Source: Acidimicrobiia bacterium (GTDB lineage: Bacteria > Actinomycetota > Acidimicrobiia > Spongiisociales > JAHEDJ01). From it: a stretch of DNA of 43,027 bases. Of the stretch, positions 1 to 43,027 are shown piece by piece (position 1 is the first letter of the stretch; each line of letters begins with the position of its first letter). Where the stretch lies: assembly GCA_029210695.1 (NCBI GenBank), contig JARGFH010000032.1, positions 1 to 43,027 on the forward strand. Reading direction: 5' to 3'. Both the position numbers and the translations under genes were made by a program. A model generated the notes under the pieces. That model did not search any database. It saw only the letters and a list, made by a program, of their open reading frames with translations, and was not told the origin of the DNA.

Positions 1-195
1 TAGTAACCATCAGATTGGCAGAGCCCTCCTAATCAACCGGGAACCCCTACACCCCGCTCAATTCCGAAGCGCCCCTTTAACAACGCACAACCAATTGCCG
101 ATGACGGCGGCGTCGCCGCCCTGGCAGCCATTAGCGCTTGGTCGGCGGGCGGAGGTGCTGACGGCCCGGAGGGACAGTTCTACGCTCTCGATCAG

Positions 196-1779
196 TTGAT
201 TGACTACGGCGAGTGGCGAACGGGCTCGACCAAGATCGTGGTGTGGTTCGGTGACGCACCAGCTCATGATCCGGTATGCAGCTTGATCAGCGGACTGGGA
301 TACGGAATCGACGAGGCGGCACTTACGGCGGAGCTCGTGGCGAACGACATCCGGGTGGTAGCTATCAGCACACTCACCGGGTATCCAGCCGGACTCGACG
401 ACGTTCCGTCTCTCGGCGACTACTCGGCAGCATGCGGATTCGACGGTGGCTCGGCCGGACAGGCAACTCGTATTGCCGGCGCGACCGGAGGCGTTCATCT
501 CACCGGCGTTGGATCAGCCGACATCGCACAGGCGATCCTCGATGGACTGGCCGCCATCAGCGTGACCGTGTCCATGGAGAGCACCTGCGTGGATCCGATC
601 ACGACAACATTCGCTCCGGACTTTCGGATCGTAACCAGTGGCGAAGATGCCGTGTTCACAGAGACCATCTCTGTGGCGGCGGACGCTCCGGGCGGTACAT
701 ACGAGTGTGACGACTACGCACTGATCGATGGCACTCGCCTGGATGGAGTCGTCTACACAGTGACACAAGGGGACACAACGTTCGACGTGGCACCGCTCGC
801 GGGCAGTCAGAATGTGGTCGATTTCTACGACTACGGGACGGTTCCGGCGAGTGCCAATACCGGACTGGAGACGAGTGGCGTCAGCCTGCTGTTCCTGTAC
901 ACAGGACCAGATGGATTGAGTCTGGTCACCATCCACGACGAACCGGACGATTCGGGCGGCGAGGCTTTCATGACCGTCTCCGGACTCCCGGTTGGAGCAT
1001 CGTGGACGGTGGAGGACGATCCAGAAGGCCCGAACGATCAGTACGGAGGAGGTGCGGGCACCCTGTCAGCAGATTGGGAGTGGTTCGATTGCTGCACCGA
1101 CGGCGGTGCCATCGGTGGCCTTACGGACCACATAACCGGGGATGTATGCGTGACAGTTGACGCCAGTTTCGTAGGCGTCGATAACTGGTGGTTCCTGTCT
1201 GGTGACTCCGAAGCAACAACCCGGACTCCGCTGACCATGGACCAGCCCATCGAGATCTGTTCTCGTCCGCTGATCGAGACCAAGACCATCAAGGTGCCGG
1301 AAGGCTTCTTGACAGGTGGCGGTCATATCGGCAAGGGCAATAACGGAATGAACTTCGGTGGCAACGTCGGCTTCCTGGCCGACTTCACTGTGGTCGGACA
1401 GTGGCAGTTCAACGATCGCGCCGTCAACGATCTGAAGATGCACTCGACATCGATCGAGTATCTCCAGTTCTCGAACGATGGTCTGGAAGGGCCTGAGCCT
1501 CCCGATGCCAATGCCAACGTTGCGGAGTTCGCCGGGACGGCCCGGGTCATGCTCGGTAACGACGCCTGGATTGAAGGCTGCATGTTCTTCGCCGAAGCGC
1601 ACGACCACGGCGAGCCTTCAACAAAGAAGGGAGCAGATCCCGATCAATACGGGATAGCTATCGACTGCGGAGATGCGCCGACCGACTGGGCTGATCTCAG
1701 CACCTGGGACTTCTACTACCCGGTCGTGGACATCGACAACGGCAATCTCCAGATCCACTCTGGGATAAAGGACGGATAG
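196..1779 (+). CDS. 5'-truncated vWA-domain, acidic secreted/surface-type protein with an internal inserted domain and a C-terminal post-COAP-1-like domain
   Basis: vWA-type motifs: GGGADGPEGQFYALDQL (in frame upstream of 196, from about nt 73) and WRTGSTKIVVWFGDAPAHD. The C-terminus has GFLTGGGHI...NFGGNVG...GQWQFND. The frame is open from nt 7 but has no start before 196, and the N-terminal DxSxS MIDAS strand is missing. Confidence 0.65.
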   Translation: MIDYGEWRTGSTKIVVWFGDAPAHDPVCSLISGLGYGIDEAALTAELVANDIRVVAISTLTGYPAGLDDVPSLGDYSAACGFDGGSAGQATRIAGATGGVHLTGVGSADIAQAILDGLAAISVTVSMESTCVDPITTTFAPDFRIVTSGEDAVFTETISVAADAPGGTYECDDYALIDGTRLDGVVYTVTQGDTTFDVAPLAGSQNVVDFYDYGTVPASANTGLETSGVSLLFLYTGPDGLSLVTIHDEPDDSGGEAFMTVSGLPVGASWTVEDDPEGPNDQYGGGAGTLSADWEWFDCCTDGGAIGGLTDHITGDVCVTVDASFVGVDNWWFLSGDSEATTRTPLTMDQPIEICSRPLIETKTIKVPEGFLTGGGHIGKGNNGMNFGGNVGFLADFTVVGQWQFNDRAVNDLKMHSTSIEYLQFSNDGLEGPEPPDANANVAEFAGTARVMLGNDAWIEGCMFFAEAHDHGEPSTKKGADPDQYGIAIDCGDAPTDWADLSTWDFYYPVVDIDNGNLQIHSGIKDG

Positions 1780-1803
1780 CACCAAAATCACGACCGACTG
1801 CCT

Positions 1804-1826
1804 GGGAGCCACCTTCGGTGGCTCCC
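1804..1826. terminator. Hairpin between convergent genes, probable intrinsic terminator
   Basis: GGGAGCCAC-cttcg-GTGGCTCCC, a perfect 9-bp stem 25 nt after the vWA gene stop. Confidence 0.6.
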
Positions 1827-1842
1827 GGCTCGTCCGATCCCG

Positions 1843-1887
1843 TTCTTGCGTCGGTCCGCCGCACGGGACCCGAAACTGACGCAAGAA
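1843..1887. repeat. Palindromic REP-like inverted repeat
   Basis: TTCTTGCGTC (1843-1852) ... GACGCAAGAA (1878-1887), directly after the argH stop. Confidence 0.45.
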
Positions 1888-1890
1888 GGG

Positions 1891-3243
1891 TTAGGGGAGC
1901 GTCTCGCGGAGGCGTTCGATCTGTCGGCGGACGCTTTCGGTGCTTCCGCCGCCGTTCGTTGCCCGCCGGCGGACCGAGTCGGATGGATCGATTCGCTCCA
2001 AGTCGGCCGGCTCGAAGGCCGCGTGTGCGGCGGCGAGATCGTCCACCGTCGCTTCGTCCAGCGACCGGCCGTCCGCCATCAACGCCGCCACCAGGGCCCC
2101 AACCGCCTCGTGCGCCGCCCGGAACGGCACTCCCCGGCCGACCAGCGCCTCGGCCAGATCCAGTGCGGTGACCCACGCCGAAGGCGGCGGTGGATGGAAT
2201 TCGACACCCCCGAGGAGGGCGGTGAGCGCACCAAGGGTCCCCGCCAGGGCGTCATCCGCCCGGAAGACATGCTCCTTGTCCTCCTGCAGGTCACGGTTAT
2301 ACGTGAGCGGCAAACCCTTCTGCAGGGCCAGGAGGGCGGTGAGGTCTCCGATCGTTCCTGCCGCCCGACCGCGGGCGAGTTCGGCGATATCAGGGTTCTT
2401 CTTCTGCGGCAGAGCCGATGAACCAGTCGTTAGCCGGTCCGAAAACGTCACCCAGCCGAACTCCGACGTCGACCACAGGATCATCTCCTCCGCCAGACGG
2501 GAGGCATGCACCATAGATTGAGCGCACACCCAGGCATACTCGGCAACAAGGTCGCGCGACGCGACCGCGTCCATCGAGTTCTCGAACAAGCCGGGCAGCC
2601 CCAACAACCGGGCCGCTTCTTCGGGATCGAGAGGAAGGCTCGACCCGCCGGCCGCACCCGCGCCGAGCGGCGAGACACAGAGGCGCTTCTTCACATCCTC
2701 GAATCGTTCCCGATCCCGCATCGCCATCCACGCATAGGCGAGCAGGTGATGGCCGAGTGGTACCGCCTGTGCTTGCTGGAGGTGCGTATATGAGGGAACA
2801 ATCGTCCCGGCGTGCTCCTCAGCCAGTCCGACCAGCGTTGAAACGAAAGTCTCCAACTGGGCGATCCTCCGGTCAGACGCCCGGATCAGATAGAGGCGCA
2901 GGTCGAGCGCCACCTGATCATTACGCGATCGGCCGGTATGGAGTTTCCGCCCGGGGTCCCCGATCAGTTCGATGAGCCGGCGTTCGACGGCCGAGTGCAC
3001 GTCCTCATCCGAGTCGAGGAACTCAAAGGCGCCCGCTTGCGCCTCGGACAGGACCGCACGCAGGCCATCGCCGACGGCCGCGGCCTCCTCGTCGGAGAGG
3101 ATCCCGACCTTTCCCAGCATGCCCGCATGGGCGATCGAGCCTTCGACGTCCACCTCTAGAAGGCGCCGATCCGTGTGCGACGCGGTGTAGTCCCACAGGA
3201 CCTCATCCGGGCCTTCAGCGAATCTCCCACTCCAGAGGGTCAC
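1891..3243 (-). CDS. argH: Argininosuccinate lyase
   Basis: Motifs LWSGRF, DEDVH, HTGRSRNDQV, YTHLQQAQ, GSSALPQKKNPD, YNRDLQEDK. Confidence 0.97.
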   Translation of the reverse strand: MTLWSGRFAEGPDEVLWDYTASHTDRRLLEVDVEGSIAHAGMLGKVGILSDEEAAAVGDGLRAVLSEAQAGAFEFLDSDEDVHSAVERRLIELIGDPGRKLHTGRSRNDQVALDLRLYLIRASDRRIAQLETFVSTLVGLAEEHAGTIVPSYTHLQQAQAVPLGHHLLAYAWMAMRDRERFEDVKKRLCVSPLGAGAAGGSSLPLDPEEAARLLGLPGLFENSMDAVASRDLVAEYAWVCAQSMVHASRLAEEMILWSTSEFGWVTFSDRLTTGSSALPQKKNPDIAELARGRAAGTIGDLTALLALQKGLPLTYNRDLQEDKEHVFRADDALAGTLGALTALLGGVEFHPPPPSAWVTALDLAEALVGRGVPFRAAHEAVGALVAALMADGRSLDEATVDDLAAAHAAFEPADLERIDPSDSVRRRATNGGGSTESVRRQIERLRETLP

Positions 3244-3260
3244 GACGCGTACCTCGAGCA

Positions 3261-3295
3261 GTACCGGGTACCTGGTAGCTGATACCTTGTACTTG
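3261..3295. repeat. Degenerate heptamer tandem repeat (GTACCTG-like x5)
   Basis: gtaccgg gtacctg gtagctg atacctt gtacttg. Confidence 0.7.
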
Positions 3296-3336
3296 GTCGC
3301 GGATTCGTGCGAGACCTAGAGGCGGTGGCGCGTGCC

Positions 3337-3581
3337 AGGTGGGTCGGTCCCCCCGGAGGGGGGAAAGCGCCTGCGCCAACGCGACCCGGAGAACCAAGTA
3401 GGTGGGTCGGTCCCCCCGGAGGGGGGAAGGTACCTGCGCCAACGCGAAGCGGAGGCGGAGGTAGGGGGGCCAACACGAAACACCGGCGCGCGTTCCGGAG
3501 GAACTCGAAGCCGCCGGCTGCAGGACGGCAGCCCCCCTCCCACCCGGCCTGCAGCCGGGTGTACTCCCCCCGGCCGGGGGA
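3337..3581. repeat. Cluster of palindromic REP-like elements: a 48-bp direct repeat plus an inverted related copy
   Basis: 3337-3384 and 3400-3447 match at 45/48 and each contains TCCCCCC-gga-GGGGGGA. An opposite-orientation relative lies at about 3531-3581 (CTCCCCC..GGGGGAG plus a CACCCGGC..GCCGGGTG hairpin). Confidence 0.75.
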
Positions 3582-3663
3582 GCGACAGAGAGCGTCTCCG
3601 GCCCCGGCCTTGCTTAGATGTCTCACAACCACCAAACGCTCCCTTTCCAGGACAATGGACAAA

Positions 3664-4866
3664 TCACTCCCCTGCTCCTAGCCGCTCCTCAGCAAGCCTT
3701 CGCAGCCGGAGCGCGTTCAACTTGATGAAGCCCGAGGCATCCGCCTGGTCGTATACCGAGTCCTCTTCGAACGTGACCGTGGCGTGGTCGTACAGTCCGT
3801 AGTGATCCGACCGGCGACCCTCGACGTACACGCCGCCTTTGTACAGCTTCAACCGGGCTTCTCCCGATACCCGCACCTGCACTGAGTCCATGAAGGCCTG
3901 GAGTGCCTCCCGCTCGGGCGCGAACCAGAATCCGTTGTAGACCATCTCGGCATAGCGGGGCACGAGTTCGTCGCGGAGGTGGGCGACCTCTCGATCCAGC
4001 GTTATGGACTCGACGGCCTTGTGGGCGTGATGAAGCACGGTCCCACCGGGGGTCTCATACACCCCGCGGCTCTTCATCCCGACGAACCGATTCTCGACGA
4101 GGTCGACCCGTCCGACGCCGTGCGCTCCTGCAACGGCGTTGAGGTGCGTCAGCAGTTCGACTGGGTTCAGTTCGATGCCGTCTACCGCAATCGGATTGCC
4201 CTTCTCGAACGTCACGGTGATCGTCTGCGCTTCGTCGGGGGCATCCTGCGGGTCGACCGTCGTCCTGAACATTTCCTTGGGAGGAGCCGTCCACGGGTCC
4301 TCGAGCACTCCACCCTCATACGAGACGTGCAGAAGATTGGCATCCATCGAATACGGCTTGTCGGCCGTGACCGGAATGGGGATCCCATGACGCTCGGCGT
4401 AGGCGACGAGATCTGCCCTGCCCTTCAGGTCCCACTCACGCCAGGGGGCAATCACCTTGATGTCCGGCTCTAGGGCGTAGGCAGAGATCTCAAAACGAAC
4501 CTGGTCATTTCCCTTCCCGGTGGCGCCGTGGGAGATCGCATCTGCTCCATATCTGCGGGCCGCTTCGATCATTCCCTTGCTGATTACCGGCCGGGCCAGT
4601 GAGGTTCCGAGCAGGTAGTACCACTCGTAGACGGCGTTGGCCCGCAGCGCTGGGAACACATAGTCTTCTACGAACTCCGCGGTGAGGTCTTCGGTGATCG
4701 CCTCCACGGCGCCGGTCTGTAGCGCCTTGACCTTCGCCTCCTCGACCTCTTCACCTTGACCGACGTCAGCGGTGTAGGCGATGACCTCAGCGTCGTACTC
4801 CTCCACCAGCCATCTCAGGATGATCGATGTATCGAGACCGCCGCTGTAGGCGAGGACTACTTTCAT
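3664..4866 (-). CDS. argG: Argininosuccinate synthase
   Basis: [45 protein letters not shown]. The ATG at 4866 overlaps the argR stop (ATGA). Confidence 0.98.
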
Positions 4867-5336
4867 GGGCCTGCTCCGATTTGTTCGAGTTGTTCTGCAA
4901 TCCGCCAACCGCCGATGCTGTCTGCGACGACCACGAGCAGCGTGTCGTCGCCTGCCACCGTCCCCAGCACTCCTTCGATTCCTCCCCGATCGACGGCACC
5001 CGCCACGACCTGGGCGGCTCCCGGCGGCGTGGTGATGATTACGAGGTTTCCGGTCGGCACGATCGTCTCAGCGAACTCAGCCAGGACCCGGCGCAAGGCC
5101 TGAGCAACGACCGTCTCGTCGACGGCCCCGCCGGGTGCGGGAAGCGCATAGACGGAGTTCCCATGGTCGTCCCGAGCCTTGATCGCACCGAGTTCTTTCA
5201 GGTCGCGTGACACCGTTGCCTGCGTAACCTCGAATCCCGCCTGATCCAGTTGCTCGACGAGTGCCGACTGACTTGCCACCGTCTGGTGGGCGATGATGCG
5301 ACGAATCGCCCTTCGCCGCGCCGCTGTGTTGTTCAT
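4863..5336 (-). CDS. argR: Arginine repressor
   Basis: wHTH motif [12 protein letters not shown] and C-terminal GTVAGDDT. Confidence 0.96.
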
Positions 5337-5370
5337 AGCGTGATTATACGCACTACTGCATATTCATGCG
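5337..5370 (-). promoter_or_regulatory. Tandem ARG boxes overlapping a leaderless promoter for argRGH
   Basis: AGCGTGATTATACG (5337-5350) and TGCATATTCATGCG (5357-5370), 20-nt period. A minus-strand TATAAT at 5348-5343 lies 6 nt before the argR ATG. Confidence 0.8.
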
Positions 5371-5407
5371 AATAGAGGAGGTCGGCCGATTGTTCGGTAC
5401 CGGGCCC

Positions 5408-5494
5408 TCACACCAGGTGGTGGCCACCGTCGACCACCAGGACGTCACCCGTCACAAAGGTCGAACGCGCCAGATAGAGACAGGCTTCGGCGAT
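5408..5494 (-). pseudogene. C-terminal remnant of an SDR oxidoreductase (pteridine reductase/FabG-like tail)
   Basis: Translates as IAEACLYLARSTFVTGDVLVVDGGHHLV*, the classic SDR C-terminal FVTG..L.VDGG motif. It has no start and abuts a heptamer array. Confidence 0.8.
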
Positions 5495-5527
5495 TGGCAA
5501 TTGGCGATTGGCAATTGGCAATTGGCT
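5493..5527. repeat. Heptamer tandem repeat (ATTGGCN x5)
   Basis: attggca attggcg attggca attggca attggct. Confidence 0.9.
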
Positions 5528-5539
5528 CAGCGGTAGCCG

Positions 5540-6736
5540 CTAGGCAGTTGGGCCTTCAGGTGTTGCTCTGGCGACTGCTTTCTCGAACCTCCGGACCGCC
5601 TCGGCGACCTCCTCCGCGCTGATCGTGAGCGGGGGCGTGAAACGAACCACGTCCGGCAGAACGTTGTTGATCACCAATCCTTCCCCGAGGGCGGCTGACA
5701 CGACCTCCTCGGCGATCGGTTCCTGCAGGACTGCAGCAATGAGAAGGCCGCGCCCCCGCACCTGGGCTACTCCGGCTACGCGCTCGAGGAGAAGTCGCAG
5801 TTGTTCGCCCCTCGCCACCACGTTGTCCAGCAGTTTCGTTTCCTCGATCTCAGCCAGCGTGGCCAGCGCCGCCGCGCAGATCACCGGGCCGCCGCCAAAG
5901 GTGGTGGCGTGATCTCCTGGTTGGAAGGCAGCCGCCACCTGCTTGGTCGCCAGGCAGGCGCCGATCGGAAGACCGTTGGCAAGTGCTTTGGCGGCCGTGG
6001 CGATATCCGGAGCGAAACCGAGGCTCTGCCAGGAAAACCACGTGCCCGTCCGACCTACACCGGCTTGTACATCGTCGACGATCAACAGAACCCGGCGATC
6101 GTCGCACAACGAACGGAGGTCGGTTAGATACTCCTCAACCAGGGGAAGAACTCCCCCTTCTCCCTGGGTGGTCTCGATCATCACCGCCGCGGTACCGCCA
6201 TGAATGGCCGCCGCAACGGCCGGTAGATCATTCGGAGGAATTTGCAGGAATCCGGTTGGCAGGGGAATGAACCTGGCTTGCTTCGCCGGTTGCCCGGTGG
6301 CCGCCAGCGTCGCCAGCGTCCGGCCGTGAAACGAGCCGTCGAGCGTGATGACCTCAAAGCATTCGGGACCTCGCTGAGCCTGCCCCCATCGCCGGGCGAG
6401 CTTGATGGCTGCCTCGTTGGCCGTCGCGCCGTCGTTCGAGAAGAACACACGGTCGAGTCCCGACAGTCGACACAATTGCTCGGCAAGGTCAACCTGTGGT
6501 GCGGTATAAAACAGGTTGGAGACGTGGACAAGTGCGCTCATCTGTCGGTTCACCGCTTCCGCCACCCGCGGGTTGGCATGGCCGACGGAGGTCACAGCTA
6601 TGCCGCTGAGACAATCGAGGTAGGACTTCCCCGCCACATCGAACAGGCGGGTTCCATCTCCGCGCACAAATGCGACCGGAAGCCGTTGATAGGTGTGCAT
6701 GAGGGCGGCAGCTTCGCGAGCGGCGAGTTCGGTCAC
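5540..6736 (-). CDS. argD: Acetylornithine aminotransferase
   Basis: Class III PLP motifs SFHGRTL, DDVQAGVGRTG, AAKALANG, HATTFGG. The GTG start overlaps the argB stop (GTGA). Confidence 0.93.
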   Translation of the reverse strand: MTELAAREAAALMHTYQRLPVAFVRGDGTRLFDVAGKSYLDCLSGIAVTSVGHANPRVAEAVNRQMSALVHVSNLFYTAPQVDLAEQLCRLSGLDRVFFSNDGATANEAAIKLARRWGQAQRGPECFEVITLDGSFHGRTLATLAATGQPAKQARFIPLPTGFLQIPPNDLPAVAAAIHGGTAAVMIETTQGEGGVLPLVEEYLTDLRSLCDDRRVLLIVDDVQAGVGRTGTWFSWQSLGFAPDIATAAKALANGLPIGACLATKQVAAAFQPGDHATTFGGGPVICAAALATLAEIEETKLLDNVVARGEQLRLLLERVAGVAQVRGRGLLIAAVLQEPIAEEVVSAALGEGLVINNVLPDVVRFTPPLTISAEEVAEAVRRFEKAVARATPEGPTA

Positions 6737-7620
6737 GACTCGACCATCGTGCCGATGCCTTCCGGCGTGAATATCTCCAGCAACAGGGCGTGCTGAACCC
6801 GGCCGTCGAGTATGTGAACACGGTGCACTCCGGCCTCCATCGCCGAAATGCACGAGTCGAGTTTCGGCAGCATCCCCTTCGAAACCGACCCGGACTCCAC
6901 CAGTTCGCGCAGTCCTTGAACCGTCACCCGCTGAATGAGTGAATCGCGGTCTCCGAGGTCGCTGTACAGGCCCTCAACGTCGGTCAGGTACACCAACTTC
7001 TCCGCTTCCAGCGCCTCGGCCAGGGCGCCGGCCGCGGTGTCGGCGTTGAGGTTGTAGACGTGACCATCTTCTCCGAGCGCCAGCGGAGCAACCACCGGAA
7101 CAACCCCTTCGACCAGCATCCGGCTGATGAGATCGGGGTTCACCTGGGTGATATCTCCAACGAAGCCGAGCATCGGGTCTCTCGGTGCGGCAACGAAGAG
7201 GCTGCCGTCGATGCCGGTCACGCCTGCCGCCATGGCCCCATGCGAACCCATCAACCGCACGATGTCCGGGTTGATCTCGCCGGCCAGCGTCGTTTGCACC
7301 ACCCGGATCGTGTCCGCGTCGGTCACCCGCAGCCCATCCATCCATTGGGGTTCAACCCCGGCCTGACCCATCGCCCTGGTGATGTGTGGCCCGCCTCCAT
7401 GCACGACTACCGGCCGAAGGCCAACCAACGCCAGGAGCGCTACATCCCCGGCGAACGTATGTCGAAGTGACTCGTCGGCCATCGCCGAACCGCCGTACTT
7501 GATGACGATCGTCTTGCCTTTGAACTCCTGGATGTACGGCATGGCCTCCATGAGGATGGTCGCCTTGCCCATCGAACGGGCGATGCGGCTCTTGGACAAA
7601 TCCGGCGGTGTTCTACTCAT
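6733..7620 (-). CDS. argB: Acetylglutamate kinase
   Basis: VIKYGGSAM, VVHGGG, GLRVTD, YNLNADTAA, GMLPKL. The ATG at 7620 overlaps the argJ stop. Confidence 0.96.
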   Translation of the reverse strand: MSRTPPDLSKSRIARSMGKATILMEAMPYIQEFKGKTIVIKYGGSAMADESLRHTFAGDVALLALVGLRPVVVHGGGPHITRAMGQAGVEPQWMDGLRVTDADTIRVVQTTLAGEINPDIVRLMGSHGAMAAGVTGIDGSLFVAAPRDPMLGFVGDITQVNPDLISRMLVEGVVPVVAPLALGEDGHVYNLNADTAAGALAEALEAEKLVYLTDVEGLYSDLGDRDSLIQRVTVQGLRELVESGSVSKGMLPKLDSCISAMEAGVHRVHILDGRVQHALLLEIFTPEGIGTMVES

Positions 7621-8777
7621 GAGCGTTCCCCGTTGAACCGTACGTAATCGGGGGTCAAGTCGGTGGTGAGTACCGTCGCTCGCCCCGAACCGGCGCCGAC
7701 CGTCACGTCGACCACGAAGTCGCCGCCTATCAGGGTCGAAACCAGCGCCTGTTCGTCGAAGGGAAGGCCTACTCCCCGCTGTGCCACCGTCACCCCCGCG
7801 TACGAAACCGAAATCGCCTCTGGTTCTACTCGGCCCGGGCCGACTCCGAGAGCCCCGAAGATCCTCCCCCAGTTCGGGTCGCCTCCGTAGAACGAAGCAC
7901 GAACGAGATCGGAGTCGGTCACGTGTTTGCCTATCGCTCTGGCCTCCGCATCGTCGGAAGCTCCATGCACCCGGACGGTGACCACCCGGGTCGCTCCCTC
8001 CGCATCCGCCGCGATCTGATAGGCGAGATCTCGACATAGCTCGCTCAGGGAGGCCCCGAAGTCCTCGGGGCCGGGTTCGACGCCTGAAGCACCGGAAGCC
8101 AGGATCACCACAGAGTCGTTGGTTGATTGGCACCCGTCGACGTTGAGTGAGTTGAAGCTCTCGTTGACTGCAGATTGAAGCGCTCGCTGTAGCCGATCTG
8201 CCGGAACGATCGCATCGGTCGTGAGGACCGCCAGCATTGTCGCCATATCGGGCCGGATCATCCCGGCGCCCTTGGCCATGCCGCCAATGGTGTACCCGCC
8301 GTTCGCAACCACAGCTTCTTTCCGCACCGAGTCGGTGGTCATGATGGCGGTGGCAGCCGCCCCGCCCGCCTCGCGATCGATACCCAGCTCCGTCGGGAGG
8401 CCTTGGATCAGGCGTTCAACCGGAAGTTGCGGACCGATCGTGCCGGTCGAACACACCAGGACCTCCGTTGCTTCGCAGCCGTAGGAATTCGCGGCCGCCC
8501 CAACGGTCTTGATGGCGACCTCGTAGCCGCGCCGGCCGGTCGCGGCATTGGCACAGCCGGAGTTGACCACGACCACCTGGGCCGACCCAGAGGCCAGATG
8601 TTGGCGGGATACCAGTACCGGCGGGGCGGCGGTGGTGGAGGTCGTGAAGACCCCGGCGGCCGGGACGGCGGTCCCGGCCGACACGACTGCCAGGTCGGGA
8701 ACGCCGCCGGGTTTGATCCCGCAGGCCACGCCCGCTGCGGCAAACCCGGAGGCTGCGGTAACGCTCACGGCATCCAC
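7617..8777 (-). CDS. argJ: Glutamate N-acetyltransferase (ornithine acetyltransferase)
   Basis: NSGCANAATG, AIMTTD, KGAGMIRPDMATML autoproteolysis site, STNDS, DPNWGRI. Confidence 0.96.
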   Translation of the reverse strand: MDAVSVTAASGFAAAGVACGIKPGGVPDLAVVSAGTAVPAAGVFTTSTTAAPPVLVSRQHLASGSAQVVVVNSGCANAATGRRGYEVAIKTVGAAANSYGCEATEVLVCSTGTIGPQLPVERLIQGLPTELGIDREAGGAAATAIMTTDSVRKEAVVANGGYTIGGMAKGAGMIRPDMATMLAVLTTDAIVPADRLQRALQSAVNESFNSLNVDGCQSTNDSVVILASGASGVEPGPEDFGASLSELCRDLAYQIAADAEGATRVVTVRVHGASDDAEARAIGKHVTDSDLVRASFYGGDPNWGRIFGALGVGPGRVEPEAISVSYAGVTVAQRGVGLPFDEQALVSTLIGGDFVVDVTVGAGSGRATVLTTDLTPDYVRFNGERS

Positions 8778-9796
8778 CCCGCCTTCGGGAGCCCGGACCT
8801 CTCATCGAGTCCGAACATGAGATTGGCGGCCTGAACTGCCTGTCCGGCCGCCCCCTTGAGGAGGTTGTCGATTGCGCAAAACACCAGCGCGGTCCGCGTC
8901 CTCTCGTCGAGGAAAGCCGCGATCAGCGCACGGTTCGAACCAACGACCCACCTGGTCTGCGGTGGGTCGTCGACCACCTCAACGAAGGCTTCGTCGCCGT
9001 AGGCGGCGCGGAAGACATCCTGCAGGTTTCGCCTGGTGACTCCGCCGGCCACCGGGGCCGTCACCGTTGCCAGGATGCCGCGTTGCATCGGGACGAGATG
9101 GGGAGTGAACGTGACCCGAGCAGCGCGTCCCACGCTTCGTTCGATTCCCATCTCGATCTCCGGACGATGGCGGTGAGTCGTCACTCCGTACGCCCTGACA
9201 CCTTCGTCCACCGCACCGAATAGAAGGTCCTCCCGCAGTGACCGGCCGGCCCCGGAAACTCCTGACATGGCGTTGATCGTGATCCCGGTCGATTCGATGA
9301 TGCCATTGGCCACCAGCGGCACCAGCGCCAGCAACGAAGCGGTCGGATAGCAACCGGGCGCCGCCACGAGTTCTGAGGCTGCAATCTCGTCGCGAAACAA
9401 TTCAGGAAGCCCGTAGGCCCAGTCCTGCAGGGTATCCGGCCGCGGGTGAGGTGATCCGTAGGCCTCCTCATATCGCTCCGGGGTGTCCATGCGGAAGTCG
9501 CTCCCGAGGTCGATCACCTTCATACCGCGCCCGGCCAGCCGGCTGCCGACTAGGGCTGATGATCCGTGCGGCAGAGCCAGAAAGGCAACATCAACGTCGG
9601 GGATCGCATCAACATCGTTCGAATCGAGTACCCGAGCGCCGCGATCCAGATGGGGGTGCACGGACGAGAGAGCCGCGCCCGCCTGGGAGTGCGCCCCGAG
9701 GTAGGCGACTTCGAAGTCCGGGTGCTCATCCAGCAATCGGACGAGCTCTCCTCCGGCGTATCCCGACGCTCCGATGACTGCTGTTTGGTAACCCAT
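8765..9796 (-). CDS. argC: N-acetyl-gamma-glutamyl-phosphate reductase
   Basis: GASGYAGGEL, APGCYPT, SGVSGAGR, HRHRPEI, IDNLLKGAAGQA. Start chosen at ATG 9796, downstream of the promoter. Confidence 0.96.
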   Translation of the reverse strand: MGYQTAVIGASGYAGGELVRLLDEHPDFEVAYLGAHSQAGAALSSVHPHLDRGARVLDSNDVDAIPDVDVAFLALPHGSSALVGSRLAGRGMKVIDLGSDFRMDTPERYEEAYGSPHPRPDTLQDWAYGLPELFRDEIAASELVAAPGCYPTASLLALVPLVANGIIESTGITINAMSGVSGAGRSLREDLLFGAVDEGVRAYGVTTHRHRPEIEMGIERSVGRAARVTFTPHLVPMQRGILATVTAPVAGGVTRRNLQDVFRAAYGDEAFVEVVDDPPQTRWVVGSNRALIAAFLDERTRTALVFCAIDNLLKGAAGQAVQAANLMFGLDERSGLPKAGWMP

Positions 9797-9800
9797 GGAA

Positions 9801-9836
9801 CGCATGAACATACACACAAGTGCATAGAAATGTCAA
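9801..9836 (-). promoter_or_regulatory. argCJBD promoter overlapped by two ARG boxes
   Basis: Minus-strand TTGACA (9836-9831), 18 nt, TATGTT (9812-9807). Boxes CGCATGAACATACA (9801-9814) and TGCATAGAAATGTC (9821-9834), 20-nt period. Confidence 0.8.
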
Positions 9837-9843
9837 TCGGGCA

Positions 9844-9871
9844 GGTTCTAGGTTTTGGGTTCTACGTTTTG
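9844..9871. repeat. Heptamer tandem repeat (GGTTYTR-like x4)
   Basis: ggttcta ggttttg ggttcta cgttttg. Confidence 0.65.
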
Positions 9872-9905
9872 CGCCGGTCGGGACGGATCCCTGACCGCCA
9901 CTGCA

Positions 9906-11444
9906 TCATGAGGGTGGGTGCAAACCCAACTCATCGATAGACGGCAAGGCCGGCGAGAACAACCATTGCTCCATGAGCTGTCGAGCTGCTGGGCCGCCGG
10001 ACGTCTCGACCAGCTCTAGGAACTGGTCTGTGCTCGCATTGCCGTAGCGGTGGGTCGTCGCCCAGTCCTGCAGAACTGCGAAGAACCGCTCGTCACCCAA
10101 CTCCATGCGCAGCACGTGCAGCGCCAAGCCACCCCTTATGTAGACGGACGCATTGAAAAGGTCGGTCGGTTGCGGGGTCCCGGGAGGCGGGTACGCCACC
10201 AGCGCCTGTTGGTATGCGGCGACCGCACTTCCGGTCGACTCGACGAGTGCCGCGCCGGAGAGGGTGCGATAGGCTCTCTCCACCTCGCCGGTGAGGGCTG
10301 CCTCGCCTCTCGAGTGGCCCGCCCACATCCATTCCGCGTACGTTGCGAAGCCCTCGTTGAGCCACACGTCACTCCAGTCGGCAACACTCACCGAGTCCCC
10401 GAACCATTGGTGCGCAAGTTCGTGGGCGACTACCGGCTCGCCCAGGGCCAGAATCTGAGTGCCGAAGGTCGCTCGCGTCTGGGTCTCGAGCGCCGCAGGC
10501 ACATTGATGGTTTCCAAGACGACGGCTCCGTACTCATCGAACGGATAGCGGCCGAACAACCCTGCAAAGAAATCGATCATCTCCCCCTGCCGATCAAAGA
10601 TCAACCGATCGGCCGGCCCGACGTCGTCATCGAAGTAGTTGACGATGGGCACTCCCTCGCCGGACGTGCTGGTCTGGCGTTCGAGGTCACCGATGGCCAG
10701 GGCCACGAGATACGGGGCGATCGGATCGTCGGATTCCCACACGAAGGTCGAGCCACCGGCCGTTTCCTCCTGGCCGCGTAGGACTCCCGACGACACCGCC
10801 ACGAGACCGGCAGGGACCGTGATCCGCAGCGAGAGGGTTGCTTTGTCGAGCGGATGGTTGTTCGAGGGGAACCAGGTCTCGGCGCCGGCCGGCTCACTCA
10901 ACGCAAACCATCCGTCCACGCTCTCGTGCCATCCCACTCGAAATCTGCCGGCTACGTTCGGGATCGACGCCGGCACGCCTTGATACTCCACAACAACTGC
11001 GACCACCCGGCCCTCCGGCAGTGGCAGAAGCGGTCGAACCAGCAACTCGTCGACCGTCTCGAAACCAGCGGTTTCGCCGTCGACGGTGACCGACACCACT
11101 GAGAGGCCGGTGAGGTCCAGATAGAAGGACGACAACGGCTCGGTCGGGCGAAGAGTCAGGGTGGCGGTTCCCGCCAGTTGCTCGCCATCAAAGTCGAGGT
11201 CTAATGCATAGTGATCTACGTCGTAGCCGCTGTTGCCCAGCCCGGCATACATCGTGTCCCCTAATCCTGGGTCACCCGGACCGGGCGTCGGAATGGTCGT
11301 GGATGTAGAAGCTGGGGACGGAGTGCTCGTCGTCGCCGCAGACGTAGACGATGCGGTCGCAACGGTTGGGATGGTCGTGGTGTCGAACGTCGAAGCGGTG
11401 CACCCAACCAGCAGCAGTGAGAGCAGTGCTGCCGGTCGCTTCAC
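9906..11444 (-). CDS. M1-family zinc aminopeptidase, predicted lipoprotein
   Basis: HELAHQWFG...WLNEGFATY (HEXXH-x18-E), lipobox LLVGC and a Thr/Ser/Pro-rich linker. The GTG overlaps the upstream stop. Confidence 0.9.
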   Translation of the reverse strand: MKRPAALLSLLLVGCTASTFDTTTIPTVATASSTSAATTSTPSPASTSTTIPTPGPGDPGLGDTMYAGLGNSGYDVDHYALDLDFDGEQLAGTATLTLRPTEPLSSFYLDLTGLSVVSVTVDGETAGFETVDELLVRPLLPLPEGRVVAVVVEYQGVPASIPNVAGRFRVGWHESVDGWFALSEPAGAETWFPSNNHPLDKATLSLRITVPAGLVAVSSGVLRGQEETAGGSTFVWESDDPIAPYLVALAIGDLERQTSTSGEGVPIVNYFDDDVGPADRLIFDRQGEMIDFFAGLFGRYPFDEYGAVVLETINVPAALETQTRATFGTQILALGEPVVAHELAHQWFGDSVSVADWSDVWLNEGFATYAEWMWAGHSRGEAALTGEVERAYRTLSGAALVESTGSAVAAYQQALVAYPPPGTPQPTDLFNASVYIRGGLALHVLRMELGDERFFAVLQDWATTHRYGNASTDQFLELVETSGGPAARQLMEQWLFSPALPSIDELGLHPPS

Positions 11445-12823
11445 GCGTTGCCCTTCTCCTGTGCCCACCTGTCGACGAGGACGAGGGCTTCCGCTTCGGA
11501 ATACGGGCCGTGGTCGAGCCGGTACTCGAGCAGCAGGTCCATTATCTCGCCGACGATCGGTCCGGGAGGGATCCCGAGGTGCTGCATCACGGTATGCCCG
11601 TTGATAGGAGGACGGAGGGCGGCCAGTTCTTCGCGCTGGGCAAGATCGGCGATCACTCCCTCCAGCTCATCGATGCGGCGCTGGATCTTCAGTGCCAGCC
11701 CTGCGTTGGCCGTTGTGACATCACAGCGCACCAGTTGGTTCAGGTCGTCGAGCAGCGGACCGGCATCACGAACGTAACGACGCACTGCAGAATCCGTCCA
11801 CCCCATCTTGAAGGTATGCGGTCGAAGGTGCAGAAACACCAGTGTCGAGACGTCGTCCACGATCCGGTTGTCGTAACGGAGGGCTCGTAACCGTTCCCTC
11901 GCCATCCTGGCACCGACCACTTCGTGGTGATGGAACGTGACTCCCTGCGGCCCGAACTCACGGGTAGCCGGCTTCCCGATATCGTGAAGGAGGGCAGCCA
12001 GCCTTATCACAAGACGCCCCTCCGTCTTGTCGACCACCGCGATCGTATGGCTCAGCACATCCTTATGACGTTGGGTCTGGTCCTGCTCCATCCGCAGAGA
12101 CGAGAGTTCTGGGAGGAAGTGGTCGGACAGGCCGCTCTGCACCAGGCCCCACAGGGCATCCGCCACGTGGTCACCGACCATGAGCTTTGAAAGCTCGTCG
12201 CGGACCCGCTCGGCCGAGACGATTTCCAGCCGCTCGGACATCCCGGCGACGGCCGACAGAGCAGCCTCGTCGGGAACGAAACCGATGGTGGCGATGAATC
12301 TGAACAGCCGGAGCATTCGCAAGGGATCATCAGAGAATGATATTTCCGGCGAGAGTGGCGTCCTGAGCTGTTTCTGAGCGAGATCAGTGAGACCGCCGTG
12401 TGGGTCCACCAGTTCGGCGTGCGGCAACCGCAGTGCCATGGCGTTTACGGTGAAATCTCTCCGGGAGAGGTCTGTTTCGATGTCGTTCGAATATGTGACA
12501 ACGGGTTTGCGCGACTCATCGCGGTAGACCTCAGCCCGGAACGTAGTGATCTCGTGTATCTCCTCGCCCTTCCGAACGCCGATCGTCCCGAATTGCTCCC
12601 CCACCCCGAACACGTTGTCTGCCCACCCGTCGACGGTGGATCGGATCTCGTCGGGCCGGGCGTCTGTTGCGAAGTCGAGATCCGCGGGCGTCCGGCCTAG
12701 CAGAGCATCGCGCAATGAACCTCCGACCAGGTATAGCTGGTGGCCGGCCAGTTCGAACCGTTCGGCGAGTTCGACGGCCGGGGCGTCGGCGCGCACCAGC
12801 CATTGGAGCCGCTCAGGAATCAT
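11441..12823 (-). CDS. CCA tRNA nucleotidyltransferase with HD domain
   Basis: LVGGSLRD, DLDFAT, RRDFTVNAMA, DDPLRMLR, ERVRDE, LLHDIGKP. TATCCT lies 6 nt before ATG 12823. Position matches the actinobacterial pcnA/cca locus. Confidence 0.93.
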   Translation of the reverse strand: MIPERLQWLVRADAPAVELAERFELAGHQLYLVGGSLRDALLGRTPADLDFATDARPDEIRSTVDGWADNVFGVGEQFGTIGVRKGEEIHEITTFRAEVYRDESRKPVVTYSNDIETDLSRRDFTVNAMALRLPHAELVDPHGGLTDLAQKQLRTPLSPEISFSDDPLRMLRLFRFIATIGFVPDEAALSAVAGMSERLEIVSAERVRDELSKLMVGDHVADALWGLVQSGLSDHFLPELSSLRMEQDQTQRHKDVLSHTIAVVDKTEGRLVIRLAALLHDIGKPATREFGPQGVTFHHHEVVGARMARERLRALRYDNRIVDDVSTLVFLHLRPHTFKMGWTDSAVRRYVRDAGPLLDDLNQLVRCDVTTANAGLALKIQRRIDELEGVIADLAQREELAALRPPINGHTVMQHLGIPPGPIVGEIMDLLLEYRLDHGPYSEAEALVLVDRWAQEKGNA

Positions 12824-12910
12824 GGGAGAAGGATAGGGCCACAAGAACGCGACGAATTGCCAATTGCGAACCGCCACCCGGGACTCAGAACCTGCAACCC
12901 ATTTCACAAC

Positions 12911-12945
12911 AAAGGTGGGACCGTTCATTGAACGGTCCCACCTTT
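12911..12945. terminator. Intrinsic terminator downstream of pilT
   Basis: Perfect 17-bp inverted repeat AAAGGTGGGACCGTTCA-t-TGAACGGTCCCACCTTT. Confidence 0.75.
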
Positions 12946-12982
12946 CGGCCCTCTCCACCCGTGGCCTTGAGCTTTCGAGCTA

Positions 12983-14065
12983 TCAGACTGTTACGAGTCC
13001 CATCTGTTCGGCCTTGACCCGGAAATCGTGGGGGTTCGAAGCATTCGCAACTGCGATCTGGAACGAGATCAGGCCCTTTTGATAGAGATTGAGGATCGAT
13101 TGGTCGAAGGTCTGCATGCCGTAGAACTCGCTCTCCGCGATCACTTCGACGATCTCACCTGTCGTGGACTCGTCGACGATCCGATCGTAGACCCGACCGT
13201 TCATCGTGAGCACCTCGACAGATGGAACTCGACCCTGACCGTCCAACTTCTCCAGCAATCGCTGGCTCACGACACCCTTGAGGGTCGACGCCAGGAGGAT
13301 GCGGATTTGCTTCTGCTGATAGGGGGGGAAGAAGTCCACGATCCGATTGACCGTCTCGGTGGCGTCGATCGTGTGGAGCGACGAAAGAACCAGGTGGCCG
13401 GTCTCCGCCGCCTGGAGTGCCGCCCGGACCGTCTCCGCATCGCGGATCTCACCGATCAGGATCACGTCTGGATCCTGGCGGAGAACCCGGCGGAGCGCCT
13501 GGGTGAAGTCCTCAGTGTCCATCCCGATTTCGCGCTGGGAAATGATCGAGTTCCGGTCACGATGCAAGACCTCGATTGGGTCCTCGATCGTGACGATGTT
13601 GACCCTGCGTACCTCGTTGATGTAATCGACCATCGAAGACAGCGTCGTTGTCTTTCCTGATCCGGTCGGCCCGGTAACCAGCACTAGGCCCCGCTGTTCC
13701 ATCGACAGCTTCTCGAGTATCTTCGGAAGTCCGAGTTCCTCGAAGTTTTGTGTGGTCGGAAGCACCCTGCGCAGCACGAGGCTGACTGAGCCACGCTGCC
13801 GGTAGACGTTCACCCGGAACCGGCCGAGTTCCTGTTTCCCGTAGGCGAAATCCGCTTCGCTCGTCTCGCGGAACTCCTTGGCCGCTCGCTGAGTGAAGAT
13901 CGTCTGGGCGTACGCTTCTGTGTCCGTTGGCGTCAGCGAATCGAGGCTGGTGGGATGCAACTCGCCGTCGATTCGCATTACGGGAGGAGAACCGACCTTC
14001 AAATGCAGGTCGGAGGCTTCTACTTCGATCACTTTCTTCAGCAAATCATCCAGGGCAACGGCCAT
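12983..14065 (-). CDS. pilT: PilT/PilU-family type IV pilus retraction ATPase
   Basis: ASDLHL, Walker A GPTGSGKTT, Asp box TIEDPIE, LRQDPDVILIGEIRD, His box GHLVLSSLH, GMQTFDQ. RBS GGGAG. Confidence 0.85.
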   Translation of the reverse strand: MAVALDDLLKKVIEVEASDLHLKVGSPPVMRIDGELHPTSLDSLTPTDTEAYAQTIFTQRAAKEFRETSEADFAYGKQELGRFRVNVYRQRGSVSLVLRRVLPTTQNFEELGLPKILEKLSMEQRGLVLVTGPTGSGKTTTLSSMVDYINEVRRVNIVTIEDPIEVLHRDRNSIISQREIGMDTEDFTQALRRVLRQDPDVILIGEIRDAETVRAALQAAETGHLVLSSLHTIDATETVNRIVDFFPPYQQKQIRILLASTLKGVVSQRLLEKLDGQGRVPSVEVLTMNGRVYDRIVDESTTGEIVEVIAESEFYGMQTFDQSILNLYQKGLISFQIAVANASNPHDFRVKAEQMGLVTV

Positions 14066-14118
14066 CAATGTCTCCCGTTATGGTCCGAAGGTGGGTATCG
14101 GCACCAGAGCGGGCAGAC

Positions 14119-15135
14119 TTAACGAACTTCCCAGAACTCCCCGACCGCTCTTTCCGCCAACTCGAGAGATCGCCAGGCGGCGGGTTCGGACTCGCCGTGG
14201 GATGAAGCGTTCGGATCGATGACCCCGGCGAAGCCGGCGAACGTAGCCGCCACCGAGTCGCGAATCGCATCCAGGTTATAGCCGCCCTCGAGGAACACGA
14301 TGGTCCGACCGGAAGGAACGAGGTCGACGAGGGAGTTGGCCATGTACGCGTAGTCGGCCTCGATCAGCTTCACGTCGGCCAGCGGATCGTTCAGGTGTGC
14401 GTCGTACCCGGAGCTGACGAGCACCCAATCAGGCTTGAACTGCCGTGTAACCGGCAGCACGATACGGCGGAAGGCTTCGCGGTAGACGTCTCCTGTCGTT
14501 CCGCCGGGGACCGGGATGTTGATGGTCCTCCCGGCGCCGGGCCCGTAGCCGAGTTCGTCCAGCCAGCCGCCGCCCGGGTAGTACGGGAACTGGTGGATCG
14601 ACAGATACAGGATCCGTCCGTCGGAGATGAACAGGTCCTGCGTTCCGTTTCCGTGATGCACATCCCAATCGACGATGGCGACCCTTTGCCCTCGATCCGT
14701 GAGATAGCGGGCAGCCAATGCGATGTTGTTGAATATGCAAAACCCCATCGCCCGGTTGGCGAGTGCATGGTGACCGGGGGGTCGAACCAGGCAGAAGGCG
14801 AGGTCTGCTACTCCCTCCTCCAGACGGTCCACCGCCAGCGGCCCGGCTCCCGCCGCCCGGAGCGCCGCCTCCCAGGACGCCGCTACCGCGTATGTATCAG
14901 AATCGAGGTCGCCCCCGCCGGCGGAGCAGAACCCTTCGATTGCACTCACGTATTCAGCCGTATGCAGAGTCTGAAGCAAGTTGAAATCCACGGGACCGGC
15001 TTCTCCGTCGACTATGTCGACCGGAGCGAGTTCGAGCCCGGCTCTGGCAGCAATCAGCCGATCGGGTCGCTCGGGGTGCCAGGCGCGTTGCTCGTGCAAC
15101 AGGAAGGAAGGATGTCCAACGGCCAAGACTCGCAT
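14119..15135 (-). CDS. Histone deacetylase-family (Zn-dependent) amidohydrolase
   Basis: HPERPDR, RPPGHHA, GFCIFNN, DWDVHHGNGTQ, GYDAHLNDP, LEGGY. Confidence 0.93.
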   Translation of the reverse strand: MRVLAVGHPSFLLHEQRAWHPERPDRLIAARAGLELAPVDIVDGEAGPVDFNLLQTLHTAEYVSAIEGFCSAGGGDLDSDTYAVAASWEAALRAAGAGPLAVDRLEEGVADLAFCLVRPPGHHALANRAMGFCIFNNIALAARYLTDRGQRVAIVDWDVHHGNGTQDLFISDGRILYLSIHQFPYYPGGGWLDELGYGPGAGRTINIPVPGGTTGDVYREAFRRIVLPVTRQFKPDWVLVSSGYDAHLNDPLADVKLIEADYAYMANSLVDLVPSGRTIVFLEGGYNLDAIRDSVAATFAGFAGVIDPNASSHGESEPAAWRSLELAERAVGEFWEVR

Positions 15136-15224
15136 GGTGCCTACTTTGCCACATGCTGCGCCCGTCGCCCCAGCATCTACTCTGGTTATGTGCAAAACAG
15201 CTATCTGCCCGGACAGACGATTTC

Positions 15225-15956
15225 GTGACGGGCCGCTTGAAACTTCGCGGCACCTGGCCGGGGCCGATCGCGCTGCGGCGGGGATGGGCACTTGCTACCG
15301 CCCGACCCTGGAACGACGAGAGTCCCGACGCGCACCTCCGGCTGATCCGGGGAAGTGCCGAGTTCCTGGAGTCCGCCGCCGCCGCCGTCCCGGTTGGAGG
15401 CGGCGCCGTGCTCTCCCCTCCCCTGGCGTCCGGGAGCACCGCGATCTGGGAGGAAGCCGGGTTTCGACCGCACCTCGTGCTGGACATGTTCCAGCGTGAA
15501 CTTCTCGCCGGGGCAACGCCCCCAACCGTCCCGGTGCTGGCGGGCGAAGAGGGAGAGTGGGACCATGCCATCGAGATCGATCGCGCCGCGTTCGAACCGC
15601 TGTGGCGATTAGGGGCGACAGGATTGAAGGAAGCATTGAACGCAACGCCGACATCGGTGTTCTTGACCGTGCGCGGCGACACAGGGAACACGGTGGGGTT
15701 TGCGATCGTCGGGGCCGGGGCGGCCACCGGCTATCTCCAGCGCGTCGCAGTCGATCCGGACCATGCCAGACAGGGGTACGGCAGGGCACTCGTCCGCGCC
15801 TCGCTCGGTTGGGCACGGCAGCACGGCTGTCGCACGATGTTGCTCAACACACAGCCGGAGAACGAACCGGCCGGCCGGCTCTACGAGTCGGAGGGCTTCA
15901 CCCGCGTGGCAGCAGGACTGGTTATCTGGAGTCGCGACGGACGGTCGGAACCATGA
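15225..15956 (+). CDS. GNAT-family N-acetyltransferase (C-terminal GNAT plus degenerate N-terminal half)
   Basis: YLQRVAVDPDHARQGYGRAL, NTQPENEPAGRLYESEGF. The GTG start at 15225 is inferred. Confidence 0.85.
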   Translation: MTGRLKLRGTWPGPIALRRGWALATARPWNDESPDAHLRLIRGSAEFLESAAAAVPVGGGAVLSPPLASGSTAIWEEAGFRPHLVLDMFQRELLAGATPPTVPVLAGEEGEWDHAIEIDRAAFEPLWRLGATGLKEALNATPTSVFLTVRGDTGNTVGFAIVGAGAATGYLQRVAVDPDHARQGYGRALVRASLGWARQHGCRTMLLNTQPENEPAGRLYESEGFTRVAAGLVIWSRDGRSEP

Positions 15957-16786
15957 TCCGGATCATCACAGATTCCTCGTCGGATCTTCCAGCGCAGGTC
16001 GCCGAGCAATACGGTGTGGACGTTGTTCCGCTCACGATCCGCTTTGGAGATGAGGAGTTCGTCGATCGGAGCACTCTCACGGCGGCCGGATTCTGGGACC
16101 GGCTGGTGACTGCCGACCAACTACCGGAAACGGCGGCGCCGAGTGCCGGTCTGTTCGAAGAGCGGTATCGGACGATGGCGAACGAGGGGGCGTCCGGCAT
16201 CGTCGTGATCACGATTTCCTCGCATCTGAGCGCCACCTACCAATCGGCGGTCATCGCCGCGGAGCGCCTGTCGGGGGACATCCGCATCAAGGTGATGGAC
16301 TCCCGGAGCGTCGGTATGGGACTCGGCTTGCCCGTTCTCGAGGCGGCCGGGTACGCGGCCGAAGGAGCCGGCTTCGACGACGTCGCCACCCGTGCTGCCG
16401 GGGCCGCACGGTCCACCAAAGTAATCGCTGCACTCGACACTCTCGAATACCTCAAACGGGGCGGGAGGATCGGAAACACGCAGGCCTTCTTCGGGAGTCT
16501 CCTCAACATCAAGCCGTTGATCACGTTGGAAGATGGGGTCGTCTCCCCGTTCGGACGGGTCAGGACGCGGACCAAAGCAATTGCTGCGCTCGAGGAGCGA
16601 GTGGCGGCACTTGGTCCGCGGATCCGGGCCGCCGCTCTCTTCCACGGTGCAGCACCAGACATCGAGTCGATCACCGCCCGGATCGAACCGCATCTGAACT
16701 CCCGTCTCATCGTCACCCTGCTCGGAGCCGTCGTCGGAACCCACACCGGGCCCGGCACGGTCGGGATCGCCTACCTCACCGGTTGA
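15953..16786 (+). CDS. DegV-family fatty-acid-binding protein
   Basis: IITDSSSDL, ISSHLSATYQSA, YLKRGGRIG, LLNIKPLI, VGTHTGPG. ATGA overlap with the GNAT gene. Confidence 0.94.
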   Translation: MIRIITDSSSDLPAQVAEQYGVDVVPLTIRFGDEEFVDRSTLTAAGFWDRLVTADQLPETAAPSAGLFEERYRTMANEGASGIVVITISSHLSATYQSAVIAAERLSGDIRIKVMDSRSVGMGLGLPVLEAAGYAAEGAGFDDVATRAAGAARSTKVIAALDTLEYLKRGGRIGNTQAFFGSLLNIKPLITLEDGVVSPFGRVRTRTKAIAALEERVAALGPRIRAAALFHGAAPDIESITARIEPHLNSRLIVTLLGAVVGTHTGPGTVGIAYLTG

Positions 16787-16834
16787 TGCCCAACGTCACC
16801 CTTCCAACCAGTTAGCGTCGACACAGAGGTACCA

Positions 16835-18139
16835 GTGCCCCCACGCCTACCAGAGCGATATCAGTTCGAAGTCCGCCTCGGTCGCGATCGTGACATCGAG
16901 GAATGGCTCGCAACCGATACCGCCCTCGATCGGCCGGTGCTGATCCGAATTCTCGGCCCGGAAACGAGCGAGGAACGCCAAGCGGAGTTCTTTGAGGCAG
17001 TCCGTGGTGCTTCCAGCGCAAACCACACCCACCTCGCCTCCGTCTTCGCGGCGGATCGTCTCCCCGATGGTGCCTATTCGGTTTCTGAGTGGGCGGGAGG
17101 GATAACGCTTGAACACCGAAGGGAAGCAGGCGACACGATGCCGGTGCATGAGTTCCTTCCCAACGCCGCCGGACTGGCAGAGGCACTCGCAGCACTCCAC
17201 GAGCGTGGGATTCTGCACGGATCGATAGACGAGAAGTCGATCTTCTTCTCGCTGGCCCATCCCGCCAAACTCGCCGGCTTCGGGCGGCACGCGGAAGGCG
17301 CAAGCGCCAGCAAGGACGTTCGGGACCTCGCCACCACCCTCACCACGGCGGTCACCGGCTCCGCTTCGCATGACATCGCTCCATCGCAAATGGTTGACGG
17401 CCTGTCACCCGGTGTCGACCGGATCCTCAGCAGAGCAAGGGCCGGAGGCCTCGATGCGGCAGGCCTGGCCGAACTCTTGCGCGCCGCTCCAAGTTCAACC
17501 CTGCCGGGAGCAACGCCCGAACGAACCGTCTCCTGGAGGTGGATCCTGCCCGCCGTCGCCATGCTCGGCACCGCGATCATCCTCTTCCTGGTCGGACGTT
17601 CGCTCAACACGGGATCACAGGATCCGCTCATGTTTCCAATCTCGCCCAGAGGCACCATTTCCGAGACATCAACAACCACTACAACGACCGAGCAGGCCGG
17701 GACTCCCTCATCGAGCGTGTCCGTCGTCGATGTCCGCATCTTCGACCCCGAGGGGGACGGCGCGGAGCACAACCTGGAGATACCGAACCTCACGGACGGA
17801 ACCACCTCGACCTCGTGGACCACCGAGCGCTACAACGATCCCCTCCCTCTGGTCAAACGCGGGCTCGGCTTCGCCCTGGAGGTGGACGGAACACCGACGG
17901 GAGTCGAGCTTCTCGGCTCGACGGACGGGATGTCGTACCGGCTTCTCTGGGCTCGAACGTTCGGTGATACGATCGACGATTGGGAGCCCGTTGCCGGCGG
18001 TTCGATTCGAGACGGACGCGGATCAATCCAACTCCCGGGCAGGGCAGATGGATTCTGGCTCGTGTGGATCACCGACCTGCCCGCCGATCCGGAAGGCGGG
18101 TATGTCGGGGGCATCTCCGAAGTACGCTTCCTGCCATGA
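16835..18139 (+). CDS. Membrane-anchored Ser/Thr pseudokinase with extracellular beta-sandwich domain (similar to the MviN/MurJ C-terminal region)
   Basis: Kinase-like N-terminus (WLATDTALDRPVLIRIL, HGSIDEKSI, KLAGFG), one TM helix, and a C-terminal FDPEGDGAEH..TDG..W.TERY..LVWITDLP..ISEV domain. Directly upstream of sigM. Confidence 0.75.
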   Translation: MPPRLPERYQFEVRLGRDRDIEEWLATDTALDRPVLIRILGPETSEERQAEFFEAVRGASSANHTHLASVFAADRLPDGAYSVSEWAGGITLEHRREAGDTMPVHEFLPNAAGLAEALAALHERGILHGSIDEKSIFFSLAHPAKLAGFGRHAEGASASKDVRDLATTLTTAVTGSASHDIAPSQMVDGLSPGVDRILSRARAGGLDAAGLAELLRAAPSSTLPGATPERTVSWRWILPAVAMLGTAIILFLVGRSLNTGSQDPLMFPISPRGTISETSTTTTTTEQAGTPSSSVSVVDVRIFDPEGDGAEHNLEIPNLTDGTTSTSWTTERYNDPLPLVKRGLGFALEVDGTPTGVELLGSTDGMSYRLLWARTFGDTIDDWEPVAGGSIRDGRGSIQLPGRADGFWLVWITDLPADPEGGYVGGISEVRFLP

Positions 18140-18717
18140 CGGCACGCTCCGGCGAAGACCTCGCCCTGGTACACCGGTTCGTCGGTGGCGACAGGTCGGC
18201 GTTCGACGCGCTCGTCCGAGCCCATGAGGACCGCGTCTTCTCGGTCTGTCTGCGGGTGATGACCAACCGCGAGGCGGCACTCGACGCTACGCAGGAGACC
18301 TTTCTGACCCTGTACCGGAAAGCCGATCGTTTCACCGGGCAGGCTGCTTTCTCCACCTGGCTCTACCGGGTCGCCGTCAACACCTGCTACGACCTGCTGC
18401 GCAAGGAGAAGCGGCGCAGGGCAGATCCGCTGCCGGAGCACCTCGAGCCGGTTGACGCGAGAGGAGCAGACGGCTTCACATCGGCGGAGCTTCGCCCCGA
18501 CCTCACAAAGGCCCTGGCACGGATCCCCGACGAGTTTCGAGTCGCGGTCATTCTCTCCGACCTGGAGGATCGATCGATTGCCGAGATCGCCGAGGTTCTC
18601 GACATACCGACCGGGACGGCCAAATCCAGGATCTTTCGCGGTCGGAGGCTCCTCGCCGACATCTTGCGGAACCAAGACGACGGTCCGCGACGTCCAAGGA
18701 ACGATCAAGATGCATGA
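18136..18717 (+). CDS. sigM: ECF sigma factor, SigM-like
   Basis: DATQETFL, AFSTWLYRVAVNTCYD, EIAEVLDIPTGTAKSRIFRGR. Synteny with trxB-trxA-cwlM. Confidence 0.8.
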   Translation: MTARSGEDLALVHRFVGGDRSAFDALVRAHEDRVFSVCLRVMTNREAALDATQETFLTLYRKADRFTGQAAFSTWLYRVAVNTCYDLLRKEKRRRADPLPEHLEPVDARGADGFTSAELRPDLTKALARIPDEFRVAVILSDLEDRSIAEIAEVLDIPTGTAKSRIFRGRRLLADILRNQDDGPRRPRNDQDA

Positions 18718-19540
18718 GCACAACTTCGACCTCATCGCCGCCTTTGCGGACGGCACGGCTTCCCGGGAGGAGGCCGTTGAGGCAGAACGCGCGGTCGGGA
18801 GTTGCTCTGAGTGTGCTGCTGAGCACGAAGCCCAGCTCGCCGTACTCGAGGTCCTCCGAGCTGCTCCGGCCGTTTCAATGACCGACATAGAACGTGGCGC
18901 CCTGCACCGCTCGCTCGCCGAGGCCCTCCCGGCCCGACCGGTCGGATGGTTCTCTAGATATGCCCCTCGTATCGCCGCCGTCGCCGCCGGATTTGCAGTC
19001 GTCGGCCTGGCTTCAGTTGCCATGCTCGGCCAGCTCACCGGAAACGACACGGCGGACGACGACTATGCAACCTCAGCCGAACTCTCTTCGGCTCGCAGTC
19101 AGATAGGAGATGCTGAGGCTCCTTCGCCCGTCGCTGAGGAAATGCTGTCCCAGGCGGATGCGCCGGGAACCTCCGACGATGCTCTCCAGTATTCGGCTGA
19201 GGGCGCCGGCGGCGATGGAACGGCACCCGATACCGCCACCACGACTGCGGCCGGGGCTCCGGCAGAAGTCGTTGAACTGACCGGGGCCGACCTAGAGGAC
19301 CTGGCAGACCTGGCCGTCACTAAAGAGATCCTGGAGCAGTTTGCCGTCGTGTCCGAGATGGTCAAGACATCCTGCCCGGAGCAGCTCCCGGACCAACCCC
19401 AGTTGGAGCTTGCCGCCGAGGTCGTGTTCGAAGGCGAACCCGCCTTCGTAGTTGTTTACACCACCGCCGCCGAGAGGGTGGCCCTGGCATTGTCCCTCCA
19501 GGACTGCTCGGTTCTCGGCGAGTTCGTCTCAACGCCTTAG
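18710..19540 (+). CDS. Anti-sigma factor (ZAS-like, single TM), RsmA-like
   Basis: N-terminal LIAAFADG..CSEC, one TM segment and an acidic C-terminal region. Overlaps the sigma gene. Confidence 0.72.
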   Translation: MHEHNFDLIAAFADGTASREEAVEAERAVGSCSECAAEHEAQLAVLEVLRAAPAVSMTDIERGALHRSLAEALPARPVGWFSRYAPRIAAVAAGFAVVGLASVAMLGQLTGNDTADDDYATSAELSSARSQIGDAEAPSPVAEEMLSQADAPGTSDDALQYSAEGAGGDGTAPDTATTTAAGAPAEVVELTGADLEDLADLAVTKEILEQFAVVSEMVKTSCPEQLPDQPQLELAAEVVFEGEPAFVVVYTTAAERVALALSLQDCSVLGEFVSTP

Positions 19541-19580
19541 CCTGGTCCCTGCCGCGTGCTCGGCCGCTAACCTCTGGTCC

Positions 19581-19865
19581 ATGGACGAATTCGCTATCAA
19601 GTTCGCCGATTTTCTCGAGAACACCACAACGAAGGTGCGGGAGATGACGGTCGACCGCATCAGCCGTGTGCTCAAGATTGCCGCCCTCGGACTCGTGGCA
19701 GCCACTCTGGGCCTCATTGCGGTTGTCTATCTATTCATCTCAATCATCCGTGCCCTCGCCGTCCCGCTCTCCGCTGCCGGTGCTTTCGCCGTGGTCGGGG
19801 GATTATTCCTGGCCGGCGGTGCGTTCATGTGGTGGAAGAGAACAAGGGAACCTGAGGAAAACTAG
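19581..19865 (+). CDS. Small two-TM membrane protein
   Basis: 94-aa ORF with two hydrophobic helices. TAACCT lies 7 nt upstream of the ATG, and the ORF abuts trxB. Confidence 0.7.
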
Positions 19866-19867
19866 AC

Positions 19868-20791
19868 ATGCCCGAAAGAGTCATAATCATCGGGTCCGGC
19901 CCCGCCGGACTCACAGCAGCGTTGTATGCAGGTCGTGGCGATCTCGATCCGCTCGTCTTTGAGGGCAGCCAGGCAGGCGGCCAGCTGATGATCACCACCG
20001 GCGTTGAGAACTTCCCCGGTTTTCCGGATGGGATCATGGGTCCCGAGCTGATGGAACGCGTGCGCAAGCAAGCCGAACGATTTGCTCCCCGGATCCACAC
20101 TGTCGACGTTACGAAGGTCGATCTCTCGACCCGGCCCTTCAGGGTCTGGGTGGACGCGGATGAATACGAGGCCGAATCAATCATCATCGCCACCGGGGCG
20201 TCCGCCCGTTGGCTCGGCATTCCGGGGGAAGAGAAACTCCGGGGGCGCGGCGTATCAGCCTGCGCCACCTGTGACGGTTTCTTCTTCCGTGACAAAGAAC
20301 TGGTCGTCGTGGGTGGCGGTGACTCCGCCATGGAGGAGGCGCTGTTCCTGACCAAGTTCGCATCCAAGGTGACGGTAATCCACCGCCGGGACGAGTTCCG
20401 CGCTTCGGCCATCATGGCCAGACGCGTCCTCGAGCACGAGAAGATCGAGGTGCTCTGGAACACAACAATCGTCGAGGTCTTGGGCGACGACGGGGTTACG
20501 GGCGTCCGGATCAAGAACGTCGAATCGGGTGAAGTGACCGACATGCAAACCGATGGGTACTTCGTAGCCATCGGTCACGAGCCCAACACGGGGATCTTCA
20601 AGGGCCAACTGGCGTTGGACGAGGCGGGCTATATCGAGCTGCGAGGCGATGGTTCAACAGCTACCTCCGTTGAGGGGGTCTACGCCGCCGGCGACGTGGC
20701 CGATCACATCTACCGGCAAGCAATCACCGCGGCCGGTACCGGCTGCCAGGCAGCCATCGACGCCGAACGCTGGCTCGCCGACCAAAGCTGA
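19868..20791 (+). CDS. trxB: Thioredoxin-disulfide reductase
   Basis: [36 protein letters not shown]. Confidence 0.97.
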
Positions 20792-20834
20792 CTCCCCGAC
20801 CGGCGGGGCGCTGAAGATCCTTCAGGAGGAACCC

Positions 20835-21158
20835 ATGAGTAACAAGATCACTATCAACGACGCCACATTTCAGGATGCGATTTCTGGAGACAAGGCGGTA
20901 ATCGTCGATTTCTGGGCAGAGTGGTGCGGACCATGCAAGATGGTCGAGCCGATCCTGGACGAAATTGCGGGTGAATACCCCGACAAACTCGTCCTGGCCA
21001 AGCTGAACATCGACGACAACCCGCAAAGCGCCGCAGACTACGGGGTCATGAGCATTCCGACCATGATCGTGTTCAGGAACGGCCAGAAGGCCAAGACGAT
21101 CGTAGGAGCGCGACCCAAGCATCAGATGCTGAAGGAACTCGCCGAGTTCATCGGATAA
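20835..21158 (+). CDS. trxA: Thioredoxin
   Basis: DFWAEWCGPCK, SIPT. RBS GGAGG. Confidence 0.97.
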   Translation: MSNKITINDATFQDAISGDKAVIVDFWAEWCGPCKMVEPILDEIAGEYPDKLVLAKLNIDDNPQSAADYGVMSIPTMIVFRNGQKAKTIVGARPKHQMLKELAEFIG

Positions 21159-21248
21159 CGAGAGTCCGCTCGGCCCCGCCACCGCAAGACCAACAACGGA
21201 TGGTGCACGCCGCCCACGGGGGACGGGATACGTAGTACGTTATGGGCC

Positions 21249-22217
21249 ATGCGACTGTACCGAGTCGGAGATTCCGGCGAGCCGATCCGAGACATTCAGG
21301 GTCGGCTCTCGTCGTTGGGCTTCGATTGTTCACCCGACCCCCGCGGAGAGTTTCTCGACGGCACCGCCGCTGCTGTCATTTCTTTCCAACAGATTCGTGG
21401 GTTGGACCCGGACGGCATCGTAGGCTCGGACACCTGGCGTTCCCTGTACGAGGCGGGTTTTCGTCTCGGCGATCGGATCCTCTATCACCGTCGGCCGATG
21501 CTGCGCGGAGATGACGTTGAAGAACTGCAACGACGCCTCAACGCACTGGGTTTCGACGCAGGAAAGGTCGATGGCATCTTCGGACCCGATACTGCACGAG
21601 CGATGATCGATTTCCAGACCAATCGCGGCATGCCGGTAGACGGAACTGCCGGCCCCGAAGTGATCGCAGAGCTGCAGTCCGTGAGCAAAGCCAGCCGCAA
21701 GACGGGACGCGAGGCCGTACGGGAACGAGAATGGATGCGTAATCTCCCTCGCTCATTGGTCGGGAGCCGGGCCTGCTTCGACCCCTCTTGTAGAGATGAC
21801 GTGGAGGCGGCGGCCGCCTGGGCAATGGCTTCTGCCGCAGCTAAGATCTTCCAGGTGTTGGGAGGACGACCGCTCTTCTCGCGCGGTGTCGACGTTTACT
21901 CGACTGAGTCGATTCGGGCTCGCCGGGCAAATCGTATGGGGGCAGATCTGATCGTCTCGTTGCGGCTCCCCCAGGCGGACAAACCCGGGGTCTACTTCTT
22001 CGCTTCCGCGATGAGCCGCAGCGATGCTGGGGCGCTGCTTGCCGCCTCAATCGCGTCTCGCCTCGACCTACCGATCGGCGGACGGGCCGCTCCCATCCTC
22101 AAGCACACCAGATCGCCGGCAGTGATCGTTGCGCACCCGACGCTGGGACCGGAACACGCGAAAGGATTGGTCGCCGGTATCAACGGCTTCTTTGTCGACG
22201 CCGGCGATCAGGAATAG
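21249..22217 (+). CDS. cwlM: CwlM-like protein: two peptidoglycan-binding domains plus a degenerate Amidase_3 domain
   Basis: FQQIRGLDPDGIVG, LGDRILY, LRGDDVEELQRRL, VDGIFGP, RARRANRMGADLIVSL. Lies between trxA and parB, as in other actinobacteria. Confidence 0.75.
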   Translation: MRLYRVGDSGEPIRDIQGRLSSLGFDCSPDPRGEFLDGTAAAVISFQQIRGLDPDGIVGSDTWRSLYEAGFRLGDRILYHRRPMLRGDDVEELQRRLNALGFDAGKVDGIFGPDTARAMIDFQTNRGMPVDGTAGPEVIAELQSVSKASRKTGREAVREREWMRNLPRSLVGSRACFDPSCRDDVEAAAAWAMASAAAKIFQVLGGRPLFSRGVDVYSTESIRARRANRMGADLIVSLRLPQADKPGVYFFASAMSRSDAGALLAASIASRLDLPIGGRAAPILKHTRSPAVIVAHPTLGPEHAKGLVAGINGFFVDAGDQE

Positions 22218-23062
22218 AAGTCCCGATAGATTCGTTCTAATTCGTCAAGTGACGAAAAGTTGATCGTGACTTTCCCCTTGTCCCCTCGATACTGGATCTT
22301 CACCGGCGTGCCCAGGTGTTCCGAAAGCCTGTGTTCCAGCTCGATGATGGCAACGGGACGAATCTGGGTGACCGTCTGCTTGGGTGGCTGATTCCTGTCG
22401 TTTGCACGGACGCGCACTGCGTCCTCGACCTGGCGGACCGACCACCCTTCGTCGACAGCGCGCCTTGCGATGTGTTCGGCAAAGGCAACGTCTTCGACGT
22501 TGAGGAGCGCTCGCGCCGCGCCGGCACTGAGCTCTCTTCGCTCGACCATGCCCTGGATCACGGCAGGTAGCTGCAGCAGGCGCAAGGCATTGGTCACGGT
22601 GGCGCGGCTCTTCCCCACTCGTTTTCCGATGTCTTCGTGGGTGAGCTCGAAATCCTCGTGTAGTTGGCGATACGCAGCAGCTTCTTCGAGTGCGCCCAGG
22701 TCTTCGCGTTGAACGTTCTCGATGAGTGCTTCGGTGAGCGTGCCCTGATTATCCGTCGTCCTGACCATTGCAGGAATCTCATTGAGGCCCGCACGTCTGG
22801 CCGCCCGCCACCGCCGTTCTCCTGCGATCAACTCATACCGGTTCTCCTCGATCGATCGGACAACGATCGGCTGGAGGACTCCAACCTCGACGATAGAGGC
22901 AGTCAACTCCTCTAAAGTAGCTTCATCGAACGACACCCGCGGTTGTTGGGGATTGGGTTCGATGTGGTCGATCGGAAGTACCGCATATCCCTGCTCAATG
23001 GAGTCGTGCTGGGGGATCAGTGCTTCGAGGCCCCTCCCGAGACCACTACGGCGTGCCGGCAT
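22208..23062 (-). CDS. parB: Chromosome partitioning protein ParB
   Basis: GLGRGLEALI, PNPQQPR, GERRWRA, ENVQREDL, HTH GKSRATVTNALRLL. Confidence 0.96.
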   Translation of the reverse strand: MPARRSGLGRGLEALIPQHDSIEQGYAVLPIDHIEPNPQQPRVSFDEATLEELTASIVEVGVLQPIVVRSIEENRYELIAGERRWRAARRAGLNEIPAMVRTTDNQGTLTEALIENVQREDLGALEEAAAYRQLHEDFELTHEDIGKRVGKSRATVTNALRLLQLPAVIQGMVERRELSAGAARALLNVEDVAFAEHIARRAVDEGWSVRQVEDAVRVRANDRNQPPKQTVTQIRPVAIIELEHRLSEHLGTPVKIQYRGDKGKVTINFSSLDELERIYRDFYS

Positions 23063-23072
23063 CGTTCCTCCC

Positions 23073-23858
23073 CTACTCGCTCTTGTGTCGCTGAATGAAC
23101 TCACGGCCCAACTCGCGGTAGGCAATCGCCCCCCTGCTCATCGGGTCAAACGACTCTATTGGTTCTCCGTACGATGGTGCTTCAGACAGGCGAACCGAGC
23201 GAGGAATGATCGTTCTGTAGGCCTTGTCGCCGAAATGATCTCTCACCTGTGCAGCTACGTCCGCAGACAGCTTCGTACGGGCGTCGTACATGGTGAGAAC
23301 GACACCACCTATCTCGAGCTCCGGGTTGAGGCTTCCCTTCACCAAATCGACATTGCGGACGAGTTGGCTCAACCCTTCAAGAGCGTAGTATTCACTTTGG
23401 ATCGGAATGAACACTTCGTCTGCGGCTGCGAGCCCGTTGATGGTCAAGAGGCCAAGGGAGGGAGGGCAGTCGATCAGGACGAAGTCGTACATGCCGGCCA
23501 CGTCTTTGAGTGCCATCTTCAGTTTCAGCTCGCGCGAGAACATTGAAACGAGTTCGATCTCCGCGCCGGCCAGGTCGATTGTGGCGGGAATGACATGAAG
23601 GTCCCGAACGCTCGTAGGCTCAATAACGTCAACTAACGTAGACTCGCCTATTAGCAGGTCGTACATGGACGCATCGATCATCGAGCGGTCAATTCCGAGG
23701 CCGGAGGTCGCGTTACCTTGGGGGTCGAGGTCCGCGAGAAGGACTCGCTGACCCTGGTATGCAAGCGCAGCCGCGAGGTTCACGGCGGTGGTCGACTTGC
23801 CTACCCCGCCCTTCTGGTTGGCAATTGCAACGATGAGTGGGGGGTTGTCAGCGGTCAC
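23073..23858 (-). CDS. parA: ParA/Soj-family ATPase
   Basis: NQKGGVGKSTT, DLDPQGNAT, IDCPPSLG, EYYALEG, LSEAPSYG. The start is inferred. Confidence 0.95.
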   Translation of the reverse strand: MTADNPPLIVAIANQKGGVGKSTTAVNLAAALAYQGQRVLLADLDPQGNATSGLGIDRSMIDASMYDLLIGESTLVDVIEPTSVRDLHVIPATIDLAGAEIELVSMFSRELKLKMALKDVAGMYDFVLIDCPPSLGLLTINGLAAADEVFIPIQSEYYALEGLSQLVRNVDLVKGSLNPELEIGGVVLTMYDARTKLSADVAAQVRDHFGDKAYRTIIPRSVRLSEAPSYGEPIESFDPMSRGAIAYRELGREFIQRHKSE

Positions 23859-24480
23859 GAGGACCAATGATAAGGATCTTTCCTCCGCCGTCAAGGACCT
23901 TTGGTGGAATAGAGACCACCCGTCCATCCGGGATCGCCGTACAAACGTCCCTAGCCTGCCGGGTCAGGCCTACGACGGCCCGGCCCCGAGGGGTTAGTAG
24001 ATGGGCGATTCGCTCCGCAAGTACGGCCGGCGTGTTCACTCCTCTCGCCACTACCGCCTCATATGCGCCACTGTGGTCCTCGTACGTTCCCTGAACCACC
24101 CTCACGTTCGCCAGGTCCAGCACGCGAACGGCCCTACGGAGGAGGTCCGCTCGCCGGCCGGATCGGTCGAGCAGAGTCCAACGGCTCGTTGGCCAGAGAA
24201 TCGCCAGCGGAATGCCGGGCAGGCCTACGCCGCTGCCTACATCGACGCCGGATCGGGGAGCCGCTTCGTCGAACCATGCCTTGGCGAATGCCAAGGAATC
24301 GCATATGTGCCGGTCCCAGAGGCGGGGCGCCTCGTCAGGGCCGATTCCACCGGACGGAAGCGCTTCGGATAGCAGCCAGTCGGCATAGCTGTGAAGGACA
24401 CGGGTCTGATCCCTACCGAGAGGTACCCCTACCCATTTCCTCACGCGCTCCAGGTGACTCTGTTGCTGTGCCATTGACAT
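23848..24480 (-). CDS. rsmG: 16S rRNA m7G527 methyltransferase
   Basis: LWDRHICDSL, VDVGSGVGLPGIPLAI, VVARG. Synteny upstream of parA. Start is 24480 or 24474. Confidence 0.88.
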   Translation of the reverse strand: MSMAQQQSHLERVRKWVGVPLGRDQTRVLHSYADWLLSEALPSGGIGPDEAPRLWDRHICDSLAFAKAWFDEAAPRSGVDVGSGVGLPGIPLAILWPTSRWTLLDRSGRRADLLRRAVRVLDLANVRVVQGTYEDHSGAYEAVVARGVNTPAVLAERIAHLLTPRGRAVVGLTRQARDVCTAIPDGRVVSIPPKVLDGGGKILIIGPRDR

Positions 24481-24486
24481 CAGCAT

Positions 24487-24502
24487 AGTTACACGTGGAA
24501 CC
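24487..24502. promoter_or_regulatory. parS site (imperfect)
   Basis: AGTTACACGTGGAACC versus consensus TGTTTCACGTGAAACA. Confidence 0.7.
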
Positions 24503-24522
24503 TCCTGGCTTTCGTTCGGCCA

Positions 24523-24538
24523 TGTTCCACGTGGAACA
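24523..24538. promoter_or_regulatory. parS site
   Basis: Perfect 16-bp palindrome TGTTCCACGTGGAACA upstream of rsmG-parA-parB. Confidence 0.9.
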
Positions 24539-24541
24539 TAC

Positions 24542-24573
24542 AAGAAGCCCCACCGCCAGGGGTGGGGCTTCTT
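24542..24573 (-). terminator. Intrinsic terminator after jag
   Basis: AAGAAGCCCCACC-6nt-GGTGGGGCTTCTT, 13-bp stem. Confidence 0.75.
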
Positions 24574-24619
24574 ACTGAACGTCTACTGAATGCGCCGAAA
24601 GGGCCGTTGCCCCACGCGG

Positions 24620-25507
24620 CTACTCCGCCGACACGACCACGCTGCGATGCGGTTCTTCGCCCTCGGAAAACGAGCGCACGCCATCGATCTCGGCGATTGC
24701 GTCGTGAATCACTTTCCGATCGCTCGGGTTCATCGACTCGAGCATGACTTCTCCGCCCTCTGCCAGAACTTGTTCCGCCAGGCGCTTGGCGTAGATTTGC
24801 AGTGCCTCGCGACGCTGTTCGGCGTAGCCGGCTATGTCGAGGCGCAGTCGAGTACCTTCGCGGATCTTGCGCTGGGCAACGGTTCGGGTGATCTCGTGAA
24901 CGGACTGCATGATGGATCCTCGTTGTCCGATCAGGGCCTCTGTCTGTGCACCGTCGATCGACGCGAACACAATCCCTTCCTCTCCATGCGCCTTAACTTC
25001 TCCTTCGAGACCGAAAGCTCCGACCAGGCCTTCGAGAAAGGACTGCACGACTTCGACGCGCTCGTCCATCGTCACTTCCGGCAGATCCGACTCAGGCTCA
25101 TTCGAAGGTGCGGTCTTCCGATCCATGGTTTCCTCCTGCCGTTGAGGGCGCCGTGGCCTACCGTCTGCCTTCGGCTTGTTGTCGCTCCGTTGTTGTCTTG
25201 ATGCGTTCTGTTCCGAACGGCCACCACCCTCACTCCCTTGGGTCCGTCGTGATTGCCTCGGCTTGTCCCGACCGGATGATTGCTGACGACCGTCGCTCCC
25301 TTGTGGCTTGCGTCGCCTCTTGGCGCGTCTCTTCGGCTTTGCCTTGACCCGGACTATGGCATCAGCACGGCCCATACCCAGGAAACCCTTCTCGGCCTGC
25401 TGGATGACCTCGACGTCTGCGAACTCGGCCGATTCCAATCCCAGTTCGGAAAGAGCGGCTTCCACGGCTACCTGAACGGTTCTTCCTTTGACTTCGACCC
25501 ACTCCAC
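24620..25507 (-). CDS. jag: Jag/EloR/KhpB RNA-binding protein (Jag_N, KH, R3H)
   Basis: WVEVKGRTV..KGFLGMG, KH motif LIGQRG, R3H motif RKVIHD, GEEPHRSVV. Confidence 0.92.
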   Translation of the reverse strand: MEWVEVKGRTVQVAVEAALSELGLESAEFADVEVIQQAEKGFLGMGRADAIVRVKAKPKRRAKRRRKPQGSDGRQQSSGRDKPRQSRRTQGSEGGGRSEQNASRQQRSDNKPKADGRPRRPQRQEETMDRKTAPSNEPESDLPEVTMDERVEVVQSFLEGLVGAFGLEGEVKAHGEEGIVFASIDGAQTEALIGQRGSIMQSVHEITRTVAQRKIREGTRLRLDIAGYAEQRREALQIYAKRLAEQVLAEGGEVMLESMNPSDRKVIHDAIAEIDGVRSFSEGEEPHRSVVVSAE

Positions 25508-26364
25508 TAGTTCCTCCTCCTGCGCTGCTTCTTCTTGGCCGATCCCTGCGGCTTCTCCGGACCCGGTTTGGGATCATCCGAATCTGAGTCTGACTGCTTC
25601 GGCTCTTCCTTCGGCGGGGGAGCGGGGCGGCCGTCCATCTGGAAAATCATGGCTTGCTGACCCAGGCGGAAAATGTTCGATGTCGCCCAGTACAACGTGA
25701 GGCCGGCAGGGAAGCTCCACGAGATAAAACCGATGAACAACGGCATGAACTTCGTGATGGTCTGCATCTGCTGCGCCTGCTTGTCCTGCGGACGACCATC
25801 CCGGGGTTGCGCGTGCCACTGCTGGACGAACTGAACCGCCACCATGATGGCCATCAATACGAGGTACGGAATGGTCGCTACGAGGCCTTCCGCCGAATAG
25901 ACATCCGAGGGGTGAAAACCAAGGTCCATTCCAAGGAACCTGCCGCCCCCGGCAAGGAGGTGTTCCAACAAGGAGGAAGATACTGGAATACCCGATTCCG
26001 CGATAGTGTCGGCGCCGGCCGCGTCCCTCAAGACCCGAAAGAGGGCAAACCAGATCGGCATCTGGACCAGCAGGGGAATGAGGCATCCGCCCGGTGTCGC
26101 ACCTGCCTCTTTCTGGATCTTCATCATCTCGGCCTGGAGGGCCTGAGGATCGTCCTTGTGCTTGGCCTGAAGCCGCTTGATCTCCGGCTGGATGGTTTGA
26201 AAAGCTCTGGTAGATCGCGTTTGCTTGAGCGTCAACGGGAACAACACGACGTTGATCAAGATCGTCAACATGATGATGGCGACCCCGTAGTTCGGGACGA
26301 CGTCGAAGAACAGGGCGAGGAACCATCCGAGCACCTGCTTGATGCCGTCGAAAAAGGCACCCAT
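25507..26364 (-). CDS. yidC: Membrane protein insertase YidC
   Basis: YGVAIIMLT, LFPLTLKQ, GGCLIPLLVQMPIW, PAGLTLYW. Confidence 0.95.
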   Translation of the reverse strand: MGAFFDGIKQVLGWFLALFFDVVPNYGVAIIMLTILINVVLFPLTLKQTRSTRAFQTIQPEIKRLQAKHKDDPQALQAEMMKIQKEAGATPGGCLIPLLVQMPIWFALFRVLRDAAGADTIAESGIPVSSSLLEHLLAGGGRFLGMDLGFHPSDVYSAEGLVATIPYLVLMAIMVAVQFVQQWHAQPRDGRPQDKQAQQMQTITKFMPLFIGFISWSFPAGLTLYWATSNIFRLGQQAMIFQMDGRPAPPPKEEPKQSDSDSDDPKPGPEKPQGSAKKKQRRRRN

Positions 26365-26618
26365 CAGCTGGCCTCCTCTCTTTCAGGAACTGGATCGAAG
26401 CCACCTTCACGGAAAGGATGGCAGCGCCCGATACGACGAATCCCCATCCATACGCCGCGCACTAGCCCGAATCGGCCAATCGCATCGTAGGTGTAATGCG
26501 AACACGTTGGCTGATAGCGGCAATTCTTCCCCAAGACGGGGGACAATGCCTTCTGGTAGACCCGGATGAAAGCCTGGGCCACACCTGCGGGGCCGAATCC
26601 GGCCCTCGTTTCTGTCAC
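26364..26618 (-). CDS. yidD: Membrane protein insertion efficiency factor
   Basis: [31 protein letters not shown]. Confidence 0.95.
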
Positions 26619-26938
26619 GCCTCTGTCTCCTCACTGGCGATGGCATCCGCCAGCCATCTGATCAACCGGTCGAAGGGAACTCCTACGACCGCCGCGGATG
26701 CGACTATCACATAGTCTGTCTCATCCTGGAGCGATACCCTCCGAACCGCTTCACGAAGCCTGCGCTTCGCTCGATTCCGTTGTACTGCGCCCCCTACCTT
26801 ACGCCCGACCACGAACCCCACCCGAGGTGGACCGGCCGGCCCGGGCGCCCGAACGACTAGAACCCCACCGCGCCGACATCGGGTACCAAGACGAAATACC
26901 GCTTGGAAGTCGGAAGCACCTCGCAGCGAGAGGTACAC
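26615..26938 (-). CDS. rnpA: Ribonuclease P protein component
   Basis: [35 protein letters not shown] start at 26938. Confidence 0.94.
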
Positions 26939-26942
26939 CGTC

Positions 26943-27077
26943 TCAGACGGCGATTCGCTTCCGCCCTTTTTGCCGGCGTCGCTTGATAATGGCGCGGCCA
27001 GCCCTGGTTCGCATCTTGCCGCGAAAACCATGCTTCTTGTTGCGCTTGCGCACGTTAGGTTGAAAGGTGCGTTTCAT
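26943..27077 (-). CDS. rpmH: 50S ribosomal protein L34 (not in the ORF track)
   Basis: [44 protein letters not shown]. Confidence 0.97.
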
Positions 27078-27107
27078 GGGGGAAGTCTCCGAATCTGAGG
27101 TGGCACG

Positions 27108-27137
27108 AGGTTACGGAGGGTGACTCCCCTTTGTCAA
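27108..27137 (-). promoter_or_regulatory. Housekeeping-sigma promoter of the rpmH operon
   Basis: Minus-strand TTGACA (27137-27132), 18 nt, TAACCT (27113-27108). Confidence 0.7.
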
Positions 27138-27220
27138 AGGCCGTGAGGCAAATCGCGACCGTACTCACGTTCGATCCGCGAGAAATTTGGCTAACACGCG
27201 AAAACCCGTTTCCGGCCGAA

Positions 27221-27519
27221 TTGCCCACATCCGGACTCCGCGCGGCGTCGAGCGACACCCGAGAAAGATGCACTGAACAGGCGAAACTCCGGCGGCAAAG
27301 CAACCCACAATTAGTCCACAAGGTCGGTTTTCGCCGTCTTGAGACACCGGACGGGTCACCCATATACTCCGCTCCCGCCGGCAGGGCTTTGAACTACCGG
27401 GCACTTCCCCAACGTGCTGTACAAAAAAACGAGGTCGTGCGCGGCCCCGAATACGGAATAAGTCAGTACCCGGAGGTCGGGGAACGCTCTCCACATGGTG
27501 TGGAAATACCTGTGGACAT
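27221..27519. promoter_or_regulatory. DnaA-box cluster upstream of dnaA
   Basis: TTGCCCACA 27221, CAACCCACA 27301, TAGTCCACA 27312, CTCTCCACA 27487, TGTGGAAAT 27499, TGTGGACAT 27511. Confidence 0.7.
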
Positions 27520-27545
27520 CTAGCACGGAAGGTTGGAGGAAGACG

Positions 27546-28919
27546 TTGACGCAAGTTCAAGCGACAACCGACGATTGGAAGTCGTTCCGCAAGAGTTTGC
27601 AGGACCGGGTATCTCCGGTGACCTGGCAAACCTGGCTGGCGCCTCTGGATCTCAGAGAACCCGTTGACCGTGAGCTCACCCTCGTCGCGCCGAGCGATTT
27701 CCACCGGAGATGGATTGCCGAAAAACACCTCGCCGCAATCGAGGGAGCGGCTTTGGCGGTCTTTGGCCCGGACATCGAGGTTCAGTTGGAAACAGGAACG
27801 ATGACGCTGCCGTTCGACGAGGAACCGGAGCCCGAGGCCGCTGAACCGGAACCCCCTCCCCGCCCACGGCCCGCTGATCGGAAACCGAACCGGCCGGGTA
27901 GCCGTTTGCTGCCCCGGTATACGTTCGAACACTTCGTGGTTGGTCAGTCCAACCGTTTCGCCCACGCGGCGGCGATGGCCATCGCCGAGCAACCCGGGAC
28001 CCATTACAACCCCCTCTTCATCTACGGTGGGGCGGGCCTCGGCAAGACGCACCTACTGCAGGCCGTCGGTCATCACGCCCTGGAACTCAACCCGCTACAG
28101 GTTGTCCGCTACGTTTCCTCCGAGAACTTCTTCAACGAGTTCATCGACGGCATCCGCAGCAAACGGATGGACGAGTTCAAGGCTCGCTTTCGAAGCACCG
28201 ACGTTCTCTTGCTCGACGATGTGCAGTTCTTCGAAGGAAAGGAACAAATCCTCGAGGAGTTCTTCCACACGTTCAACACGCTGTATGAATCTGGCAAGCA
28301 GATGATGTTCAGCTCGGATCGACATCCGCGTCACCTGGACACTCTCGAGGATCGCCTCCGCAGCCGGTTCGAATGGGGACTACTTACCGACATCCAGCCG
28401 CCGGACGTCGAAACTCGTCTCGCCATTCTTCGCATGAACCTCGAATCCCTTCGCCAACCAGTGCCGGAAGATGTTCTGTTGTTCATTGCCGAGAGCGTCG
28501 AGAACAACATCCGGGAACTCGAAGGAGCAATGACCCGGGTCACCGCGTTCGCCGGCCTCACCGGCCAGCTGGTGAACCTCGAGATGGCGCAGGATGTGCT
28601 GCAGGATCTTGTTCCCTCCTCCACCCCCAGACCCCTGACCGCTGACCAGATCATGGACCGGGCGGCTGCGGCCTTCGGCTTCTCAGCAGTCGACCTCCGG
28701 GCGAAGAGCCGCCGGCAGCCGCTCGTACTCTCGCGTCAGGTGGCGATGTATCTGTGCCGCGAACTCACCGACCTCTCGCTCCCTCAAATCGGCAATCTCT
28801 TCAACCGTGATCACTCGACGGTGCTCCACGCGGTCGATAAGGTGAAGGGCCTGCTGCAGACCGATCATGCGGTTTTCGAACGGGTCACCGCGCTGTCCCA
28901 GGAGCTGCGCACAACATGA
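27546..28919 (+). CDS. dnaA: Chromosomal replication initiator DnaA
   Basis: YTFEHFVVGQSNRFA, YNPLFIYGGAGLGKTHLL, LLLDDVQF, RLRSRFEWG, RDHSTV. TTG start with GGAGG RBS at 27535. Confidence 0.98.
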   Translation: MTQVQATTDDWKSFRKSLQDRVSPVTWQTWLAPLDLREPVDRELTLVAPSDFHRRWIAEKHLAAIEGAALAVFGPDIEVQLETGTMTLPFDEEPEPEAAEPEPPPRPRPADRKPNRPGSRLLPRYTFEHFVVGQSNRFAHAAAMAIAEQPGTHYNPLFIYGGAGLGKTHLLQAVGHHALELNPLQVVRYVSSENFFNEFIDGIRSKRMDEFKARFRSTDVLLLDDVQFFEGKEQILEEFFHTFNTLYESGKQMMFSSDRHPRHLDTLEDRLRSRFEWGLLTDIQPPDVETRLAILRMNLESLRQPVPEDVLLFIAESVENNIRELEGAMTRVTAFAGLTGQLVNLEMAQDVLQDLVPSSTPRPLTADQIMDRAAAAFGFSAVDLRAKSRRQPLVLSRQVAMYLCRELTDLSLPQIGNLFNRDHSTVLHAVDKVKGLLQTDHAVFERVTALSQELRTT

Positions 28920-29085
28920 CGACAAACGCAAGCTGCGAACACCCGTCCACGGGCCCTGTGGGAATCTCCCTGGTTGTCCTCAACCGCTGTGGAGACAGGA
29001 AAGGTCCTCTGAACTGGCCCTTTCCTGTGGTTCTCAACAATCCACAGGGCCTATTACTACTACTACCGTTAATTTAGAACTTAGA
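28905..29085. other. Replication origin oriC (DnaA boxes plus DnaA-trio unwinding element)
   Basis: Boxes TGTGGGAAT 28957, TTGTCCTCA 28974, TGTGGAGAC 28988, TTCTCAACA 29031, CAATCCACA 29038, then GGGC, CTA TTA CTA CTA CTA (29051-29065) and an AT-rich tract. Confidence 0.9.
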
Positions 29086-29099
29086 AGGGATAGACATAC

Positions 29100-30185
29100 G
29101 TGCGCATCCGAGCCGAACGAGACGACCTTGTCGACGTATTTTCTCGGGCAGCCCGAGCAGTTGGCCCGCGAGCCGCATTACCGATTCTTCAGGGCGTGCT
29201 GTGCGAAGTCACCGGAAAGACGCTGCGAGTAACCGGCACCGATCTCGAGATGACGGTGCGCACGATGACGGAGGTGGAGGTCCTCGAAGAGGGTTCGGTA
29301 GTCATTCCTGCGAAACTCGCCGACGGAGCTATCTCAAAGATGCCCCAAGGAGCCGTTACGGTCGGGTCGGGGGACGGAGAAGTGGAGATCCTGGGAGCCG
29401 GCCCTGCGTTCAAGTTCCGCGAACTCCCGGTTGACGAATACCCGCAGTTGGGTGACCCCGATTTCTCTGAGGCGGTCAACCTCGACGGTGACCTCCTCGC
29501 CGCCTCAGTGGCACAGGTATCAACAGCGGCCAGTGGGGATTCAGCGCGGCCCATCCTGACCGGAATACTGGTGGAGGCGACAGAGACCGGCACTCGGCTG
29601 GTCGCAACCGACTCGTACCGATTGGCCGTCCGCGACCTGCCGGGCGTTTCGCCGGCCACTACTGCTCTGATTCCCGCCAGGGGACTCCGCGAACTGAGCA
29701 AAACCGTGGGTTCTGCAAAGGTCAAAATGGCGCTCGGCACCCGGGAGGCCGCCTTCGGGTCCGAGCGAGGGACCCTCTCGTTGAGGCTGATTGAAGGGAC
29801 TTTTCCGAACTATCAGCAACTACTCCCGGAGTCGTATCCCAACCGGGTGATAGTCCTCAAGTCGGCCTTGCTCGAAGCTCTGTCCAGAGCAGCACTGGTA
29901 GCCGAGGATCACATTCCGGTCAGACTCAAGCTGATGGAAGGCGGCGTTGAAATGACGGTCACCCGCCAGGACGTCGGCGGAGAGGCGGAACACCTGCCAG
30001 GAGAGTTCTCCGGTTCGGAGGATGAGATTCTGATCGCCTTCAACCCGAGGTATCTGGCCGATGGGGTGTCAGCCATCGAGGACGACCGCATCGAGATCCA
30101 GGTCATCGACGGTCTCAAACCCAGTGTGATTAGAGGCGTGGACGCCAGGGACTTCCTCTATCTGTTGATGCCCGTTCGGATCTGA
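29100..30185 (+). CDS. dnaN: DNA polymerase III beta clamp
   Basis: LPILQGV, GTDLE, RPILTG, VATDSYRLA, RLIEGTFPNY, AFNPRYL, LLMPVR. Confidence 0.97.
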   Translation: MRIRAERDDLVDVFSRAARAVGPRAALPILQGVLCEVTGKTLRVTGTDLEMTVRTMTEVEVLEEGSVVIPAKLADGAISKMPQGAVTVGSGDGEVEILGAGPAFKFRELPVDEYPQLGDPDFSEAVNLDGDLLAASVAQVSTAASGDSARPILTGILVEATETGTRLVATDSYRLAVRDLPGVSPATTALIPARGLRELSKTVGSAKVKMALGTREAAFGSERGTLSLRLIEGTFPNYQQLLPESYPNRVIVLKSALLEALSRAALVAEDHIPVRLKLMEGGVEMTVTRQDVGGEAEHLPGEFSGSEDEILIAFNPRYLADGVSAIEDDRIEIQVIDGLKPSVIRGVDARDFLYLLMPVRI

Positions 30186-31283
30186 ATGCGGATCGATTGG
30201 GTCGAGCTGACCGGGTTTCGCTCGTACCTGCACGTTCGACTCGAACCGGAAAAGGGCATCAACGTCCTGGTTGGCGACAACGCATCTGGCAAAACGAACG
30301 TCCTGGAGGCGATCGCTTATCTCGGCGCGCTGCGCTCGTTTCGCAATGTGACGGATGTGGATCTGGTGAACGACGAGGCTGAAGCAGCGGTTCTCCGGGC
30401 CAACGTAGAGCGAAGCGAAGGGTCCTCCTTGATCGAAGTCGAGATTCCCCGGCAGGGCAGGCGTCGTGTTCAGGTAAATCGACAGCGACCGGCCCGATCG
30501 AGCGATCTGCTCGGGCACCTGCGTGTCGTGGTTTTTCTGCCGGACGATCTCGACATCGTCAAACGCGGCCCGGCATATCGGAGGGACTTCCTGGACGCTA
30601 CAGCCGTGCAGTTGTGGCCGGGAGCGTATCTCGATCAACAGGAATATGACCGCTCGGTCCGGCAGCGAAACACGCTCCTTCGTCAAGAAGGCCGTGACGC
30701 CGACCCGGTCACGCTGGCGGTGTGGAACGAAAGAATGTCACAAGCGGGCGCGAAAGTGATGGAAAGAAGAGCACGGACCGTGGAAGCCCTTCAGCCATGG
30801 GTGCGGTCCACCTACGAGCGGTTGGCAGGAGAAGAAGCCGATGTGTCCTTCCACTATGCCTCAAGCTGGGGTGGCGATCTGGCCACCAACATCACAACCG
30901 ACGAGCGGGCCGAATTGCTTATTGCCTCGCTCGTCGAGCACGATCGAGTCGACCGGGAGCGGAGGGTCACCACCGTTGGGCCTCATAGGGATGAGCCGAT
31001 CGTGCTCCTGAACGGCCGGGATACACGGACAAAGGCCAGCCAGGGTGAGCAGCGAACACTCATGTTGGCGATGCGACTCGCCTCACACGAGGCCATTACG
31101 GAGGCGGTGGGGGAGCCACCGGCCCTGCTTCTCGATGATGTGTTCTCCGAACTCGATCGCGACAGGGCCGGCGCTCTGGCAGGGGCACTTCCGGCCGCAC
31201 AGACCTTCATAACGACCGCTCGTTCCGAGGAGGTTCCTGTGGAGGGCCATCGGTGGTCTGTGGCTAACCGGGGGATCCGGTGA
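30186..31283 (+). CDS. recF: DNA replication/repair protein RecF
   Basis: FRSY, GDNASGKTN, GPHRDE, ASQGEQR, LLLDDVFSELD. Confidence 0.96.
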   Translation: MRIDWVELTGFRSYLHVRLEPEKGINVLVGDNASGKTNVLEAIAYLGALRSFRNVTDVDLVNDEAEAAVLRANVERSEGSSLIEVEIPRQGRRRVQVNRQRPARSSDLLGHLRVVVFLPDDLDIVKRGPAYRRDFLDATAVQLWPGAYLDQQEYDRSVRQRNTLLRQEGRDADPVTLAVWNERMSQAGAKVMERRARTVEALQPWVRSTYERLAGEEADVSFHYASSWGGDLATNITTDERAELLIASLVEHDRVDRERRVTTVGPHRDEPIVLLNGRDTRTKASQGEQRTLMLAMRLASHEAITEAVGEPPALLLDDVFSELDRDRAGALAGALPAAQTFITTARSEEVPVEGHRWSVANRGIR

Positions 31284-31579
31284 ACGATCTTCACTCGATA
31301 GGTGCTTTGTTGAGGTCGGCGCTTGGTGCGATGGGTCTCGAGCAGGTAGACCTGACGCTGTCGCTCATGCAAGACTGGGATGAAATCGCTGGGTCGCCCT
31401 GGGCCGGCGCGTCGAATCCGCTGGTGATAAAGGATGGGGTCCTGATCGTCGAGGCGGCCTCATCGACGGCGGTCCGGTTCCTCCGGTACTCCGTTGGCGA
31501 CCTCATGCGGCGCCTCGACGAGCGCTTTGGCGAGGGAGTTGTGAATGCCGTCACAGTACGACCTCCACCAACCCGATAA
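31280..31579 (+). CDS. DUF721/DciA-family protein
   Basis: WDEIAG..A..P..IKDGVLIVEA. Conserved position between recF and gyrB. Confidence 0.8.
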   Translation: MNDLHSIGALLRSALGAMGLEQVDLTLSLMQDWDEIAGSPWAGASNPLVIKDGVLIVEAASSTAVRFLRYSVGDLMRRLDERFGEGVVNAVTVRPPPTR

Positions 31580-31617
31580 TTCCATATGAAATATGGCGAT
31601 TCCGCCTATCGGAGAGC

Positions 31618-31646
31618 TTGGGAAAGGGCCTCCAAACCGCTATAAT
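31618..31646 (+). promoter_or_regulatory. gyrBA promoter
   Basis: TTGGGA, 17 nt, TATAAT. Confidence 0.65.
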
Positions 31647-31716
31647 CACATCGTTGTAAATCGCGTTCCCGAGGGCCGCACGCCGGCCCCCCTTTGCTGA
31701 GAACGTCGAACGCTGA

Positions 31717-33636
<1,920 letters not shown>

Positions 33637-33648
33637 GCAGAGGACCTC

Positions 33649-36081
33649 ATGACCGATCAAGACCCACACGGGAATATCCGCGAGATCGACATCAACGACG
33701 AGATGGCACAGTCGTTCGTCGACTATGCGATGTCCGTCATCGTCTCGCGTGCCCTTCCAGACGTCCGCGACGGACTCAAGCCGGTGCAGCGACGAATCAT
33801 CCATGCGATGAACGTGGCGAACATGGGTGCCGGATCACGCCACAAGAAGAGTGCCACGGTCGTCGGAGACACGATGGCTAAGTATCACCCTCATTCGAAC
33901 GACGCCATTTACGACGCGCTCGTTCGCCTCGGACAGTCGTTCTCACTTCGCCATCCGCTTGTTGATCCGCAGGGGAACTTCGGAACCATCGACGATCCCC
34001 CGGCCGCCATGAGGTACACGGAGTGCCGTCTTGCTCCGATCTCGACGAAGCTGCTCGAAGGGATCGACGAGAACACGGTCGACTTCGTAGAGAACTATGA
34101 CGGCGAGCATCAGGAGCCTTCCGTGCTTCCCGCCCGCTTCCCCAACCTGCTCGTCAACGGTTCACAGGGAATCGCAGTCGGCATGGCAACGAATATCGCC
34201 CCGCACAACCTCGGCGAGATAATCGACGCCTGCGTGTACGTGATCGAGAACCCGGATGCCGCCGTCGAGGACCTATTGCAGTTCGTGAAGGGACCAGACT
34301 TCCCGACCGGTGCATATATCGTCGGGACGGCGGGAATTCGGGATGCTCTCACCACCGGGCGTGGCTCGGTCAAGATGCGGGCGGTTGCCGACGTGCAAGA
34401 AGTACGCAAAGGGCGCAACGCCATCGTGGTGACCGAACTCCCGTACCAGGTCTCCAAAGACCGGGTCCTCGAGAAGATCGCCGCCCTCGTTCACGACAAG
34501 AAGATCACGGGCATTTCTGATCTCCGCAACGACTCGTCGGCACGGGTCGGTACCCGGCTGGTCATCGAATTGAAGAAGGACGCCGTTCCCCAAGTTGTGC
34601 TGAATCAGCTCTTCAAGCTGACCCAGTTGCAGGAGAACTTCAGCGTCAACACGGTGGCTTTGGTCGACGGAGTGCCCAGGACGCTCAACCTCGGGGAGAT
34701 CATCGGGCACTACCTCGATCACCAGATGGAGGTGATCGAACGGCGAACCCAGTTCCGTCTCGACAAGGCGAAGGCCAGGGCGCACATCCTCGAAGGCCTG
34801 ATCATTGCGGTCGACAATATCGATGAAGTCGTCCGGATCATCAGGGCATCGTCCGACACCCCGGAAGCGCGTGCCTCGCTGATTGAGAGGTTCAGCCTCA
34901 GCGAAATCCAGGCGAACGCCATTCTCGACATGCCGCTTCGACGGCTCACCGCCCTCGAAACCGAGAAGCTGCGGGCCGAACTGTCCGAGATCCATGCGCT
35001 CATCACTGAACTCGAGGCAATCCTGGCCGACCCTGCACGGCGGCGGGCCATCATCAAAGAGGAACTGATTGCGATTCGCGAGAAGCACGGGGAGCCTCGC
35101 CGATCGCGGATCGTTCCCGACGAAGGCGACCTTTCGCTCGAGGACTTGATTGCCGACGATGAACTGATCCTCACCGTGAGTAACAACGGTTACCTCAAGT
35201 CGGTGCTGGCGGCCACTTACCGGATCCAGGGTCGTGGTGGGCGCGGCGTGAAGGCTGCCGAACTGCGCGAGGACGATGTCGTCGAGTACATGGTTCACAC
35301 AACCGCCCATGCCTACCTGCTGTTCTTCACGAACAAGGGAAAGGTGCACCGGGTCAAGGCGCACACAATACCGAGGCAGGCCCGCACCTCGAAGGGCGTG
35401 TTGGCGCAATCCGTGTTGCCGATCGAGCCGGACGAGCGGATCGAAGCCATCGTCGACACGCGTGATTATGAGACCTCCCGTTTCCTCGTGATGGTGACCC
35501 GCAAGGGCGTTGTCAAGAAGACGTTGTTCCGCGAGTACGACTCGCGTCAATCGAGCCTCATCGCCATCAAACTGCAGGACGGCGACGAGGTGGTGGCAGT
35601 TCGAACAACCACCGGGGGCAACGATCTGCTGATTTTCACGGAACAGGGTATGGGAATTCGATTCAAGGAATCCGAGTTGCGTCCCATGGGTCGAGCTACT
35701 CAGGGCGTACGCGGCATCAGGCTGCGCGAGGGTGATCGGGTGGTGGCCGCCGCTTCGAGCGCCGACGGTCCCGAGGTGCTGATCCTGACGTCCGGCGGAT
35801 ACGGCAAGCGGACGGTCATGGATCAGTTCCGCGACCAGAAGCGCGGGGGATTGGGCGTGAAGGCGATCAAACTGACCCGGGTCCGCGGCAAGCTCAGCGG
35901 CGCCAGGGCGGTCGCCAAGGGCATGGAAGTGTTTGTGATCGCCTCTAACGGAGTCGCCATTCGAACGAAAGTCGATTCGGTCAGCCGGCAGAAGCGGGAG
36001 GCCAGTGGCGTGAAAGTAATCCGGCTTCCAGAGGGTGTGACGGTTAGTGCGTTCACGCCCGTCGTAATAGAAGAGGAGTAG
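33649..36081 (+). CDS. gyrA: DNA gyrase subunit A
   Basis: RALPDVRDGLKPVQRR, catalytic AAMRYTE, GyrA box QGRGGRG and pinwheel CTD repeats. Confidence 0.97.
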   Translation: MTDQDPHGNIREIDINDEMAQSFVDYAMSVIVSRALPDVRDGLKPVQRRIIHAMNVANMGAGSRHKKSATVVGDTMAKYHPHSNDAIYDALVRLGQSFSLRHPLVDPQGNFGTIDDPPAAMRYTECRLAPISTKLLEGIDENTVDFVENYDGEHQEPSVLPARFPNLLVNGSQGIAVGMATNIAPHNLGEIIDACVYVIENPDAAVEDLLQFVKGPDFPTGAYIVGTAGIRDALTTGRGSVKMRAVADVQEVRKGRNAIVVTELPYQVSKDRVLEKIAALVHDKKITGISDLRNDSSARVGTRLVIELKKDAVPQVVLNQLFKLTQLQENFSVNTVALVDGVPRTLNLGEIIGHYLDHQMEVIERRTQFRLDKAKARAHILEGLIIAVDNIDEVVRIIRASSDTPEARASLIERFSLSEIQANAILDMPLRRLTALETEKLRAELSEIHALITELEAILADPARRRAIIKEELIAIREKHGEPRRSRIVPDEGDLSLEDLIADDELILTVSNNGYLKSVLAATYRIQGRGGRGVKAAELREDDVVEYMVHTTAHAYLLFFTNKGKVHRVKAHTIPRQARTSKGVLAQSVLPIEPDERIEAIVDTRDYETSRFLVMVTRKGVVKKTLFREYDSRQSSLIAIKLQDGDEVVAVRTTTGGNDLLIFTEQGMGIRFKESELRPMGRATQGVRGIRLREGDRVVAAASSADGPEVLILTSGGYGKRTVMDQFRDQKRGGLGVKAIKLTRVRGKLSGARAVAKGMEVFVIASNGVAIRTKVDSVSRQKREASGVKVIRLPEGVTVSAFTPVVIEEE

Positions 36082-36192
36082 GCTGCGGGGCCGGTCGGGG
36101 AACTCGACGGGCCCCTACAGCGTTGAACGACTCGGTATCCCCCGCGCAGTCGGGAGTTGCCGGTACAATCTCGACGCTCAGCAAGGAGTGCC

Positions 36193-36678
36193 ATGACGTC
36201 GGTACGACGGGTACGCAGAATCATCAGAAAGTTCGACCCCTGGACCGTTCTCAAGGTCTCCGCGGTGTTGTATGCCGTCCTGGGTCTGGCGCTCGTGCTC
36301 GGTCTAGTCATCGTGTGGTCCGTCGTCAACGCCGTTGAGATCCCTCAGAAGATCGAAAGCTTCTTCACCGAACTGGCCCTGTTCGACTCAACGAACATAA
36401 TCCCGGATAGTGAGCAACTACTCCGGACCGCAGTGTTTCTGTCGATCGCGTGGACCGTGTTCATGACCGGCATGACCACGCTGGCGGCCGTCATGTACAA
36501 CCTCGTCAGTGATGTGGTGGGAGGCATCGAGGTGGTCGTGCTCGAAGAGACAATGAACGTCCCAGTTGCCCCACAACGACCCCCGGCCGGTTGGCAAACG
36601 AACCCGACGCCACCACCGAACAAGGAGACGTCAGGGGTCGACGAACCGACGCAGGAAGTAGCGACTACGCGGCGCTGA
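36193..36678 (+). CDS. DUF3566 membrane protein
   Basis: RKFDPWTVLKVS ... YNLVSDVVGGIEV. Follows gyrA, as is typical of actinobacteria. RBS AAGGAG. Confidence 0.85.
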   Translation: MTSVRRVRRIIRKFDPWTVLKVSAVLYAVLGLALVLGLVIVWSVVNAVEIPQKIESFFTELALFDSTNIIPDSEQLLRTAVFLSIAWTVFMTGMTTLAAVMYNLVSDVVGGIEVVVLEETMNVPVAPQRPPAGWQTNPTPPPNKETSGVDEPTQEVATTRR

Positions 36679-37417
36679 ACGAAGCGACTCCCAACCCGGC
36701 AGCCACACACGCTTTGAGATACTCGGCTGCGAGCACCTGGACCTCGATCTGACGGTCGACAGGCGGCCCATCGATGAGCATGATCGCCGCACCCGCCAGA
36801 GCGATCGCTCCGCTGAAGAGCGGGTCATCGACGACGGCCTCGAGTGCGGTTACGTGATGCGTTCCGACGAATCCCTCGGCTCGGACACTGATTGCCGTGA
36901 GCTCTCCATCGTATGGAGCATGCGCGAACATCAATCCCGCCGGCGAAGAAACCGGTGCCGGAACCGTTTCACACCATCGAACGCCGACAGGATCGGGGAA
37001 CATCACCGAACGATCCTGCCGGATTCGTTTGGGCGGAACTGTGATGGCTGCCACCACCGACTCGACCACATCGAAGCGCTCCATGAGGAGCACGGCAAGC
37101 GCCGCCGGTAAACCCGAGCCGATCGACGCGGCGGCAACCACCGGAGCCATACGGCTTGCCTTCCGGATGTGGCGGAGTGGGTGTGGTGTGATGATCGGCA
37201 CGTGCTGGTCGATTGCCGCCAGGATGCGAGGGTCGTCGATGGCGGCGTCCGAGACCATCACGTCCCACCCGGCGAGGTCATCGATCTTGGTGACCCTGGA
37301 ATCTCGTGAGCGCACACCGGTTCCCAACGTACCCAACGCCTCAACGCGCTCGTCAGCCAGCAACACCCGCCCGGCCCTCATGCCGATAGCGTCCGACGGG
37401 GCGAGTGCGACCCTCAT
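36665..37417 (-). CDS. Hypothetical protein, possibly a degenerate Rossmann-fold (saccharopine dehydrogenase-like)
   Basis: 250-aa ORF with coding-like composition. The N-terminal beta-alpha MRVALAPSDAIGMRAGRVLL lacks GxGxxG. Confidence 0.6.
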   Translation of the reverse strand: MRVALAPSDAIGMRAGRVLLADERVEALGTLGTGVRSRDSRVTKIDDLAGWDVMVSDAAIDDPRILAAIDQHVPIITPHPLRHIRKASRMAPVVAAASIGSGLPAALAVLLMERFDVVESVVAAITVPPKRIRQDRSVMFPDPVGVRWCETVPAPVSSPAGLMFAHAPYDGELTAISVRAEGFVGTHHVTALEAVVDDPLFSGAIALAGAAIMLIDGPPVDRQIEVQVLAAEYLKACVAAGLGVASFSAA

Positions 37418-37574
37418 CCGGCGATGTCGCGCGGGACCCACGTTCCCGCTTCGGCCGAGGGCGGAGAGCCGTGGCGCGCTCTATGCAGAAGCACCGCGAT
37501 GAGCAGTGAGATCAGGCCGAGGGATGGAAGAAGCGTGCGGGTCCTCACTTCGGGGAGTGTAGGTGATTGCGCTC

Positions 37575-37835
37575 TCAGGAAGCAGATCTGAGGCGCCGAC
37601 GTCTGCGCAGCGGCTGTAGTTCGTCCTGCGTCAACCCACCCCAGATGCCGTAGCGGGGCCCGGTCTGGAGCGCATAATCGAGGCAGTCGGCTTTGACCGG
37701 GCAGCCTGCACAGATCGCCCGTGCTTGCTGGAGTGAGCTCGTCGTCGAGGTCGATTCCCCTCCGAAGAAGAGGGAGGGATCATGTGACCTGCACGATGCT
37801 CGTGCACGCCATGAGCCGTCGGGAGGAAGTTCCAT
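37575..37835 (-). CDS. WhiB-family Fe-S transcriptional regulator
   Basis: WRARASC, LFF, C-x2-C (ICAGCPV), DCLDYAL, GIWGGLT and a basic tail. Confidence 0.94.
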   Translation of the reverse strand: MELPPDGSWRARASCRSHDPSLFFGGESTSTTSSLQQARAICAGCPVKADCLDYALQTGPRYGIWGGLTQDELQPLRRRRRLRSAS

Positions 37836-37928
37836 ACCTTCTTGTACGTCGCCGCCAATCGTTGCGGATGATCACAATGAGCCCGGCGACCCATGTCTTT
37901 GCGTGGCCACTCTGCGTAGTATTGAAGT

Positions 37929-38150
37929 GCGAGTTGGTTCCCCGGGTTCGATTGGGCCACCGGGGACCATCCGGGCGCGCAGAGGGCACGTTGTCGTCAG
38001 GGAATCTTTCAACGTGTTTCCGGTGCCCGGGCTCGGACACGGGCGTCCGGCTTACCGGGCGCTCGTGGCTGCTCCAGCTCTTGGGGAGAGCAAGTGAACG
38101 GACGTGGGGACCTGAAAGAATCCCCCCTACATCGGGGGGATTCTTCGCTT
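37929..38150 (+). ncRNA. Candidate structured non-coding RNA
   Basis: Four consecutive hairpins, two with multiple G-U wobble pairs on the + strand. A possible -10 TAGTAT lies at 37917 and a terminator at 38116-38145. No credible ORF. Confidence 0.45.
38116..38145. terminator. Bidirectional intrinsic terminator
   Basis: AAGAATCCCCCC-tacatc-GGGGGGATTCTT, T-rich on both sides. Confidence 0.75.
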
Positions 38151-38169
38151 ATCGGGCCCGGTGGGGCGG

Positions 38170-39186
38170 TCACCGAGTCTTCTGCATGGCCCGGTGCTCG
38201 ATCGTGCCATCGGCGTGAAGGGCGAAGCGTCCTTCTGTTCTGGCATGCACGGGGTCCGGCCGGGACCATTCCCAGTCTCCGAACCCTGTTCGTCGGTAAT
38301 CGTCGACGGCGGTACGTAACTCCTCGGCGGAGTTCATGACGAACGGACCCATCTGGAATACCGGAGCCCCGATTGGCTTCCCCTGGAGGAGGAGAAGCTC
38401 GGCGGGCTCGCCGTTGTTGGCCATGGGTGCGGCTGGCTCCGACCGGAGAGTGACACCGCTTCCCTTCGCGATGCTCGTTGACGCAACGGTTACTTCGGAA
38501 CCTTCGAAGAAGTGCAGCATCCGGTTGGTTCCAGCCGGGGCAGCGGGGAGATCCCAGCGGGCGCCCGAACCGAGTCGGATCAACCAGATGCCCAGTTCTG
38601 TTCCTGATTGTGAAGCCCACGAATTCGGCGGAGCCGGCGGGCCATTGAGCCCGGCGAGGCTGCCGGCAATCACGTCCACCTCAACGCCGGGACCCGGCGA
38701 CAGCGTGGGGATGTCCTCACCCCACAGCATCGAGAAGTGGGCCGGCACCAGCTTTGACCCCGGGGGCAGATTGAGCCAGATCTGGAAGAGTTCGAGAGGA
38801 TTCGGGCCGGCCGGGTTGATGAGCGGGAACATCTCCGCATGCATGATCCCGTTTCCGGTGGTCAACCACTGGACGTCGCCCTCGCCATACCGGGCGGTCG
38901 CTCCTAGGGAATCGGAGTGGTCTACGTATCCCCGCCGGACCACCGTGACCGTTTCGAATCCCCGATGGGGGTGCTGCGGGAACCCGGGCACGCTGCTGCC
39001 GTGATACATGCTCCAACCGTCGAGATAAGAGAAGTCCGAACCGATGTTCCGACCGTTCAGCGGGGCGTCCGGCCCGAGGGCGGTGTTGCCGGCCGGATAG
39101 TCGTCGACGTGGTGCACAGTGAAGACGAACGGGTCGAGACCATCCCACGGAAAACCTAGTTCCACAACATCTAATACCGGATTCAT
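38170..39186 (-). CDS. Pirin-family protein
   Basis: DPFVFTVHH, GFPQHPHRGFETVT, HSDSLG, QWLTTGNGIMHAEM, QIWLNLP, GPFVMN. Confidence 0.94.
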   Translation of the reverse strand: MNPVLDVVELGFPWDGLDPFVFTVHHVDDYPAGNTALGPDAPLNGRNIGSDFSYLDGWSMYHGSSVPGFPQHPHRGFETVTVVRRGYVDHSDSLGATARYGEGDVQWLTTGNGIMHAEMFPLINPAGPNPLELFQIWLNLPPGSKLVPAHFSMLWGEDIPTLSPGPGVEVDVIAGSLAGLNGPPAPPNSWASQSGTELGIWLIRLGSGARWDLPAAPAGTNRMLHFFEGSEVTVASTSIAKGSGVTLRSEPAAPMANNGEPAELLLLQGKPIGAPVFQMGPFVMNSAEELRTAVDDYRRTGFGDWEWSRPDPVHARTEGRFALHADGTIEHRAMQKTR

Positions 39187-39270
39187 GAATCTCCCCTCGG
39201 ATCTGCAGTTAACAGTACGGAATGCGCAGAGCTATTGGATGAATCGTGTCTCCCTCCGATCGTCCGGCTG

Positions 39271-40182
39271 TCACAGCCCGGAATCGGGGCTCACTCGAGC
39301 GAGTTCGCGACGCGCCAGGCCGGACTTGATGAACAGCCAGGGTGCCCCATAGGCGCCCCAGAACCCCACGACCGCATAGCGGAGCAACCGGAACACGAGG
39401 GCGGGCTCCAGGCCGTTCAGGACGGTACGCAGGCCCCACCAGAGCACGACGAGGACGAAGCCGCCGACAACGAACCGACCTACCCTGGAAATGACTGGTC
39501 CGGCGGTCGCGAAGCGGAGAGAGCGCCGCTCGAGGATGACTCCGAAACCCATCCCGATGAAGGTTCCTCCGGCGGTGACGACGTCGTCGGTCGGTGCGGC
39601 GATCATCGCCATCAGGGGGAGTGCGGCGGTTAGTGCCAGTTGGCGGTTGAGAGGCAAACGACAGAACCACGCCTCGGCGCGCCGACCGTACTTCAGCCAG
39701 ACGAACAAGACGAGCATGCCCAGAATGAAGCCACCCAGGATGTCGGTGGGGAAGTGAACGCCCAGGTAGATCCGCGAAAGCCCGACGCCCAGCGTGAGCA
39801 AGCCGGCGAGAAACCAGACCCAGCGGCGTCTCGTCTCGGTGGCGATGAAGCCCCAGACCACCACTGCACTCTGGGTGTGCCCGCTGGGGAGTCCGTATCC
39901 GCTCGCGTCGACTAGGCGAACCACCCGGTCGTCGTACGTGAACGGACGTGGTTGGCCGCCTAGCGTCTTGGCGACGGTGTTCACGAGACTCGACGACAGG
40001 GTGACGATCATCAGGCGAACGCCGGTGGCACGGTCGACACTCCAGTAGACCAGGGGCAGCAAGATCAGGTAGAACTCCTCGTCACCCAGGAACGTGAAAG
40101 CCTTGAAGAGGGTGTCTAGTCCCGGGCTGAACTGCTGGAACCACAGGACGAGATCGATGCCTCGGTCGAGCAAGGTGTCCAT
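39271..40182 (-). CDS. PAP2-family membrane phosphatase
   Basis: K-x6-RP (KTLGGQPRP), PSGH, SRIYLGVHFPTD and multiple TM helices. Confidence 0.92.
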   Translation of the reverse strand: MDTLLDRGIDLVLWFQQFSPGLDTLFKAFTFLGDEEFYLILLPLVYWSVDRATGVRLMIVTLSSSLVNTVAKTLGGQPRPFTYDDRVVRLVDASGYGLPSGHTQSAVVVWGFIATETRRRWVWFLAGLLTLGVGLSRIYLGVHFPTDILGGFILGMLVLFVWLKYGRRAEAWFCRLPLNRQLALTAALPLMAMIAAPTDDVVTAGGTFIGMGFGVILERRSLRFATAGPVISRVGRFVVGGFVLVVLWWGLRTVLNGLEPALVFRLLRYAVVGFWGAYGAPWLFIKSGLARRELARVSPDSGL

Positions 40183-40349
40183 AGCGTCCTTTCGTGAGTC
40201 GAGAGCGTAGTGCGGGAGGTCGGGGCATCGAGGCCGTTGGTCGACAACGGGAAGCTCGAAAACTGCGCAGGGACTTCGTTTCTCTCCCGGGGAAGCATCC
40301 CACCCACAATCCGCCGCCTACTGCCAGATATGGGCAATACTGCAGATAT

Positions 40350-41404
40350 ATGACAGAATCGCGGCTTCTCGCCAGGGGGCCAACCGGACAGGATTCGGAC
40401 CGATTGTTTCGGATCCTTCACTCCTTCTCGGGCATCTCAACCGAGGCGGTTGTCATCCTGGGCACCGCCGGGGTGCTAGTGGTCCGTCGCGGATTTGGTG
40501 ACTTGGTCTCCTGCCGGACGATCCCCGCTGTGGCAGGGTTCGTGGCACTGCCTACCCCGGTCATCAAATAGCAGACAGACCACTAGCTACGAGCTTGGTC
40601 GAGTTCGTGACCGACTTCCGATTCCCGAACGGGATCGTCTTCGTCCTGATCGTCGGCGGGGTGGCCTTCCATGGCAGCGCCTCTGCCGGCGGTTCTCTAG
40701 CCCTTCTGGCGGGCGTCGGGCGGATTATCTCGACAGGTACGGCCGTCTCCAGGAATCCAACGACGTTCTCGGCCGCCGTTCTCGAAGGTTTGACGCTCGT
40801 AGCGCTCCTGCTCGGTTTTGTGATTCTCGCCGACGCCCTCAGCCGGACCATCGGCGCGTTGCAGGAACAGGCCTTGCGCGATCCACTCACCGGCGCGTTG
40901 AACACGCGCGGGTTCATGGAGCTGGGCGAGCGGGAGCGGTTGCGGGTCATCCGCGAAGGCCTTCCACTAACCGTAGCGTATTTCGACATCGATGGGCTGA
41001 AGGAATACAACGATCGGAAGGGCCATCAGGCAGGAGATCTCCTTCTGGTCGAGTTTGCCAAGGCAACAGCCACCACCATCCGGGCCTACGACGTCTTTGG
41101 CCGACTGGGTGGGGACGAGTTTGCCCTGATCCTCCCGGCCACCGATCAGCAGGAAGCGTTCGGCGCGGTAGGCCGGATCCATGATCAACTTGGGGGGAAG
41201 AGCGCCGTCGTGTCGGTGAGCGTCGGCGTCGTGACCTACGCGACACCCACCGACCCGCTCGAGGGTCTCCTGCAGGCGGCAGACGACTTGATGTATCAGG
41301 CGAAACAGGCCGGCGGTAACCGTCTGGTGGGTAGCGTCAGATCGCTGGAGTCGGCGTCAGTCGAGGAGCCTGTTGACTTGGCCAGGCTGACCGAACCGGA
41401 CTGA
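40350..41404 (+). pseudogene. Membrane-anchored GGDEF diguanylate cyclase with a disrupted N-terminus (intact frame 40595-41404)
   Basis: DPLTGALN, DIDGLKEYNDRKGHQAGD, I-site RAYD, GGDEF. The 5' TM-coding part from ATG 40350 is in another frame and stops at 40571. Confidence 0.7.
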
Positions 41405-41467
41405 CGGCCGTGTCCTTTGTCGGTCCCACCCTCGCGCCGGTTGCGGTCTTATGTCATGATGGCGGTC

Positions 41468-41545
41468 ATGAAACAGCGCCCCGCCGGTACCTGGCCGTCT
41501 CCCGTCACCGCCGCGTGTCGGACCGGGCCGTACCTGCGCCGATGA
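41468..41545 (+). pseudogene. N-terminal remnant of an S9 (prolyl oligopeptidase-family) peptidase
   Basis: MKQRPAGTWPSPVTAA matches the typical APYGSWxSPITA start, then diverges and stops after 25 codons. Confidence 0.55.
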
Positions 41546-41970
41546 CGCAGGTACGGCGGATACCCGATTCTCCATTGAGCCAGCCCGATTTCTTCGTGGG
41601 TTGGTGGGAGATTGTCTTCCACACCAGAGATGGTGAGCAGACAGACGTCACCGGCATCATCGAGCACGTCGACGCTGCCGGTCGCTTCACGGTGTTCAGG
41701 GGCGGCGAACGCATCGGCGCCGGCCGCCACGTCGACTTCACGGTCGACCCGGACGGCTTCACCAACGTGCAGGAAGTCCCTGGCGCACACAAGCAGATTG
41801 GGCGCGAGCTTGCGGTCTACCGGTTCAGCGGGGACGTGTTGGAGGTCTGTAAGGCCAGCGAGCACACTGGTTGTCCAACGAGCTTCGCATCGCCTCGCGG
41901 GAGCGGGTGGACCCACGTTGCGATCCGCCGGATCAGCGACGATCACCCACGTATCGGCGCCCAGCGCTAA
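41542..41970 (+). CDS. TIGR03067-like (Planctomycetes-type uncharacterised) domain protein
   Basis: C-terminal AVYRFSGDVLEVC....PTSFASPRGSGWTHVAIRR resembles the family pattern GIYxLxGDxLxIC...RPxxFxSxxGSG. Confidence 0.6.
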   Translation: MTQVRRIPDSPLSQPDFFVGWWEIVFHTRDGEQTDVTGIIEHVDAAGRFTVFRGGERIGAGRHVDFTVDPDGFTNVQEVPGAHKQIGRELAVYRFSGDVLEVCKASEHTGCPTSFASPRGSGWTHVAIRRISDDHPRIGAQR

Positions 41971-42473
41971 GGCTCGCTCGGGCGATCGATATCGACAGCT
42001 GCATCGTCCTCGTCAGGAAGCACGAGATCCGGCAGATGGGGCGCAAGGCGTCGCCACGCTTGGTGTTCGCCGCGGAGCAGGGCAGGCGAGCGCCGAGGTG
42101 AGGATGTGTGGGTAATCCGTCGCCGGTTTGGTGGAATGGGCGATATCCCTCGGTATCAGTTGTTCGGCGTTCCAGTTGCGTCCGAGGAGATCCACGGCGA
42201 CGAAGGCGCCGGTTCAGGCATGTCGAGGAACGAGGCCGACGGGACGGACCGCAGGGTCGAGTATTACTCGCACATCCTCCTGAAGGTTATGGTCAGCAAC
42301 CGTCGCTTTGCGGATGTCGCCCGAGCATGTCGCTCGCTCACAGGCGTGCGGGCACGGCGAATACGACGTTTTGCCGCTGGGATTCGCCTTCAGGGCCCGC
42401 CTTCGCCTCTAGCGGGCTGCCCAACCGGGGGTGATAATGGAGTTAGCCCCTGAACGCCGAGAAGGTGCGACCG

Positions 42474-42908
42474 ATGAAAGCCACCAAGACCGTGCACGTC
42501 GACGCGACGCCGGAACAAGTGCTCTCCTTCATGCTCGATACGACCGCCACCCCGCCGGGGATGACGATGGAGGCCGTGTACGAGAGTCCAGATGTTGTGG
42601 GCAACTCGTACGAATGGACTTTCAAGATGCTCGGCATGCCACGCAAAGGGGTGACGGTCTACACCGACTACGTCCCCGGCGAGCGAATTGCCGTCCGGAA
42701 CTTCGGAGCGATGGAGGGAACCCAAACGGAGACCGTCGAGCCGGACAATGGTGGGTCGAAGGTGACCCACGAAATAGACAGCTGCCTTGCCGTCCCCTTG
42801 ATCAGCCGTTTCCTCGACCCCATGCTGCGAAAGGGGTGGGAGAAGAACCTCGAGTGGGGCAAGCGGGAGATTGAGAAGCGGGCGAAGGGCAAGAAGGCAA
42901 CCGCCTAG
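42474..42908 (+). CDS. SRPBCC/START-family protein
   Basis: TVHVDATPEQV start, YVPGERI, EPDNGGSKVT and a C-terminal helix NLEWGKREIE. RBS AAGG. Confidence 0.8.
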   Translation: MKATKTVHVDATPEQVLSFMLDTTATPPGMTMEAVYESPDVVGNSYEWTFKMLGMPRKGVTVYTDYVPGERIAVRNFGAMEGTQTETVEPDNGGSKVTHEIDSCLAVPLISRFLDPMLRKGWEKNLEWGKREIEKRAKGKKATA

Positions 42909-43027
42909 CTGCACGTGCCCCGTAGGCCGTCCGAGGCCGAGCCATGCCCTCAGTGACGCCGCTCGCTGAAATTCCCCAGGGTTGCTCATCGAAATTCCTC
43001 ACCTTGGGTTGGGTTTGGATGCTAGTT

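Follow-up and report, generated by a model that had tools for sequence, protein, structure and literature searches.

The stretch of DNA analysed here (the window, 43,027 nt in all) is an origin-proximal cluster, with yidC and jag on the - strand and dnaA (27495-28919), dnaN, recF and gyrB on the + strand. The dnaA-dnaN-recF-gyrB-gyrA block spans 27.5-36.1 kb of the window, which confirms the placing of our element close to oriC in the original prediction. The element itself lies in an intergenic gap, and the genes around it are as follows:

33649-36081, + strand, gyrA
36157-36678, + strand, DUF3566 membrane protein
36665-37441, - strand, 'p258', a 258-aa protein with no Pfam or NCBIfam family
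37575-37835, - strand, whiB (PF02467), a neighbour of the element and not a part of it
37836-38169, the 334-bp intergenic gap with the element
38170-39186, - strand, pirin, convergent with the + strand element
39271-40182, - strand, PAP2 phosphatase

The two genes that flank the gap, whiB and pirin, both lie on the - strand, so that any + strand transcript arising between them would diverge from whiB and converge on pirin. A structured, stand-alone RNA of just this orientation had been predicted, and when the sequence was checked all of its stems and boxes were found in place. The parts of the element in this genome (G000) are:

37876-37895, unstranded, imperfect palindrome AATGAG-N8-CCCATG from the six-genome alignment (AATGGG-N8-CCCATT in relatives)
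37907-37922, + strand, invariant block CCACTCTGCGTAGTAT, which holds the -10-like TAGTAT (37917-37922)
37929-38073, + strand, conserved structured core (GCGAG, P1, P2 and P3)
37929-37933, + strand, GCGAG, which can pair with CTCGG (38032-38036)
37935-37945/37960-37969, + strand, P1, with a small hairpin GGTTC-GATT-GGGCC (37945-37958)
37971-37978/38023-38030, + strand, outer stem of the long hairpin P2, whose inner stem is GGGCACGTTG/CAACGTGTTT
38036-38070, + strand, P3, a 13-15-bp hairpin (38038-38067 in the original prediction)
38074-38100, + strand, variable spacer, differing in length and sequence between genomes
38077-38091, + strand, P4, formed by the spacer in this genome
38104-38109, + strand, invariant GTGGGG, which can pair with the invariant CCCAT (37890-37894), extended by GAC/GTC, as a long-range closing helix H1
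38116-38145, unstranded, terminator-like hairpin AAGAATCCCCCC-loop-GGGGGGATTCTT, rich in GC, 24 nt beyond the stop codon of pirin

Conservation and gene neighbourhood

BLASTN of the gap against 60 relatives, 6 of them from the same genus, found the element in five of those six at 74-82% identity (82% in G001, 74% in G002, 77% in G003, 74% in G004 and 75% in G005), the matched part being 37876-38066, or about 190 nt; the sixth, G006, is only 56% complete. The other 54 genomes gave two matches of 30 nt or less (E 0.003-0.006), which we treated as chance. At the same loci the flanking DNA is 75-77% identical in the DUF3566 region, 65-72% in the PAP2 gene, 69% in whiB and 64-67% in the p258 region (with one short 71-nt stretch at 75%); conservation of the gap matches that of the best-conserved gene nearby. 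The G002-like copy is 87% identical to the G003 and G005 copies over 202 nt, with almost nothing else in these loci aligning, and the p258 protein is only about 50% identical between clades. The core is 74-87% identical between clades and 95-99% identical within two close pairs. Along one such pair, G002 and G004, identity runs from 73% (37836-37875) through 87% (37876-37928) to 95% in the core (37929-38073), drops to 58% in the spacer (38074-38100) and returns to 88% at 38101-38150. The spacer reaches 56-58% identity even within close pairs, and relatives form different local hairpins there.

A covariance model built on the core (CM R1) gave the five relatives scores of 128-168 bits. Run on the order's 144 other genomes, it returned one weak match (G061, 30 bits, E 0.004), and in 149 further genomes of the class the same match alone, under stricter filters that can lose weak matches. 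We did not accept G061 as a homologue, since the matched sequence is a perfect GC hairpin right after a stop codon, terminator-like and resembling P3 only. With filters off, the best score in 24 p258 loci of other families was 21.6 bits. Pattern scans of genome and metagenome contigs used 18 specified bases and gave chance matches in unrelated phyla; among 200 of the scan matches listed, CM R1 kept five, four with the same bit scores as known copies and the fifth (L194) 99% identical to the G002 copy. On present evidence, the element is confined to one genus in the genomes searched. Within this genome it is also single copy, its only match in 3.9 Mb being the element itself and the self-complement of its 3' hairpin, which disposes of the concern that the stems might be dispersed REP copies.

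The gene content on either side varies. The whiB gene adjoins the element in G001, G003 and G005; G002 and G004 lack it there and have p258 as the next gene. Pirin lies beside the element here and in G001 but in none of the four other relatives, in which the shared 3' hairpin is directly followed by the PAP2 gene. Because there are carriers without whiB and carriers without pirin, the element is independent of both. A functional tie to whiB through a shared divergent promoter, part of the original prediction, is therefore given up, two of the five relatives carrying the element without whiB. Pirin appears to have been gained or lost between the PAP2 stop codon and the shared hairpin, being present only here and in G001. 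Homologues of p258 occur in 57 of the 81 genomes of the order (30-54% identity outside G001), where the gene is conserved beside the gyrA-DUF3566 block, and among the p258 loci compared across the order whiB adjoins it only in this genus; the comparisons include G010 and G021, which are flagged unpublished, and the conclusions are independent of these two.

Two further observations concern the side of the gap that faces whiB. The ten bases just upstream of the whiB start (within 37836-37875) differ completely between this genome and G001 (L009), with a GAAGG Shine-Dalgarno-like run on the - strand in the former and a TATAAT-like sequence on the - strand, overlapping the ATG, in the latter, and the usage of the whiB start or leader may differ between these close relatives. 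The genomes without whiB, G002 and G004, carry a 17-bp hairpin TTTCTCAGCAATACTG...CAGTATTGCTGAGAAA located 16-20 nt before the conserved palindrome of the element (L194:963-1011, and the same place in L010 and L012), whose stem shows a compensated A-T to G-C change between the two; candidate roles are an extension of the RNA at its 5' end, a piece of the p258 leader and a terminator.

No open reading frame is conserved, every frame in the alignment being interrupted by indels, some of one base and one of 4 nt in the P3 loop. Small ORFs on either strand were thus rejected: their frames are not kept, and two genomes have ATA in place of the ATG at 37877.

Known RNA families do not account for the element either. 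Rfam 15 gave nothing in the window at gathering thresholds, scattered chance-level matches only at E up to 10 in 37500-38400, and likewise no family for the element at the relatives' loci; the families considered at the outset (Ms1, 6S and 6C) gave no match. ARAGORN found no tRNA or tmRNA in the window, and we dismissed a tRNA- or tmRNA-like piece in the P1 region, where GGGTTCGATTGG forms no T-arm. A divergent RNase P RNA or SRP RNA was also discarded, because both are found elsewhere in the same genome.

Consensus structure and strand

Folded on the + strand, 37917-38150 has a minimum free energy of -115.6 kcal/mol, against -97.6 +/- 5.2 for 200 shuffles (z -3.48, 0 shuffles as good); the - strand reaches -101.0 against -80.1 +/- 5.0 (z -4.22). 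Because the - strand also beats its own shuffles, single-sequence folding does not pick a strand. Moreover, since the + shuffles fold 17.5 kcal/mol better than the - shuffles (a matter of G+T richness), the raw energy advantage of the + strand is mostly base composition.

The alignment of six genomes does discriminate. The RNAalifold consensus is -90.0 kcal/mol on the + strand and -68.1 on the - strand, and as controls we shuffled columns within conservation classes, which holds both composition and conservation. For the core on the + strand this gave -62.8 against -44.7 +/- 3.4 (z -5.31, with 0 of 150 shuffles as good), and for the core on the - strand a z of -1.93 (3 of 150 as good). At full length z was -8.1 on the + strand and -6.6 on the - strand (0 of 150 each), a difference that is small because the 3' hairpin is symmetric. 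Folding P1, P2 and P3 separately in the six genomes, we found the + strand more stable in all 18 genome-by-helix comparisons, with more G-U pairs than on the - strand and 1-6 of them on the + strand in P1/P2/P3 of each genome, as anticipated from the argument that the G-U mismatches of the stems favour a + strand RNA.

The consensus fold branches into three to five separate hairpins. P3, in which 11 of 15 pairs are invariant, keeps its arms while its loop measures 4 or 8 nt; retention of the arms despite the change in loop length fits a hairpin, and not a fixed-spacing protein site on DNA. Covariation is sparse, and core counts are not above shuffles. The alignment comprises only six sequences in three clades, and 29 of the 49 core pairs are silent on structure because they never vary; only 2 have double changes. 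Paired cells make up 93.5% of the core against 92.7% in shuffles (33/500), and neither this fraction nor the covariation score of the core exceeds its shuffles. Read by hand, three lineages differ at one pair of the P2 inner stem (U-A, C-G or G-C), and where this genome has outer G-U pairs the others have G-C or A-U; compensatory changes affect 4 of the 13 pairs in the 3' hairpin.

Three of the predicted features stand in part. P4 and the pairing of GGTTCCCC with GGGGACC both exist in this genome, and roughly in G001, but the first lies within, and the second involves, a non-conserved region. The hairpin offered as a + strand terminator is present at 38116-38145; it is symmetric, however, and the consensus scan calls it on the - strand (as a pirin terminator), which has the better T-tail, and not on the + strand. 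It may belong to the convergent gene. It stays beside the element whether pirin or the PAP2 gene follows, and is probably bidirectional.

The claims that the element is conserved, non-coding, structured, better read from the + strand and outside any Rfam family have thus all held up under BLASTN, the alignment, the alifold controls and the helix comparisons. Judged as a stand-alone small RNA, it has the conservation, the single copy and the lack of a frame; its promoter is represented by a TANNNT box only and its expression by one low-depth RNA-library contig. The element is conserved, present in a single copy and without a coding frame, it has a strand-biased consensus structure and it belongs to no known family. 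As an explanation of the whole, we favour, at a probability of roughly 0.6, a structured non-coding RNA encoded by a single-copy gene on the + strand, with its core at 37929-38073 (P1, P2 and P3).

Transcript ends, and alternatives to a + strand RNA

The promoter, both ends and the expression level of such an RNA are all inferred. The predicted box is conserved, as TAGTAT in five of the six genomes and TATTAT in one (G001); six variable nucleotides separate it from the invariant GCGAG. A two-hexamer promoter scan of the alignment found nothing, and we take TANNNT to be an actinobacterial -10. In one arrangement (model A), to which we give a little less than an even chance, TAGTAT is the -10 box, the start is at G 37929, seven bases after the box, and the RNA opens with the GCGAG/CTCGG helix. 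The palindrome, centred about 42 bp upstream of this predicted start, would then sit near -42, the classical place for a dimeric activator. Its right half, CGACCCAT, is invariant across the six genomes, and the two variants of its left arm give A-C on the + strand and wobble G-U on the - strand only. A whole-genome search found no second copy of the arrangement of palindrome and promoter block, and hence no regulon, nor was a promoter box found to be shared with another place in the genome.

The palindrome 37876-37895 is either a DNA operator of this kind or, should transcription begin further upstream, a hairpin at the 5' end of the RNA or one strand of helix H1. An upstream start (model B) we hold to be possible, at something like one chance in three. 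Extending the alignment to 37870 adds two helices: the closing helix CCCAT(GTC)/(GAC)GTGGG between two invariant blocks, and a hairpin CCACTCTGC/GCGAGTTGG. The block CCACTCTGCGTAGTAT would alternatively be the 5' strand and loop of hairpin H2, paired with GCGAGTTGG. Of the 8 pairs of H1, 6 never vary and 1 is changed on both sides, and the helix is broken in two of the six genomes. In the extended model the outer part of P1 is replaced by a helix enclosing P2 and P3, which covaries in G002-G005 (three sequence versions) and is weak in G000 and G001. Paired cells rise to 93.9% against 91.2% in shuffles (0/500) and the covariation score to 0.179 against 0.135 (0/500), although related sequences can beat every shuffle without structure and 0/500 is here not a probability; 10 pairs have double changes, a count that 24 of 500 shuffles match. 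The remaining chance falls to other arrangements of the ends, such as an RNA ending at P3, the last hairpin serving only the convergent gene.

Two contigs bear on these arrangements, neither of which shows strand or true ends, DNA carry-over being possible in both. An estuary metatranscriptome (X1) holds one 158-nt contig of depth 3.8 that covers 37866-38009 with 3 differences, beginning 63 nt upstream of the start predicted from TAGTAT (37929) and stopping before the whiB coding sequence, the low depth making this stop weak evidence. The 7 unaligned bases at each of its ends are presumably adapter read-through of a 144-nt insert, because other X1 contigs carry adapter sequence at their ends. 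A run of unrecorded library type, X2, has a 194-nt contig covering 37893-38086, which likewise begins upstream of 37929. Three runs were compared over 37400-38600, at a depth too low for uncovered parts to mean anything. A start at the G that lies seven bases past TAGTAT would give an RNA of about 220 nt, and one near 37860, as the single X1 contig suggests, an RNA of about 280-290 nt. In either case it would probably run from the core through the variable spacer to the hairpin at 38116-38145.

The same contig can be read in the other direction, as it reaches toward whiB past the predicted + start. The element would then be the 5' leader of the - strand unit, whiB or, where whiB is absent, p258, acting as a cis-regulatory RNA like the long leaders of the WhiB family; that of whiB7 reportedly combines a uORF with an attenuator. 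Both flanking genes being on the - strand, any transcript bound for whiB or p258 from this side must cross the DNA of the element, but the contig ends before the whiB coding sequence (weakly, given its depth), the downstream gene varies between genomes, and reading the alignment we saw no conserved -10-like box on the - strand between the 3' hairpin and P3. The structure divides similarly: the palindrome variants pair on the - strand only, and that strand beats its single-sequence shuffles (z -4.2), whereas its core consensus is barely better than column shuffles (z -1.9, 3/150) and P1, P2 and P3 are weaker on it in 18 of 18 comparisons. We consider a - strand leader unlikely. Its narrower form, a leader of the whiB gene as such, is contradicted by the whiB-less carriers G002 and G004 and by the opposite strand bias.

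Alternatively, the gap could act as DNA, a dense operator and promoter block for its divergent and convergent neighbours in which the hairpins are incidental inverted repeats. The palindrome with its invariant half-site, and a sequence that is fixed where pairing alone would permit change (the 29 of 49 core pairs), speak for a role of this kind. Yet operators would hardly call for conservation that runs almost unbroken over about 145 bp, the box-plus-promoter arrangement has no second copy in the genome, the loops of P3 and P1 vary by 1-4 nt while the arms are kept, the changes are G-U biased to one strand, and compensatory changes occur in the terminator and P2. Taken as a whole explanation, we regard a DNA role as improbable.

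Relation to known RNAs and a possible role

One comparison in layout is with 6C RNA (RF01066) and other chaperone-independent actinobacterial sRNAs, which, as proposed for the element, are units of their own between protein genes, with GC-rich hairpins and a terminator-like 3' hairpin. The element is, however, two to three times longer than 6C and lacks its pair of C-rich loops, those of P1 and P3 not being C-rich, and RF01066 has no match in 37500-38400 at E up to 10. Another family has, at L295:2430-2700 (G028), a distinct hairpin-rich stretch, about 270 nt long with a strong terminal hairpin and 92% identical in G151; its 6C match, at 29.8 bits, stays below the 47-bit cut-off, and a tRNA gene on the - strand comes after it. 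The stretch is on the same side of p258, and before it stands the motif AATGGGCCGG...GACCCAT, found also before the element. The L295 stretch was considered as a member, on the 21.6 bits it scores with filters off, and rejected in view of the 6C match and a marginal alignment (z 0.5-3.9).

Riboswitch-controlled antisense RNAs are a further point of comparison; reported cases are the cobalamin riboswitch with AspocR in Listeria and an S-box antisense RNA in Clostridium acetobutylicum. The likeness is that the structured + strand RNA has no gene of its own strand after it and faces a convergent gene; the difference is that the element matches no aptamer family and that nothing points to a ligand. 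The cobalamin riboswitch model (RF00174) found nothing in the window or at the five relatives' loci, in a search that does detect such riboswitches, divergent from the p258 homologue, at two loci of one other family, in two genomes (L275:1202-1331 and L277:1190-1325; 50.6 and 58.4 bits). In these loci a periplasmic-binding-protein-like gene, by our reading of the sequence, comes after the riboswitch, whose site is the syntenic counterpart of that of the element. We rejected descent of the element from this riboswitch, local alignment being at chance level save for one off-target stretch. The invariant blocks of the element can pair in mutually exclusive ways, GCGAG with CTCGG or CCACTC and CCCAT with ATGGG or GTGGG, and it is conceivable, if very improbable, that the RNA is a conformational switch that senses a signal, + strand transcription either stopping at the hairpins or running antisense into PAP2 (or pirin). 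This would mean a new sensor class and antisense read-through control of an envelope-lipid phosphatase, the same site being occupied by a cobalamin riboswitch in a sister family.

The least credible reading is that the element is the RNA-polymerase-binding RNA of this lineage, a functional analogue of 6S or Ms1. The 6S model (RF00013) gave no match in the window at its gathering threshold, none at E up to 10 in 37500-38400 and none genome-wide at E up to 1, so that RF00013 finds no 6S in this 98%-complete genome; but the same model matches just 5 of 14 control genomes, and none in Corynebacterium, and its silence means little. 6S binds the RNA polymerase holoenzyme and Ms1 the core enzyme. 6S folds as a rod with a closing stem, a large central bubble and a terminal stem, whereas the consensus fold of the element is branched and has no central bubble. 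What the element has in common with 6S, and with the Ms1 of mycobacteria and Streptomyces, is that it would be a stand-alone structured RNA of a few hundred nucleotides (220-290 nt) in an actinobacterial genome without detectable 6S, with ends that may pair via CCCAT/GTGGG; its presence in a metatranscriptome would fit an abundant RNA. Against this, no covariance model matches, and the element is found in one genus only among the genomes searched, whereas an RNA of this kind should be widespread. Ms1 is described in PMC9130861 as about 300 nt long with a central bubble, and its locus as lying between a HAD-IB hydrolase/phosphoserine phosphatase gene and an oxidoreductase gene, whereas the element has whiB, an unclassified 258-aa protein, pirin and a PAP2 phosphatase for neighbours; the main text of that paper makes no mention of Acidimicrobiia. 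With no model match, a branched fold and none of the Ms1 synteny genes, the suggested Ms1/6S-like identity finds no support.

We therefore return to a + strand non-coding RNA, whose mode of action we infer from its neighbourhood and its pattern of conservation. Action in trans is the default, and is to be expected because the element has no tie to whiB and no + gene downstream. In most of its helices the sequence itself, and not just the pairing, is invariant, and loops change length. Since pairing alone does not require such conservation of helix sequence, this argues for a sequence-specific partner, although several mutually exclusive pairings would also explain the invariance. Tentatively, then, the RNA may be in the main a platform to which a sequence-specific partner (most likely a protein) binds, an idea to which we give rather less than an even chance within the explanation as a whole. 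The main alternative, somewhat doubtful, is that it acts by pairing, via the GTGGGG block or the P2 apical loop (CA-GGA-TCTT, partly conserved).

Two tempting readings of the locus are corrected by this analysis, in that the element has no link to WhiB and lacks the marks of 6S or Ms1. What is left is an orphan structured sRNA candidate, new to Rfam 15 and most likely real, the value of which is as a lead for metatranscriptome mapping and not as a solved mechanism. To our knowledge, the non-coding RNAs of Acidimicrobiia, uncultured bacteria that are abundant in aquatic habitats, are almost unknown. To these the element adds a well-delimited candidate RNA family, absent from Rfam 15, with unusually invariant helix sequences that point to a specific partner.
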